A program made the translations under genes and the position numbers. A stretch of DNA of 64,000 nt from Candidatus Uhrbacteria bacterium (lineage in GTDB: Bacteria; Patescibacteriota; Patescibacteriia; JACQRZ01), in the NCBI GenBank assembly GCA_016186045.1, contig JACPMJ010000005.1, positions 7,143 through 71,142 on the forward strand. Reading direction: 5' to 3'. Of this stretch, positions 1 to 64,000 are shown one piece after another (positions within the stretch are counted from its first letter, which is position 1; every line of letters begins with the position of its first letter). The notes beneath the pieces are model-generated. The model saw nothing but the letters and a program-made list of their open reading frames with translations, was not told the origin of the DNA and ran no database searches.

Positions 1-601
1 TCTGCCGAAAAAAATAGAAACAGCAGATGCTATTCTTGAAGGTGCGGCAATAGTAAGCGGCGCAAAACATGATCCCATCAAGAAGGATCCCTTGCAAGAT
101 ACGCAGGTGTTGATAAGTAGCAATGTCATCAAGAGTCCCGTGAATTCTGATTTTGCGCTCTCCCTTGACTCTGCAATTCCGGATAATGAGCTTGTTATAG
201 GGAAACAAAAAACATATCGTATTACATGGACTGTTTCCAATTCACTTCATGAATTAAAGGAACTGAAGATATCTGGTCGCCTGCCCTCTACAGTAGTATG
301 GCTTGGAAATGAGACGCTTACTGCCGGAGAAATCCGTTTTGACAGCCAGACGCGGCAGATACTCTGGACATTGAATCGTCTGCCTGTTTCCGTGCACCAG
401 ATATCCATTGCGTTTGACGTGCAAATAACTCCGACAGAAGATGATCTCAAGCGGATAGATGCGTGTTCTGAGCGAAAGCCCCTGCCCCTGCTTTCAAAAA
501 TCATCGCATCAGCCACTGATACTGTCGCGAAAAGCACTGTTCAATCGGAACAGTCCATTGTGATCCAGGGGCCAGCGCTGAAGGAATGTAAAAATGAATA
601 G
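1..601 (+). CDS. hypothetical protein, 3' portion (reading frame open from window start; ORF track starts it at TTG 92)
   Basis: Frame 2 has no stop from position 2 to 601; no recognisable motif. Confidence 0.4.
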   Translation, partial: LPKKIETADAILEGAAIVSGAKHDPIKKDPLQDTQVLISSNVIKSPVNSDFALSLDSAIPDNELVIGKQKTYRITWTVSNSLHELKELKISGRLPSTVVWLGNETLTAGEIRFDSQTRQILWTLNRLPVSVHQISIAFDVQITPTEDDLKRIDACSERKPLPLLSKIIASATDTVAKSTVQSEQSIVIQGPALKECKNE

Positions 602-625
602 TATAGACCCTTTGCAAAAAGTCTT

Positions 626-2038
626 ATGATCATGCTATATAATACACGTACCAGGAAAAAAGAACTGTTCATGCCGCGTGAAGAACATATTGTGGGCATG
701 TATTCATGCGGCCCCACCGTTTATAATTATCCGCATATTGGAAATTATCGCGCATATGTGTGTAGCGATCTGCTTGCGCGCGCATTGGCATACCTCGGAT
801 ATTCCGTAAAACATATCATGAATATTACCGATGTGGACGATAAGACGATTCGGGATTCTCAAAAAGAAGGCGTGTCTTTGAAAGAATTCACTGCGCGATA
901 TGAGCAGGCATTTTTGGAAGATATTGCGTCATTGCGTATTAGGACCATTACGCGCCATACGCGTGCGACAGAACATATCGAAGAGATGGTTTCTCTTATT
1001 CAGGCGCTTTTAAAAAAAGGAATTGCATATCGCGGAGAAGACGGAAGTATTTATTATTCCATTGAAAAATTTCCTTCCTACGGAGCATTATCCGGATTGA
1101 GACTGCAAGATTTGGAAGCGGGAGCATCTGGCCGTATGCAGGCGGATGAATATGAAAAAGAACATGCGCAAGATTTTGCGCTTTGGAAGGCGTGGGTTCC
1201 TTCTGACGGAGAGGCATATTGGGAAACGCCACTTGGAAAAGGCAGGCCTGGTTGGCATATTGAATGTTCTGCCATGAGCATGAAATACTTGGGACAGCAG
1301 TTTGATATCCATTGCGGCGGAACGGATCTTATTTTTCCCCACCATGAAAATGAAATTGCGCAGAGCGAGGGGGCATATGGCGGACAATTCGTGCGATATT
1401 GGATTCATAATGCATGGCTTTTGGTTGACGGAAAAAAAATGGCAAAGAGCGCTGGTAATTTTTATACACTGCGGGACGTTATGGCACGCGGCGTAGATCC
1501 TCTCGCGTTTAAATTTTTTTGTCTCACCGCGCATTATCGCCAGCCCATGAATTTCACATGGGAGGCGCTTGCAAGCGCCCAGCAGGGATTGTGCCACGTG
1601 CAGTCCGCCGCTTTGCATATGAAGGAAATGGCAGCACATGCCGAGGAAGAGGCTCCTTGCGCGCGTGTACACCAGCTGGTTGATCAGCTGAAAGCGGATA
1701 TAACTTCCGCGCTTCATGATGATGTCAATAGCCCGCAGGCGCTTGCCGCGCTCTTTGATTTTATCAAAGCAGTATACAAGGAAAAAAAAAGTTTTACGCG
1801 CGCGGATTATTTGGAATTATTCAGGGCGCTTTGTGACAGCGATCGCGTATTTGGGTTTTGTCTTGAAGAGATTGTCATTCCTGATATCCCTCATGAAGTA
1901 CGGTCACTCATGGAAGAGCGTGAACGTGCGCGCAAGGAAAAACAATGGGAAAAGGCTGATGAATTTCGTATGCATATTGAAGAAAAGGGATATGCCATTG
2001 AAGATACGTCGCACGGTCCGCGAGCAGTGAAACGGTGA
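626..2038 (+). CDS. cysS: cysteinyl-tRNA synthetase
   Basis: CGPTVYNYPHIGN (HIGH-type motif), KMAKS (KMSKS), zinc-site WHIECSAMS identical to CysRS family. Confidence 0.9.
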   Translation: MIMLYNTRTRKKELFMPREEHIVGMYSCGPTVYNYPHIGNYRAYVCSDLLARALAYLGYSVKHIMNITDVDDKTIRDSQKEGVSLKEFTARYEQAFLEDIASLRIRTITRHTRATEHIEEMVSLIQALLKKGIAYRGEDGSIYYSIEKFPSYGALSGLRLQDLEAGASGRMQADEYEKEHAQDFALWKAWVPSDGEAYWETPLGKGRPGWHIECSAMSMKYLGQQFDIHCGGTDLIFPHHENEIAQSEGAYGGQFVRYWIHNAWLLVDGKKMAKSAGNFYTLRDVMARGVDPLAFKFFCLTAHYRQPMNFTWEALASAQQGLCHVQSAALHMKEMAAHAEEEAPCARVHQLVDQLKADITSALHDDVNSPQALAALFDFIKAVYKEKKSFTRADYLELFRALCDSDRVFGFCLEEIVIPDIPHEVRSLMEERERARKEKQWEKADEFRMHIEEKGYAIEDTSHGPRAVKR

Positions 2039-2039
2039 T

Positions 2040-3083
2040 ATGATCTATATTTTTCTCTTCATCTTGGCCTGCGGCATGACATGGCTACTTACGCTCGGAG
2101 TGCGGACATGCGCGCTCACATGCGATATCACAGACAAGCCGACATCGCCGCGAAAAATCCATGTGCGCCCCGTTCCATTACTTGGTGGCGTTGGCATATA
2201 TCTCTCCTTTGCCGCCGTAATGGTTGGATATCTTTTTTTTGCTCCTGCGTCATGGCCGACATTGACTGACGCACATGTTTTGCCCCGACATATCATTGGC
2301 ATTCTTATTGCGGGATTTTTTCTCATGATCGGAGGATTTCTTGACGATATCTACACGCTCAAACCTTATCAGCAAATCATTTGGCCCATACTCGCAACAC
2401 TTACCGTGATTATGTCAGGAATCGGCGTTGAAAAAATAACCAATCCATTCGGCGGATATATTATTCTCAATGAACCGCTGTCCAATGTCCTCACGTTTGT
2501 ATGGCTTTTGACGATTATCTATACCACAAAATTTTTGGACGGGCTTGACGGGCTTGTATCCGGCATGACCGTCATTAATGCGACAATCATTGTTTTTCTG
2601 AGTTTATTTTTCTTTGTAAATGTTCCCACTGCGGTGCTTGCGGTGCTTGTGGCAGGATGTTTTTTTGGATTTCTGATATGGAATTTCCATCCTGCAAAAA
2701 TATTTCTTGGAGAAGCGGGAAGCACACTTGCAGGATTTCTTTTGGGAGTACTTGCCATCATTTCCGGTGCGAAATTCGCTACCGCACTCCTCATGCTGGG
2801 AATCCCGGTCCTTGACGGAGCATGGGTTGTATTCAGGCGGCTCTGCATGGAAAGGCGATCCCCGTTTCAGGGAGATACAAAACATATCCATTTTCGCCTG
2901 TTATCCGTTGGCTTCTCACAGCGTCAAGCCGTGTTTTTTTTGTACGGAATGTCTGCGATATTCGGCGGGCTCGCGCTCTTTTTGCAAAGTTCCCAGAAAA
3001 TTGCCGCGCTTGCCGCAGTATGTGGCATCATGATCGTGCTGGCATATGTGTTTTTTCGCACGGAAAAAAGGGGCGTTCGTTGA
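2040..3083 (+). CDS. glycosyltransferase family 4 (MraY/WecA-type phospho-N-acetylhexosamine transferase), polytopic membrane protein
   Basis: KFLDGLDGLVSG motif, multiple TM helices, DDIYTL loop; ATG 1 nt after cysS stop. Confidence 0.75.
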   Translation: MIYIFLFILACGMTWLLTLGVRTCALTCDITDKPTSPRKIHVRPVPLLGGVGIYLSFAAVMVGYLFFAPASWPTLTDAHVLPRHIIGILIAGFFLMIGGFLDDIYTLKPYQQIIWPILATLTVIMSGIGVEKITNPFGGYIILNEPLSNVLTFVWLLTIIYTTKFLDGLDGLVSGMTVINATIIVFLSLFFFVNVPTAVLAVLVAGCFFGFLIWNFHPAKIFLGEAGSTLAGFLLGVLAIISGAKFATALLMLGIPVLDGAWVVFRRLCMERRSPFQGDTKHIHFRLLSVGFSQRQAVFFLYGMSAIFGGLALFLQSSQKIAALAAVCGIMIVLAYVFFRTEKRGVR

Positions 3084-3148
3084 TATTTGACAGTTTTTAG
3101 AGTTGTGATATACTCATGGTATCTTACTTATGGATAGAAGGAAAGACT

Positions 3149-3463
3149 ATGCTTGCAGTGATTCGGACCGGCGGAAAGCAGTATATTGTCAAGGAGGGTG
3201 ACGTGCTTATCGTTGAAAAATTGAAGGGAGATGAAAATGACAGCGTCACATTTAAAGACGTATTGTTAATATTTGATGAAGCAGGAGAGCAGGTGCAGGT
3301 AGGAAGCCCAGTATTGAATGGCATTCAGGTAACAGGCACAATAGTAGAACAGGGAAGAGGGAAAAAAATATCAGTGATCAAATATAAGCGGAAGGTCAGA
3401 TATCGCAGAAAAAAGGGACATCGCCAGCATATTACGAAAGTGAAAATCACAAAAATTGGATAG
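3149..3463 (+). CDS. rplU: 50S ribosomal protein L21
   Basis: MLAVIRTGGKQYIVKEGDVL N-terminus typical of L21; AGGAAAG RBS before ATG 3149 (ORF track start 3116 probably too early). Confidence 0.9.
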   Translation: MLAVIRTGGKQYIVKEGDVLIVEKLKGDENDSVTFKDVLLIFDEAGEQVQVGSPVLNGIQVTGTIVEQGRGKKISVIKYKRKVRYRRKKGHRQHITKVKITKIG

Positions 3464-3491
3464 AAAAAACCGGGAATATTCCCGGTATTTT

Positions 3492-4094
3492 TTATACTTC
3501 CCGTCGCAATTTCATGGCATCGCCCAGAGTCACTTCGTCCGCGTATTCAATGTCTGCGCCACGTGGTAAACCGCGCGCGAGCCGCGTGACGCGTACCGGG
3601 TATGATTTCAAAAGTTTTGAGAGGTAGAGTGTCGTGCTCTCTCCCTCCAGATCCGGATTAAAAGCAAGGATAATCTCCTTTATTTTTTGATCCGGCTGCT
3701 TGAGCCGCTCAATAAGTTCTTTAATCGTGAGTCTGTCCGGTGTCACTCCTTCCAGGATATTGATGTTTCCTCCAAGCACATGATACATGCCGCGATAATC
3801 CCCGGTTTTTTCCAATGCCTCCACTTCGTGGCTGAATGCCACCACACAGAGCGCACTTTTTTCCCTTGACGGATGTAAACAGATCGCGCATGTCGTGCGA
3901 TCGCTGTAATTATGGCATACGATGCATGTCATGATGGAATCTCGGAGATTCATGATAAGCTTTGCTATACGCAAGAGTTCCTGCTGGTGTTGGCGCAACA
4001 GAAAAAAAACAAATCGTTGCGCTGATTTTTCTCCGATGCCGGGAAATTTTACGAATTGGTCTATGAGTGCTTGAATGGGGGAGGGGTAGGGCAT
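3492..4094 (-). CDS. recR: recombination protein RecR
   Basis: N-terminal HhH (FPGIGEKSAQR), C4 zinc finger CIVCHNYSDRTTCAIC, Toprim region. Confidence 0.9.
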   Translation of the reverse strand: MPYPSPIQALIDQFVKFPGIGEKSAQRFVFFLLRQHQQELLRIAKLIMNLRDSIMTCIVCHNYSDRTTCAICLHPSREKSALCVVAFSHEVEALEKTGDYRGMYHVLGGNINILEGVTPDRLTIKELIERLKQPDQKIKEIILAFNPDLEGESTTLYLSKLLKSYPVRVTRLARGLPRGADIEYADEVTLGDAMKLRREV

Positions 4095-4103
4095 AGTGAC
4101 ATG

Positions 4104-4269
4104 AGCCAGGAGAGTCTTTATGTTTATGACGTTTCAATTCAAAGAAATACTGCGCGTCTCACAACGCAAAAATCAAAACTCGCTTCGCTCAAACAGTTGA
4201 TTTTTGCTGTTTACCGCGTGTATTTCTTGTTGAATTTTCACTAATGTAAACATAAAGACTCTCCCGGCT
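4104..4269. mobile_element. MITE-like element copy 1 (about 166 bp, about 24-bp terminal inverted repeats AGCCAGGAGAGTCTTTATGTTTAT / TAAACATAAAGACTCTCCCGGCT)
   Basis: TIRs read directly; internal sequence about 85% identical to reverse complement of 49497-49666. Confidence 0.7.
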
Positions 4270-4280
4270 CTTAATAATTT

Positions 4281-5675
4281 TTAGAAAGGATTTTCAAAAA
4301 GAGCGAATGAGTCGCGACTCTTTTCCAGATTCTGAAAGCTTGCGCGTTTTTCATTCCAAAACAGTCGCGTACTTCCCGTGGGGCCGTTTCTGTGTTTTGC
4401 TACGATGATTTCCGCGGTGTTTCGCTCATCTTCACTCAAATCTTCAAAGCGATAGTTTTTATCCGCGGCTTTGCGATAGATAAAAAGCACCACGTCCGCG
4501 TCTTGTTCGATACTGCCGGATTCGCGAAGATGCGCAAGTTTTGGAATTGCCGGCTTACTCAGCTCTACGGCGCGCGCAAGCTGGGAAAGGGCGACAACCG
4601 GAATGTTTAGTTCACGGGCGATGGCCTTGAGTCCGCGCGTGATTTCCGCCACCTCTTGCACTCTGCCATCACTTTTTGACATACTCTCCATAAGCTGGAG
4701 ATAATCCAAGATAATGACGTCCAATCCATATTCGCTTTGAAGTCTGCGTGCTTTTGTTTTTATTTCTAAAATATTTGCTGACGCGGTATCATCAATGAAA
4801 ATTTTTGCTTCTGAAAGCGTGTTGAGAGAATGGCCGATTTTTACGAAATCGTCAGATTCAGGCTTGTCTGAAAGTTTCCCAGTGCGCATTTTCCATAAGT
4901 CAATACCAGCTTCCGCACAGATCATGCGGTCCACAAGCTGTTCTTTGGACATTTCCAGACTGAAAATACCTACGCTCGCCTTGGATCGTATCGCCATTTT
5001 CCGCGCGATATCCAATGCAAGGCTTGTTTTTCCCACGCTTGGTCGCGCCGCGATAATAATGAGATCCGATTTTTGAAAGCCTGCAAGAATATTATCAAGA
5101 TCAGAAAATCCAGTAGGCATACCGCGTAGCTTTCCCCGTTCGCGATGTAATTCCTCAATTCGCTCAAATGCTTCGGTAAGGATGTTTTTGATTGGGATGA
5201 AAATACGCTTCAGCAGGCGCTGGGAAACCGCAAAAATGCGCTGTTCCGCCTTGTCTAACACCTCCTGGACATCATCTTCAGTCTGATACGAAAGCTGGGT
5301 GATCTCACTTGCCGCTCCTTGCAGTCTGCGAAGCATCGCTTTTTTTTGGATAATACTGGCATAATGCTTGACATTGCTGGATGTGGGAACTGCATTTGAA
5401 AGCTCCATAAGGTAGCTTCTGCCACCCACATATTCCAGCTGTTTTTTTTCTTCAAGCCGGTTTGTCACGCTCAAAATGTCGATTGGCTGGTGTTTTTCGT
5501 ACAGGTCAATCATTGCTTCAAAAACAGTTGCGTGCGCGTTTTTATAAAAATCAGATACATGCGTAACATCCCCTATTTTCGTGATAGCATCTTTGTCTAT
5601 GAGAATAGCGCCAAGGAGCGATTGTTCCGCCTCAATATTATGCGGTGGAATCCGGTCGAGGAGTTCGTTTGGCAT
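4281..5675 (-). CDS. dnaB: replicative DNA helicase DnaB
   Basis: N-term IPPHNIEAEQSLLGAILID, Walker A ARPSVGKTSLALDIA, RecA-like C-domain. Confidence 0.9.
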   Translation of the reverse strand: MPNELLDRIPPHNIEAEQSLLGAILIDKDAITKIGDVTHVSDFYKNAHATVFEAMIDLYEKHQPIDILSVTNRLEEKKQLEYVGGRSYLMELSNAVPTSSNVKHYASIIQKKAMLRRLQGAASEITQLSYQTEDDVQEVLDKAEQRIFAVSQRLLKRIFIPIKNILTEAFERIEELHRERGKLRGMPTGFSDLDNILAGFQKSDLIIIAARPSVGKTSLALDIARKMAIRSKASVGIFSLEMSKEQLVDRMICAEAGIDLWKMRTGKLSDKPESDDFVKIGHSLNTLSEAKIFIDDTASANILEIKTKARRLQSEYGLDVIILDYLQLMESMSKSDGRVQEVAEITRGLKAIARELNIPVVALSQLARAVELSKPAIPKLAHLRESGSIEQDADVVLFIYRKAADKNYRFEDLSEDERNTAEIIVAKHRNGPTGSTRLFWNEKRASFQNLEKSRDSFALFENPF

Positions 5676-5815
5676 AGGAGTGGGATAGTCTGTTATTTGG
5701 GCTTTTTTATTGTATCTGATATAATAAATTTATCAAGGAAGGCGAAGTGGATGAATAGTGGATGAAATACTTGATATTTTTTGGTTATTGTGGTGTAATA
5801 CTGGCATTGTGATAT

Positions 5816-5888
5816 GCGCCCATAGCTCAATCGGCAGAGCAACAGCCTTTTAAGCTGGTGGTTGAAGGTTCGATTCCTTCTGGGCGCA
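5816..5888 (+). tRNA. tRNA-Lys (anticodon UUU)
   Basis: Cloverleaf: acceptor GCGCCCA/TGGGCGC, D-arm TAGCTCAATCGGCAGAGC, anticodon loop CTTTTAA, T-arm GGTTCGATTCC, discriminator A; no encoded CCA. Confidence 0.85.
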
Positions 5889-5962
5889 GAATTGCGTCCC
5901 AAACGTTTTTTGAAAATAAAAAAAGCCGCAATAGCTTGTATCACGGCGTATAAGACTGGTTC

Positions 5963-7384
5963 CTATCTAGAAGCCCTCCTCTTTTTCCTTTTTTGAAAAA
6001 AAGAGGCCTGCTTCCTGTTTCTGAAGTCCACCGGTTTCTTTTCCTGCTGCTCCGTTTGATTGGTGGGGGTCGGTCTGCTTATTTTCTTGACCGACTGCCT
6101 TTTTTGCTGGTAGGTATCCGTACTTTCCAGCGCTTTCTTGACCTTGATGAGAATCGGCTTGATTTGTCTCACGTACCCTGCATCATTGTAGCGTGGGAAT
6201 TTCGATTGAAATTCCTTTATGATGGGAGAGGTGTCAGTGAGAAGGGTATTATCAGGGCAAGGGATGTCATGAAGGCATTTGACGCCATCTTTCACGAGCA
6301 TCAAGACCATCTCATGCAGGTTTGCATTAAGCTCCCTGATGACTCCTATTGGAGAGTTTTCCTCATCCCACACCGGAAGCTGTATGTTGTATGGAAATTC
6401 AGGATTTCCTGAGGGAACCGAGAGAGGAATCTCTTCGATTTCCTCGGTTTCCAGAGTTTCCGTAGTAGTATCTTTTGTGGGATCCAATGGAACAAGCGTT
6501 TCGTGTGCCTTGACAAGCGCGAGAACAGACGGATTCTTTACTTGTTCTTCGGTAGCAGAAGCGAGAATCGGTGGCATGTCCTGAAACTCGGAGCGATCCT
6601 CCATATCCGTATCCGTAGAAACGGCAGAAACGTCGGGAATATGTTTGCCCCCCTGTTGATTTTCTTCTTGCTCAACCTGAACTGGAATTTTCTGTTCCGA
6701 TACGTCGGCCTCTAATTGTTCTAGGAATGCCTTATAGTCAATGTGGGGCTTCATCTTGGTGATGACTCTTTTTGCAAGAGCATACTTACCAAGAGACAGC
6801 AAGACCGAGAAGATCTCCATGGCCGCCTGCACGACTGTCACGTGCTGGCCAGAATCATCCCAGTCAACATATTTCTTGCTATCCTCCAAGAGCGAGAGGG
6901 CATCACTATCACGTTCTGATGCCATGAGAAGGGAGAAAATTGTGTTGAATGCGTAGGCAGGGATCTTCTTGTGAGGTTTATCCCATGCAAAGTACTGCCA
7001 CATATGTTCCAGAAAGCTCAAGGCATCCGTATCACGATCCGCGCCAAGAAGCGCAAAGAAAAGTTTACGAACAGTACCTTGGGTGACTTCTGCCGGAATA
7101 CTCCCGACAAGATGAGGACACGCCTTCTCAAAGGTAGCAAACGCGTCATCATACACCCTAAGACATACGGTTACTTGATGAAACTGATCCTGATTCAAGA
7201 GATAGAGGGTGTTATGTGCCGTTGTGTCTCCCTTGAGGGCTTGGTTGAAGAGAATACTGTCACACATCTCAATGATATCTTCTATTTCATCTGGAGAAAG
7301 CCCATCCAGAAGATCGGCTCCTTTCTTTAAATGATGCAAGAAATCATCCACATTGACAGTGTGGACTATGCGTTTTGAGCTCAT
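5963..7384 (-). CDS. hypothetical protein (acidic middle, basic K/R-rich C-terminus)
   Basis: Long uninterrupted ORF, no recognisable motifs. Confidence 0.5.
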   Translation of the reverse strand: MSSKRIVHTVNVDDFLHHLKKGADLLDGLSPDEIEDIIEMCDSILFNQALKGDTTAHNTLYLLNQDQFHQVTVCLRVYDDAFATFEKACPHLVGSIPAEVTQGTVRKLFFALLGADRDTDALSFLEHMWQYFAWDKPHKKIPAYAFNTIFSLLMASERDSDALSLLEDSKKYVDWDDSGQHVTVVQAAMEIFSVLLSLGKYALAKRVITKMKPHIDYKAFLEQLEADVSEQKIPVQVEQEENQQGGKHIPDVSAVSTDTDMEDRSEFQDMPPILASATEEQVKNPSVLALVKAHETLVPLDPTKDTTTETLETEEIEEIPLSVPSGNPEFPYNIQLPVWDEENSPIGVIRELNANLHEMVLMLVKDGVKCLHDIPCPDNTLLTDTSPIIKEFQSKFPRYNDAGYVRQIKPILIKVKKALESTDTYQQKRQSVKKISRPTPTNQTEQQEKKPVDFRNRKQASFFQKRKKRRASR

Positions 7385-7504
7385 AGTTTCCTCCTTATAT
7401 GAGCGTTACGAACATTTTGTTGTCAAAGACCATGCGACTATGATAGCATATATTACCATTTTTGTCAATACCCTGCACTTTTCCCCTTATTTTACACATA
7501 ATTA

Positions 7505-8746
7505 TTGATTAATATATATTCTATGGAGGCAATACCAAGCGGCATAGTGCCCATTGCAAATTTACCCGGGACCGGATCTCTTATCGCCAGAAGCTATGCG
7601 ATATATGCGGCCCATTTTCAAAAGATCATCCAGCTGACCGGCTTGATGGTTTTGGGTTTTTTAATAAACATAAGCCTCTCTTCTTTTGTCGGATTTCTTG
7701 GTCAGAATGCACCGATATTTGGCAAATTTTTTCTTCAGCTCCTCTCCATAGGCATTAGTGGTGGAATTGGGTTGTATTATTGTTATGTTTTTTCCGCGCT
7801 GATTCTTATGATTGCCGCATGGTATCGGCATGCCGAGAATATTTCCTTACAAGAGGCATGCACGCGCGCAGGAAAGATATATAAGTCGTTGTTTCTCGTG
7901 GGATTATTGTATGGGTTTGTTATTGCTGGCACATCGTTTTTCATCCTTCTTCCGGTCATTTTTTCTCAAGGTCAGTATCCTGTTGATACGCCATCATTCC
8001 GTGGTCTACTCATGTTATATATGACCGCATTCCAATGGGGGACTGCGGTTGCGATTGTATTGCCACTCCTTTTTTCCGTATGGTATTATTTTGCCATTTA
8101 CGCGGTCATTCTTGACGGAGATCGTGGCATTGGCGCTTTGGCAAAAAGTAGATATCTCATGCATGGCATGTTTTTTAAGGTTACTGGCAGGTACATGACT
8201 GCCGCGGTTCTGTTGATTCTCGTTTTTTTTCTTCTGTATTTTACACTTGCGCTTCCCTATGGCTGGCTTATCTTCGTACTTCTGTTTATCGCATATGCCT
8301 TTTTGGTGCTTCCGTTTTTTGCGGTATATGAATATCTGCGATATGAGGATCTGCATACCGTGGAGCGGACAACGGAGTTTGCTGTGATCAGAGGAGAACA
8401 TAAAAGCATTTTGGCGTGGTCCGTGATTGGCGCCGGCGTGATGGTTATCAATATTCTTGCGGGATTTTTTGCGCTCCTTCCTATACAGGCGCAAAAAGAT
8501 TTTCAAACTTCTCTTGTGAAGGGATCGGTATATGTACTTGCGCCCGCGTCAATCGAAATAAACAAGAATGTTGAAATTCTCGCAAGTTTTTTTGCAAAAT
8601 TCAGGCCGCAACAGCAAGAAGAGAGATCAAATCCCGGAGGCTTACTCCCATTGGCGCCGGATGAAGAAAGCACGTATACTGCTCCAAAAAATTATTCAGA
8701 CTACAATCCTCCGTCAGGAGATTCGGGAAACACTGTTACATATTAA
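7505..8746 (+). CDS. hypothetical polytopic membrane protein
   Basis: About 8 hydrophobic helices, Pro/Ser-rich C-terminal tail. Confidence 0.5.
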   Translation: MINIYSMEAIPSGIVPIANLPGTGSLIARSYAIYAAHFQKIIQLTGLMVLGFLINISLSSFVGFLGQNAPIFGKFFLQLLSIGISGGIGLYYCYVFSALILMIAAWYRHAENISLQEACTRAGKIYKSLFLVGLLYGFVIAGTSFFILLPVIFSQGQYPVDTPSFRGLLMLYMTAFQWGTAVAIVLPLLFSVWYYFAIYAVILDGDRGIGALAKSRYLMHGMFFKVTGRYMTAAVLLILVFFLLYFTLALPYGWLIFVLLFIAYAFLVLPFFAVYEYLRYEDLHTVERTTEFAVIRGEHKSILAWSVIGAGVMVINILAGFFALLPIQAQKDFQTSLVKGSVYVLAPASIEINKNVEILASFFAKFRPQQQEERSNPGGLLPLAPDEESTYTAPKNYSDYNPPSGDSGNTVTY

Positions 8747-8855
8747 TCCTCCTTTCATTCAATTCTAATTCTATTTTATGCGACTTGAAGATGTTCGAAT
8801 ACAGCGCCTATATCATATTATAAGAGTTCATCTTTAAATGAAGGGAGGACAAGAT

Positions 8856-10358
8856 ATGGTTCGTGTCCGCATGGCGCCTTCGCCAACTGGATTTTTTCAT
8901 CTTGGAAATGCCCGTACCGCGCTTTTCAATAATCTTTTTGCAAAAAAGCAGAAAGGAGCGTTTATTTTGAGAATAGAAGATACGGATAATGAGCGGTCGA
9001 AAAAGGAATATGAAACAGTTATCATAGAGGCATTGCGCTGGCTTGGCATCCGGTATGACGAGGGACCGGACAGCGGCGGGCCATACGGGCCATATCGCCA
9101 AAGCGAACGTACAAAGATTTACCGCGCATACCTTGAACAGCTCACAGCAGAAGGACGCGTGTATCATTGTTTCTGCACAAAAGAAGAGCTTGAGGCGGAG
9201 CGAGAGAGCCAATTGCTTGCCAAACAGCCACCGCGTTATGGCGGAACATGCAAAAAAATTTCTCCGGAAGAATGCGCCGCGCAAAAAACCGCAGGAAAGG
9301 AATCTGTCCTGCGGTTTGGCGTTGATGATGCGCGCGGAAAAATTCAGGTCATTGACATGATTCGCGGATCCATGGAATTTGACCCGCGGCTTATCGGCGA
9401 TTTTGTCATCGCAAAGGATCTTGATACGCCGCTGTATAATTTTGCGGTTGTTGTGGATGATTTTCTCATGAAGATCTCCCATGTGATACGTGGAGACGAT
9501 CATATTTCAAACACGCCCAAACAGCTTTTGCTGTGCGAGGCGCTAGACTTTGATCCTCCTTTATTCGCGCACCTGCCCATGATATTGAATACAGACAAGA
9601 CAAAGCTGAGTAAGCGCGAAAACGAAGTCTCAGTGCTTGAATATCGGGCATTGGGATATCTGCCGGAGGCGCTGGTGAATTTCCTTGGACTTCTTGGCTG
9701 GAACCCGGGAGGAGACAGGGAGATTTTTTCCCTTGAAGAAATGCAGGAGTTGTTTCACATGGATGATGTGCACAAGGGAGGCGCGGTATTTGACATGCGT
9801 AAACTGCAATGGCTAAACGGCATGTACATCAGAAAAAAAGACGTTGTTACGCTTACGGACATGTGTATTCCCTACCTGTGTGAAGCAGGATATTTGGCAG
9901 AAGAGGGGAGCGAGAGTGCGCGAGAGTATCGCATACCCGCCACTGGAGAACGCGTCTCGCGTCAAACACTTGAGAATATTGTGCGCGGAGAGCACGAGCG
10001 CATGAAGACGCTGAAGGATATTGTCCAGCTTGCGGGATATTTTTTTCAGAAAGAGCTTTTCATCGATGCAGAGATTCTGCAGTGGAAAGAATGTTCGCGC
10101 GCGGAGACCGCGCATGCGCTTACATGTGCGCATGACACGCTTTTTCGCATGCAAAAATCCGATTTCACTTCCCTACAGATAGAAAAAAATCTGAAGGAGA
10201 TGATTGTTGCGCAAGGGCTGAGCAACGGCGCGGTTTTGTGGCCCCTGCGGGTATCGTTGACCGGATTACGTGCAAGCCAAGGGCCATTTGACGTTGCCGC
10301 TATTTTGGGAAAAGAAAAAACACTTCAGCGGATTCTTGCCGCGCATGACACGCTTTAA
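8856..10358 (+). CDS. gltX: glutamyl-tRNA synthetase
   Basis: APSPTGFFHLGNARTALFN (HIGH region), KLSKR (KMSKS); AGGGAGG RBS before ATG 8856. Confidence 0.9.
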   Translation: MVRVRMAPSPTGFFHLGNARTALFNNLFAKKQKGAFILRIEDTDNERSKKEYETVIIEALRWLGIRYDEGPDSGGPYGPYRQSERTKIYRAYLEQLTAEGRVYHCFCTKEELEAERESQLLAKQPPRYGGTCKKISPEECAAQKTAGKESVLRFGVDDARGKIQVIDMIRGSMEFDPRLIGDFVIAKDLDTPLYNFAVVVDDFLMKISHVIRGDDHISNTPKQLLLCEALDFDPPLFAHLPMILNTDKTKLSKRENEVSVLEYRALGYLPEALVNFLGLLGWNPGGDREIFSLEEMQELFHMDDVHKGGAVFDMRKLQWLNGMYIRKKDVVTLTDMCIPYLCEAGYLAEEGSESAREYRIPATGERVSRQTLENIVRGEHERMKTLKDIVQLAGYFFQKELFIDAEILQWKECSRAETAHALTCAHDTLFRMQKSDFTSLQIEKNLKEMIVAQGLSNGAVLWPLRVSLTGLRASQGPFDVAAILGKEKTLQRILAAHDTL

Positions 10359-10374
10359 CAATAAGACACTTCCC

Positions 10375-11561
10375 ATGCTTTTTCGTTTTTTTGCAAATTT
10401 TTTGTCCGATACAAAATATTTTTTACCGCAGTGTGTTTTTCTCATATACGCCAGCATGTTGTTTTTTCCTCTGTATGCATATTCCAGTGATGAAATGGGC
10501 GGAAATGCGGCAGGAGACATGAAAAATACTACGGTCCTTGAGCTTAATCAGCAGATTCAGCAGAAAAAAACAACAATTTCGAATCTTCGGAAGAGGATTG
10601 AGGTATACCAGAGAAATATCAAGATGCGGCAGACAGAAGCGGCAAATCTTGAAAATGAGATAGCGTCCATTGAGGATTCTGTTTCAGAAACAACGCTTGA
10701 CATTGAAGCAACGCAAGCAGAGATAGACCAGCTTGACCTTGAAGTCCAAGAGGCGGAGCTGGAAATAAGTCAGCGGGATGTGGAATCGTCTGTGCAAAAA
10801 GAAAAGGTGGGGGAATTTTTGCGGACCATTTATGAAGAAAACCAGCGGGATACTGTTGAACTCTTTTTTTCCAGCGAGAATTTCAGCGATTTTTTTAATC
10901 AAGTGCAGTATTTGGAATATGCGCACTCAGAACTTTATCGCACGCTGATGCGTATCAAGCAGCTCAAAGAACAGCTTACAAATCAACGGAGCGCGCTTGA
11001 AGAAAATAAAAAACGGCAAAGCGAACTCAAGACAAAACTCCTTGCAAAAAAAGATGAACTTGAAGATAAGAAAACCACCAAAGAGCATCTTATAGCTCAA
11101 TCCATTCTTTCCAAAGAGAAGTTTCAGCAGTTGCTCGCGGAAGCGCGAAAAGAGCAGCAGCAGATTGACAACGATATCGTGTATCTGGAGCGGAGTATTT
11201 TCATGATCCGTCATATCCGTATCGGTACGTCTATGAACATCCAGCTGTGGATATTCGGGCGTACCAAGGGACATCCATACAAGCGGCTGAAGCAGGATAT
11301 GTGGCACGCACAAAAAACGGCGGGGCAAAAGGGTATAGCTATATTATGATTCTCCATGACAGTGGTCTCGCCACAGTCTATGGACATGTGAACATAATAT
11401 TGGTTTCACAAGATACGTATGTGAAAAAAGGACAGGCGATAGCGCTTTCCGGCGGTAAACCCGGTACGGTAGGGGCCGGACCGCTGACTACCGGCCCGCA
11501 TCTTCATTTTGAGGTGCGTCTCAACGGGATTCCTGTTGATCCGTTGAAATATTTACCATGA
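10375..11561 (+). pseudogene. M23 family metallopeptidase (EnvC/NlpD-like: signal peptide + coiled coil + M23 domain) interrupted by a frameshift near 11195-11205
   Basis: Coiled-coil part in frame 1 (to 11349), M23 domain (HDPSYPYRY...VDIRA...GPHLHFEVR) in frame 0 open from about 11080 to 11561; T4 run at 11197-11200. Confidence 0.6.
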
Positions 11562-11585
11562 ATCAGTACTCAGTACTATTCTTGT

Positions 11586-12086
11586 ATGGCAGTTGAAATA
11601 GGCAAAGAATATCAAAAACTATCGCATAAAGAGAGTGAGCGGAAAGTAGAAGAATTTACAACGCGTATTCTTCCCGGTATTTTAAAACGTACAGGACGTT
11701 CGGGTCATTTTCGTCATATGAAGACACAGGAACTTATAGCGCCGTCTCAGATGTCCGATAATATAGAAGAGGACATGAAGCAGTATCGTACATTTACCTT
11801 ACAGCTTCATACGCTCTTGACGCAGAATGAAAAAGGAAAGGTGCGTGAGGCTGATAGAGAAAAAATTCGAGACATGTTTCATACCTATGGCAAAGGTAGG
11901 GAGCAGGGGAAGGTTCATTATTTTATAGAATATCTTAAAAACAAATCAGCACAGATTATTGCTGCGCTTGAATTAATGTTGGATGGGTATATTCCCCAAG
12001 AACGTCTTTCACAAGAAATACGAAAAGTACTCTCTGAACTAAGTGGTAAAGAAATAACACTCAAGAAAAAGTCAGCAGTGAAATAA
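11586..12086 (+). CDS. hypothetical protein
   Basis: ORF only. Confidence 0.4.
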   Translation: MAVEIGKEYQKLSHKESERKVEEFTTRILPGILKRTGRSGHFRHMKTQELIAPSQMSDNIEEDMKQYRTFTLQLHTLLTQNEKGKVREADREKIRDMFHTYGKGREQGKVHYFIEYLKNKSAQIIAALELMLDGYIPQERLSQEIRKVLSELSGKEITLKKKSAVK

Positions 12087-12229
12087 AATAAAAAATAACC
12101 TGGGAGTTTTTCTCGTCAGAACCAGATTAAATATTGTGCGACGCATAATATCACGAGTGGTTTTTTAGGGAGTTTTTTACCTATCTTGATTCTTTTTTTA
12201 TTTTACGGTAAGGTCAATGAAGTCGTTCT

Positions 12230-13231
12230 TTGACTCACAAAGGAGAGAAAGAAAGCGTGGATACCCAGGGACATAAAAAGACGCGCAAGGTGAGGAACAA
12301 TGGTGTGTCTCGGTCGAGGCAATATTACGGTCCGTCAAAAAAATACGAGTATAACGGACATACCTACGATGCCTATGGTGAAGTTCGTCTCGCAAAAATA
12401 TTCACCGAGCAGATGGATCCTCCCGTCGCATTTACCCCTCATGTTCGTGAAAGGTGTGCTGATCTTGACGGGGAGTTTGACTATGAGGTGGATTTTCGGA
12501 CCGAACGAGAAGTAAAATTTCCCGGCATGGGATTTGGCGCGCGTTATTTTGAGGTGAAGGGGTTTCTCTCTCGGAAATTCATCAGAAAGATGCGCGCGCT
12601 CGAGAACAAGACCGGACACAAGGGGTGGATCATGCTTCCCGGCCATTTGAATTTCATCGAAAAACCGGGAGGTACCGAATGGACAAGAGAAGATTTCATA
12701 AGCTTTGAACCGCCGAATTTCGGTAAGAATTCCGATAGCGACGCGATTGAAGAACTAAGAAAACTTCTCATCAAGGAGAGGATCTCCTTCAAAGAGTCCG
12801 CGGAATTTGAATGTATCGCATGGAAAGGCGAAGAGCTCATACGATTTACCTTCGTTGGGCACTTCTATTTTCCGGAACCGATCAAACTTTTTGGTATTCC
12901 ACATCCGGTACAGATACTTCGTGTGGTGGATGAGCTGACAAAAAATGAGATCATCGCGATGGAGTCGCTCACCGCGAGCGCCGAAGTGAATGGCTATCTC
13001 ACTTTGAAAACGCACGTCTACACATGGAAGAAAGAGGGTCTCGTCAAGCGTGGACGTCATCGGCCGGTACGGTCAATTCCCGGACCGATCATGGAGTCAC
13101 ACAATGGCTCTTCAAGGGAAAAAAAAGAGCAGACGGAGAAGGGTTGCGGCAAGGAAAAGTGTAAAAAAAGAAGGAGCGGCAGTAAAAACGGCAGTAAAAA
13201 TAGTAGAGGTACGCCGACCACCATTTCGTAA
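12230..13231 (+). CDS. hypothetical protein with possible PD-(D/E)xK-like motif (DGEFDYEVDF...RYFEVKG) and Lys-rich C-terminal tail
   Basis: Motif seen by eye only; followed by terminator hairpin. Confidence 0.4.
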   Translation: MTHKGEKESVDTQGHKKTRKVRNNGVSRSRQYYGPSKKYEYNGHTYDAYGEVRLAKIFTEQMDPPVAFTPHVRERCADLDGEFDYEVDFRTEREVKFPGMGFGARYFEVKGFLSRKFIRKMRALENKTGHKGWIMLPGHLNFIEKPGGTEWTREDFISFEPPNFGKNSDSDAIEELRKLLIKERISFKESAEFECIAWKGEELIRFTFVGHFYFPEPIKLFGIPHPVQILRVVDELTKNEIIAMESLTASAEVNGYLTLKTHVYTWKKEGLVKRGRHRPVRSIPGPIMESHNGSSREKKEQTEKGCGKEKCKKRRSGSKNGSKNSRGTPTTIS

Positions 13232-13240
13232 CTGCACAGA

Positions 13241-13275
13241 GGGCTTTAGTGAGAAAGAAAGCCCTTTTTTTAATG
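13241..13275 (+). terminator. intrinsic terminator (GGGCTTTAGTGAGAAAGAAAGCCC + T7)
   Basis: Stem-loop followed by TTTTTTT. Confidence 0.55.
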
Positions 13276-13368
13276 TTTATAAAAAAATCAAAAAAGGAGA
13301 AAGGGGTATTGTGTTATTCTTTATCTTATTATAGAATGGACGAGTGCTGAAACAAAGGAGAGAGCGAG

Positions 13369-13557
13369 TTGAAACAAGCCATTTCTTTTATTCTTGGGAC
13401 CCTTCTTATCATTATTGCAATAGAAGAGGGAGGTAAATCGCTTGCGTCGGCATGTATCGCCTTCGCCGGATTAGCCGGTATCATTTTTGCGATAGTTTCT
13501 TCCGCAATGAATTCAATCCAAAGAAGCTTTGAGCGCATGATCGGCTTTGACGAATAA
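13369..13557 (+). CDS. small hydrophobic membrane protein (62 aa, two predicted TM segments)
   Basis: ORF with hydrophobic composition; weak. Confidence 0.3.
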   Translation: MKQAISFILGTLLIIIAIEEGGKSLASACIAFAGLAGIIFAIVSSAMNSIQRSFERMIGFDE

Positions 13558-13574
13558 TAACGTCAAAAGATATT

Positions 13575-13874
13575 GTGCGACACAAGAAAGAAGGAGGAGA
13601 AAAGGTGACAAAGGAAGAGGTTCTCGTTATTTTGAATAAAAGAATATGGGAGATTCAAAGAACACCGTATGATACTACAAATAAGCCACGCGGTCAAGTC
13701 TCCGGAGATTTATTCGAACTTGCAGGAGAGTTAGAGACGCTCCTATGGGTTTGTCAGCTCGTAAGACAAATAGAGATTCCAGAGTCGGTCGCACCTTCAC
13801 CGGTCAATGAACAAAATTCCGTAGCCACTGGATGGCAGGCGGCGGTCACCGGAGAGCTTAAGCAGAAAAGATGA
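13575..13874 (+). CDS. hypothetical protein
   Basis: ORF only. Confidence 0.35.
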   Translation: MRHKKEGGEKVTKEEVLVILNKRIWEIQRTPYDTTNKPRGQVSGDLFELAGELETLLWVCQLVRQIEIPESVAPSPVNEQNSVATGWQAAVTGELKQKR

Positions 13875-13900
13875 CCCAGAGGTCATTCGAATTAACCACA

Positions 13901-13932
13901 GCGCGAATAAAAAGCATATTCGCGCTTTTTTA
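13901..13932 (+). terminator. intrinsic terminator (GCGCGAATAAAAAGCATATTCGCGC + T-run)
   Basis: 9-bp perfect stem followed by TTTTTTATTT. Confidence 0.55.
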
Positions 13933-14084
13933 TTTGAGGGTATTATCCACAGTTTTTTAGTGTTTTTTATGCTATACTTAACTGGGTATAATATCTCAAA
14001 CGCTCAGTAAAATGGATATTTGTAAAACTGACGGTGTGTTATCAAAGAAAGCCCTTCCCCTTTCCATATAACAGTCAAAATAAT

Positions 14085-15029
14085 ATGCTCCCCCTCTTTG
14101 ATGATTTCATCCTCCATTTGCAAGTAAATAATTATTCGAATGAGACGATCTATAATTATGAACGTGATCTTCGCGTATTTGAGATTTTTCTTATTGAGGA
14201 TGCACGGATTAATGACTTCTCCTGTGTTACAAAACAGACCATTGAGAGGTATAAGGCATATTTGAACTCCCGCGATAGAAAAACCGCCATTGGAGATAAG
14301 AAAAAAAGCGATTTAAGTTCATTTTCAAAAAATAGATTTTTTTCTTCTTTGCGCGGGTATCTGAAATATCTTATTGAGATGGATGTCAAAACTCCGATCC
14401 TGCCGGAAAACATACATCTCATAAAAACAGAGAAGAAAGTACCAAAAGTTGCCGAGCTTGCCGAGCTTGTCCGTCTCATAGAATTTCCCAGCTCTTTTGA
14501 AAAAAATATAAAAGTAGCGAAGAGAAACAGAGCGATGCTTGAGATACTTTTTTCGACCGGTTTACGTATCTCTGAATTAGTGAGTCTTAAAAAAGATCAT
14601 TTGGATTCGCGAGGAAGAATCTTTGTCATGGGAAAGGGGAAAAAAGAACGTTTTGCATATCTCACGCCACGTGCGATTGATCATCTGAAAGAGTATGTAG
14701 CGCTCAGAAAAGATACTATCCCCTATTTGTTCATTCCATACCGGGGAAGTCGGCTATCAAGCAATAAAGCGTGCATATCCACAAATTATCTTCAGGAAAA
14801 AATTAAGCGGTATCGGGAGATGTTGGGCATGAACATTCCCACATCCGCCCATTCTTTGCGGCACGGTTTTGCCACGTATTTAGCAGAATCCGGAGCAAAT
14901 CCAGCCGCGATACAAATTCTTCTCGGACATGAATCACTTGACACGACCACACGATATGTGCACGCTTCAGATAGATACGCGGAAAAGACGCACAGGACAT
15001 TTCATCCGCTCAAAAAAAGAACGGGTTAG
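14085..15029 (+). CDS. tyrosine recombinase, XerC/XerD-like integrase
   Basis: C-terminal catalytic box HSLRHGFATYLAESGANPAAIQILLGHESLDTTTRYVH (R..HxxR..Y); ORF track start 14034, ATG 14085 more likely. Confidence 0.8.
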   Translation: MLPLFDDFILHLQVNNYSNETIYNYERDLRVFEIFLIEDARINDFSCVTKQTIERYKAYLNSRDRKTAIGDKKKSDLSSFSKNRFFSSLRGYLKYLIEMDVKTPILPENIHLIKTEKKVPKVAELAELVRLIEFPSSFEKNIKVAKRNRAMLEILFSTGLRISELVSLKKDHLDSRGRIFVMGKGKKERFAYLTPRAIDHLKEYVALRKDTIPYLFIPYRGSRLSSNKACISTNYLQEKIKRYREMLGMNIPTSAHSLRHGFATYLAESGANPAAIQILLGHESLDTTTRYVHASDRYAEKTHRTFHPLKKRTG

Positions 15030-15049
15030 AAACTATTTAACATACGTGT

Positions 15050-15080
15050 GCAAATAAAAACAGAAGCTATTGTGCTTCTG
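15050..15080 (-). terminator. intrinsic terminator for the minus-strand SPFH gene (CAGAAGC-ACAATA-GCTTCTG followed by TTTTTATTT on minus strand)
   Basis: 7-bp perfect hairpin, T-run only on minus strand. Confidence 0.5.
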
Positions 15081-15272
15081 TGTCTGTGAGATTCAAAGCG
15101 TTCTCTGCTCTTTACGCTTTTTTTCTATATACTGCAGGAGCTTTCGCATTTCTTTTTCTGGGAGATTGCCGTGGTACTCCCCCGGAAAAAAAAGTTGATG
15201 AGGCGGCATGATTCGGATAGGAAGATCTTTCTGCGGATAAAGCAGAGGGAGAATATCCATGGCATGCATCCT

Positions 15273-16466
15273 CTAATTTGACGGAAGATCCGCGCGCGAA
15301 CTGATGACTGTGAACTTTCCGTTCCACATCAGTGCGGATTGTTCGCGTATGGCTTTTTTTGAGATGCCCTGTGCCATGCGTGCGTAGGCTGACTTTATAT
15401 CAGCCACTTTCACCTGTGCCACCTCTCGCTTAAATGCGGCGTCAAAGACTTCCTTGAGATAGCGCTCGATGGTGTCGATCGGCCTCTCATTCTTTTCATG
15501 CCGCATCCAGGGATTCTTCTCATCTTTGTATGTGGCGATAATCTGGTTTGGATCATCAACACAACAAGTGACCAAAGCGCTGATTTGTGCCTTCACCTCC
15601 ACGCCGTCCGCCGTCCTGCTGGACACGTCCATTACCACTTCTTGCTTTTGTGGAATAGAGACGATTTTGCTGAATAGCGGTACCGCGTACATGGTGCCGG
15701 TTGATCCGGTGGTCTTGTTTCCAATGATCCAGACCTTGCCCTCAAGCGGCGCGGAAAAGACACAAGAAGAGATCGCGAGCGTCACGATCGCCGGTCCAAG
15801 GACGACGTTGAATCGGTGAGGAAAATCCTTCTGTCCTTCCTTGGGATACCAATAATCCCTGAGATCGGAGAGAAGGAATACTGCGAGATACGGAAGCGTG
15901 AATACCGCGGCAAGACCAGTGACAGTGCGTAGAAATCCTTCCGTGGAAATCTGCTGGATTACGGTGAACAGCAGAAGTCCTAGAAGGCACAGAAGGATCA
16001 CTTGGGAAAATCTCGAATTCTGTATGGCTGTACGCACGGGTGTCCTCCCCTTTCTTGTGGTGCCGGTGAGCGCCGGCTTGAAGCGATCCCAGAATGATTG
16101 TGGCGCCCCGGTGGCTGCGTCTTCTTCTTGGGAAATGGTGTCGGCCTCCTCTGGATGCGTTTCCAAATTTTCCGAATTTGGATCTTCAGAGATCTGGGAT
16201 TTCCCCTTCCTTAAAAAAGGCGGGAGATCATCAAGATTTGGAACACCCTGCTCTTCTGTGTCTTCTAGACTCTTTTTGCCGTCATTTTTTCTGGAACGGC
16301 CGGTGTTGCGCATGAGAAACCTTCCTTTCTTGTATCTGAAAAACGGAATGATGCCAATAGTGAGAATGAACGTAGGTGCAGGTACCTTAGCATAAAATTT
16401 CCTTTTTGTCAAGGGGGACGCCTTTATGCAGCGTCTGAGTAAAATTTCATTATAAATAAGCGTCAA
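15273..16466 (-). CDS. SPFH/band-7 domain membrane protein with charged low-complexity N-terminal region
   Basis: TM helix then band-7-like segment KQEVVMDVSSRTADGVEVKAQISALVTCCVDDPNQI. Confidence 0.5.
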   Translation of the reverse strand: MTLIYNEILLRRCIKASPLTKRKFYAKVPAPTFILTIGIIPFFRYKKGRFLMRNTGRSRKNDGKKSLEDTEEQGVPNLDDLPPFLRKGKSQISEDPNSENLETHPEEADTISQEEDAATGAPQSFWDRFKPALTGTTRKGRTPVRTAIQNSRFSQVILLCLLGLLLFTVIQQISTEGFLRTVTGLAAVFTLPYLAVFLLSDLRDYWYPKEGQKDFPHRFNVVLGPAIVTLAISSCVFSAPLEGKVWIIGNKTTGSTGTMYAVPLFSKIVSIPQKQEVVMDVSSRTADGVEVKAQISALVTCCVDDPNQIIATYKDEKNPWMRHEKNERPIDTIERYLKEVFDAAFKREVAQVKVADIKSAYARMAQGISKKAIREQSALMWNGKFTVISSRADLPSN

Positions 16467-17602
16467 AACATCATTTTTGTTTCACGAAGTCGTCTCATGT
16501 GTTGGAGTTCTTGCCAGTCTTGCCATGACCGATTAACGTATTGAAGAATCTCTTTTTTGAATCGGTCCGCGCTGAATTTCAGCGCATAATTTCTGATGAT
16601 CTGGGGAGAAAACTGATCTGGCTTAAATCTGATGACCGCGTCAATAAGCGCGGCATAATCCTGATCAAAAAAGAAGACGCCGGTTACCTTATCCACAATA
16701 GTCTCCAGAGCGCCGCCTGCGGCAAGGGCGATCACTGGTTTGCCAGATGCCATCGCCTCAATGGCGGTAATACCAAAATCCTCTTCCTGTGGGTGGAGAT
16801 ATGCGATACAGTTTTTGTACAGTTCAGCACGCACCGGGTCTGAAACCGCTCCGGTGAATATTATATTTTTTTTTGCATATGAGCGGAGTTTTTTATATTC
16901 CGGCCCTTCGCCAAATATGTTTAGTGGCAATCCAAGCCTGTTAAACGCCTGGACAATAAGATCAAACCGCTTATAGGAAACTAGCCGTCCGCCCGCCAAA
17001 TAGTGCTCCCCCGCCCTATTGGACATTGAAAATTTGTCAAGTTCAACCGGCGGATAGATGATGTCGCTCTCTCTCCGATAATATTTTTTTATCCGTTCTT
17101 GAACTGTTCGAGAATTTGCAATGAATTTATCCACACGATCAGCGGCTGAGCGGTCCCATATGCGTAGTCCGCTCAAAAGAAACGGCACTGCTCGTTTGAG
17201 CGCGCGCGGCTGGTGCAGTTCCTTCAGATAGCTATGTGTGTCTGTCCAGAGATATCGCGTGGGTGTGTGGCAATAGCAGATGTGAAGCGTAGTGGATTTT
17301 GTGATAATGCCTTTTGCAAATGCAGATGTGCTAGAAAGCACCAAGTCGTATCTACTAAGGTCATACGATTCGGTCGCGTTTGGCATGAGCGGCAAGAGCC
17401 ATTGATATTTTTTTTTCGCAAATGGAATGTTTTGGAGATATGATGGGATGATCTGCGCATGTGGAAAATATTCACCCAAGCGTTTTTTGTCATACACAAG
17501 GGTGAAGATCGGCGCTTTTGGATACAGCTCCGTAAATATTCTCAAAACCCGTTCCGCGCCGCCGAGCTGAGTAAGATGGTCATGGATAAGTGCGACATTC
17601 AT
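16463..17602 (-). CDS. glycosyltransferase family 4 (GT-B, RfaB-like)
   Basis: EDFGITAIEAMASGKPVIA (E-x7-E-type motif), GxG; overlaps neighbour by 4 nt. Confidence 0.8.
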   Translation of the reverse strand: MNVALIHDHLTQLGGAERVLRIFTELYPKAPIFTLVYDKKRLGEYFPHAQIIPSYLQNIPFAKKKYQWLLPLMPNATESYDLSRYDLVLSSTSAFAKGIITKSTTLHICYCHTPTRYLWTDTHSYLKELHQPRALKRAVPFLLSGLRIWDRSAADRVDKFIANSRTVQERIKKYYRRESDIIYPPVELDKFSMSNRAGEHYLAGGRLVSYKRFDLIVQAFNRLGLPLNIFGEGPEYKKLRSYAKKNIIFTGAVSDPVRAELYKNCIAYLHPQEEDFGITAIEAMASGKPVIALAAGGALETIVDKVTGVFFFDQDYAALIDAVIRFKPDQFSPQIIRNYALKFSADRFKKEILQYVNRSWQDWQELQHMRRLRETKMMF

Positions 17603-19020
17603 ACACGCGACTTTCTGGTTAAAACTTTCAGCGGGGTTTTGCAGAGAATGATAAAATCAATCCATGGCGACCAGTTTTCGATATAGTACATGTCAAGACG
17701 CGCCTCGTCTTCAAAATCAAGGTCGCTCCTGCCCTCTATCTGCGCCATGCCGGTAATGCCGGGCTTGATAGTGAAAAGCGCTCGATGATGTTTTGTATAA
17801 TGTGCCACTTGATTTGGCATATGCGGCCGCGGACCAACTAAACTCATGGATCCAAAAAGTACATTGAAAAGCTGGGGAAGTTCATCCAAGCTAAATCGTT
17901 CCAAAAATCTTCCCACGCGCGTGCGCCGCGGATCATTGAGGACTTTGTATACCGGTCCTTTGCGTTCGCTTTTTTCCTGCGCAAGCTGTTCTTCATACGC
18001 AAGCGCTTTTCCCGTGGCGTCGTATTTTTTTCCAGTACAATATTGGATGTACATAGATCGAAATTTATAGGCAAAAAATGCGCGTTCATCTTTTCCAACA
18101 CGTTCATTAAAATAAAATATCGGTCCGCGAGATTCCAAACGAATAGCGATTGCGATCATAAGGAAGATGGGGAGTAAGGTGATGATAATCATGCATGATA
18201 CGACGATATCAAAAAGCCGCTTCAGGATTTTTCCCCATCCTTCAAGACGCGTCCGTTTAACCTCTACAAGCGGTATGCCCGCAAGCGTGCGCACCTCCAA
18301 GCGTTTACTGCCAAACATGTCAGCGGAATAGCGAAATGGAATATGATGTTCGTTTGCAAAGTTTAGGATCGCATTCAGCATCGCATAATCAGCTGCAGGA
18401 CTGACAAGAAAAATTTCATCGAGTTTTTTGTGCAGTCGCATGGCATGAAGTGATTGCGCGGTTTCATCTGTCCATGCAGCGCACTGAAACACCACTTGGA
18501 ATCCCAGGGATGGCCGATGGTCAATTTCTGAAATAATTGGCGCAATGCGCGCCATATCTCCGATCATGGCGATGGAATGCAAGCCAACGCCGGCTTTGAA
18601 CAGCGCTGTTTCTGTCAGGCGCAAAAGCATGCGTCCCATGCTCACAAAAAGAAAGGAAAGAATCCATGCCGCCAGTACGATAAAGCGTGAGCTGAACAAT
18701 CCGCTGACAAAAAAGAGATACACCAGAATAAACATCATGCCTGTTGAGCAGGCGATGCATATCTTTTGTATCTCATTCCGTATCTTATAATGACCAATGG
18801 CATACAGTCCTGTCAGTGCAAAGACCGCGAGGAAGAAAAGCGAAACAGTCAGGAGTATCTGTGTGTACTGCGCGAGCGGAATTTCAAAAATCGCAGGACG
18901 GATGTCTGTTAACGCTTGGAAACGTAAAAAATACGCGGCATATCCTGCCGCGATCAACATACAAAAATCCAGTGGGACACGCAAGACGGTAAAAACAAGA
19001 TCGGTGCGGTTCATAGACAT
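17599..19020 (-). CDS. polyprenyl-phosphate sugar phosphotransferase (WbaP/WcaJ-like bacterial sugar transferase)
   Basis: LKRLFDIVVS...GPIFYFNERVGKDE...DELPQLFNVLFGSMSLVGPRP. Confidence 0.85.
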   Translation of the reverse strand: MSMNRTDLVFTVLRVPLDFCMLIAAGYAAYFLRFQALTDIRPAIFEIPLAQYTQILLTVSLFFLAVFALTGLYAIGHYKIRNEIQKICIACSTGMMFILVYLFFVSGLFSSRFIVLAAWILSFLFVSMGRMLLRLTETALFKAGVGLHSIAMIGDMARIAPIISEIDHRPSLGFQVVFQCAAWTDETAQSLHAMRLHKKLDEIFLVSPAADYAMLNAILNFANEHHIPFRYSADMFGSKRLEVRTLAGIPLVEVKRTRLEGWGKILKRLFDIVVSCMIIITLLPIFLMIAIAIRLESRGPIFYFNERVGKDERAFFAYKFRSMYIQYCTGKKYDATGKALAYEEQLAQEKSERKGPVYKVLNDPRRTRVGRFLERFSLDELPQLFNVLFGSMSLVGPRPHMPNQVAHYTKHHRALFTIKPGITGMAQIEGRSDLDFEDEARLDMYYIENWSPWIDFIILCKTPLKVLTRKSRV

Positions 19021-19030
19021 GTGTCATGTC

Positions 19031-19698
19031 GTTTTTTGACAACATGGCGCACCACATAAGCCGAATTCTGTATCCATCATCCGCCTCCGCCAGTTGGCGG
19101 ATAGCGGAGGTGGATGGTGACCATCACTCTATCTTCATGATTACCCATGAAGTATTGCGAGCGTCTATTGCTCTTGCATCTGGTAGGTGTTTGCCAAGCT
19201 GACACATCACTATGCCACTGGTGCGCTCTTACCGCATTTTGCATATTCTTTTTTAACTAGGAGAGTTTAAAGAACGATTTTGAATATGCAAGTATTTATT
19301 TGCGTCAACCCTTATTCGGGTATCCACACCATTTCACCCTTACCCATAGCCATCGCCTGGGCGGTATGTTGTTTCATTCAAATCATCCAAATGAAACCTT
19401 TGCGCATTCGCAAAGCTTTTCTGTTGCTCCCCTGTTTCTGAAAAATCAGAAACAGCGAAATTTGGCTCGTAAAAACCAAGACACTATCCCGTATGCCAGT
19501 CCCCTGCTTTTTTGAATAAGAAAAGGGTATTCCCCTCGTCTTGATCACATAAAAAAGAAAGAAAAAGCCATAGGTCGCTGTTAGCGACTACCCTGTTGTC
19601 CGGCAGTGCCGGACAGATGTTCGGACTTTCCTCCCCTGAATATGGAAATATATCCATTTCAAGGGCGATCACCGTGGTGCGCCATGTTGTCAAAAAAC
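19031..19698 (-). ncRNA. rnpB: RNase P RNA (bacterial type A-like, about 670 nt with large insertions)
   Basis: Minus strand carries GGGGAGGAAAGTCCGAAC (P4 5' strand), GCAACAGAAAAGC, GGGTAAGGGTGAAATGGTG, GCGGTAAGAGCGCACC, ACAGAATTCGGCTTA (P4 3' strand); ends form 25-bp perfect helix (19031-19055 / 19674-19698). Confidence 0.8.
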
Positions 19699-19755
19699 AG
19701 TATGAGATTACTATAGTACTATAGAGAAGAAAAGTCAAGGATGTGAAAAGAAAAA

Positions 19756-19826
19756 GCTACCTCGCGCGCTGGCGGGTAGCTTGAGTGTCATTTCGATCCG
19801 CCAGCTGGCGGAGAGAAATTCCGACG
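19756..19826. repeat. palindromic repeat family member (hairpin GCTACCTCGCGCGCTGGCGGGTAGC plus GTCATTTCGATCCGCCAGCTGGCGGAGAGAAATTCCGAC)
   Basis: Core CCGCCAGCTGGCGG at 19798-19811. Confidence 0.7.
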
Positions 19827-19839
19827 ATTCAGTATGACG

Positions 19840-21666
19840 TTACTTGAGATTTTTTACGATCTCTTCAAGAATATCTCCGAAATTGTTCAGGCAGTCCTCC
19901 ATGGTACTGAACAAAAGTTCGGTGGGATAGATATGCGGAGTACCGTGAACCCCAATGAACATGTGAATGACGATAATGCCGGACTCCTTGAGCTCACGGG
20001 AGATTCGCGCCGCGAGCTTCAGGTCATCCGGACCGTCATCGCAGAGCATGATGAGAACTTTACGCTTTCGCTTTGACTCGCGTAGTTTTTTTGCGGCGAC
20101 CGTGAGCATGTGCGTATCCGAGTTCCCATCATCCGCGCTAATGACAACGAATGACGGGAACTTACTGGGAGGGCCGTAATCGTAGATGATTTTTGAATTG
20201 AACGCCCAGATGTTTCCCGCACACACCGGATGAAGCGCCATAATCGCCTCAGAAAAGAGAACGGCGATTTGTTTTGCTTGTTCTATCTTCTCCCCAGCCA
20301 TGGATCCGCTTCTATCAATGCAGAGATGAATCTCCGCATCAATATTTCGCTCTTCCACGATGTCTTTTAGAAATCCGGAGAGGCCTGTTGCGATGCGTGC
20401 GACCTCTCGAGTATCCAGCTCCCCCTCGTCCTGCCCATAGAGGATGTATTCGGAGGGATTTTCGAGACGCTTGAGCTTTCGCACCAGCGGCTCTACAAGA
20501 TGTTGGACCGAAGCAAGAATGCGATTATACGCGGGAGCGTGAACGCCATTTCTTGGAATGCTTTTGACGGGAACCGTATCTTCCCTGCCTACGGAATGTG
20601 GTCCGCGCGGATACGCGGCGCGCATACCTCTCATCCACTTGACGAGATTATTGAGCGCCTGATTTCTTCCTACTTTGAGAGTTCCTGCCATGATTGCATT
20701 GAGATTTCCAAGGAGTGCGGGATCCAGTGGCTCTCCCATCTCAATACTCGCGGCCAAGAGACAGAGCGCGATGAACTTTTGTTCAAATTCCTTGCGAAGA
20801 TTTTTGAGATTCTGACTCTTTCCCTGTTCCTTTTCTTTTTCATCAGGATCGCCAAGAATCGCGTGGATTTCTTGGGCGGCCCAGAGGAGATAGTCCGGTG
20901 TCGCAGTGAGAAGAAGTTTCGGAGAGATCAGTTTCATCGCCTTATGCACCTTCCTGATGCGCGGGCGCTTGTGCCACTTTGCCGCGAAGAAAAAATCTTC
21001 ATAGGCATCAGTTGGTTTCCAATTCCGAAGAATTAAGGTGATATGCGCCTCTCCTGTTTTTTGCGTCGAAAGGTTTCGAGCGCTCCGAGAGAGATTCTTT
21101 TTCTGCTTTTCTTTTTTTGCCGATATTTTCGCGTGGAGGGGTTTCGGATGCTCTGTGTTTCGTATGTATGTTGAGAGTATTTGCGCAAGGGTTTGTCTGC
21201 GCGCCATCGTGGAGACATAGGCGAGACGCCTACGCAGTGTACTCGCAAATCCCGGCGCATGGCCTGCGGTTAGGATATCATCTTTGCGATCAAGGATGAT
21301 ATTGGTGATATGTTGTAAGATATCTCCGCCAAAGTCGTACGCCTCTGCAAGAAGTTTTGTCCCATAAGGGGAAAACTTGATATGACCGCTCTCATGATAG
21401 CCGGTTCCAAAACCGACCTCCTCATGTCCTTCAGTGAAAAACCATGGAGAGATACGTACCTCGGCGATGCAATCCGTACTTGCGGTCGGAATACTTGCAT
21501 CAAAGATAAGCCGGAACGGCTTACCGATAAGCGCGGTAAGGTGATCACAGAGAATCGGAAAGACGCGTTCAAGAATCTTTTTATCCCGTTCTTCTTTTGG
21601 AAGTGCGGCCTCTATCGCCACATCCATCTGATCAAGGGTATCTTGAATACGGGAAAAAGCGTTCAT
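19840..21666 (-). CDS. von Willebrand factor A (VWA) domain protein, CobT-like architecture (about 430-aa unknown N-terminal region + C-terminal VWA)
   Basis: MIDAS motif LCIDRSGSMAG, VWA beta-alpha pattern in C-terminal third; last gene of RT-ATPase-VWA module. Confidence 0.8.
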   Translation of the reverse strand: MNAFSRIQDTLDQMDVAIEAALPKEERDKKILERVFPILCDHLTALIGKPFRLIFDASIPTASTDCIAEVRISPWFFTEGHEEVGFGTGYHESGHIKFSPYGTKLLAEAYDFGGDILQHITNIILDRKDDILTAGHAPGFASTLRRRLAYVSTMARRQTLAQILSTYIRNTEHPKPLHAKISAKKEKQKKNLSRSARNLSTQKTGEAHITLILRNWKPTDAYEDFFFAAKWHKRPRIRKVHKAMKLISPKLLLTATPDYLLWAAQEIHAILGDPDEKEKEQGKSQNLKNLRKEFEQKFIALCLLAASIEMGEPLDPALLGNLNAIMAGTLKVGRNQALNNLVKWMRGMRAAYPRGPHSVGREDTVPVKSIPRNGVHAPAYNRILASVQHLVEPLVRKLKRLENPSEYILYGQDEGELDTREVARIATGLSGFLKDIVEERNIDAEIHLCIDRSGSMAGEKIEQAKQIAVLFSEAIMALHPVCAGNIWAFNSKIIYDYGPPSKFPSFVVISADDGNSDTHMLTVAAKKLRESKRKRKVLIMLCDDGPDDLKLAARISRELKESGIIVIHMFIGVHGTPHIYPTELLFSTMEDCLNNFGDILEEIVKNLK

Positions 21667-21728
21667 GGAGTTCTCCTTTCATTGTGAAAAGTTGTCAAAG
21701 ATCTTTATGGTTATTGTAATCCTTTTTT

Positions 21729-21845
21729 AGGGAATAGAGGGTGTCATCCTGAGTGATAACGAAGGATCCCGTTGGTATCATGTTTTTAACATCGGGATTC
21801 CTCTCCGCCAGCTGGCGGATCGGAATGACATACATAGTATTCCCT
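21729..21845. repeat. A-type palindromic element copy 1 (GTCATCCTGAGTGA...GGGATTCCTCTCCGCCAGCTGGCGGATCGGAATGACATACATAGTATTCCC)
   Basis: Right 49 bp identical (1 mismatch) to 38451-38499; core CCGCCAGCTGGCGG 21805-21818. Confidence 0.8.
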
Positions 21846-22062
21846 AAAAAAGAGGGGGAACGAACGTTTTTCATTCCCCGTGGTGGAGAGGTTGGATATT
21901 TGATGGGCTGCCCCGTAGCCGGTATTCCCGCGATCGGGAATACCGTGCCGAGCCCTCGCGTTCATCGCGAGGGTGAGGGGGCCACGCTTACCCTGTTTGA
22001 CCGCAGACTCCCTGATTCTGGTACAGAATCAGATCAGCGTCCACGCAAAAGCGTATGCAGTA

Positions 22063-22116
22063 GGGTCACGTCTAAGGTGACCTACCTTTTTCGCATAGTG
22101 CAAAACGGTCAAGAAA
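22063..22116. repeat. B element copy 2 (GGGTCACGTCTAAGGTGACCTACCTTTTTCGCATAGTGCAAAACGGTCAAGAAA)
   Basis: About 90% identical to 23592-23646; contains hairpin GGTCAC-GTCTAAG-GTGACC; lies just 3' of ATPase gene. Confidence 0.7.
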
Positions 22117-22183
22117 TATCCAATGCGCCGTCTGGTACAAACGGCTCTCCCCTGTATGTGATGTGAGAAAGAAAGTTTAGAGA

Positions 22184-23341
22184 TTATGGAATCTTCATGG
22201 TAAGAGTGGCAAACGCCTTCGCCGCCTCTGTCCCGGACTTCACATCGATGGTTCCATCCTTCAAAACTTTAATGTCGGATGAATACTTATCAAGAAGTCC
22301 TCGCACGACCGCGAGTTTGAGCTTCCATCCTCCGAGCATGAGGCGCGCGGTGTTTCTGCATCCGCGATAACTCGGGGCGTATGAGATAGCGCCGGAATGC
22401 GCGAGATCGCGTATTGCTCGTGCGACCTGCACGATTGCGAGCGCGGCGCGTTCCGAGATACCCACCTCATCCTTGAGTTTTTTCACCTCGAAGTCCTCCG
22501 GCATGGACTCCACCCAAATGAATCCAAAACGATCCTGAAGAGCGGTGCCGAGAGAGAAGACGTCTTGATGCTGTGCGCCTTGATTCATGGTCCCGATGAA
22601 GTGAATATTCGGCGAGAGTCTGATCGTAACACTCCCGTCGGTCGTAGTAATAGCAATTTGCCCGGTGTCATCAAAAAGACCGTGCATACCCTGATGCGAC
22701 TTTTCATGGATGCGATTGATCTCATCCAAGATGACGAGGAAGTGCGTGTTCAGTCCTTGAGCGTATGCGATATTCGCCCGCTCTACGTAATCTGCAAAGG
22801 CGGACTTGACAAACTTTGTTGATGCATTCACTGCGGCATCGGATCCAAACATGTCGTTGCCATGCTTGATCGTCTCAATGTCCACCTTGCAGGGTTCTTG
22901 CCAGTGAAGGGCGTGAGCCACCGCATAGCCAAGGGTCGTCTTTCCGCTTCCCTTATCACCGAGAAGGATGACGTTGGTTCCATTGTTCAGCCAGTTCAAA
23001 AGCTGGCTCAACATAAGTGGATCGGTCCAGTGGCCAGGCAATTCTTTGATCTTTTGCCAGTCCGCAAGCTCCGTTTTTCTGGAAATAAGTCGCACAAACG
23101 ATGTACTCGTTCCCTTGCGACTTTTTTCTTGTCGTTCAAGTTCAACATGCCAAATATCACCATCATTGACGGCAACATTTGTCTGGTTTATCACCTGAAT
23201 CGCGGGAGGAATGTCATATTCCTCAACAAACGAAAGACAAGACACACCCTGTTCGGTGGTATGCGCTCGGGCAAGAAGTAAGTCCGCCATTATGTATCCA
23301 TCCTTTCTTTCTGTATCTTTGTAAAAGTACGGTTCCTCCAT
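22184..23341 (-). CDS. AAA+ ATPase, MoxR/CbbQ/NirQ/CobS-like, with about 110-aa N-terminal extension
   Basis: Walker A GDKGSGKTT, Walker B FLVILDEINR, sensor region IGTMNQG, arginine-rich C-terminal helical lid. Confidence 0.85.
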   Translation of the reverse strand: MEEPYFYKDTERKDGYIMADLLLARAHTTEQGVSCLSFVEEYDIPPAIQVINQTNVAVNDGDIWHVELERQEKSRKGTSTSFVRLISRKTELADWQKIKELPGHWTDPLMLSQLLNWLNNGTNVILLGDKGSGKTTLGYAVAHALHWQEPCKVDIETIKHGNDMFGSDAAVNASTKFVKSAFADYVERANIAYAQGLNTHFLVILDEINRIHEKSHQGMHGLFDDTGQIAITTTDGSVTIRLSPNIHFIGTMNQGAQHQDVFSLGTALQDRFGFIWVESMPEDFEVKKLKDEVGISERAALAIVQVARAIRDLAHSGAISYAPSYRGCRNTARLMLGGWKLKLAVVRGLLDKYSSDIKVLKDGTIDVKSGTEAAKAFATLTMKIP

Positions 23342-23359
23342 TTCAGATTATTAGACTCT

Positions 23360-23490
23360 GTCATTGCGAGGGATCCGCCTCCGTCTCCGCCAATTGGCGG
23401 ATGGCGGAGGTGGAAACCGTGGCAATCCCAATTAGAGATCCCTCGTCCCTCGGGGGTACTCGGGATGACATTACTTCGCTCGGGATGACA
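23360..23490. repeat. A-type-related palindromic element in reverse orientation (GTCATTGCGAGGGATCC...CCGCCAATTGGCGG...CTCGGGATGACATTACTTCGCTCGGGATGAC)
   Basis: Core CCGCCAATTGGCGG 23387-23400; reverse complement of 3' end equals GTCATCCCGAGCGAAG start of A-type element. Confidence 0.7.
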
Positions 23491-23591
23491 CACGGCGACT
23501 TTGATCCTATGGCGCAAGAAATGTTTTGTAAAGAAATGCTTGCGCGGATGGGATTTCCATTTGATCGAGGACGGCTTGATCAGATACGGTT

Positions 23592-23646
23592 GGATCACGT
23601 CTAAGGTGACCTACCTATTTCGCATGATGCAAAACGGTCAAGGAAA
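23592..23646. repeat. B element copy 1 (GGATCACGTCTAAGGTGACCTACCTATTTCGCATGATGCAAAACGGTCAAGGAAA)
   Basis: Immediately 3' of RT stop codon (23657-23659). Confidence 0.7.
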
Positions 23647-23656
23647 CTGGTATTTT

Positions 23657-24901
23657 TTATTTGAAAGGAATGGACTCGTCCGCAGTATCCTTCTTCTTGC
23701 GACTTCTGCGCCGAGGTGGCTCCTCGGTGGCAATCTGTGTTTCCGCCGAAGTTTCCGAAGTTTGCGGCTCTGGAGTGACAGCAGTCGTTTTCTTGCGTCT
23801 GCGCGGTTTCTTACCTAACTCTCCGGCAAGCTCATTGAACTTGATGGTCTTGAGCTCGGTTTCGGCTTTTTCCGTAATAGCACGAACCTTGCTTGGGAGC
23901 TTGTCAGAATAGATATGGCGAAGATAGCCGATAGTGCCGGCGATCTCTCCGTATACCTGTTTGGTGGGCTCCGCCTTGATGACCGCGAGGAGCTTGTTGA
24001 TCCTCGCGCGGAACTGGTTTAGCTTGTTTGGGGCAAGCGTAATCCGTCCGTCCGGAGCCAAAACGATTCCCGTGATCACTGGTACTGCTCCGGTTTTTGG
24101 AGTGAAGTACTTCGTCTTGTCTTTCCGTTCATGAGGAAAAAATCCATTCTTTTTCATGACGGCAAGAATCCTCTTTCGGAGCTCCCCGGGAATTTCTTCC
24201 TCAAAGGAGATCGTGAGATCATCGCACCATACCGTGATGCGATACTCCTGAAGCGGTGTGGAGTTTTCCGAGATCAGCTTCCAGATATCCTGATCCATCT
24301 TACAGCAGACGATATCAAGGATGCGTGGACTGGTCGGAGGGCCTTGCGGGAGACGGTCATGGAGACAGACGAGATCCACGAGAGACTCGAGCATCTGTTT
24401 TATCTCTTCCGCCTCGAATGTCTGTCCGGAAAATTGCTTCAGCGCAAAGGTGAAGGGTTTGCGAAGATTCGCGCGGATCCTACTCCGATAGACACTGGGA
24501 AAGGCGTTCACAATGTCGATCGAAAAGGCTCGCTCATTTCCCGCGTGGTGCTCTGCGTTTGTCTTCACACTGCACCCTCGCTGGTTCCCGTGCCTGCAGA
24601 AATGTACCGGAATGGAAATTAGAAATCTGTTAAGGATCTTTCGCTGGACGCTTTTAAGTTCATCACAGGGAGCCGCATAACGTCGTACTCCTCTGCCCGG
24701 CCCCTTTGATTCCGCCCACTCGCGGTATGCCGCCTTTTGACGAAGCTTGTCGAGACAAAAATCCCACTCCTGCGTGGAGAGATGAAGCAAGAGTCGTAAA
24801 ATTCGCGCAAGTCGTTCTGGAAGCTCCAGAACGCTCTCGAAATCCTTGTACACCCATTCTTTGGGCGTATGACGCCGACGCCGACGTGTTGAAGTCGCCA
24901 T
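23657..24901 (-). CDS. reverse transcriptase, retron-type/retron-like
   Basis: SKGPGRGVRRYAAP (motif 1), NAEHHAG (NAxxH), FSIDIVNAFPSV (motif 2), LPQGPPTSPRILDIV, VWCDD catalytic box (YADD variant), KTKYF, VITGIVL (VTG); 130-aa C-terminal extension with basic tail. Confidence 0.8.
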   Translation of the reverse strand: MATSTRRRRRHTPKEWVYKDFESVLELPERLARILRLLLHLSTQEWDFCLDKLRQKAAYREWAESKGPGRGVRRYAAPCDELKSVQRKILNRFLISIPVHFCRHGNQRGCSVKTNAEHHAGNERAFSIDIVNAFPSVYRSRIRANLRKPFTFALKQFSGQTFEAEEIKQMLESLVDLVCLHDRLPQGPPTSPRILDIVCCKMDQDIWKLISENSTPLQEYRITVWCDDLTISFEEEIPGELRKRILAVMKKNGFFPHERKDKTKYFTPKTGAVPVITGIVLAPDGRITLAPNKLNQFRARINKLLAVIKAEPTKQVYGEIAGTIGYLRHIYSDKLPSKVRAITEKAETELKTIKFNELAGELGKKPRRRKKTTAVTPEPQTSETSAETQIATEEPPRRRSRKKKDTADESIPFK

Positions 24902-25020
24902 GCGTATCCTTCCTTTCTCAATCTTTATGAAAAGAGCGATAAGAAACCTTTTGTTTTTGACACAAGGCTTCAGAATAGCTGATCACAAAAAGTGTTCAGA
25001 TATTCCGAAAACTCGAGATT

Positions 25021-25050
25021 AAAAAAGAGGACAAAATCCCCTCCTTTTTC
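25021..25050 (-). terminator. intrinsic terminator of rnhA (minus strand GGAGGGGATTTTGTCCTC + T6)
   Basis: Hairpin plus TTTTTT on minus strand, 60 nt after rnhA stop. Confidence 0.55.
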
Positions 25051-25111
25051 CCATATTTCAAAGAAACTATGGGTGTTTGAACGTTTCCTGCTTTACTCTA
25101 TCACTTCTTTA

Positions 25112-25537
25112 TTATTTTGTCAAGACCAGATGGGCATCTATCGCCATATTTACCAGCATATCCGCCTCCTTGTTTTTTTCACGAAAAATATGAGTAAATG
25201 TTATTTTTTTGAACTTTTGTTTAAGATTCCAAATTTTTAAAAATAATGGGGCGAGATTTTTATCCTTGACACGGTATATTCCATGGAGTTGTTTTACGAC
25301 AAGCTCGCTGTCTAAATAGCACCACACCTCCTGCGCATCCATCTCGTGCGCGCGCTCGAGCGCATACACCAGCGCTCGGTACTCCGCCTGATTATTTGTC
25401 GTCTCACCGATATATTTTTTGAAATGATGTTTTTCTCCTGTTTCTTTATCTTCCAAAACAATGCCGATGCCGGCGGGTCCGGGATTTCCCCGCGCGCCGC
25501 CATCGGTATGAATGATGAATGTTTTTTGATGAGACAT
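25112..25537 (-). CDS. rnhA: ribonuclease HI
   Basis: IHTDGGARGNPGPAGIGIV...NNQAEYRALVYALE...DSELVVKQ catalytic DEDD pattern. Confidence 0.85.
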   Translation of the reverse strand: MSHQKTFIIHTDGGARGNPGPAGIGIVLEDKETGEKHHFKKYIGETTNNQAEYRALVYALERAHEMDAQEVWCYLDSELVVKQLHGIYRVKDKNLAPLFLKIWNLKQKFKKITFTHIFREKNKEADMLVNMAIDAHLVLTK

Positions 25538-25560
25538 ATGATATTAAACTGGATTCCAGG

Positions 25561-25604
25561 GTCATCCGCCATCCACCAACTGGCGGAGGCGGACAGGAAT
25601 GACA
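25561..25604. repeat. palindromic family member (GTCATCCGCCATCCACCAACTGGCGGAGGCGGACAGGAATGACA) overlapping recJ stop codon
   Basis: Encodes the last residues RLRQLVDGG and stop of RecJ on minus strand. Confidence 0.7.
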
Positions 25605-27379
25605 TTTTTAGATAAACGCAGATCAATAATTTTCAGCTGAAGTTCTTTCGTCCCGTTCCATTCATTCGTGTCTAATTCAACTACCACATCTATACTGCTT
25701 CCCGTCTGGATTTTTTCCAACCACGAACCGAATGAAAAACCGATGAGTTTTTTTTGTATACCATCTTGCTGGACGGTGAGACGGAGGTGTTTATTCTCTT
25801 TTCCCACACCTTGCATGCCCAGAACATGGATATCGGAAATAAGAAATAATGGCTTTGGATTACCGTTTCCAAATGGCTCAAATTTTTCCAATTGTTCAAA
25901 AAAATTCCAAGTGAACTGGGAAAGTTTCACTTCCGCATCTATGGAAAGAACCGGAATACGGTCGTTGTCCTGAATCATCTCATCTCCAAGGCGCTGGAGT
26001 TCACGCTTGACCTCCTCGCAGTCCACGCCATCCGTGACTGCAAATCCTCCGGCCGCCTCATGTCCTCCATAGCGATCAAAAAAATGGCTCAACTTTTCAA
26101 ATACGCGGGCGAGATGAAATCCGTTCATGCTTCTGCCGGTGCCCGCGACATGACCTTCATGCGCGCGTGTCATAAGAATAACCGGCCGATGGTATTTTGA
26201 TGATATTTTTCCCGCAACAAGTCCCAGGATACCCAGTGGCCAATCGTCTCCAATTGCCACAAAAATTTTTTTATCTGCACAAATATCTTCTCTAAGTTGT
26301 TCCTCTACCGCGGCAACAACGCGATCGGTCGCCTTTCTGCGTTCAACATTGCTCCTATCAAGACGCTCGGCAAGTACGGCTGCTCGCTGGGGATCTTTTT
26401 CCGTCATGAGAAAAAAAGCAATCGTGCCATGTGTCATGCGGCTTGCCGCATTGATCCGTGGACCAAGCGCGAAATTGATCGTCTGTGTCGTAATTTTTTT
26501 ATCGGAAATATTCGCAACGGTGAGAAGTTTTTGAAGACCACTTCGTTTTGTTTTGTTCAATACGATCAGGCCGTATCGCACAAAAAGTCTATTTTCCCCA
26601 ATCAATGGTACGCAGTCACAAATAGTCGCCATACAGACCGCGTCAAGAAGCCATTTTTCAAAGCCCTCCCAATGGATGGGTTTTCCAGTATCATCAGTGA
26701 CGTTTTTTTTCTTTTCAGAAAAATCAGAGTCAAAATCCGCGCGAATAATCCCCTGTACCAATTTGAATGCCGTTCCCGCGCCCGCAAGATGTTTGAAAGG
26801 ATATCTGTCTGCGCGTACGCGAGGGTGAATGATGGCGTACGCGGACGGAATATCTTCTTCTTTCTCCGGAACATGATGATGATCGGTAATAATGACATCC
26901 ATTCCGAGATCATGCGCGTAAGCAACCTGCTCTTTATTTGATATGCCATGATCATTTGTGATGATAAGTGCAGTTTCATCCGCAGCGAGTTCTTTGATGG
27001 CATCCATCTGTAATCCGTATCCCGCTTTTTCCCTATGGTTCATGTGCACGTGAATACGATCCGTAAAAAGGGAGAGAACCTCATATAAAACGGTTGATCC
27101 ACAGACGCCGTCCACATCATAATCCCCATAGATAGTGATCTTCTCTTTTTCTTTGATCGCGCGTATGATACGCGCCACCGCGCGTTGCATATCGTCAAAG
27201 AGATACGGATCGTGCACATCACGCGCATAGTCAGGTTCAAGAAAGGCGCGTATCGCGCCTTCGTTTTCTATTGAGATGTTTCTGTTCGCTAAAAGTTGGA
27301 GAATAAACGGATCGATATGGGGATATGTGTTGCGTGTTTCTTCATCAACCTTCTGTGCGAGTATCCAGCGTTTTTCCAT
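25562..27379 (-). CDS. recJ: single-stranded-DNA-specific exonuclease RecJ
   Basis: DHH motifs ITIYGDYDVDGVCG, ITDHH, DHH-associated DHHA1 region GGHEAAGG. Confidence 0.85.
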   Translation of the reverse strand: MEKRWILAQKVDEETRNTYPHIDPFILQLLANRNISIENEGAIRAFLEPDYARDVHDPYLFDDMQRAVARIIRAIKEKEKITIYGDYDVDGVCGSTVLYEVLSLFTDRIHVHMNHREKAGYGLQMDAIKELAADETALIITNDHGISNKEQVAYAHDLGMDVIITDHHHVPEKEEDIPSAYAIIHPRVRADRYPFKHLAGAGTAFKLVQGIIRADFDSDFSEKKKNVTDDTGKPIHWEGFEKWLLDAVCMATICDCVPLIGENRLFVRYGLIVLNKTKRSGLQKLLTVANISDKKITTQTINFALGPRINAASRMTHGTIAFFLMTEKDPQRAAVLAERLDRSNVERRKATDRVVAAVEEQLREDICADKKIFVAIGDDWPLGILGLVAGKISSKYHRPVILMTRAHEGHVAGTGRSMNGFHLARVFEKLSHFFDRYGGHEAAGGFAVTDGVDCEEVKRELQRLGDEMIQDNDRIPVLSIDAEVKLSQFTWNFFEQLEKFEPFGNGNPKPLFLISDIHVLGMQGVGKENKHLRLTVQQDGIQKKLIGFSFGSWLEKIQTGSSIDVVVELDTNEWNGTKELQLKIIDLRLSKNVIPVRLRQLVDGG

Positions 27380-27400
27380 GGAGGATGTCTCACGTTAAAA

Positions 27401-27871
27401 TCAAATGGTTTTTTTCTTTTTTGGAATCAGGAGAAGCGTCGCGAGTCCCAGGACACTGGCGCCAACAATGCCGGTTCCTCCATACAGTTTGGTATAGGGA
27501 TCAATGGTTTCCCACCAGCTTGGCTGTTTTGGCGGACGAGTATTTTCAGGAGTTGGCGCAACAACCGCGGATACGGATGCGGCATTTTCTTGCGCCTTCA
27601 TTTTTGTCGAAACAAAGAGTAATGAGGTGAATAACACCATAAATCCGATAGAGAGAAACACCGCCTGTTTGAGATGGACGTGATACTGGACTGTTGTTAC
27701 TGGCTGAGGAACTGATGCTGGAAGCGAAGGTGCTATAACCTGCTCATTTGGTTCCATAGGCGCATCAGAAAGAATAACCGCTGAAAGAATTTCCGGAGCT
27801 GATATCTCGGTTTTTTTGGATTTTTTCGAGCTTCGTTTTTTAACAACTAACGTTCGTTTTTTGGGAGGCAT
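27401..27871 (-). CDS. hypothetical membrane-anchored protein (Lys-rich N-terminus, one TM)
   Basis: ORF only. Confidence 0.4.
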   Translation of the reverse strand: MPPKKRTLVVKKRSSKKSKKTEISAPEILSAVILSDAPMEPNEQVIAPSLPASVPQPVTTVQYHVHLKQAVFLSIGFMVLFTSLLFVSTKMKAQENAASVSAVVAPTPENTRPPKQPSWWETIDPYTKLYGGTGIVGASVLGLATLLLIPKKKKTI

Positions 27872-28041
27872 AGGATCGCAAAAAAAGAAATAAGTTAGAA
27901 AAATGGGGCGATGACAGTGGAAATGACCATTGAAAAAATAACAATGACGGCAAGGACAAGAAAAATGCGGCGTATCTGTTTTCTACTTAAGAATGGCATA
28001 TCATTAGTATACACCTTTTAAAAAAATACAAATGTGGATAG

Positions 28042-29844
28042 CTATCGCTTGAGCACCGCAAGATACGCTTCCGCAGGGATATCCACCTTTCCCATGGATT
28101 TCATGCGCTGTTTCCCCTTTTTCTGTTTTTCCAAAAGTTTTTGTTTTCGAGTGACATCTCCGCCGTAGAGTCCCACCGTCACATCTTTTCGCATTGGAGC
28201 GATGCGGTCCGATGCTATGACCTTTCCTCCGATCGCCGCCTGAATTTTTACCTCAAACATTTGCCGCGGAAGCATTTTTTTCAATGATTCAACGATTTTT
28301 CTTCCGGCGTAATACGCTCCATCTTCATAAACAATGGAGGAAAGTTCTTCTACAATGCTTCCGGCAACCAAGATATCCATACGCACCACATCCGCAGTCC
28401 GATATTCCATGAAATCGTAATTCATTGAGGCGTAGCCGGATGAGACGCTTTTTATCTTATCATAAAAATCCACAAGAATTGCAGATAAAGGTAGCTCAAA
28501 ACGCAAGATAACTCTGCGTTCACTCCCGTGAAGTTCCGAAGAAAGGTATTCCGTATTTTTATACACACCCTTTCGTTCCGTAGTACACGCCATGATTCCG
28601 CCGAGTGTGGACTCGGGTGTCACAATATCCACGCGCATCCACGGCTCTTCTATTTGTATCGGCATCTTATTTTGCGTAAGTTCAAGCGGGCCATGGATAA
28701 TTTTCTCAGTATTGTTTTGATAAGTTACACGGTAAGCAACGGATGGGATGGTTACGATAAGATTTAGCTGGTATTCGCGGTGAAGCCGCTCTTGGACAAT
28801 TTCAAGATGTAAAAGTCCGAGAAATCCGCAACGAAATCCAAATCCAAGCGCCGGTGAGTGTTCCGGCTCAAAGGTAAATGCCGCATCGTTGAGCTTGAAT
28901 TTTTCCACCGCTTCCCGCAGGCGTTTGAAATCATCTCCGTCTTTGCAAAATATGCCCGCAAATACCATGGGTTGTATTTCCTTGTATCCGCTAAGCGCGA
29001 GAATCTCTTCGCGATGATCCATGGAAACAATCGTATCGCCCACACGACACTCGTGCACATCACGTAGTCCGGTGACAATATAGCCGATATCTCCCGAAAA
29101 AAGCTCATCAGAGGGGGTGGCGCGCGGTTTAAAAAATCCCACTTCGAGCGCCTGAGCTTTGGTGCGTGTTCCTTTGAAAAATATTTTTGATTCTTTGCGT
29201 ATGCTTCCGGAAAAAAGTCGTACGTAGGCGATCACGCCGCGAAATTCATCGTACAAAGAGTCAAAAATAAGAGCCTGAGGTAGCGCTTCTTTTTTCCCCA
29301 AAGGCGGCGGGATACGTTTGGTAATTTGTGTTAAAAGCATCTCGACTCCCTCACCTGTTTTTGCGGATACCCTACAGATGTCTTCGCGCGCGCATCCCAA
29401 AAGATTGGATATTTCAGACTCCACCTCCGAAACGCGCGCACCCGGAAGGTCAATCTTATTTATTGCCGGAATGATAATAAGGTTTTGTTCCAGCGCCAAG
29501 TAAAGATTCGCAAGCGTCTGCGCCTGGATTCCTTGCGTGGCATCTACCAAGAGAATCGCACCTTCAACCGCGGCAAGCGAGCGTGATACCTCATAAGAAA
29601 AATCAACATGGCCCGGCGTGTCAATGAGATTGAGATTGTAAAGCTGTCCGGTAAGCGTATATGCCATGCGGACGGGCTGAAGCTTAATAGTTATTCCTCG
29701 CTCTCGCTCCAAATCCATTTGATCAAGAAGCTGATCCTTCATTTCCCGCTTTGATACGGTTCCGGTATATTCCAAAAGCCGGTCCGCAAGCGTGGATTTC
29801 CCATGGTCAATATGTGCGATGATGCAAAAATTTCGTGTTTCCAT
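28042..29844 (-). CDS. lepA: elongation factor 4 (LepA)
   Basis: NFCIIAHIDHGKSTLADRLL G1 motif, DTPGHVDF, NKIDL, LepA C-terminal domain. Confidence 0.9.
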   Translation of the reverse strand: METRNFCIIAHIDHGKSTLADRLLEYTGTVSKREMKDQLLDQMDLERERGITIKLQPVRMAYTLTGQLYNLNLIDTPGHVDFSYEVSRSLAAVEGAILLVDATQGIQAQTLANLYLALEQNLIIIPAINKIDLPGARVSEVESEISNLLGCAREDICRVSAKTGEGVEMLLTQITKRIPPPLGKKEALPQALIFDSLYDEFRGVIAYVRLFSGSIRKESKIFFKGTRTKAQALEVGFFKPRATPSDELFSGDIGYIVTGLRDVHECRVGDTIVSMDHREEILALSGYKEIQPMVFAGIFCKDGDDFKRLREAVEKFKLNDAAFTFEPEHSPALGFGFRCGFLGLLHLEIVQERLHREYQLNLIVTIPSVAYRVTYQNNTEKIIHGPLELTQNKMPIQIEEPWMRVDIVTPESTLGGIMACTTERKGVYKNTEYLSSELHGSERRVILRFELPLSAILVDFYDKIKSVSSGYASMNYDFMEYRTADVVRMDILVAGSIVEELSSIVYEDGAYYAGRKIVESLKKMLPRQMFEVKIQAAIGGKVIASDRIAPMRKDVTVGLYGGDVTRKQKLLEKQKKGKQRMKSMGKVDIPAEAYLAVLKR

Positions 29845-29872
29845 GCGGTGAGCAATAAATTGATTTGTGTGT

Positions 29873-30664
29873 TTACTGTACTAATACTGAGACAATCCTG
29901 ACGCGGGCATAATCCACTGCCGGGCTCACGGATGCGGTTTGAAAAAGGTCTGTTGGCCGGGTATCGAATTTTGAAATAGTACCAATAAGCAAGCCCGCAG
30001 GAATACCATCTTGTAGCCCGGATGTCTCTACAATGTCTCCGATTTCAATCTTTTCTGACATGGGAATAAGATCAATTTTCAACCCCAATCCAAATTGTCC
30101 GTTGACAACGCCGGTTGTGGGAGGTGTCGCCGCAATAATGGCTGTTACTTTGCTTTTACTGTCATTGATAAGCAGTACTTGGCTTGTCGCCTCCATCACT
30201 TTGTTGATTTTTCCAACCAACACCCCATTATTCGTGAGTACTGGCGCAGATAGCGTGATGCCGTCATTCTTCCCCTTGTCAATCAGGAATCCGCTTCTTC
30301 GCACATCCGTGGTCCAGCCGATGCGATTTGCAAGTTGGACATGGAATTTGCTTTGCTGAACAAACTTCAGCTGTTCACGCAAGGTTTCATTCTCACTTTG
30401 CGCGATGGTCAGTGCCGCACGTTCCACTTCAAGTTTTTGGATGCGCTCTTCCAGTATATGCAGAGGAGTTTTTTCTTTTTGTGTGAATAGGTCAGATATA
30501 TTTTGAAAAAAATCTGATACGCGCGTCGCCATGAAACTAAGCCGCGAGAGCACATATCCACTGCGCGCTTCCACTGGTGCAAGTATGCCAATGCCATGCG
30601 CGATCCAGAGGGCGCATATGCTGACGATACTGATGATGACTGCTCTGTGTATTCTCTGATGCAT
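29873..30664 (-). CDS. mreC: rod shape-determining protein MreC
   Basis: N-terminal TM, coiled coil, C-terminal GDIVETSGLQDGIPAGLLIGTI beta domain; directly downstream of mreB. Confidence 0.8.
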   Translation of the reverse strand: MHQRIHRAVIISIVSICALWIAHGIGILAPVEARSGYVLSRLSFMATRVSDFFQNISDLFTQKEKTPLHILEERIQKLEVERAALTIAQSENETLREQLKFVQQSKFHVQLANRIGWTTDVRRSGFLIDKGKNDGITLSAPVLTNNGVLVGKINKVMEATSQVLLINDSKSKVTAIIAATPPTTGVVNGQFGLGLKIDLIPMSEKIEIGDIVETSGLQDGIPAGLLIGTISKFDTRPTDLFQTASVSPAVDYARVRIVSVLVQ

Positions 30665-30679
30665 GAGCCATGAAAGATA

Positions 30680-31732
30680 TTACATTATTCCGGAATCCTG
30701 CACCACAACATTTTTTAAGAATGCAAGATCGTCAATAAGCACTGCGGTTCCGCGAACAACGCACGTGAGCGGATCTTCTGCGGCAAGCACTGGCACGCCG
30801 GTAGCGTCGGAAATGAGGTGGTCAAGATTTCGCAGAAGCGCCCCTCCACCGGTAAGCAACAGGCCGTTTTCATAAATGTCGGACACAAGTTCCGGCGGCG
30901 TATTTTCTATAGTTGACTTCACGCTATCCACAATCGTACGGACGCTTCTGGAAAGCGCCTCGCGCACTTGTGCGTCATCCATGATGATTTCTTTGGGAAG
31001 GCCGGTTACCAGATCCCTGCCGCGTACTTTCATGACCAATGGTTCAGGAAGGATATCCGCTGACCCGATTTTTATTTTTACATTTTCCGAGGTCCGTTCC
31101 CCTAAAAGCACATTAAAATAGTCTCGTGCATATTTAATAATATCTTCATTAAATTCATTTCCCGCAATTTTTAGGGATTTTGACGTGACAATACCACCTA
31201 AGGAGACCACCGCAATATCCGTGGTGCCGCCGCCGATATCCACCACCATGTGGCCGCTGGATTCTTGTACCGGTAAACGCGCGCCAATGGCAGACGCCAT
31301 AGGCTGTTCAATGAGATACACTTCACGCGCGCCTGCGGAAAGCGCCGCGTCAATCACGGCCTTGCGCTCCACCTCTGTCACCTCTAAAGGAATGCCGATG
31401 ACAATGCGCGGCCGAGGGGTAAATGCAAATGTCTCCTTGTGTACTTTGCGGATGAAATATTTCAACATTTTTTCCGTCACTTCAAAATCAGAAATGACGC
31501 CGTCAACCAGCGGCTTGGTGGCAACAATATATGAGGGTGTTCTGCCCACCATTTTGTATGCTTCCGTGCCAACAGCCAGGATTTGATCTGTGCGATTATT
31601 GACAGCAACCACAGACGGTTCATTGATAAGAATTCCCTTGTCTTTCACATAGACAAGCGTATTTGCCGTACCAAGGTCTATGCCAAGATCGTTTGAAAAT
31701 CTGCCGAATAAGATATTCAGAACTCCGCGCAT
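30680..31732 (-). CDS. mreB: rod shape-determining protein MreB (actin homolog)
   Basis: DLGIDLGTANTLVYV phosphate-1, DIGGGTTDIAV phosphate-2. Confidence 0.9.
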   Translation of the reverse strand: MRGVLNILFGRFSNDLGIDLGTANTLVYVKDKGILINEPSVVAVNNRTDQILAVGTEAYKMVGRTPSYIVATKPLVDGVISDFEVTEKMLKYFIRKVHKETFAFTPRPRIVIGIPLEVTEVERKAVIDAALSAGAREVYLIEQPMASAIGARLPVQESSGHMVVDIGGGTTDIAVVSLGGIVTSKSLKIAGNEFNEDIIKYARDYFNVLLGERTSENVKIKIGSADILPEPLVMKVRGRDLVTGLPKEIIMDDAQVREALSRSVRTIVDSVKSTIENTPPELVSDIYENGLLLTGGGALLRNLDHLISDATGVPVLAAEDPLTCVVRGTAVLIDDLAFLKNVVVQDSGIM

Positions 31733-31735
31733 ACA

Positions 31736-32995
31736 TTATGATTTCATCAAAGAGACAATGTCTGAAAGCCGTAATATTTTTATTTCTTTACTCGCGCGTT
31801 CTTTCCACTCGCCAGAATCTTGCGCAAGCGTTTTTTCACTGATGACAATGCGATGCGGAAGACCGATGAGATCCGCGTCTTTGAATTTTTCTCCGGCAGT
31901 CGCATCGCTTCGGTCGTCAAAAAGTGTTTCAATGCCTGCGGAGAAAAGCGTCTCATACAGTTTTTTCGCTTCGTTTGAAATGCGTGTCTGTATCGCATCA
32001 TCAGAGCTTGTCAGCGGAATAATATGTGCGGCAAATGGCGCGATTGCCACAGGCCAGATCATGCCGTTTTCATCATGATTTGTCTCAATGACTGTTGCCA
32101 ACAGGCGCCCCACTCCAATGCCATAGCACCCCATGATAATTGGTTTTTTTATTCCATCTTCATTCACAAATGTCGCATGCAACGGCTCGCTGTATTTTGT
32201 GCCAAGTTTGAAGATATGCCCATTCTCAATGGCTGATTCCGTGGTAAGCACAGCGCCGCATTGCGGGCATACGGTCTGTCCCTGTTCCATGGTTTCAAAA
32301 TTTGCCGCAAAATCACACGATGAACAAAGAGCGATTTTATCTTCTCCGGTTGGCGCAATGCAGGCGAATTCATGGGAAAAATTTCCGCCGATTGATCCGG
32401 ATGACGCGCGGATAGGAACTGCGCGGATGCCGCATCGTTGGTAGATCCGCGCATATGCCGCTTTGATCGCCTCATAAAAAATATCCAGATCTTCTTCTGT
32501 TCGATGAAAGCTGTACAAGTCTTTCATGATAAATTCGCGCACGCGCAGAAGCCCGCTGGTGGAGCGCATCTCGTTGCGGAATTTTGTCTGTATTTGATAT
32601 GCGGAAAACGGCAGGTCGCGGTAGGAATGCACATGGGTGCGGGCAAGATCGGTGATCACCTCCTCATGCGTACTTGCAAGGCCGATTATTTTTTTATGCC
32701 GGTCCTCAAATTTAAAAAGCGGCGGGTCGATGGTATCCCATCTGTTGCTTTCCATCCAGAGATTCGCCGGCTGAAGACTGGGCATAAGAAGTTCTTGACA
32801 GCCGAGTATATTGAGTTCCTCGCGAATAATGTTCTCTATATTTTTATGTACGCGAAATCCCATAGGCAGGAGGGAATATACGCCACTCATGAGCTGTTGG
32901 ATGTATCCGCTGCGTGTAAGGAGAATATGGCTGATACTCTCCGCGTCGCGCGGCGAATGTTTGGATGTTTTTCCTAAGAGCGTTGATTGGAACAT
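31736..32995 (-). CDS. proS: prolyl-tRNA synthetase (short bacterial form lacking INS domain)
   Basis: N-terminus MFQSTLLGKTSKHSPRDAESISHILLTRSGYIQQ, class II motifs FRNEMRSTSGLLRVREF, ASSGSIGG. Confidence 0.85.
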   Translation of the reverse strand: MFQSTLLGKTSKHSPRDAESISHILLTRSGYIQQLMSGVYSLLPMGFRVHKNIENIIREELNILGCQELLMPSLQPANLWMESNRWDTIDPPLFKFEDRHKKIIGLASTHEEVITDLARTHVHSYRDLPFSAYQIQTKFRNEMRSTSGLLRVREFIMKDLYSFHRTEEDLDIFYEAIKAAYARIYQRCGIRAVPIRASSGSIGGNFSHEFACIAPTGEDKIALCSSCDFAANFETMEQGQTVCPQCGAVLTTESAIENGHIFKLGTKYSEPLHATFVNEDGIKKPIIMGCYGIGVGRLLATVIETNHDENGMIWPVAIAPFAAHIIPLTSSDDAIQTRISNEAKKLYETLFSAGIETLFDDRSDATAGEKFKDADLIGLPHRIVISEKTLAQDSGEWKERASKEIKILRLSDIVSLMKS

Positions 32996-33005
32996 AGACG
33001 ATTTT

Positions 33006-34601
33006 TTATGAATGGAGTTGCAAGAGACTTGACCCGGTCATATCCGCGGGTTTTTCAATATTGAGTAAATCAAGGACGGTTGGCGCAACATCAGAGAGCA
33101 TACCGCTGGTTTCAAGCACGCTGAGGTCTTTTTGCGACACATCCAACGGATGAAGCGTTTTTCCCTCAAGTTCGCTTGCGATGATGATACATGGGATCGG
33201 GCTCCCATTATGCTCCTTGTCAATTTTTCCCGTCTGTAAATCCAAAAGCACCTCTGCGTTTCCATGATCCGCGGTCATAATCACCGCACCATCCTTTTGC
33301 AGGATAAGCGGCACAAACTGTTTGAAACATTGGTCCAAAGTTTCAATGGCTTTGATGGTCGCCTTCATGTTTCCTGTGTGCCCCACCATGTCCGCATTTG
33401 CAAAGTTCACTGCAAAAAAATCGTACGTGTCGCCCTCTATTGCTTTCACAAGGCTTTGTGTGATTTTTTGAGCGCTCATTTCCGGTTTTTTGTCATAGGA
33501 CTCCACATGTGGCGATGGGATCATCTCCCGCTTTTCTTCCGTGAATGGTTCTTCTCTGCCGGCATTTAAGAAATATGTGACGTGCGCGTATTTTTCCGTT
33601 TCTGCAATATGGAATTGTTTCAGTCCGGCGTTGCTCACTGCTTCCGCCAGGCAATTACGGATGATTTGTGGAGGGAATGCTACGTGCGCAGGTGTTCCTT
33701 TTTCGTACTGCGTGAATGTTGCAAAAAAAAGATTGGCATAGTCCATTCGCTGAAATGTGTCAAAAGATGGATCAGTAAATATCTGTGTGATTTGTCGCGC
33801 GCGGTCTGCGCGGATATTGAAAAAAATCACCGCATCGCCATTTTGAACGGGCGCGACAGGTTTGCCATGCTCTGTGATGACCGTGGGGATGAATTCTTCG
33901 TCGGTGACTCCCCTTTCGTATGATTCTTTGATAGTCTGCACAGGATCCTCGTGTGTAGAGTCGGATATTCCTTGACTGATCGCTTTGTATGCCCTCTCCT
34001 CCCTATCCCAGTGGTGGTCGCGATCCATGGTATAAAACCGTCCGGAAAGTGTTGCGATTTTTCCGTGTACTTTTTTTAGTTTTTCTACAAGCGTTTCAAT
34101 GTATCCGACGGCGCTTGCGTATGATGTGTCTCTACCGTCAAGAATCGCATGAACAAAACACTCTTCCAATCCTTCTTTTTTTACAAACTCCAACAGGGCA
34201 TACAGATGATCAATATGGCTGTGGATGCCGCCCGGACTCACAAGACCAAGAATATGAATTTTTCCTTTATTTTTTTTGACATGTTCCACTGCTTCGCGCA
34301 AAACAGGGTTTGAAAAAAAAGAACCGTCAGAGATGGCGGCATTGATGCGCGACAATTCCTGATATACGATGCGGCCTGCGCCAATAGTCATGTGCCCCAC
34401 CTCTGAATTGCCAACATCTCCCCATGGCAAACCCGCCGCTTCTCCGCCTGCTTGCAGGGCGACCGTAGGATACGTGGAAATATAATGGTCAAAATTCGGT
34501 GTATTGGCTTGTGTGATTGCATTGGCGCGTGATGGAAGCTGGATTCCCCAGCCGTCAAGAATAACTAATGCAACAGGACGATGCGGTTTTTGCATATTCA
34601 A
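33006..34601 (-). CDS. gpmI: 2,3-bisphosphoglycerate-independent phosphoglycerate mutase
   Basis: VALVILDGWG, GNSEVGHMTIGAGR, TADHGNAE metal-site motifs. Confidence 0.9.
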   Translation of the reverse strand: MNMQKPHRPVALVILDGWGIQLPSRANAITQANTPNFDHYISTYPTVALQAGGEAAGLPWGDVGNSEVGHMTIGAGRIVYQELSRINAAISDGSFFSNPVLREAVEHVKKNKGKIHILGLVSPGGIHSHIDHLYALLEFVKKEGLEECFVHAILDGRDTSYASAVGYIETLVEKLKKVHGKIATLSGRFYTMDRDHHWDREERAYKAISQGISDSTHEDPVQTIKESYERGVTDEEFIPTVITEHGKPVAPVQNGDAVIFFNIRADRARQITQIFTDPSFDTFQRMDYANLFFATFTQYEKGTPAHVAFPPQIIRNCLAEAVSNAGLKQFHIAETEKYAHVTYFLNAGREEPFTEEKREMIPSPHVESYDKKPEMSAQKITQSLVKAIEGDTYDFFAVNFANADMVGHTGNMKATIKAIETLDQCFKQFVPLILQKDGAVIMTADHGNAEVLLDLQTGKIDKEHNGSPIPCIIIASELEGKTLHPLDVSQKDLSVLETSGMLSDVAPTVLDLLNIEKPADMTGSSLLQLHS

Positions 34602-35869
34602 GCTTTTTTCAAGAGTTCCGCTTCTATCTCCATAAGACGGTTATATTTTTCCACGCGTTCAGATCGTGAGAGGCTTCCCGTCTTGATATACTCGGCATTT
34701 ACGGCAACGGCCAGATCCGCAATGGTCGTATCACACGTTTCGCCGGAACGATGTGAGATATTGATTTTGTAATGATTCTTTTGCGCGAGTAAAATACAGT
34801 CTATGGTTTCAGAGAGTGTGCCGATCTGATTAAGTTTAATGAGAATAGCATTTCCCACCTTTTTGTCAATGCCCATCTGCAGGCGTTTTGTGTTTGTGAC
34901 AAAAAGGTCATCGCCGACAAGAAGGAGTTTTTTTCCGAGTTTTTTTGTAAGCTCTTGCCAACCGCTCCAGTCATCTTCGGAAAGCCCATCTTCCACAAGC
35001 GCGATAGGATATTTTTCTTTCCATTGTGCAATGCGCTCTATCATCTGGTCGGATGTAAGGCCGGTTTTTTTCCCCGCATCCAGCATATAGCGTTTTTTTT
35101 CAGCGTCGTAAAATTCTGATGCGGCAAAATCAAATCCAAGAGACACATCTTTTCCGGCTGTGTAGCCCGCATCAGAAATAGCCGCGAGAATAAGCGCGAT
35201 CGCTTTTTCATTGGTTCCTGCGAGCGGCGCAAATCCTCCCTCATCTCCTACTAGTGCCGGAAATCCTTTCTTTTTTAAAATACTTTTCAGTGAATGAAAA
35301 ATTTCAGCGCCAATGCGCACGCGTTCTGAAAATCGCGCGTGTTTTGGAAGTATCATGAATTCTTGAATTGCAAGTCCGCTATCCGCGTGTTTTCCGCCAT
35401 TCACAATATTCATGGTCGGATGCGGAAGCTGATAGGTATTTCCAAAAGAAAGATGGAATATATCGCGGATATATTTGTAGAGCGGTTTTTTTGCTGATAT
35501 GGATCCGGCATACGCACACGCGAGAGAGACGCCAAGAATCGCATTCGCGCCAAGTTTTGTTTTATTTTCCGTCCCATCCAATTCGCGCATGGTTTTGTCT
35601 ATGATGCGCTGTTCCGTGACTTCCACGCCACTAAGCGCCTGTGCGATTGTGGTATTGATATTGCTAACCGCCTTTGTCACTCCTTTTCCTTTGTATCGTT
35701 TCGGATTGTTATCTCGGAGTTCAAGAGCTTCATGACTGCCGGTGGACGCGCCTGATGGAACCGATGCGGTTCCACTGATGCCATTGTCGAGAAATACTTT
35801 GACGCGAACCGTAGGGTTTCCTCGTGAGTCAAGAACTTCAGATCCAATGATGCGGGTGATTTTTGGCAT
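34598..35869 (-). CDS. eno: enolase
   Basis: MPKITRIIGSEVLDSRGNPTVRVKV, SHRSGETCDTTIADLAVA. Confidence 0.9.
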   Translation of the reverse strand: MPKITRIIGSEVLDSRGNPTVRVKVFLDNGISGTASVPSGASTGSHEALELRDNNPKRYKGKGVTKAVSNINTTIAQALSGVEVTEQRIIDKTMRELDGTENKTKLGANAILGVSLACAYAGSISAKKPLYKYIRDIFHLSFGNTYQLPHPTMNIVNGGKHADSGLAIQEFMILPKHARFSERVRIGAEIFHSLKSILKKKGFPALVGDEGGFAPLAGTNEKAIALILAAISDAGYTAGKDVSLGFDFAASEFYDAEKKRYMLDAGKKTGLTSDQMIERIAQWKEKYPIALVEDGLSEDDWSGWQELTKKLGKKLLLVGDDLFVTNTKRLQMGIDKKVGNAILIKLNQIGTLSETIDCILLAQKNHYKINISHRSGETCDTTIADLAVAVNAEYIKTGSLSRSERVEKYNRLMEIEAELLKKA

Positions 35870-35887
35870 ACGATTGCTGTTTAGCTA

Positions 35888-37186
35888 TTAAGATTTCATA
35901 AGATATGTTAAGACGGGAAATTCTTTCCCAGAGAGAAGCTCCAAGGATGCGCCGCCGCCGGTAGAGACAAAGGTAAATTTTTTTGTCAGGTGGTATTTTT
36001 TTGTAAAACTTTGCGTGTCTCCCCCGCCCAAGATGGATGTCGCCTTACTGTGAATAATTGCCTGTGCGATACCTTTTGACCCCGCGCAAAATTGATCCGT
36101 CTCAAAATATCCTACGGGGCCATTCCAAAAGACCGTCTTTGCTTTTTTTATAATAGATGCGTAATACGCGACAGTTTTTGGACCAATATCCAGATACATC
36201 CAATCGCGCGGCAAAGTGCTGTTGTGCTCTATAGAGATATTTTTTATCTCGATTGATGGTCCATCTTTACGTGACGCCGCGACAAAGTCGAGTGGAAGGA
36301 CAAGTTTTGGCACATTCAGGCCGGGCCCGAGGTTGACAAAGGTATCTTTGGTTTTTTTCAAAAGCTCTTCAGCGGTCTGAAGAATAGACTGTGTTTCTTT
36401 TTTTGGAGTGAGACTCACATCTTTTTCAATGTACGATGCGCCAATTTTTATACCCTGTACTTTGAGAAAGTTATGCGCCATGGCGCCACCGATCAAGATA
36501 ACATCCGCAAGAGAAAGAAACGAGCGGAGTGTCTCGATCTTATCTGAAATTTTTGCGCCTCCGAGAATAACGATAAACGGAACTTTTGGTTTTTTCATGA
36601 GTGATTGCAGTGTGGAAAGTTCTTTTTCCATATGAAATCCGGCGACAGAAGGAAGCGCTTTGAGAATTCCTGTCGTAGAGGGATAGTCTCTATGGCTTTG
36701 CGCGAATGCGTCAAAGACGACACACTCACCGAGCGTGGAAAGTTTTTGACTAAATTTTTCATCGCACGCCTCTTCTTCCAGATGAAATCTGACATTTTCC
36801 AAAAGAATAATATCCTTTGGTTTCATAGCGGCCAATGCGCGATCTACGTCCGGGCCGATGCAGTCGTTTAGTTTTTTTACTTTTCTATGGATGAGCTCGC
36901 TTAGGCGCTTTGCTACCGGATCAAGTTTTAGTTTTTCCTCAGGTTTTCCCGCGGGCCTGCCGAGCCATGTGAGAATAACTATCTTACAATTATTTTTCAA
37001 AAGATATTTCAACGAGGGAATACTTGCGGCGATGCGCGTATCGTCAGAGACGATCCATCTTCCTCCTTTTTTTTCAACAGGCACATCATACGCGGTACGA
37101 AATAGGACATGCTTGTTTTTCAGGGATATGTCTTTGAGCGTTTTTAGGCCAATGACCATAGTGTTTTGCCTTTTATGGATAAACAA
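35888..37186 (-). CDS. pgk: phosphoglycerate kinase
   Basis: N-domain VLFRTAYDVP, hinge and C-domain GGGASLELLSGKEFP. Confidence 0.9.
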   Translation of the reverse strand: MFIHKRQNTMVIGLKTLKDISLKNKHVLFRTAYDVPVEKKGGRWIVSDDTRIAASIPSLKYLLKNNCKIVILTWLGRPAGKPEEKLKLDPVAKRLSELIHRKVKKLNDCIGPDVDRALAAMKPKDIILLENVRFHLEEEACDEKFSQKLSTLGECVVFDAFAQSHRDYPSTTGILKALPSVAGFHMEKELSTLQSLMKKPKVPFIVILGGAKISDKIETLRSFLSLADVILIGGAMAHNFLKVQGIKIGASYIEKDVSLTPKKETQSILQTAEELLKKTKDTFVNLGPGLNVPKLVLPLDFVAASRKDGPSIEIKNISIEHNSTLPRDWMYLDIGPKTVAYYASIIKKAKTVFWNGPVGYFETDQFCAGSKGIAQAIIHSKATSILGGGDTQSFTKKYHLTKKFTFVSTGGGASLELLSGKEFPVLTYLMKS

Positions 37187-37338
37187 AAAGCCTCATACAA
37201 TAAAGATAGTATATCATGAATAAAAAAATAAAAAAAGAGCGGAAAATAGAGAGAAAAATAGAGCAAAACCCTCCGTTTTCAGAGGGTTTTTGAGTATTGT
37301 TTTTTACTACGAACTGACAACTGTGTACTGTGTACTGA

Positions 37339-38355
37339 TTATATCGTACTTCCCACATGTTCCGCCATCTCGGCAAGGCGGCAGGAGTATCCCCACTCGT
37401 TGTCATACCATGCGATAATTTTTACCAGATCACCATCTATGACTTTTGTGAGAGAGAGGTCTACTACCGTGGAATACGAGCTACCGATAAAATCAGAGGA
37501 GACGAGCTGTTCTTCGGTTACGCCGATGATGCCTTTGTACATGGGATCTTGTGAGACTTTTTTGAAAAGCGCGTTTATTTCCTCCACGGTTGTTTTCTTT
37601 TTCAGAACAAAAACAAAATCTGTCAGTGAGACATCTGCTATCGGGACGCGCATGGCAAGACCGTCAAAAAGACCTTTGAGTTCCGGAATGGCCTCTGTAG
37701 TGGCGATGGCGGCGCCGGTAGTGGTGGGGACGATATTTTGATACGCGATACGCGCACGGCGCATATCCCCTTTCTTCAGTCCGGGCGGCGGACCGTCTAC
37801 GATATTTTGTTCGGCAGTCACTGCGTGAATGGTGGTCATAAGCGCCTTTGCGATACCAAATGCGCCGTGAAGCACCGTTGCGATTGGCGAGATGCAGTTT
37901 GTAGTACAGGATGCGTTATTGATAATGGGCTCTTTTGCGTACTTGTGTGCGTTTGCGCCAAAGACATACGTGGGAACTCCACCCTTGACCGGTGCGGAGA
38001 CAATCACACGTTTTGCGCCGGCAGTCAGATGTTTTTTACAATCCTCGATATTTGTAAATCTACCCGTGCATTCCAGCACTACATCTACATTCAGCGCCTT
38101 CCACGGCAGTTTTTCCGGTTCTTTCTCCGCGATAACTTGGAGTGTTTTTCCGTCTATAAAAATATTTTTCTCGTCATGAGAAATTTCTTTTTGAAAAGCG
38201 CCAAAGACGGTATCGTACTTCAAAAGATGCGCGAGTGTGGCGGAGTCCGTAAGATCATTGACCGCGACGAACTCGATATTCGGATTATCGATACCCGCTT
38301 TCAGGGTATTTCGGCCGATGCGACCGAATCCATTGATGGCGATGCGTATGGGCAT
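37339..38355 (-). CDS. gap: glyceraldehyde-3-phosphate dehydrogenase
   Basis: MPIRIAINGFGRIGR Rossmann, ASCTTNC catalytic Cys. Confidence 0.9.
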   Translation of the reverse strand: MPIRIAINGFGRIGRNTLKAGIDNPNIEFVAVNDLTDSATLAHLLKYDTVFGAFQKEISHDEKNIFIDGKTLQVIAEKEPEKLPWKALNVDVVLECTGRFTNIEDCKKHLTAGAKRVIVSAPVKGGVPTYVFGANAHKYAKEPIINNASCTTNCISPIATVLHGAFGIAKALMTTIHAVTAEQNIVDGPPPGLKKGDMRRARIAYQNIVPTTTGAAIATTEAIPELKGLFDGLAMRVPIADVSLTDFVFVLKKKTTVEEINALFKKVSQDPMYKGIIGVTEEQLVSSDFIGSSYSTVVDLSLTKVIDGDLVKIIAWYDNEWGYSCRLAEMAEHVGSTI

Positions 38356-38404
38356 AGGGATAGTACTTAGTTCTTAGTTATCAGTTCGCAGTTATTTTTT
38401 ATAT

Positions 38405-38499
38405 GTCATCCTGAGTGAAGCGAAGGATCCCGTTCGTGATAAAGAGCTGGGATTCCTCTCCGCCAGCTGGCGGATCGGAATGACATACATAGTATACCC
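38405..38499. repeat. A-type palindromic element copy 2
   Basis: GTCATCCTGAGTGAAGCGAAGGATCC...CCGCCAGCTGGCGGATCGGAATGACATACATAGTATACCC; marks the gap-proximal edge of the GC-rich island. Confidence 0.8.
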
Positions 38500-38586
38500 T
38501 ATTTTTATAATCTTCACAAAATAAAAAAAGACTTATTGCATTTTGCGATAGGTCTTTGAAATTTTTTTTGCGGAATTACGGGGATG

Positions 38587-38651
38587 ATCCCTACCTTACC
38601 ATGCCTTGCCCCGCCGGACCAAACCATACCATACCGGACCTCACCGCACCT
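38587..38651. repeat. C-type array: strict 5-nt periodic (NNNCC)x12 tract beginning CCCTACCTTACCATGCCTTGCC
   Basis: CC dinucleotide every 5 nt read directly. Confidence 0.75.
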
Positions 38652-38715
38652 TAGATAAAATATGAGGACGAAATATCTTTCCTAAATATTCCGCCCTCTG
38701 AACTATGAGTGACGC

Positions 38716-39381
38716 CTATGCGGCGCTCTCTTCGGTGTCGCTCTCACTTTCACTTGGCAAGACCAGAGCCTCGAACACGAGATCCTTTTCCTCCTCGTAC
38801 TTGAGGACGTCGAACTTGGTGACGATGAACTTGCCGAATCGCGGCCGATAGTCGCCAATGCCATTGTGTTGGCCTGCGCGGACGAGAATGCTCTGAAGCA
38901 CCTCTACCGGCAAGATGCGTTCGTCCAAAACGGAGAGCGTGAATTCCGTGCACCACTCCTCCAAGCGAGGCCGTGCGCGAAGCACACGGGCGGTACCGAT
39001 ACGTGCCGGACGCTTGTCGATGGCGTAGTCGTAGAGCTTCTCTCCCTTGAGATTCGTGATTCCCGAATACTCTGGAAAGACGCCTACGCCGCCCTTCACC
39101 GGATCCTTGAAGGTCTTCTTTCCCTGCCCCTTCACTTGGAAGGAGCTTGCCGCCTTTACCATGGTTTGGTAGACGTGCTCTCCGGGAACGCAGAGCTGGC
39201 CCTTCTTGTCGCCATTCGCCGGGTCAAGGCGATAGGCTCCCTGCTCCGCCTCCACCTCCGGGAGTGGCGGACCTGTCTTTCTGGACTTGACCGTGCCCTC
39301 CAGCTCGGCCGTGGCCTCCATGGAGAACTTGTGCATGAGAAGAGGGGCAGATCCTTGGATTTTCACTGCGACTTCGTACAT
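38716..39381 (-). CDS. hypothetical protein (221 aa) in GC-rich island, flanked by direct C-type arrays
   Basis: ORF with GC-rich codons; no motifs recognised. Confidence 0.5.
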   Translation of the reverse strand: MYEVAVKIQGSAPLLMHKFSMEATAELEGTVKSRKTGPPLPEVEAEQGAYRLDPANGDKKGQLCVPGEHVYQTMVKAASSFQVKGQGKKTFKDPVKGGVGVFPEYSGITNLKGEKLYDYAIDKRPARIGTARVLRARPRLEEWCTEFTLSVLDERILPVEVLQSILVRAGQHNGIGDYRPRFGKFIVTKFDVLKYEEEKDLVFEALVLPSESESDTEESAA

Positions 39382-39423
39382 CTCTCGTACCTCCTTACCT
39401 TAAATTGAGAGAGTTTTCGAATG

Positions 39424-39512
39424 GGCCCTACCTTACCGTGCCTTACCACGCCTTACCACGCCTAACCTCGCCACGCCCAGCCAGACCGCAACCCCACCAG
39501 ACCAAACCCTAT
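39424..39512. repeat. C-type array: (NNNCC)x13 decaying to NNNAC, begins GCCCTACCTTACCGTGCCTTACC
   Basis: Same orientation and 5' sequence as 38587 copy. Confidence 0.75.
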
Positions 39513-39667
39513 ATGAGTATAAAGCGGGCTGGTAAGCTGATTTCCTTATAAAAAGGATACATTGAGGACGAGCTTAGTATAGAACACATTGTATGGTTTT
39601 GTCAAGGGTCAATACCCTGAAAAAAGAAAAAGGGTTCGACGTATTTGTCGAACCCGTGGGTTTTTGT

Positions 39668-41908
39668 TTAGGAGAGACTGAATACGAGATTATCCAGACT
39701 TCCAAGTAGGAACGGAGTATCACTCAGTGCGCACGCGGCGATTTTTTCGCACGTGAGTGAGGTGAGTGATGCCGTGTATCTTTCTTTGGACGGTACGGGA
39801 CTTTCCTTCAACTCCTGCTGTGCCTCCTCGCACAATGGAAGGTGAATGGCGAGATGCTCGCCGCCAAAGGAGATACCGAAGGCGCTGGCGTCAGAAGGAT
39901 TCAGCCGAATCGCTTCACCCCAATCTTCCCTCCGGGAGAGATGCATACGCATGGGAACGTATATGTCGGAATACGTCGCAAGGACCATGTGGTGATCCAT
40001 GTATGCCGACATCATCTCGAGGATATACGGTTCGAGTACTCCGCCTTCGAGCAAAACACCCGCCTCCTTTACGGTCATTGCTCGGCCGTCGGCGACAATC
40101 GTACTCATGATGATCGGTTTGAGAAGTTCAGTCGCGATAGTGGTCGGGATTCCCAGCATCTTTTTTTGAAGAGAGGGATCCGGCACACACACCGCGGTTG
40201 CGGAATAGTCTACCCGCCGCTCATAGAAGTCTCTCGCGGCATTATCGATCTCCATATCGATACTCTGAAGAAGACGGCCAAATGAACCCTGGAGTGTGGT
40301 ATTGCGCATCAGCGTTTCTACCGCCTCCTGTACCATTTGGCACTCGTTTCTGATGATGATCTCTGGGGCACCCATCTCCATCAGACGACTGACACGATTA
40401 TTCCTACCGATAATGCGTCGATACAGATCGTTGAGATCTGATGTTGCGAAAGTTTTTGCATCGTATCGGACCATCGGTCGGAGGTTGGTGGGCAGAACCG
40501 GGAGATTGCGTATAAGGAAGCGTGAGATATCAACCCCTCGCTCCATGCACACGCTCTCGAGTGCCGCCACTCCCCAGTCGCTTGGTTCGGCATCGTCATC
40601 ATCATCCACTATGGATCGTTTGTAATCGATGACAGCGAGAATGCCCTCGATATCTCCGATGCCGACTTGTGCAATAGTTTGTGCACATTGCAGCTTGAGC
40701 CATGGATGGACAACCGGAATCGCAAGTTTGATATGACCAAACCTGCTATTCGGTGCCAAGTGTGTATCAACTTGGACGCCGCACTTCATGCACGTGATAC
40801 CCTTATGCCTGATGCCCTCGAGTCTGCCACAACTGCACTTCAGATCTCGGCCGTTTCCGAAGATCGCCTCGCAGAAGAGACCTTCGTGTTCTGGCTTCAA
40901 TGTTTTGTAGCTGATGGTCTCTGGACGTTTTACCTCGCCGTGTGACTGCTTGACGATCTGCGCATCGGTTATGCGCATGATATGTAGAGCACCATCTTCA
41001 ACTTTCGTTGAGAAACCGCACCCAACCATCAATGTTGCAAGTCGATGTGCGGAGTGAGTCGGTGGTGTTTCCAATGCGGGGACGGGATTTCGGAGAAGCA
41101 ATGCTTCATATGCTGTTGCTCGCGCGCGTATGCCGCTTGATTTGACCATAGCCATTTCCACAGCGTTCTGTACGTATCCGAGGTGCGCAAACTTTTGGAT
41201 GTTGACCTTTTGTCCTGGATTTGGATGTTCCGATAGGGGCTGTTGAGTGACTAGGCTATACCGTCCAGTCGAACGTCCAGCCAACTTGTCTTCCATGCGC
41301 CGCGTTATTTTCGTGAGTTTCACGGCACGAAATGCAGGACCATCCGAATCCGGAACTGGAAGTCCCTTGAGGATATCAGCGTCTGGATGGACGAGAATAT
41401 CCGTACCAAAGGAAAAGCATCCCTTGGCGCTGAACCCTGCTACGACCAAGGTATGGCCGTGGTTATCATTAAGGACATCGCCGACAGCCAGCTTGCGCTG
41501 GATGAGGAGGTCGATGGTTACGACCTTACCCTTGTTGAAATCCTTGATCTCTACGTTTGTGACCAACGCCTCATCCCGCTGTTTTGCGATCGCGACGATG
41601 GGTTGTGTCTGGGCAAGCGTTGCGGCGAGTACCGAGCGCTGTGCGACTTTCGTACCGACCATCACTACGCCATTCTTATCCAGATTCGCACCCGGAAAGT
41701 ACCCCTCGAAGTCTGCGGGTTTTGCGCTTTTTGCCGGCGCATCGATAGAGAATGGTGACTGGCGCTCCAGAAGCGCGGTGTCAAACCGCCCCTGATCGCG
41801 CACCTCCTCTGATACGATGCAGGCGTTGCCGGTCAGCTGCGGATATGTCCGCAGAAGGTTTTTTCCGGCTATTCGGAGTCTGAGTCTTGATTTCCCATCC
41901 AGGATCAT
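39668..41908 (-). CDS. RNA polymerase clamp-module homolog: RpoB C-terminal-like region fused to RpoC N-terminal-like region, catalytic residues not conserved
   Basis: RSTGRYSLVTQQPL (beta), EVKRPETISYKTLKPEHEGLFCEAIFG, zinc finger CSCG...CMKCG, FATSDLNDLYRRIIGRNNR clamp helices, RVDYSATAV; NADFDGDQM replaced by AYMDHHM. Confidence 0.6.
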   Translation of the reverse strand: MILDGKSRLRLRIAGKNLLRTYPQLTGNACIVSEEVRDQGRFDTALLERQSPFSIDAPAKSAKPADFEGYFPGANLDKNGVVMVGTKVAQRSVLAATLAQTQPIVAIAKQRDEALVTNVEIKDFNKGKVVTIDLLIQRKLAVGDVLNDNHGHTLVVAGFSAKGCFSFGTDILVHPDADILKGLPVPDSDGPAFRAVKLTKITRRMEDKLAGRSTGRYSLVTQQPLSEHPNPGQKVNIQKFAHLGYVQNAVEMAMVKSSGIRARATAYEALLLRNPVPALETPPTHSAHRLATLMVGCGFSTKVEDGALHIMRITDAQIVKQSHGEVKRPETISYKTLKPEHEGLFCEAIFGNGRDLKCSCGRLEGIRHKGITCMKCGVQVDTHLAPNSRFGHIKLAIPVVHPWLKLQCAQTIAQVGIGDIEGILAVIDYKRSIVDDDDDAEPSDWGVAALESVCMERGVDISRFLIRNLPVLPTNLRPMVRYDAKTFATSDLNDLYRRIIGRNNRVSRLMEMGAPEIIIRNECQMVQEAVETLMRNTTLQGSFGRLLQSIDMEIDNAARDFYERRVDYSATAVCVPDPSLQKKMLGIPTTIATELLKPIIMSTIVADGRAMTVKEAGVLLEGGVLEPYILEMMSAYMDHHMVLATYSDIYVPMRMHLSRREDWGEAIRLNPSDASAFGISFGGEHLAIHLPLCEEAQQELKESPVPSKERYTASLTSLTCEKIAACALSDTPFLLGSLDNLVFSLS

Positions 41909-42023
41909 CGGATTCCTCCTTGCATCCCGTCTTCCGACAGGTAAAGCCCGGTTTTCCCGAGCGTGTCAAAGAACCGATAGTAATGTACATGCATGAATTA
42001 TATATTGTCAAGGAGCTGTACTG

Positions 42024-42150
42024 AGGCCGTTGCAAAACTCAGCTAAGCATGTCATTCCCGCGAAGGCGGGAATCCAGTTCTTTTAATTTAAGAAGAATTC
42101 TGGATCCCCGATCAGGTCGGGGATGACAATCGGAGGGTTTTGCAACGGTC
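42024..42150. mobile_element. MITE-like insertion with about 15-bp TIRs (AGGCCGTTGCAAAACTC / GAGGGTTTTGCAACGGTC) carrying a GTCATTCCCGCGAAGGCGGGAATC...GGGGATGACAA palindromic element; flanked by 18-bp direct repeats TGTCAAGGAGCTGTAC(TG/AG) at 42006-42023 and 42158-42175
   Basis: TIRs and direct repeats read directly. Confidence 0.7.
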
Positions 42151-42195
42151 TCTGTACTGTCAAGGAGCTGTACAGCGCGAGTACATAGGTAACAC

Positions 42196-42672
42196 TTACT
42201 TGTCGCCAAAGCGCTTTTTATATCGCGCAGTAATCTCATCCACGAGATACTTTAAGAAAGTATCTTCTCTTACCGTTTTTAGTACCGGCTCCTCGAGAAT
42301 ATCGAGCAGAAATACTCCTGAGGCGACGAGTGTGAAGCAGATGCCGCATTCATCCGCATGCATGTCTCTCGGCTTTCCTGTACTTACGGCGATCGCCGTC
42401 CGAAGAATTTGTACGTCGCTGAAATGCGGATTTTCTCCGACCGATCGGATTCCGATCGAACGAAGAATCATGATCATCATCTCCTCACCCATCTGATTTT
42501 TCTTCACATTTCCTCCTTCGAGAATTCTTTTTAATCCCATCCATGTGCGCACACAGATATATGGATTAGCCAAAAATCCTCTCTTCAGGAAATCTACTAT
42601 ACATAGTAGTGATTTCCTGGAGAGAAGGCGCGAAGGTTTCTCTATGTCCTTCGCGCAAATATTCCTGAGCAC
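42196..42672 (-). CDS. hypothetical small protein (158 aa; 5' end overlaps hairpin repeats, true start may be internal)
   Basis: ORF only. Confidence 0.3.
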   Translation of the reverse strand: MLRNICAKDIEKPSRLLSRKSLLCIVDFLKRGFLANPYICVRTWMGLKRILEGGNVKKNQMGEEMMIMILRSIGIRSVGENPHFSDVQILRTAIAVSTGKPRDMHADECGICFTLVASGVFLLDILEEPVLKTVREDTFLKYLVDEITARYKKRFGDK

Positions 42673-42701
42673 CTATCAGTCAAGAACTACTCGTTCTCCT
42701 A

Positions 42702-44165
42702 CTATGGCACGAGGCGCTTGTAGCGACGATTGATATATCGCCGCATGAATCCGGAAACTTGCGCCTCCGCATGGAACTTAGCGTGCCCGATACTCATACG
42801 ACGCCCATCACTGACGAAGCAGTTCAGGAAGTCCTGATCCGTCATCGTGGTAACCACCTTGAGTCGCTCATCGTCAAGGATTGCCTTGAATTCTGGCACG
42901 AGTGCGAGTCGTGACGGAATTTTCAGGTCATTCCCAAGATCAACGGCGTTCCCGAATAGTTTATTGGGATCTACTCTACCGAGTCGCGCGGCCATGGCTC
43001 TGAAGTGAGTCATAATCTGACTCCTGTAGCGAGTCTTATACGGCTCTTGCACGAATACCGCCTCGGGCACGTGGCGATAGTCATGGATGAAAGCAGCATG
43101 CGCCAGCGCATTAGCGATAACAGTATCTGCTGTCGCCAACTCGCGAGCCACAAGCTCCTCCATTCGCCCCGTGAATTCATTCGGAAAGAGATACACAAGA
43201 CGCTGAAATGTTTTGCGATCGTCCCCTTTTGGCACACCCGGAAGAGCATCGAAGAAAGCGTTGATGATATCCCTCCTCGTCTCTTCGTCATAGTCGAGGT
43301 ACCAGCACCGCTGGCTGACGACGCTGATATCCCCGCTCCAATAGAGGTACCGTCGCGACGGAACCTCCATGCCACGCAGGAGCTCCTCCACGATCAGATA
43401 GATCAGCTGATCGCCCTCCAAGATACGATTCTTTTGGGCTTCGTTCTGGAAAGCGAAATGCCGACTTGCATAATCGATCACCTCTCGAATGAGCGCTGGC
43501 TCGATCCGTCCATCCGATGTGAATGCCTTGGACCGGAACTCGATCACGTCGCGAATGTCCGCAACTGGAATAGGAATGAACCCGACGTGTCCGTCCCGCC
43601 GTTTCTCCCGTTGGGCGATCGCGGCAGCCGCTTGCTTCCGACGAAGTGACCCTGTGGCGTACTGGACAATGAAATCAACCACCGGAAAGGACCGCTCGAT
43701 CTGAACGGGTTCCGTCCTATTCTCGTTGACAGGAAGGTCAATCACTGTGCGTCCGAGGCACGCCGCCGAGAAAATCGGCGGGATGCCAGCCGCTCTGAAG
43801 TCGCGTGCGCGCTGTTCGATCTTGTCTAGCAGCGCTGACGATGCCATCTGTTCACCAGCTAAAACGAGTTTTAGGTGATCGTAATGTGGGCCGTAAAAAT
43901 ATCCCTCACACATCACGAGAAAGCGCCGCGCTCGCTGACACGCAGATTCATATTCCCGTAAGTCAACGAATGTATATACATTGTCTCGCTTACGGTAGAG
44001 GCGCTTGATACCCGCCTGATTGAATACCTCTTCAGAGATACTTCGAACACTTAGGTTACCAGCAAGCTGGCTTATCTGAGCTGCCAATTGAGAAGTGCTC
44101 CGGGCCATTGCTGGCCTCCTTTCAAATTTCAATGAAATTTCAATGAACTTTCCCCTCACCTTCAA
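42702..44165 (-). CDS. hypothetical protein (487 aa), GC-rich island
   Basis: ORF only; no motif recognised. Confidence 0.5.
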   Translation of the reverse strand: MKVRGKFIEISLKFERRPAMARSTSQLAAQISQLAGNLSVRSISEEVFNQAGIKRLYRKRDNVYTFVDLREYESACQRARRFLVMCEGYFYGPHYDHLKLVLAGEQMASSALLDKIEQRARDFRAAGIPPIFSAACLGRTVIDLPVNENRTEPVQIERSFPVVDFIVQYATGSLRRKQAAAAIAQREKRRDGHVGFIPIPVADIRDVIEFRSKAFTSDGRIEPALIREVIDYASRHFAFQNEAQKNRILEGDQLIYLIVEELLRGMEVPSRRYLYWSGDISVVSQRCWYLDYDEETRRDIINAFFDALPGVPKGDDRKTFQRLVYLFPNEFTGRMEELVARELATADTVIANALAHAAFIHDYRHVPEAVFVQEPYKTRYRSQIMTHFRAMAARLGRVDPNKLFGNAVDLGNDLKIPSRLALVPEFKAILDDERLKVVTTMTDQDFLNCFVSDGRRMSIGHAKFHAEAQVSGFMRRYINRRYKRLVP

Positions 44166-44359
44166 AACACCACTAATTGATGTCCTGAAGAGAAAGTGGG
44201 AGCAAATCAGTACGAATACTATCTACTCCCAAATTACTTCAACCCCGTATCTTTTCACGCGCCGGCGATTATCCCGGCAAACTTCGCGACGGCCCCTTCG
44301 ACAAGGACGCTCGTCACCTCCTCGTCCATGCAGTCATGAATATACTCCCTTCTTCTTGG

Positions 44360-45055
44360 CTATACTGACGTTGGAACGTAAAACTCAAGAATGTCGATAG
44401 TTCGTTCGATGCCGTCTCGTATTGTGTCTATCATGGAGACAAGTTCCTCTATAGATCGATACGCGAGCGGTGGTGCTTCTGGAAGAACCAGCGACGGTTC
44501 GCTCGACCCTTGTCCGAAGAGCTGTGAGATAATCCTCCTACCATTACTTGGTAGGGTACGCGCCTCTCGAAGTTGATTCTCGTACTCCCACCGAAGATCC
44601 CGGATCAAATTTCTGTACTCAATACGAGCCAGATCCTCTACCCAGACTTTATCCTCCTTAACCTCAATGATCATCTCACCTTTTAGACGTTCTGGCCCGA
44701 GCAGATATCTATCACTCTCTTTGTCATACCGACAACCCACATAATTTGCTATGGAGCCTAAGTATAGAGCTCTATGGCCTGCCCAACGAATCCGTATGAC
44801 GGTTCTGCTAAAAGCAATGTAGAGTGATCCCTCCATATTGTCTCCTTGGGCATGAAAGAGTTGACCACGTTCATGAACGATCCCCATGTTGGGGTTTACC
44901 TTATGTCCCATCCTCCAATGTCCAACGGAAACAAGACCGCCAATCTTTTGGAGTTTCTTGGTCTCCGAGAGTACATCGAGTACATGCATCAGCTCGTTAT
45001 ACTTTTCAGTGAGATTACTCACAGACTCCTGAACGGCCACGTTACAAATTTCCAT
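44360..45055 (-). CDS. hypothetical protein (231 aa), GC-rich island; His-rich patch GHWRMGHKVNPNMGIVHERGQLFH
   Basis: ORF only. Confidence 0.45.
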   Translation of the reverse strand: MEICNVAVQESVSNLTEKYNELMHVLDVLSETKKLQKIGGLVSVGHWRMGHKVNPNMGIVHERGQLFHAQGDNMEGSLYIAFSRTVIRIRWAGHRALYLGSIANYVGCRYDKESDRYLLGPERLKGEMIIEVKEDKVWVEDLARIEYRNLIRDLRWEYENQLREARTLPSNGRRIISQLFGQGSSEPSLVLPEAPPLAYRSIEELVSMIDTIRDGIERTIDILEFYVPTSV

Positions 45056-45420
45056 GAAATCTCCAGAGAAGGCTATAACCCCACTCGGCCTTTACCGAAT
45101 GCAAGGCGGATTTTCACCCTCACTTCAGAGCATGCAGAGAGAGCTCCGATGCCCTGAAGAGAAGGTGAAATATTTTCTATATCTAAAACATGGCTATTCT
45201 CCTTTCTTCAAGGGTTGAAGATTGTAAGGAACAATTTGTATTACTATAATCCAAATATAACAGAGAGAAATAACATGTCAATAGCAAATTGACCACTTTT
45301 CATTATAATTTCAAGATTATTCTGACCATAATAAAAGGATTTACTACAATAAGAGGAAAATATGTCAGATGTATTTGACATTGTTAAATTATATGATATA
45401 ATTAAATCAACATTCTCTGT

Positions 45421-46185
45421 ATGTATCAAACATTACTCACACAACTCGGACTCGCAGAAAAAGAGGCGACCATCTATGAAACGCTCGTAGAAAAGGGCTC
45501 ATTGACTGCTGGACGCCTACTGAAAGAACTTCCCTACAAACGAGGAGATATGTATTACCTTCTTTCACGATTAAAGGAAAAGGGATTAGTGACAGATGTC
45601 CTTTCCAAAAAGGGAGTTGCAGTATTTACAGCTGCGAATCCCACAACTCTTGAATCACTCGCAGAAAAAGTTCTTGAAAAGGCTCAGCAGATAAAAACAG
45701 GTCTGGATGCCGCACTTCCAAACCTGAAATCTCTATACAATCTCGCAATGGAGAAACCTGGCATGCGCTTCTATGAAGGTGAGGCGGGAATATGGAAACT
45801 ACTCAATGACACTCTTGACTCAAAAACCGAACTTCTCTTTTTGGGTGATCACGACGCAATTAACACTCATATTCCGACACTCAATAAAGATTATGTACTT
45901 AAAAGAAAAAAACGACACATCAAAAAGCGTCTTATCCAATTTGATACGCCATCCGCTCGCGCATTTGCACGTACCGGTGATGAATTCACCGAGGTTCGAC
46001 TTATTGCCACGGATGCGTCAAACATCCGAAGTTTCATGCATATCTATGATAACAAGGTATCGTATGTAACGTTTTTGGAAACCGCATTCATCGGCGTTCT
46101 TATTGAAGATCCAATGTTCTATCAACTTCAACGAGTAATGTTTGAATATATGTGGAAAACTGCCACACGTTTTACGAATTCCTAA
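45421..46185 (+). CDS. TrmB-family transcriptional regulator
   Basis: N-terminal winged HTH LGLAEKEATIYETLVEKGSLTAGRLLKELPYKRGDMYYLLSRLKEKGLV. Confidence 0.7.
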   Translation: MYQTLLTQLGLAEKEATIYETLVEKGSLTAGRLLKELPYKRGDMYYLLSRLKEKGLVTDVLSKKGVAVFTAANPTTLESLAEKVLEKAQQIKTGLDAALPNLKSLYNLAMEKPGMRFYEGEAGIWKLLNDTLDSKTELLFLGDHDAINTHIPTLNKDYVLKRKKRHIKKRLIQFDTPSARAFARTGDEFTEVRLIATDASNIRSFMHIYDNKVSYVTFLETAFIGVLIEDPMFYQLQRVMFEYMWKTATRFTNS

Positions 46186-48611
46186 CCACGATACTCAAAT
46201 ACAAGTTGAGCGTGCTCTGCGTTTTTTGTGTATCGAGAAAGAACGTAGCCGTGTGCCAATGGGGCGAATATCTCCTGCATTATACGGGGATCGAATAGAT
46301 CACGCGTGTCTACTTCAAATGCGATTATCGATTTTTTTTCGGCAATTTGCTCTGATATGTCGAGCAGTGAAAAAGAAAGGAGCGGCGACGGAAATTCCGG
46401 CTTTGATCTTGATTTGATTTGCCGATCAATAATAAGAACGCCGTCCTGCTCTTCTTTATCATAATGGAAACTAACTCCCTCGAATTTTGCCTGCTCGATA
46501 TAGGAGGCGGCAATATCTTTCCACACCGATGTCTTTCCACGAATTAATGCGTCTTTTGACTCCTTCTCCAGCGCCTGCATAATAATAGAAGGATAGAATC
46601 CCGACCCTCTGTATGCAGTCTCGAAAAACAACGCGCTCCAAAATTTTTCATGCGGTGCCGTGTCGGTGAACACCGCCGATCCGATAAGAGGTTTCGGAGT
46701 TTTATCTTCTCGCAAAATCACATAAAAACGGCTTTTATTTTCCGGATCATTTACCCGCGCGTCCAGCTCTGCAAGAAGGCGGTCAACTTTTGCATTGTCG
46801 CCCCACTCTTTGCGCAGACTTTTCTCGTACCCCGCATGCACCATTCTCGTTATTTCTTTATGGGTGCGCATTTCTTTGGAGGTAAACTCATGCAAGTGGA
46901 ATAGTTTTACGTCTTCTAGGTCGATATGCTCCCCTTTCAGTGCCGCAACCCCCGCGCAGATCATAGACGCCTGCTCGTCAATCATTTCCAGGTCTGCTAA
47001 CAACTCTTTTTGATTCTTTTTTTTCACTGCTCCATGCAATAATTCTTTGCCGCGAGCAAGGAGATTGACAGTGAATGCACGCACAACTGGTTCTGCTTTC
47101 GGGCCTCCTCCAAAATTTTCTCGAAGATAATCAGCCGCGCGGTAAGCTGTCTGGGCGATTTTCGCGTATTTCTGAAAGAGTGGTGCTGCCGCATTTCCAA
47201 ATCGCCTCCCGATATCAATAAGTTTTGCGCCAAATTCTAGATCTCCTTCAGTTGCAAGAAGCGAAGTAAGCGCGTCATTGCCAAATTGTTTTACAAAATC
47301 TCTCATGGAAAGAGCGTGCATAATATCTTGCTGACTAAAAAAACTTAAAAAATTACGTTGCACCCACAATGGCTGATGATTTAATGTAATACCGAAATGA
47401 TTTTCAATAATCTCGCGCATCTGCAGACACATAAGATACGAATATTCATCGTATGACGCGGGATCAAAAGAAGCGGCTCCAGGATGCAGTGCAGTAAAAA
47501 AATCCTCCTTCGCTAATGGGTAATGGGGAGAATGGCCCCTCTTCTCTGCGAAGGAAAGAATATTTACTTCTTCCCCAGGGAATAAGTGCGATATATAGTT
47601 TCGAAGCCACACTTCCAAATGAGGGGACATCATGATTGCGGCAGTGGCATTGGCTTTCGCTGCGTTCAGCGCTTCGTAATCCTCATCAGTAGCAAAAAAA
47701 ATCGCAGACATTCTCCCTGTTTTCTGATATTCAGCGATATAGTGCGGCGCGAGCTGATAATAGTGTGCGTTTGGATTGTTATCTTTTCCAATAAGATAAC
47801 CACTCTCATTTTCTTCTTTGAAATGTTTTACCCGATAACGTTCAAAAGAATCGATGTGACACCTTTTGCCACCGATCTCCTTACCCTCGATAAAATAACC
47901 AAGCTGCAAATAGCGACCATAAATAAGAAAATTGCTATTTCTATGACGCGCCATAATATCGGCAATTCCGTAAAATTTCTTAGCACACTCGCTTTGGATA
48001 TCATGTCTGTCTTGGGGTAGAGATGCAATCAAGGCGCTGCTATAATGTTCAAAAAAATCGAGAATCTTATGGGAAAGCACATTGGCATACGGCCGATTAA
48101 TGAGCTGCAGTAATATAAAACCCTTTGATGCAGACGGCGATAACGAGTCGAACGGATATAATACTTCCTTGTTAACCTGCAAAAGCTCACCAGATGCTTT
48201 ATTATCTGCTCGATATTGGGACGCTACTCCAAGAAGTGTAAGGAGAGAAAGAGAGAGTTTTGTATTGGGTTGTATTTGATTCGCGATTTCAGCCTCAAGG
48301 CTCCTGATAAGCGCGGGGCGTTCTTGTTCGGGTGCATATTCAAGAGTCGCGCGGACATTACGGATAATTTCGAAAGTTTCGCTTCCATCCTGATCGATAA
48401 AAAAAATAGAGAAATCTTTTGGCAGCAATTTCATAGCATCCTCCTCCGTCGGCACCTCCTGTATCAGCTCGCAGAGCGCAATTAGCTCCTGCACGGCATG
48501 CTTAGGGAGATCGAATCCCTCTTTTCTAAATCTTGTAAATGTCTCTATTAGTTCCTGCCGAATCGACGGAGGCGTTTCTGGTAATCTTTGTGATTCGTGT
48601 TCTGATCGCAT
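46182..48611 (-). CDS. hypothetical large protein (809 aa)
   Basis: ORF only. Confidence 0.5.
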   Translation of the reverse strand: MRSEHESQRLPETPPSIRQELIETFTRFRKEGFDLPKHAVQELIALCELIQEVPTEEDAMKLLPKDFSIFFIDQDGSETFEIIRNVRATLEYAPEQERPALIRSLEAEIANQIQPNTKLSLSLLTLLGVASQYRADNKASGELLQVNKEVLYPFDSLSPSASKGFILLQLINRPYANVLSHKILDFFEHYSSALIASLPQDRHDIQSECAKKFYGIADIMARHRNSNFLIYGRYLQLGYFIEGKEIGGKRCHIDSFERYRVKHFKEENESGYLIGKDNNPNAHYYQLAPHYIAEYQKTGRMSAIFFATDEDYEALNAAKANATAAIMMSPHLEVWLRNYISHLFPGEEVNILSFAEKRGHSPHYPLAKEDFFTALHPGAASFDPASYDEYSYLMCLQMREIIENHFGITLNHQPLWVQRNFLSFFSQQDIMHALSMRDFVKQFGNDALTSLLATEGDLEFGAKLIDIGRRFGNAAAPLFQKYAKIAQTAYRAADYLRENFGGGPKAEPVVRAFTVNLLARGKELLHGAVKKKNQKELLADLEMIDEQASMICAGVAALKGEHIDLEDVKLFHLHEFTSKEMRTHKEITRMVHAGYEKSLRKEWGDNAKVDRLLAELDARVNDPENKSRFYVILREDKTPKPLIGSAVFTDTAPHEKFWSALFFETAYRGSGFYPSIIMQALEKESKDALIRGKTSVWKDIAASYIEQAKFEGVSFHYDKEEQDGVLIIDRQIKSRSKPEFPSPLLSFSLLDISEQIAEKKSIIAFEVDTRDLFDPRIMQEIFAPLAHGYVLSRYTKNAEHAQLVFEYRG

Positions 48612-48810
48612 AGACTATGTTTAACGACTCAAAAGAAAGATTTTTCTGATACTCACATAGTATCATACATATTTCTCCAAAACAATTTTATTGAGACATA
48701 TCGGTAACACTGGGAGAGTCGCCAGACTCTACTACCTAACGTATCTCATTTTTTACAGCGGAAACCTATGAAAAACTAAAATACCCGCAGAATATGCGGA
48801 TATTTTAAGT

Positions 48811-48883
48811 GGGTTCTCGGGTCAAGCCCAAGCCTGTCCTCGGACTTGATCCGAGGAATGGCGCATATATCGGGAATGACAAG
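48811..48883. repeat. palindromic family member (GGGTTCTCGGGTCAAGCCC...CCTCGGACTTGATCCGAGG...GGGAATGACAAG)
   Basis: Hairpins read directly; sits between tsf stop and the 809-aa gene. Confidence 0.6.
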
Positions 48884-48887
48884 ATAT

Positions 48888-49472
48888 TTACAACGCGAAA
48901 CGGCTGAAGCGATGTATCTGGATATTTTCCCCTGTTTTCGCAATCATCTGCGTAAGAAGTTGTTCTACGGTCTGTGAGTCATCTTTTACGAATTGTTGTT
49001 TTAAGAGACAGACCTCCTGATAATATTTTGCAACTTTTCCAGTGAGAATCTTTTCAAGAATTTCCGGTGGTTTTTTCTCTCCCACCATTTGATCGCGGTA
49101 GATTTCTTTTTCTTTCTCAATAAGTTCTGCGGGTACTTCTTCAGTACGTACATAGAGCGGATTCATGGCCGCGATCTGAAGCGCGATATCATGGGCGAAA
49201 TCCTTAAACTCATCGGTGCGCGCCACAAAATCCGTCTCACAGAGAAGCTCTACGAGAACGCCTACTTTGCCGTTTGGATGGATGTATGAAAGGATAAGCC
49301 CTTCTTTTGTGGATCGGTCTTGTTTGTTTGCGGCAACCTTTTGTCCTTTTTTTCGTAAAAATTCTACCGCCTGTTCATAATTTCCGTTCGCTTCCTCTAA
49401 TGCCTTTTTACAATCTACAATGCCGGCGCCGGTTTGTGTGCGAAGCGTAGTGACAAGCTTTGGGTCGATCAT
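48888..49472 (-). CDS. tsf: elongation factor Ts
   Basis: MIDPKLVTTLRTQTGAGIVDCKKALEEANGNYEQAVEFLRKKG UBA-like N-terminus. Confidence 0.9.
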   Translation of the reverse strand: MIDPKLVTTLRTQTGAGIVDCKKALEEANGNYEQAVEFLRKKGQKVAANKQDRSTKEGLILSYIHPNGKVGVLVELLCETDFVARTDEFKDFAHDIALQIAAMNPLYVRTEEVPAELIEKEKEIYRDQMVGEKKPPEILEKILTGKVAKYYQEVCLLKQQFVKDDSQTVEQLLTQMIAKTGENIQIHRFSRFAL

Positions 49473-49496
49473 ATACCTTTATATTTATCATTTAGA

Positions 49497-49666
49497 GGAA
49501 GTGGGAGATTTTTTATGTTTATATTAGCGGAGATTCAATGAGAAATAGGCGTGGTGAGTAGTAAAAATCAATTGTTTGAGCGAAGCGAGTTTTGATTTTT
49601 ACGTTATAAGACGCGCAATATTTCTTTGAATCGGAGCGTCATAAACATAAAAAATCTCCCACTTCC
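49497..49666. mobile_element. MITE-like element copy 2 (170 bp, perfect 26-bp TIRs GGAAGTGGGAGATTTTTTATGTTTAT) between tsf and rpsB, opposite orientation to copy at 4104-4269
   Basis: Perfect inverted repeats 49497-49522 / 49641-49666. Confidence 0.75.
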
Positions 49667-49673
49667 CGTCCCG

Positions 49674-50555
49674 TTACTCATCTTCGCTTTCCGGCCGGAG
49701 ATTCGCCGGAAGCTCTTCTACCTCTTCCTCTACTACGCCCGCCTTTGGCTCGGGAGAAATCGGGGCCTTTTGAGTATCTGGAGCTACTTCGGGAGAAGCA
49801 GGTATTTCTGTTATAGATGTGGGTGCGGCAACTGCTTTCACTGCTTGTGCGGTTGCTTGATCTTTTACTCGCTCTGCCTTTCCTTCTCGTATCGCATCCG
49901 CGAGTGCGCCAGTGATAATATCAATGGATTTTATCGCATCATCGTTTGCCGGAATAGGATAGGTGATATTTTCCGGATTTGTATTTGTGTCACATAATGC
50001 AATAACCGGGATATTGCGCTTCAGTGCCTCTCGAAATGGTGTCTCTTCTTTACGCGGATCAATGATATAAAGTGCATCCGGAAGTTTGGTAAGGGTCTGA
50101 ATACCGCCGATAAGTCCCTCTAATTCTTCGATTTTTCGTGAAAGTTCAAGTTGTTCTTTTTTTGTATATTTTTTATACTCCCCCGCCTCTGTCTTTTCCT
50201 TCATCTTGAGATAATTTTTGATCATCTTTGAAATAATGGCGTAATTGGTGATAGTTCCGCCGATCCAACGCGTATGTACATACGGCATACCGCAGGCGAG
50301 CGCGTGCTTTTTGATGATTTCCTGTGCTTGACGCTTGGTCCCTACAAAGATAATTGTTCCGCCTTGGCGCGCAATATTTTTTGCAAATATAAGCGCCTGC
50401 TCAAGATGTTCCGATGTTTTCTGAAGGTCAATAATACTAACCTCATTTTTGGAACCAAAAATATACGGTTTCATTTTTGGATTCCGCTTGGATGTTTTAT
50501 GCCCAAAATGAACTCCCGCCTTCAGCAGGTCGGGCACTGTAGGTATCTGAGACAT
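49674..50555 (-). CDS. rpsB: 30S ribosomal protein S2 (with acidic C-terminal extension)
   Basis: LLKAGVHFGHKTSKRNPKMKPYIFG. Confidence 0.9.
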   Translation of the reverse strand: MSQIPTVPDLLKAGVHFGHKTSKRNPKMKPYIFGSKNEVSIIDLQKTSEHLEQALIFAKNIARQGGTIIFVGTKRQAQEIIKKHALACGMPYVHTRWIGGTITNYAIISKMIKNYLKMKEKTEAGEYKKYTKKEQLELSRKIEELEGLIGGIQTLTKLPDALYIIDPRKEETPFREALKRNIPVIALCDTNTNPENITYPIPANDDAIKSIDIITGALADAIREGKAERVKDQATAQAVKAVAAPTSITEIPASPEVAPDTQKAPISPEPKAGVVEEEVEELPANLRPESEDE

Positions 50556-50589
50556 ACTTTGATTCTCCTTTTAGCCTCTACCCTTTGCT

Positions 50590-50625
50590 TCATCCGGCTC
50601 CGCCAGTTGGCGGACGGACAAGGAG
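50590..50625. repeat. palindromic family member (core CCGCCAGTTGGCGG 50600-50613) in rpsB/rpmE divergent region
   Basis: Read directly. Confidence 0.6.
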
Positions 50626-50974
50626 ACACTGGAACACTTGTGATATAGTTTCTCGTAGCGAAATGATGATTTTTTGAGCGAAAACAATGAAGCGTGAGGA
50701 GGTGAATAGAAGCCTATTCATTGACGAGCGGTGAATTGTTTGCAGCCAAAAAAGCATCATTGCAGTAGAGAGGGCTGTATCACAAGTGTTCCAAAGGGCA
50801 TGAGAGATGAGTAAATAAACGATGGGATGAGTATATCATATCCTCAAAAACATTCAAGCCCCTTGATAAATTGTCTTATTCTTTGTATACTTTTGACATT
50901 TTTTATTCCATCTTGACATGAAAAACATTTTTTGACATACTTATTGAAATAGTTTCACTTATTACTCTCTTTAT

Positions 50975-51268
50975 ATGAAAAAAGACATACATCCTGAATA
51001 CTTTACCGATGCAAAAATCACCTGTGCCTGCGGACACAGCGCGGTGATGGGTTCCACGCAAAAAGCAGTGTTTGTTGAATTGTGCAGTACATGCCATCCT
51101 TTTTATACCGGAAAGCAAAAACTTGTAGATACTGCCGGTCGTGTTGAACGTTTTCAGAAGCGTGCGGCAAAAAAAGATGCGGCGGCAACTGCTCGAAAAG
51201 GAAAAAAGATAAAAAAAGTTGCGGCAAAAAATAGAAAGAAAGAAAAAGAGGAATCCGTAGAAGAGTAG
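50975..51268 (+). CDS. rpmE: 50S ribosomal protein L31 (Lys-rich C-terminal extension)
   Basis: [22 protein letters not shown]...[10 protein letters not shown] zinc ribbon. Confidence 0.85.
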
Positions 51269-51345
51269 CTTTATGGGAAGAACCATCGCGTCGATATGAA
51301 CAGAAGCGATGGTTTTTTATTGCGATATACTGTAATCTATACTAT

Positions 51346-52431
51346 ATGCAATTCAGTGAACACATTCAATCATTACGTATCCGGTTAAAAGAATTGGAGG
51401 TACAGCTTTCACAGCCCGCGATCGCCGCTGACGCAAGCGCGTTTATTTCCTATTCCAAGGAATACAAAGAAATTCAGGACGTATTACAGGTGGCAGATCG
51501 TGCGGAAGATCTGGAAAAGCAAATTTCGGATGCGAAAGAAATTATTGCAAGCGGACAAGATGACGAGCTTACGGCAATGGCACAAGAAGAGCTTGTAGTA
51601 TATGTTAAGGAGCTTGAAAAAGCAGAGGCGGACATACGTGAATATTTCCAGCCGGCAGATCCCATGGATAAGCGGGATGTTATCGTGGAAATTCGGGCAG
51701 GCGCCGGCGGTGATGAGGCGGCGTTATTTGCGGGAGAGCTTTTCCGGATGTATAGTTTATATGCGGAAAAAAGAGGATGGAAAACACGGCTTATCAGCGC
51801 AAGTCGTATCGGCATAGGGGGACTCAAAGAAGTTATTTTTGAAATCGTTGGTACAAGCGCCTACCGTTTCCTTAAATACGAGAGTGGTGTACATAGAGTC
51901 CAACGTGTGCCGGAGACGGAAAAAAGCGGTAGCGTGCATACCTCTACCGTCACCGTCGCGGTACTGCCGGTAGCGGAAGAAATTGATATAAAGATTGATC
52001 CAAAAGATCTCCGCATTGATACATTCTGTTCCGGCGGAGCGGGCGGACAGTCTGTAAATACGACATACTCCGCGGTTCGTATTACCCATATTCCGTCGGG
52101 TGTTGTGGTAAGTTGCCAAGACGAGCGCTCACAGCTTCAAAACCGCGAGCGGGCACTATCTGTCTTGCGCGCACGGATTTTAGCCGCCGAGCAAGAAAAA
52201 CAAAATAAAGCGCTCTCTGCGCAACGCAAAAAGATGGTAGGCACCGGAGACAGATCAGAAAAAATCCGCACGTATAATTTTCCACAAAGCAGGATCACTG
52301 ATCATAGGATAAAACAAAGTTGGCACACCATGACTGACATTTTGAATGGAAATATTGATGAGATGGTTGAGGCGCTTACCGTTGCAGATCAACGTGATCA
52401 ATTTGATAATGACCAAGAGGACGATGAGTAA
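51346..52431 (+). CDS. prfA: peptide chain release factor 1
   Basis: GGQ motif [12 protein letters not shown], PxT-region, RF-1 domain order. Confidence 0.9.
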
Positions 52432-52523
52432 CGTCAGTACACAGTACTTGGTACATAGTTGTAAGTAAAAATACAACTACACAATAACTGTGAACTGACA
52501 ACTAAGAACTAAGTACTGTTTAT

Positions 52524-53081
52524 ATGATTCTTTGCGACAAAACACTTCGTGAGCTTATCCAAAAAGGTGATCTTGGTATAGATCCTCTTGGCGAAAATGC
52601 CATCCAGCCCGCATCCATAGACCTGCGGCTTGGCAATCATTTCCTTATTCTAGATGATCATCACATGGATATTATTCGTATGGATGGTGAAAGCTCGTAC
52701 CGCGAAATTGTCGCGGATTCCGTGACGATTCCTCCGCACTCATTTGTCCTTGCGACAACGATTGAATACGTACGGGTCCCCGCATATCTCACTATGGCGG
52801 TAGAAGGCAGAAGCTCTGTGGGTCGCTTGGGATTATTTATCCAAAACGCCGGATGGATTGACCCGGGATTTGAGGGAAATATCACACTTGAACTCTATAA
52901 TGCAAACTCACTTCCTATCGTACTACAGGCGGGAAGACGTATTTGCCAAGCCGTCACACAAAAGCTTGACTTTCCATCTGAACGGCCGTATGCAGGAAAA
53001 TATAAGGGGCAGAAAAATACCATTGGCAGTAGAATTTTCCGAGATAAGGAAATCACCCATGACGAAAAAAGCACTACATAA
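52524..53081 (+). CDS. dcd: dCTP deaminase (dUTPase superfamily)
   Basis: MILCDKTLRELIQKG, GRSSVGRLG, GWIDPGFEG. Confidence 0.85.
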   Translation: MILCDKTLRELIQKGDLGIDPLGENAIQPASIDLRLGNHFLILDDHHMDIIRMDGESSYREIVADSVTIPPHSFVLATTIEYVRVPAYLTMAVEGRSSVGRLGLFIQNAGWIDPGFEGNITLELYNANSLPIVLQAGRRICQAVTQKLDFPSERPYAGKYKGQKNTIGSRIFRDKEITHDEKSTT

Positions 53082-53949
53082 AAAAACACATCATCTCACT
53101 ATTTCAGACGTGCTTCTTTCCGCGATGAAGACTCTCAAGAAAAAAAAATTGCCGTCGGTCGCTCTTGATGCCGAGGTGCTTTTGGCATATACGCTTAAAA
53201 AAGATCGCGCGTTTATTCTGGCGCATCCGGAGTATGTACTTGGGGCATCAGAAATTCATACGTACCGCGCATGCATACAAAACCGTGTACATCATGTGAC
53301 GGTTGCATACATTACGGGACGACGAGATTTTTATGGACATTCTTTTTTTGTGAATAACCACGTTCTTATTCCTCGCCAAGAAACAGAATTATTGGTTGAA
53401 GAGGCTAGTATGTATCTGCGACAGCATCCGAAAAAAAAATCACTTCTCGATGTTGGGACTGGAAGCGGATGCATCGCGCTTTCTGTCGCAAAAGAAATTC
53501 CATCTCTGCAAAAAATTATCGCAACGGATGTCTCAGAAGCCGCACTGTCAGTCGCGAAGAAAAATGCGCGTGTGTGTGGATGTGAAAAACGTATCGTATT
53601 CCAAAAGGCGCATATGTTTGGCTCACTAAAAGATTCTTTTGATTGTATCGTAGCTAATCTCCCCTATCTCTCGCAAAAAGAATACGCGCAGGCAAAAAAA
53701 CTTTACCCTGAAATAGCATACGAACCGAAAGGAGCAATCTGCGCGGGAAAAACAGGGTTGGAGCTTTTTGAGCTTTTTTTTCGGCATGTTTATAGACAGC
53801 TTAATCCCGATGGAACAATATTTCTGGAAATCGGCAATGAGCAGAAACGCAGTATCCAAAGACTTGTAAAAACATATCTTCCTCAAGCTGATGTCCGCTT
53901 CGTCCGTGATTTAACAAAAAGAATACGCGTTGCCATTGTTCAAATGTAA
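53059..53949 (+). CDS. prmC: release factor glutamine N5-methyltransferase (HemK/PrmC)
   Basis: SAM motif LLDVGTGSGCIAL, substrate motif IVANLPYL (NPPY variant); follows prfA; ORF track start 52858 overlaps dcd, ATG 53059 preferred. Confidence 0.75.
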   Translation: MTKKALHKKTHHLTISDVLLSAMKTLKKKKLPSVALDAEVLLAYTLKKDRAFILAHPEYVLGASEIHTYRACIQNRVHHVTVAYITGRRDFYGHSFFVNNHVLIPRQETELLVEEASMYLRQHPKKKSLLDVGTGSGCIALSVAKEIPSLQKIIATDVSEAALSVAKKNARVCGCEKRIVFQKAHMFGSLKDSFDCIVANLPYLSQKEYAQAKKLYPEIAYEPKGAICAGKTGLELFELFFRHVYRQLNPDGTIFLEIGNEQKRSIQRLVKTYLPQADVRFVRDLTKRIRVAIVQM

Positions 53950-53994
53950 ATAAAAAATAGCCCTGTCAGGTATCAACCGTAGATGAGCTATTTT

Positions 53995-54570
53995 TTATTT
54001 ATGCTTTTTTATTTTCTGCATGACCTCCTCTATTTTCTGCTCAAATTCTTCTACGCTTCCATTATTTTCTACAACAAAATCCGCGCGCTCTTTCAAGAGA
54101 TCAATCTCTTGTTCCGGTTCCGCGTTGCTACGCTTGAGGAATTCGTCGTATGGCATCCCCGCATCTCCGGGATTTTCATCGCGTTTCACATAGCGGTCAT
54201 AACGAATTTTTTCATCTGTTTCTATAAATAAAAGAAAAAAATTATCACGCGCACGAAATATTTCCGCGTCTATCTTTCTGCGCACACCGTCAAAGATGCA
54301 TATCTCTGCGGTTGATTTTTCAATGAGTCCACCGACCGCATGCGCAATAATATTTTCTCCATATGCAGATCGAAGAAACGTGGAGAGTTTTTGCATGGTT
54401 TCTCGTGATTGCGGGATGCTAAATATGTCCAATGACGCCCGGAGAGGAGTGGATGAGCGAAAGCGCTGGGCTCCGTATTTTTTCGCAAGGTACGCGCCTG
54501 CCATTCCCTTTCCGCATCCCATACGGCCGGCAATACCAATAATAATCTTTTTGTGCATATGTTTTGACAA
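53995..54570 (-). CDS. P-loop nucleoside/nucleotide kinase family protein (dephospho-CoA-kinase/dNMP-kinase-like)
   Basis: IIIGIAGRMGCGKG P-loop at N-terminus, about 190 aa. Confidence 0.45.
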   Translation of the reverse strand: MSKHMHKKIIIGIAGRMGCGKGMAGAYLAKKYGAQRFRSSTPLRASLDIFSIPQSRETMQKLSTFLRSAYGENIIAHAVGGLIEKSTAEICIFDGVRRKIDAEIFRARDNFFLLFIETDEKIRYDRYVKRDENPGDAGMPYDEFLKRSNAEPEQEIDLLKERADFVVENNGSVEEFEQKIEEVMQKIKKHK

Positions 54571-54584
54571 GCTAAAACAGTCTC

Positions 54585-55238
54585 TTATTTCTCTTCTTCT
54601 TTCTTCTTCTTCTTCTCTTCCACCTTTATCGCGGTAACATCTTCCACCGGTTTTTCCTCAAGTTTCTTCAAATCTTCTTCAGAGATCGGCGGTGTTATGG
54701 TCGCGATAACATTATTTTTATTATCGAGCACCTCGATGCTCTTTGGCAATGTGATATCTGAAATTTTGATAACATCTTCAAATGTTGCAAGGGAAGAAAT
54801 ATTCACCTCAATTTCGTGCACCAAATCGCCCGGCAAACATCGTACGTTGAGTTCTTGTACGCTTTTTACCAATATGCCACCCAATTCCTTTATCGCCCGC
54901 GATTCCCCAATGAATTTCAATGGTATCTCGGTAGTGAGTTTTTCAGTCATATCAACCTGATAAAAATCTATATGTGAAAATTTATCAGTAAGAGGATCTT
55001 TTTGGATATCATAAATAAGCACTTTTATTGGTGGCTGACTGTCAATCACCAAGTCAATAAGTGAACTCTCCCCTGCCTTTTGAAAAACTTTTATAAATGG
55101 CACTTCTGCAATACTCACCATTTTTCCCGATACATGATGCCCATAAAGCACACCAGGAATAAATCCTTTTTCCCGCAAAGCAGAAATTTTTTTCCCTGTG
55201 ATATCGCGTGATTGCGCCTCAAGGTTAAACGTTTCCAT
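54585..55238 (-). CDS. rplY: 50S ribosomal protein L25 / general stress protein Ctc, with KE-rich C-terminal tail
   Basis: N-terminal L25 beta-barrel LEAQSRDITGKKISALREKGFIPGVLYGH. Confidence 0.8.
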   Translation of the reverse strand: METFNLEAQSRDITGKKISALREKGFIPGVLYGHHVSGKMVSIAEVPFIKVFQKAGESSLIDLVIDSQPPIKVLIYDIQKDPLTDKFSHIDFYQVDMTEKLTTEIPLKFIGESRAIKELGGILVKSVQELNVRCLPGDLVHEIEVNISSLATFEDVIKISDITLPKSIEVLDNKNNVIATITPPISEEDLKKLEEKPVEDVTAIKVEEKKKKKEEEK

Positions 55239-55281
55239 ACGTTGTTCATTCCAATAGTAAAATGATTATAACGTTTTTTAC

Positions 55282-55377
55282 TAGACCTGTTGCGAAATAG
55301 CTTCCCGGTCTCCGCCAGCTGGCGGAGGACAGAAGTGAGCCGGAAGAAATACATAATGGTATTTCGCAACAGGTCTA
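55282..55377. repeat. palindromic element with 18-bp perfect TIRs (TAGACCTGTTGCGAAATA / TATTTCGCAACAGGTCTA) enclosing core CCGCCAGCTGGCGG (55312-55325)
   Basis: Read directly. Confidence 0.75.
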
Positions 55378-55507
55378 CTATATCAAATATCTGATGTTTG
55401 TCAAACGTATATGCTCATGTGGTGGTCAGGCTTGACATTTATGCGGAATTTTATTATACTATCCGCATGTTTCCTTGACAATTTATTTGAAAGAAAAAGG
55501 AGGTGGT

Positions 55508-55681
55508 ATGTCGTACATAGGAGACAGCTGTCCCGTCTGTCGTTTTGGCGAGGTAGATGAGGGAATATGCGATCGTTGCAAGGTGGAATTTTGTCCGCTC
55601 TGTCATGGTCTTCTCCATGGCAGAATGAGTCCGAATGTGGATCCTTGCATATGCGATCGAGAACAAATCAAAGCCGTGTGA
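55508..55681 (+). CDS. small zinc-ribbon protein (57 aa, three CxxC pairs)
   Basis: AGGAGGTG RBS 6 nt before ATG 55508; CPVC...CDRC...CPLC...CIC; followed by terminator. Confidence 0.5.
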   Translation: MSYIGDSCPVCRFGEVDEGICDRCKVEFCPLCHGLLHGRMSPNVDPCICDREQIKAV

Positions 55682-55706
55682 TCGTATTCACCGGCTTTTT
55701 TATTTT
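55671..55706 (+). terminator. intrinsic terminator (AAGCCGTGTGA-TCGTAT-TCACCGGCTT + TTTTTATTTT)
   Basis: 10-bp stem with one bulge, T-run. Confidence 0.6.
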
Positions 55707-55715
55707 AAGAAAAAT

Positions 55716-56740
55716 CTACGAATTATACACCTTAATGCTTTGCACGAGGCCAACTGCAAGCAAGGACAATGCGAGTGAACTTCCGCCATAGCTCAGGAAT
55801 GGAAGCGGTATGCCAGTCAGGGGTACGAGGCCTATATTCCCTCCAATATTCAGCATGACATGTGTGAAAAACATCATAGTAATTCCAAGGACGGCATAGA
55901 GCGCGAAGTCGTCTCGGCATATCTTCATAATACGGACGAGACGATAAAGTCCGTCTGTGTTTCCGGTAAGAATTTCAGGTGACTTTGCGAACCAAATCCC
56001 AATCCCCGGCCAAACAGCTGGCCAGACCCGATAGCAATCATCGCCTGGCGGATATTATATCCGCTTCCCTGTACATCTGCGGATGGACGCAGAAATGTGA
56101 CGATCCGTTCTTTTTGGTAATCTTTCAAAAAAAACAACCACGCACCCAATGATATCACCGCAATGCCAAGCACAAGCGCGAAAATATATTTTTTTGGAAT
56201 GCCGCTTGCCATGATCATGCCGAACCAAATCAGAAATAATACGACCGCAGATCCTACATCCGGCTGGAGAAGAACAAGTGCTATGGGTACGCCGGCAATC
56301 AAGGCGCTTGCAAGAATATGGCGGAATTGTCCGATCTGGCGGGTGTGGCCGGAGAAATATCGTGCAAGCACGCATACAAGCGCAAGTTTTGCAAATTCAG
56401 CGGGCTGGATTCCAAATGATCCGAGCATAAACCAGCCGCGCGTTCCCCGGATTGTTTGGCCGCTTAGGAGTACTACTATGAGCGCGATACATACCGCTAT
56501 ATACGCAAGAAAACTTACACTTCGTATCATACGGTAGTTCAAAAGTCCAACGATGAAAAAAAGCACAAGAAAAACAGCGAATACGCCCAACTGTTTTTGA
56601 ATGTAAAAAAAATTTTGTGGATCTTTTCCAAGTCCCACACTGTACAGTGCGGCAAAGCCAAAACTGCACAGTACGATAATGCTTAAGAAAAGGAGAATGT
56701 CAATATCCCTGAAATTCCTCAAGAATCCAATTTGCGTCAT
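55716..56740 (-). pseudogene. SEDS family glycosyltransferase (RodA/FtsW) split by frameshift at about 55925-55930 with an apparent ~25-aa loss relative to E. coli RodA
   Basis: 271-aa ORF ends ...FLPETQTDFIVSSVL*; 70-aa ORF in another frame carries the conserved C-terminus NIGGNIGLVPLTGIPLPFLSYGGSS. Confidence 0.7.
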
Positions 56741-56749
56741 AGCTTTGGG

Positions 56750-57700
56750 TTACTGCGGTTCTTCGAATTGCTGCTGTTCTTCCTGTTGTTGGCGAAGGAG
56801 CTCTTCTTCCTGTTTGATGACATCCGGACTTCGCTCTTCCAATTCCTGCACGGTGGGAGCCTGGTATAATCCAGGATTAAATATATCAACTGTCGGCAGA
56901 ATATCAACCGCGGTGGCGTTGCTCAGATCCGCATACCAACGGGATTCCATTGCGCGTGTTTCGCCGAATCCAAAATTAGTGAGTGGAATGGTATTGATAG
57001 CGATGATTTGATCCCCTGTTTTTACAAGTAAGGGAACAGATATGTCCCAAAAACGATAGACGGTTTCATTGAGAATTTTAAATGTCAGCTTGGTATAGGA
57101 AATTGCCCCTCCTTCTATTTGCTGGATCGGCGCGATTTTTATGTCTTTTACCGTGAAGCGAAGTTTTTGTGGCATTTCTTCCTTTTCTTTTTTTGATACG
57201 CGGTTCCAGGAAATATTTTGAAATTCCAAGCCAAGCGTTGTGGGCTGACTGGTGCGCTTGAGTCCCGGGAACATAAGATACTTTTCTTCTTCAGGCAAAA
57301 GAAATGCTTTTTGAGGCGGCAGAGGGCTTTCATCTGCGCTGAACACCGCGTCAACATATGCGAGCCAAAGCGAATTTGGATTTTTTACGCGAACATAGAG
57401 ATCATATGTTCCTTCCTCGCTTTGGATAAATGATACGCTGTCTTTTTGGATATCCTGAACAAGTGGGCGAATCAAAAGCGACGAGTATTGTTTTTTCAGG
57501 TCAGACAGCATTCCCTGATAATCCTGCCATGGGATAAAAATAATGCGCACAGCAAGGAATATGGCGATAGCCCAGATAAAAAAACAAATAATGCCCAATG
57601 TCATGGCTATCATGCGCAGAATTCGGTCTTTATGCGTGAGAAACCAATAACTTTTTTCAAGTTCTTCGTCAGTAAGATTTTGGGAAATATTTTCACTCAT
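56750..57700 (-). CDS. hypothetical membrane-anchored protein with Gln/Glu-rich C-terminus
   Basis: ORF only. Confidence 0.45.
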   Translation of the reverse strand: MSENISQNLTDEELEKSYWFLTHKDRILRMIAMTLGIICFFIWAIAIFLAVRIIFIPWQDYQGMLSDLKKQYSSLLIRPLVQDIQKDSVSFIQSEEGTYDLYVRVKNPNSLWLAYVDAVFSADESPLPPQKAFLLPEEEKYLMFPGLKRTSQPTTLGLEFQNISWNRVSKKEKEEMPQKLRFTVKDIKIAPIQQIEGGAISYTKLTFKILNETVYRFWDISVPLLVKTGDQIIAINTIPLTNFGFGETRAMESRWYADLSNATAVDILPTVDIFNPGLYQAPTVQELEERSPDVIKQEEELLRQQQEEQQQFEEPQ

Positions 57701-57774
57701 ACATTACAAATATAGCACATTCCAACCCCCTTGACAAAATAAGGAACGTATGGTTTGCTATACGTGCTTTCTGC

Positions 57775-57867
57775 GGTGTGGTGTGACGTAGTCGTGCAAG
57801 ACGGGGTGGGGTTGGGTCTGGCTAGGTATGGTTTGGCTAGGCGAGGCGAGGCACGGTAAGGTAGGGC
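57775..57867. repeat. C-type array in inverse orientation ((GGNNN)n ending ...GGCACGGTAAGGTAGGGC)
   Basis: Reverse complement begins GCCCTACCTTACCGTGCC like the 39424 copy. Confidence 0.75.
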
Positions 57868-57956
57868 TTATTCAAAGGAATGAGCTCTTTTTAATTTGAC
57901 GAAAAATAGGTGTTTGATAAGGTAAAAGCGGTGAAAAACAGAATCGTCTAAGAACT

Positions 57957-58029
57957 GTCATCCTCGGGCTTGACCCGAGGATCCAGAGTTCATAGATCCC
58001 GGATCAGCGGAGGCGGATTGGGATGACAA
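57957..58029. repeat. palindromic family member (GTCATCCTCGGGCTTGACCCGAGGATCC...GCGGAGGCGGATTGGGATGAC)
   Basis: Termini GTCATCC / GGATGAC, internal hairpin CCTCGGGCTTGACCCGAGG. Confidence 0.7.
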
Positions 58030-58039
58030 TTTCATACGT

Positions 58040-60124
58040 ATGACGAATGTCAGACTCCTTGTTTCTCTGATTATCGCATCTGGAATATTTAGCATCTTTT
58101 TATTTGGAAATACCTTATCTGGATTTGAAGCTGTTTACGCAGAATCGCTCCCCGTACCATTTGTTCGCACCGCGAATTATTTTTTACGAACCGTTCCGGA
58201 TATCAATCCGAATACATACGATGTATTGGCCGCGTACGACCTTCTCATACTCCCCATGGAGGCGCAAATCTACAATAGGGAGTTTTTTGATTACGCGCGC
58301 AAAAAAAATCCTTATATTATTATCTTAGCGTATGTTCCCTCGCGGAGTATCAATATTATTGACATAGATGACGGCGCACAGATCCGCAAAAAATTAAAAA
58401 ATGGCATTCAGAACGAGTGGTATCTGCGTGACAGTCGCGGAAGTATCGTGCAGGCATGGCCGGGAACGATCCCTGTAAACGTCACAACAGAATGGAATGC
58501 ATATTTGCCGCAATACGTGCATGAGGTGATTCTTTCCACGGGTCTATGGGATGGAATTTTTTATGACGAGGTGCAAGACTCCATGACCTATCTCAATCAT
58601 GGAGATATTGACATCAACAGTGACGGCAAACCAGACTCAAAAGAAGATGCGGATATATGGTGGCAAGACGGCATGCGAATATTATTCAAGCATACCCGTG
58701 AGCGTATAGGTGAAAAACCGATTATTCTCACAAACGGAAGCTCTCTGTCCGCATATGAGACGTATGTAAATGGCAGAATGTTTGAAAATTTTCCCTCTCC
58801 AAGGGGACATGGAACATGGCTTGAGTCCGTAAAGTCATATTTGCATCTTGATAAAAATAACACGCGACAGCCGATAAATATCATAAATACTACGACACTT
58901 AATACTGGTAATAAAAATGATTTTCGCACCATGCGTTTTGGCTTAGCATCCGCGCTTTTGGCAAACGGCTATTTCGCGTTTGACTACGGTGATAAAGATC
59001 ATGGCCAGCTGTGGAACTATGATGAGTACGACGTACAATTGGGGAAACCTACGGGATCACCGGAGAATGCCCTCGCGGGAATATCTACAAATATCCAAGA
59101 AGGAGTGTGGCGAAGAGATTTTTTACAAGGCGCGGTATTTTTGAATGCAACAGAGCATCAACAGACGTTTGAGCTTGAAGAAGAGTTTGAAAAAATTCGC
59201 GGGTCACAGGATCCGAATCATAATAATGGATCCATTATCTCTGAAATATCCCTTGATCCATATGATGGTATCATTCTTCTTCGGCCATTGGATGCTATTT
59301 TTGACCAGCAATTTTTAAACGGCTCATTTGCAAAAATTTTTAATGCGGATGGATCCGTCAAACGCAATGGATTTTTTGCGTATGAACAGCGTGTACGCGG
59401 ATCTGCGCAAGTGATTATCTCAGATGCCGTGTTTGTTGGCAGAAAAATTATCATTTCCGCGGATAGAGGAGTGGTTTCCATGAATTTCGATGACGGCGTA
59501 CCGATATATTCTTTTCAACCGTTTGGAAATGATTGGAAGTTTCCGATCTCTCTTGCGCTGGGAAAAAATGCTTTGTATACTTCGCTTCTGGCTGTAGCGC
59601 CGGCGCAGACAAACATAAAAAAACAAAAACACGGAACCAGTATCAAGATATATGATCTTTCATCAGGCAAGGAACAAAAATCTTTTCAGCCATTTGGCAA
59701 AACATTCAAGGGCTCTGTCTCGCTCGTATTCGGAGATATTGATCATGACGGCGCAGAAGAAATCATTGCCGCCGCAGGCGCTGGCGGAGGCCCGCACGTC
59801 CGCGCATTTCATGCAGACGGCACGCCAACAAAAACAAGTTTTTTCGCATATGAAAAAAAATTCAGAGGCGGCGTAGCCGTAGCGGTTGGGGATGTGTTTG
59901 GTACTGGTCTGCCGCAAATCATCACTGCGCCGGGTCCGGGCAGAGCGCCGGAGGTTCGCGTATTTTATTTTGACGGAAAACAATATGGAAAAACATTTTC
60001 TTTGTCTGAAAAAAATCGTAAAGACGGAACGCGCCTGGCAGTTTCTGACATAGATCATGACGGAAAAGACGAAATCATCACATTTACCGCCAATGTTTTT
60101 ACTATAGCCGGAGTTTCCCAATAA
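58040..60124 (+). CDS. secreted protein: N-terminal putative glycoside-hydrolase-like (TIM-barrel, GHL-type) domain + C-terminal FG-GAP/VCBS-like repeats
   Basis: Signal peptide; repeats FGDIDHDGAEEIIAA, VSDIDHDGKDEIITF, GTGLPQIITAPGPG. Confidence 0.5.
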   Translation: MTNVRLLVSLIIASGIFSIFLFGNTLSGFEAVYAESLPVPFVRTANYFLRTVPDINPNTYDVLAAYDLLILPMEAQIYNREFFDYARKKNPYIIILAYVPSRSINIIDIDDGAQIRKKLKNGIQNEWYLRDSRGSIVQAWPGTIPVNVTTEWNAYLPQYVHEVILSTGLWDGIFYDEVQDSMTYLNHGDIDINSDGKPDSKEDADIWWQDGMRILFKHTRERIGEKPIILTNGSSLSAYETYVNGRMFENFPSPRGHGTWLESVKSYLHLDKNNTRQPINIINTTTLNTGNKNDFRTMRFGLASALLANGYFAFDYGDKDHGQLWNYDEYDVQLGKPTGSPENALAGISTNIQEGVWRRDFLQGAVFLNATEHQQTFELEEEFEKIRGSQDPNHNNGSIISEISLDPYDGIILLRPLDAIFDQQFLNGSFAKIFNADGSVKRNGFFAYEQRVRGSAQVIISDAVFVGRKIIISADRGVVSMNFDDGVPIYSFQPFGNDWKFPISLALGKNALYTSLLAVAPAQTNIKKQKHGTSIKIYDLSSGKEQKSFQPFGKTFKGSVSLVFGDIDHDGAEEIIAAAGAGGGPHVRAFHADGTPTKTSFFAYEKKFRGGVAVAVGDVFGTGLPQIITAPGPGRAPEVRVFYFDGKQYGKTFSLSEKNRKDGTRLAVSDIDHDGKDEIITFTANVFTIAGVSQ

Positions 60125-60132
60125 TGTACGAT

Positions 60133-60185
60133 GTCATCCTCGGTTCGCCTCCGCCAGTTGACGGATGGCGAATGACCGAGGATCC
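60133..60185. repeat. palindromic family member (GTCATCCTCGGTTCGCCTCCGCCAGTTGACGGATGGCGAATGACCGAGGATCC)
   Basis: Overlaps annotated ATG 60165 of next ORF. Confidence 0.7.
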
Positions 60186-60209
60186 AGACAGAAAAATAAT
60201 ACTGACTTT

Positions 60210-61964
60210 ATGGAAAACGCGCCAAATTTTCTCCACCCCGCATCTATTGCCGATATCCAGAAGAAATATTCTTTTTTCAGAAAGAGGTATGAAGAATTTT
60301 ATCATCATACCGTGCCCAGCAGATTTTTGCATATCATCGGCGATTCTTTGCTCATCATTCTTATTCTTTTTTTTGGATCATATGCCGGAGTATCGTATGT
60401 CCAGCAGAAGTTTTTTTCTCCTGCGTCAGCAAAAATGATAATCATTTTACCCGGAGACATTATGACAGTTGGTATGCCGATGAAATTTCTCATACGGTAC
60501 GAGAATACCACGCGCGTTCCTTTGCGCGATGCCCGCATAACATTCCAGTTTCATCCTCTTTTTACATCAGCAACATCATCACAATTCGCATTGAATCCGG
60601 AAACACGCACATTGGAACTTGGAACCATTGAGGCGAACCAGGAAAAAGAATTCGTACTTTCCGGTGTGCCATTCGGAGCGCTTGGCGATGTACAAACATT
60701 GTCCGGAGAATTGTCATTTCAAAGCAACAAGAAAGAAGGAAGGGAGCATATTCCTTCATTTGTTCGGTATGCCATCCAAAAAGGCGCACTCGCGCATCTT
60801 TCATGCGCTGTGCCAAGCTTTGTCACGTTTTATCAGATATTTGACCATGAGTGCACGGTTTTAAACATATCCGGACAATCCTTTGATCATGTTTCAACGA
60901 AATTTTCATTCTCTTCTTCATACACGAGTCGTTCGCGCGCCGCTGACTCAGAATATGCCCTTTCCGCGAATGAGGGAAGGGATATTTCGCATATGGGATT
61001 TTTCCAAAAAGAAGGCGTTGGCGCGCAAACAATCATTGCGCGGACATACCTTTCCTTGCATGATACAACATATCTTCAGGATGAAACACGCATGGCTGTG
61101 CGCGTCCTTGCGCCCGCACTTTCCTTATATGTGCGCTATGATCCGCTTCAGCCCCGTATGCCCGGAAAAACATATTCGTTTGTCTTGCATTGGAAAAATG
61201 AAAGCGCGCAAGGTATTTCTGACGCGCGCATACGCATGTTTGCGCACGGAGATTATGTGCAAGACAAAGAAATTGTATCTTTTATTAAATTCATACAACC
61301 CAGCAAAGAAGGAGATATTACATTCACACTTGCGTTAGATAAAAAACGTGAGCCGCAAAAAGAGTCTACTGACCATCTGTTTCAAATGACGTTTGAACCA
61401 TCCGCGTCATATATAAACCAAGAACAGCAAACAATAAAAGTTTTTGCCGTTCCCGTGCAGCTTGATATCAGTTCGGATATTTCAGTGCGGGCGTTTGCAC
61501 GGTATTATACTACTGACGGTGAACAAATTGGTCGCGGCCCCCTACCGCCTCGTGTAGGAAAAACCACACGGTATAGTATATTCCTTGCGCAAAAAAACAG
61601 CATCCATGCCATTGAAAATTTTACTGTTACCGCACAGCTGGGGCCGCACGCCTCATGGACCGGCATTGTGCCGATTGGAAGCGATGCGATCCGGTACTAT
61701 CCGGAGAAAAAAGAATTAGTCTATTTACTCTCGCTTCTTCCGTCTATATTTAACGCATCCAGCGAAGAATCGGGAGCGGTCTTTGAGCTCGCATTTACGC
61801 CAACCTCTCAAGATATCGGAATAGCGCCAACATTACTTCAGAATATCCGCGCGACAGGAAGAGACAGTGTCACGCATATGCCGCTGGAATTCAACGCGCC
61901 GGATATTACGACGGATGTACTTTTCGATTCACGAGCGAAGAGTATTGGAGGAGTAGTAAAATAG
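60210..61964 (+). CDS. hypothetical membrane-anchored extracytoplasmic protein (ORF track start 60165 lies inside a repeat; ATG 60210 preferred)
   Basis: One N-terminal TM then about 500 aa without recognised motifs. Confidence 0.45.
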   Translation: MENAPNFLHPASIADIQKKYSFFRKRYEEFYHHTVPSRFLHIIGDSLLIILILFFGSYAGVSYVQQKFFSPASAKMIIILPGDIMTVGMPMKFLIRYENTTRVPLRDARITFQFHPLFTSATSSQFALNPETRTLELGTIEANQEKEFVLSGVPFGALGDVQTLSGELSFQSNKKEGREHIPSFVRYAIQKGALAHLSCAVPSFVTFYQIFDHECTVLNISGQSFDHVSTKFSFSSSYTSRSRAADSEYALSANEGRDISHMGFFQKEGVGAQTIIARTYLSLHDTTYLQDETRMAVRVLAPALSLYVRYDPLQPRMPGKTYSFVLHWKNESAQGISDARIRMFAHGDYVQDKEIVSFIKFIQPSKEGDITFTLALDKKREPQKESTDHLFQMTFEPSASYINQEQQTIKVFAVPVQLDISSDISVRAFARYYTTDGEQIGRGPLPPRVGKTTRYSIFLAQKNSIHAIENFTVTAQLGPHASWTGIVPIGSDAIRYYPEKKELVYLLSLLPSIFNASSEESGAVFELAFTPTSQDIGIAPTLLQNIRATGRDSVTHMPLEFNAPDITTDVLFDSRAKSIGGVVK

Positions 61965-61969
61965 GAAAA

Positions 61970-62629
61970 CTACAATTCCAATCTCTCCCCTATTTCCAGA
62001 AATCTGTAATTCAGCCCTGCCGCCTCAAATTCTTTTTTCACGAGAGGAATATCCGCGGGGAATTTTAGATTGTCATAATGTATAGGTACTACAAGTTTTG
62101 CTTCTGATTCTTTTGCAAAAAGTGCCGCTTCCCATGGACTCATGACAAGTCCGTGATTATTCACCGGTAAAAAGATGACATCACACTTGTATTCATTTTC
62201 AAAACAAAGAGTATCGCTCGTTTGGTATATCCTATGACTCCCATCGTCAACAATATACCCGATATTTTCATTCACCTCTCTGCCCTTAAGCAACGGAGTC
62301 CATCCATGGACCGCTCTAACAACTTCCACCTTAACATCATTAAAGTCCAGAACATCACCGGCCTTTACGATATTTGGGGAAAGTTCAGAATATGCATTCG
62401 CAACTTCTTGAGACGTATAAAATTTTGTTTTAGGATTTTTTGCTATCTCCTTAATCGCGTCAACGTGGCAGTGATCAGCATGTTTATGAGTAACAAGAAT
62501 AGTATCAATATCCGACCATTCTTTTTGGAGATATGATTCCTGATACTGAATAAATCCCGGATCAATAAGTATTCTCTTTCCCTTTGTCTCAATAAGTAAA
62601 CACGATTGCGCAAAGCGAGTAATGTGCAT
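61970..62629 (-). CDS. metallo-beta-lactamase-fold hydrolase
   Basis: VTHKHADHCHVD (HxHxDH) motif, later His/Asp ligands. Confidence 0.7.
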   Translation of the reverse strand: MHITRFAQSCLLIETKGKRILIDPGFIQYQESYLQKEWSDIDTILVTHKHADHCHVDAIKEIAKNPKTKFYTSQEVANAYSELSPNIVKAGDVLDFNDVKVEVVRAVHGWTPLLKGREVNENIGYIVDDGSHRIYQTSDTLCFENEYKCDVIFLPVNNHGLVMSPWEAALFAKESEAKLVVPIHYDNLKFPADIPLVKKEFEAAGLNYRFLEIGERLEL

Positions 62630-62980
62630 ATTTTTTATTTTCTATTTTTAATTTCGTTGATTTGAAATGATAATTCCTCTATTGATGGCATATGGTATGT
62701 ATAATATGGCATTACTATTATTTTACTATAACTTAGGTGTTTTACAAAATTTCACCCACAGTCCTATTGACAAAAACAAGGAGATATGGTATAGTATATT
62801 CGTTCCCTAAAAATTTACTTAAAATAAAAGGAAAAGAGGCATTCTAAAATGAGAATGCGGTTATATCCTGACCGAGCTACCTATTATAGTAATTATAGTA
62901 ATCTTTTTGACAGCGCTGATGAGCGAGGATGACCATCGCCATACCGAAATTCCACCGGTTCGCGAAGGAGGGTAAAGAAA

Positions 62981-63079
62981 GTGAATCAGATCTGCCTCAG
63001 CATAATCATGACGCTTGTATTCTCAGAAATTTTCATCGCAGTAAGCTATTATTATCTGCGACAGAGAAATAAGTCATGA
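62981..63079 (+). CDS. possible small hydrophobic peptide (32 aa, VNQICLSIIMTLVFSEIFIAVSYYYLRQRNKS), GTG start
   Basis: Strong SD AAGGAGGG 8 nt upstream; terminator 20 nt downstream. Confidence 0.3.
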   Translation: MNQICLSIIMTLVFSEIFIAVSYYYLRQRNKS

Positions 63080-63098
63080 TCGGAATGACCGAAATTCC

Positions 63099-63133
63099 AG
63101 CCCACCTAAAGAAACAGTGGGCTTTTTTATTTT
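63099..63133 (+). terminator. intrinsic terminator (AGCCCAC-CTAAAGAAACA-GTGGGCT + TTTTTTATTTT)
   Basis: 7-bp stem, T-run. Confidence 0.6.
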
Positions 63134-63186
63134 CCCAAACCTGTTATAATGTATGTATAACTTCGTAAGGAAGCTCTCTTTATTTT

Positions 63187-64000
63187 ATGGTAAAAAAGAA
63201 ACACACCACCGGCGAATATGGCGCAAAACAAATCACTGTTCTTGAAGGCCTTGAGGCGGTACGGAAACGTCCGGGCATGTATATTGGTAACACTGCTGAA
63301 GCGGGTCTCCATCATCTCGTTTGGGAGGTGGTGGATAACTCCATAGACGAGGCGATGGCTGGCTTTTGTACGGAAATATCCGTAACACTCCTTCCTGATG
63401 GTGTAGTATCCGTACAAGACAATGGCCGAGGTATCCCTATCGATATTCATAAACAAACCGGCGTATCCGCTCTTGAAACCTGTCTTACCAAACTCCACGC
63501 CGGAGGAAAATTCGGTCAAGGCGCCTACAAAGTATCAGGTGGACTCCACGGTGTGGGTATCTCGGTAGTAAATGCGCTCTCAAGTTACCTGAAGGCGGAA
63601 GTGCGGCAAGACGGAAAACTCTATCAGCAAGAATATAAAATTGGAAAGCCACTCTATAAAGTGAAGCCAGTCGGAAAAGCGCACAACACGGGAACTACTA
63701 TTACCTTCAAGGCGGATGGCGCTATTTTTTCTGTTACGGAATATAATTGGGACATGATCATAGAGCGTCTCCGCCAGCAGGCATATCTTACAAAGGGAAT
63801 ACATATTACTGTTACCGACAAACGTGAAGGGAAAGAATCTATTCCGTATGAGTATTATTTTGAGGGAGGTGTTGCCTCATATGTGAGATTTTTGAATAGA
63901 AAAAAAGAACCCAAGCATGATCAGGTCTTTTACATGGAAAAAGAAATGCAGGAGGGACATATTTTGGTTGAGGTTGCTCTGCAATATGTGAATGACTATA
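63187..64000 (+). CDS. gyrB: DNA gyrase subunit B, 5' portion (continues beyond window)
   Basis: YGAKQITVLEGLEAVRKRPGMYIG, HAGGKFGQGAYKVSGGLHGVGISVVNALS ATPase motifs; no stop before window end. Confidence 0.85.
   Translation, partial: MVKKKHTTGEYGAKQITVLEGLEAVRKRPGMYIGNTAEAGLHHLVWEVVDNSIDEAMAGFCTEISVTLLPDGVVSVQDNGRGIPIDIHKQTGVSALETCLTKLHAGGKFGQGAYKVSGGLHGVGISVVNALSSYLKAEVRQDGKLYQQEYKIGKPLYKVKPVGKAHNTGTTITFKADGAIFSVTEYNWDMIIERLRQQAYLTKGIHITVTDKREGKESIPYEYYFEGGVASYVRFLNRKKEPKHDQVFYMEKEMQEGHILVEVALQYVNDY

Follow-up and report, generated by a model that had tools for sequence, protein, structure and literature searches.

A MITE of an IS5/IS1182-like family in the promoter region of an RpoB/RpoC-like gene of Candidatus Uhrbacteria, most likely inserted into a 16-bp tandem repeat

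Genomic context of the locus

The element described here lies in a 287-bp gap of the window (the whole 64-kb stretch of Candidatus Uhrbacteria DNA that was analysed), between the start of a gene of 746 aa and the stop codon of an ORF of 114 aa on the same strand (Table 1). The product of the 746-aa ORF resembles a fusion of RNA polymerase subunits, with the domain Rpb2_6 (RpoB C-terminal) together with Rpb1_1 and part of Rpb1_2 (RpoC N-terminal). A single identical record, named Candidatus Uhrbacteria, and no close homologue were found for this protein, its next matches being ordinary beta-prime subunits (E ~1e-77) and a few proteins with the same fusion (P0002, P0003, and P0010). The ORF sits in a stretch (38-44 kb) with a G+C content of 0.50-0.52, which is higher than elsewhere (about 0.44). 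In addition, arrays of 10-bp CCTTACCNCG-type repeats occupy three intergenic places of the window (38584-38650, 39416-39487, and 57805-57876), two of them flanking an ORF of 221 aa that adjoins the RpoB/RpoC-like gene.

Only one sigma-70-like promoter was predicted in the gap, TTGACA-18-TACATT, on the minus strand at 42011..41982. Its -35 hexamer falls within the left unit of a 16-bp direct repeat, 12 bp downstream of the end of the element, and the second TTGACA-bearing unit would have been pushed 136 bp away. The insertion may thus alter the promoter or the expression of the RpoB/RpoC-like gene, and read-through from the upstream ORF would give a hairpin RNA of about 130 nt. Both flanks are present, with identical sequence, in three Logan assemblies from the same series of samples, and all three break inside the element. 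Contig L001 stops at 42052, exactly 30 nt (k-1) into the element if 42023 is taken as its first base, as expected if other copies of the element exist in the metagenome, for which it is weak evidence; the other breaks (42119, 42125, and 38487) fit less neatly.

Table 1. Features of the locus in window coordinates.
Feature	Coordinates	Strand	Remarks
RpoB/RpoC-like gene (downstream gene)	39668..41908	-	746 aa, RpoB C-terminal/RpoC N-terminal fusion-like; Pfam Rpb2_6, Rpb1_1, Rpb1_2; promoter region hit by the insertion
16-bp repeat unit 1, TGTCAAGGAGCTGTAC	42006..42021	.	Exact; host sequence outside the MITE; minus strand holds TTGACA
Target-site duplication, left copy TGTACT	42017..42022	.	Adjoins left terminus; longest repeat touching both termini
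MITE proper	42023..42152	.	130 bp, non-coding, single long hairpin fold; limits from the family 16-nt termini and the duplication positions (78 listed copies)
Left terminal inverted repeat, GAGGCCGTTGCAAAAC	42023..42038	+	15/16 against the right arm and against the family consensus GAGACCGTTGCAAAAC
Hairpin 1 of the core doublet, GTCATTCCCGCGAAGGCGGGAATCC	42051..42075	+	8-bp perfect stem
Hairpin 2 of the core doublet, GGATCCCCGATCAGGTCGGGGATGAC (reverse complement GTCATCCCCGACCTGATCGGGGATCC)	42102..42127	-	8-bp perfect stem; inverted with respect to hairpin 1
Right terminal inverted repeat, reverse complement GAGACCGTTGCAAAAC	42137..42152	-	Same sequence as the ends of the autonomous IS copies L069, L074, L173, L181
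Target-site duplication, right copy TGTACT	42153..42158	.	Adjoins right terminus
16-bp repeat unit 2, TGTCAAGGAGCTGTAC	42158..42173	.	Exact; most likely displaced 136 bp by the insertion

Limits, termini and folding of the element

The 130 bp at 42023-42152 constitute a true MITE, and its family is IS5/IS1182-like. Its termini are 16 nt long and match each other in 15 positions. An earlier note on this DNA, made from the sequence alone, had already described a MITE-like insertion with TIRs of about 15 bp; we found that these ends define a real mobile family that includes autonomous IS with identical termini. The inverted-repeat arms appear to be longer (42018-42038 and 42137-42157, 21 nt, 90% complementary), being made up of the 16-nt terminal repeat plus GTAC from the target duplication. 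Since this GTAC is self-complementary, the inverted repeat seems to be 21 nt long, but GTAC must be placed outside the terminus because the sequences of the family vary beyond GAGAC.

No coding capacity was found in the MITE, each frame having stops or lacking a start inside it. The palindromic interior reported in the same note consists of two inverted hairpins and the fold goes far beyond that of shuffled sequences: the free energy of the 181-nt region was -43.4 kcal/mol as DNA (z = -7.9) and -67.5 kcal/mol as RNA (z = -7.0), and in neither case was any of 200 shuffles as stable. A search of Rfam, with the whole window at gathering thresholds and with the locus at E up to 10, gave no meaningful match, and only sub-threshold microRNA and sRNA models aligned. 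Regarding the suggestion that the element belongs to a repeat family of the window, it holds for the hairpins of GTCAT type, which recur there, but not for the termini and the flanking repeat, which are single-copy; no second copy of the MITE termini was detected in the 64 kb. This is ordinary selfish DNA, non-autonomous and non-coding, of a kind that is already well known.

Apart from this element, a second family of MITE-like palindromes is apparent in the window, at 4103-4270 and 49497-49666. Its two members, of about 165 bp, are 84% identical and inverted in orientation, and each has ends of 24-26 nt whose complementarity is perfect or almost perfect (e.g., GGAAGTGGGAGATTTTTTATGTTTAT...ATAAACATAAAAAATCTCCCACTTCC).

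A family of termini present in many phyla

Contigs from one genome per species, the source genome not being among the representatives, were scanned with the pattern CGTTGCAAAAC-N83-113-GTTTTGCAACG. This yielded 30 sites, when about 1 would be expected according to our own estimate. They were located in two other Uhrbacteria MAGs (L025 and L050), in another Patescibacteria MAG (L035), in a Gemmataceae MAG with 7 sites, and in Crocinitomicaceae, Omnitrophota, Clostridia, Chlamydiae, Chloroflexi, and others. In most copies the repeat continues outward for five bases, xAGxC, to give the consensus GAGACCGTTGCAAAAC, and the flanks beyond it are unrelated. At four sites (L026, L043, L044, and L047) the outer bases are absent, and these may be unrelated palindromes. 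A scan of metagenome contigs with the 18-mer GAGACCGTTGCAAAACYC gave at least 120 loci. Both scans together provided at least 78 non-identical pairs of MITE size (70-290 bp), palindromic and distributed among many phyla.

The boundary of the element can be deduced from these copies. With the limit placed at 16 nt, i.e., at the outer G of GAGAC, exact direct repeats of 4 bp or longer adjoin both ends in 40 of the 78 listed copies (4 bp in 11 copies, 5 bp in 23, and 6 bp in 6). Moving the limit inward or outward by 2 nt or more leaves no more than 2 listed copies with a repeat of 5 bp or longer. The duplicated pentamers are AT-rich and roughly AANTT. Two subfamilies differ in this respect: in copies of the GAGAC type, to which the window copy belongs, 5-bp duplications at AANTT-like targets are the most frequent, whereas those of the CAGCC type (Gemmataceae and Myxococcales) have 4-bp duplications, such as CTAG, TTAG, CTAA, and GTAG. 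All seven copies of the Gemmataceae MAG (L027, L033, L034, L038, L039, L041, and L051) have CAGCC termini. This Gemmataceae subfamily has a G/C-rich palindromic interior, CCCCTCCCCC...GGGGGAGGGG, and its duplications, NTAG or CTAA, resemble the classic target choice of IS5.

The closest relative among the matches listed is a copy of 129 bp in one of the other Uhrbacteria MAGs (L025:7074-7202), in reverse orientation and with 77% identity over its full length. The comparison by blastn of every fetched locus with the window revealed none from the same or a closely related genome, and a 24-mer specific to the subfamily had 0 matches in the JGI metagenomes. Among viral contigs, GAGRCCGTTGCAAAAC gave 18 single matches in unrelated contexts, which were attributed to chance. 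In the searchable literature on the termini, the hairpin, the translated peptides, and MITEs of CPR bacteria, no description of the family was found, the strings of the termini leading only to primers, and that on IS1182, IS1634, and MITEs contributed only general tables of duplication length.

The six-frame translation of 41990-42260, which contains the hairpin core, includes the peptides VIPAKAGIQ, SFPRRRESS, WIPAFAGMT, LDSRLRGND, and GSPIRSGMT. Similar strings are presumably present in many "hypothetical proteins" of environmental genomes; if so, such proteins would be spurious ORFs over elements like the MITE of the window. A search with the translated element for spurious ORFs lying on other copies returned no candidate with the exact element.

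The autonomous insertion sequence and its transposase

Two loci, L069 (1264 bp) and L074 (1266 bp), carry identical paired termini enclosing an ORF of 358 aa. Together with L173 and L181-L185 they form a set of IS of 1.26-1.36 kb that have the 16-nt termini of the family and encode a DDE transposase of 356-363 aa. The 358-aa ORF contains the Pfam domains DUF772 (E = 1.6e-20) and DDE_Tnp_1 (E = 5.1e-20). With respect to NCBIfam models, the best score was that of IS1182, with 167-174 bits against a curated cut-off of 270 and covering only parts of the 488-position profile, while IS5_4 reached 133-136 bits, below its curated cut-off of 140. Searched by tblastn against plasmids, the transposase matched only features annotated as IS5 family transposase, at 28-30% identity. 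About 150 homologues were found at E <= 1e-30, which JGI names "IS5 family transposase"; most of their contigs measure about 1.3 kb, which is what a repeat present in several copies should give.

Target duplications of the IS were observed on longer contigs (TCTCA in L181-L185 and TTGAAT in L173). Most of the IS-length copies on short contigs have no visible duplication, which, on our assumption, is probably due to chimeric assembly across a multi-copy repeat. An identical transposase of 356 aa (P0160) is encoded by an IS of 1,294 bp that appears in at least four flank contexts (L173-L180, from Hainich groundwater assemblies and Logan runs), which points to present or recent activity of a multi-copy IS of the family in groundwater communities. 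A more distant IS, at L188:103-1420, has 49% transposase identity, the terminus GAGCCCGTTGAAAAAC, and an 8-bp direct repeat, TTTATGCG; therefore, the length of the duplication varies when more distant members of the family are included.

In several MITEs, L167 and L061 among them, the initial 25 nt (GAGACCGTTGCAAAACTCAATTTTC) agree with those at the left end of the IS in L069, so that the MITE ends derive from the end of the IS. No cognate transposase was found by tblastn in the 64-kb window (best E = 0.65). Nor was there any autonomous IS among the 30 loci of the genome scan, in which the only candidate, L048, encodes LepA, LeuC, and LeuD.

The interior hairpin doublet

A GTCAT...ATGAC core is present in 22 of the 78 listed members of the family, from several phyla, and these copies are all organized alike, with a terminus and a short AT-rich spacer, then (T)GTCAT, the hairpins and ATGAC(A), and lastly another spacer and the other terminus. 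Since the relative in L025 is 77% identical including both hairpins, the doublet was in the element before its arrival at this locus.

Hairpins or inverted doublets of the form GTCAT...GGAT(T)CC are also found elsewhere in the window, at 21743-21829, 38405-38484, 57957-58027, and 23360-23490, and single hairpins of GTCAT type near 19787, 25565, and 60141. Many of those in the window centre on TCCGCCAGCTGGCGGA, and outside the MITE their flanks are unlike the MITE termini. The copies at 21743 and 38405 have in common a right part of 53 nt with 98% identity. Near-identical hairpins were observed as well in the unrelated metagenome loci L055, L102, and L157.

Two other histories of this interior have been considered. 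According to the first, which we regard as doubtful, the GTCAT...GGATCC hairpins are a separate REP-like module, present across phyla, that has been captured repeatedly by ends of IS5 type, possibly through fold-back at a hairpin of one IS end plus adjacent DNA. The second proposes nested elements, in which an older palindromic MITE or hairpin stood here and a REP/REPIN-like GTCAT doublet was then inserted centrally at this very locus. It would account for the quite different flanks of the first three doublets listed above, for the near-identical hairpins outside MITEs at unrelated metagenome loci, for interiors that are entirely different in family members of other taxa, and for the Logan breaks at 42052 and 42119/42125, which coincide with the edges of the doublet. 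However, the layout recurs in those 22 members from several phyla, the identity with the L025 relative extends end to end, both hairpins included, and within the element the doublet has no visible duplication at its sides, so that a nested insertion is quite improbable.

The flanking direct repeats and the target site

The earlier note had also reported direct repeats of 18 bp at the flanks. Such repeats do exist: TGTCAAGGAGCTGTAC is exact in both places, beyond chance, about 3e-5 occurrences of an exact 16-mer being expected in the window by our own estimate, and it lengthens to 19 nt with one mismatch when the repeats are started at 42003 and 42155. No further copies of TGTCAAGGAGCTGTAC were found in the 64-kb window allowing up to 3 mismatches. 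Their reading as the likeness of a target-site duplication did not hold, given that the left 16-mer stops 1 nt short of the terminus and the right one begins 5 nt beyond it. The sequence comes close instead to the alternative mentioned in the same note, a tandem duplication unrelated to the inverted repeats. In fact, if the element is removed together with one TGTACT (42023-42158), the remaining sequence reads ATATAT-TGTCAAGGAGCTGTAC-TGTCAAGGAGCTGTAC-AGCGCG, an exact tandem of two units of 16 bp.

The repeat touching both family-defined termini has a maximum of 6 bp, or 8 bp with both boundaries moved 1 nt inward. TGTACT is the only repeat in the window that adjoins both ends of the element, and it is the target-site duplication of this MITE. 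Because the reconstructed empty site is exactly (TGTCAAGGAGCTGTAC)x2, the simplest history is that the MITE inserted into a pre-existing tandem. The direct repeats of 16-18 bp would then most likely be a 16-bp tandem split by the MITE, not the scar of its insertion, and by parsimony alone the tandem would be older than the insertion. Arrays of this class are not exotic in the window since about 11 two-copy tandems with a period of 9-21 are present in it, representing about 0.5% of its length. It must be noted against the split tandem that an insertion precisely where the two units of a perfect tandem meet, such tandems being rare, presupposes a coincidence with odds on the order of one percent.

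The explanation of the earlier note, in which the direct repeats of 16-18 bp are a true duplication generated by an unusually long staggered cut, has to be weighed against this. An exact repeat of 16 nt far exceeds what chance would give, the duplication length does vary when distant relatives are counted (4, 5, or 6 bp, and 8 bp in one case), and the related IS1182 and IS1634 families are reported to have variable, sometimes long duplications. Nevertheless, the 16-mers are asymmetric, with one extra nucleotide (T) at the left junction and five (TGTAC) at the right, and a repeat that touches both termini is limited to the 6 or 8 bp given above. Moreover, the sequence outside GAGAC varies among members, so that GTAC cannot be counted as terminal, and none of the other 77 listed copies has flanking repeats longer than 11 nt, which is also the most that a cross-paired control reaches; long flanking repeats are therefore not a trait of the family. 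A long duplication is accordingly a very improbable explanation of these repeats. Neither a close relative of the locus nor an empty site was found in the collections searched, and the empty site was not recovered because the locus has no close relatives and the 24-mer of the subfamily is absent from the JGI metagenomes.

Proposed mechanism of insertion

Taken as a whole, the preferred reading is that the termini of the window MITE are served by an IS5/IS1182-like transposase and that the element, making a short duplication, landed inside a pre-existing 16-bp tandem. We give it a probability of about 80%. In this mechanism, the 16-nt termini, GAGRCCGTTGCAAAAC, would be bound and cut by an IS5/IS1182-like DDE transposase of about 358 aa (DUF772 plus DDE_Tnp_1), which, on the basis of the family, would be supplied in trans by an IS of 1.26-1.36 kb with the same termini. 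The transposase would move the MITE and insert it via a short staggered cut, whose repair would duplicate 4-6 bp of the target, mostly 5 and usually AT-rich and AANTT-like (TGTACT in the window copy). The target would have been the junction of the two units of (TGTCAAGGAGCTGTAC)x2, in the promoter region of the 746-aa gene, and insertion at that junction would create the semblance of flanking direct repeats of 16-18 bp.

Recent mobility of the window MITE is plausible, because the duplication is perfect and the termini match in 15 of 16 positions. At present the element would be immobile unless the genome encodes the transposase elsewhere. That the palindrome is not mobile DNA but a regulatory structure of the host (terminator, operator or structured RNA) serving the flanking genes is extremely improbable, for although the fold has a very high stability, is placed after the stop of one gene and ahead of the promoter of the following one, both genes being on one strand, and has in hairpin 1 followed by CCAGTTCTTT a terminator-like score on the plus strand, this match is on the strand opposite both genes, no Rfam model reached its gathering score, and the same termini appear with varying short duplications at unrelated loci in many phyla and on transposase-encoding IS.

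Comparison with known systems

The IS5 family (E. coli IS5, ISPssy, and the MITEs derived from IS5) shares several traits with the elements described here. The partner IS has 1.26-1.36 kb, a single ORF with DUF772 and DDE_Tnp_1, and termini of 16 nt beginning with GAG, and its CAGCC-type relatives duplicate 4 bp (CTAG, TTAG, CTAA), the classic IS5 target being YTAR with a duplication of 4 bp. In contrast, the partner transposase is just 28-30% identical to the IS5 transposases of plasmids, its IS5_4 score is under the cut-off, and the GAGAC-type subfamily of the window copy mostly duplicates 5 bp, not 4. As for the IS1182 family, it gives the top NCBIfam score, over the N-terminal DUF772 region and DDE_Tnp_1_6, but this score is far under the 270-bit cut-off and the partner transposase is about 130 aa shorter than the profile.

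The REP/REPIN sequences are doublets of palindromes mobilized by RAYT tyrosine transposases. The interior of the MITE is like them in its two short GC-rich inverted hairpins forming a longer hairpin, and the GTCAT...GGATCC hairpins recur in intergenic places of the window. However, the doublet of the window is bracketed by termini of a DDE transposon and a target duplication, and REPINs are not known to have either. No RAYT was identified, and the only candidate seen, a Y1_Tnp gene beside the IS copy in L176, was discarded, as its 36 bits fall short of the cut-off (80) and no GTCAT hairpins surround it.

Finally, in Neisseria the Correia elements (NEMIS), with a size of about 100-150 bp, are also MITEs; they form a long hairpin and duplicate the target TA, and no autonomous partner is known for them. 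By analogy, the window MITE may be compared with them in size, long hairpin, intergenic location, and frequent proximity to promoters, but their termini are unrelated to those of the window MITE and no sequence similarity was seen.

Implications

In attention to the above, the supposed 18-bp target duplication becomes an ordinary MITE insertion with a duplication of 5-6 bp, and the single apparent oddity of the locus dissolves. Should the hairpins indeed be captured modules, the MITEs ending in GAGACCGTTGCAAAAC would be composite vehicles moving hairpins between distant lineages, including genome-reduced CPR bacteria, and the near-invariant 16-nt terminus shared by Patescibacteria, Planctomycetota, and Clostridia would reflect frequent transfer between phyla, not ancestry. 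With regard to the family itself, the MITEs and IS ending in this consensus abound in many phyla of environmental bacteria, also in CPR genomes, which are thought to be poor in mobile DNA. They account for spurious peptide strings such as WIPAFAGMT and SFPRRRESS, translated from their hairpin cores, and for many short assembly breaks.
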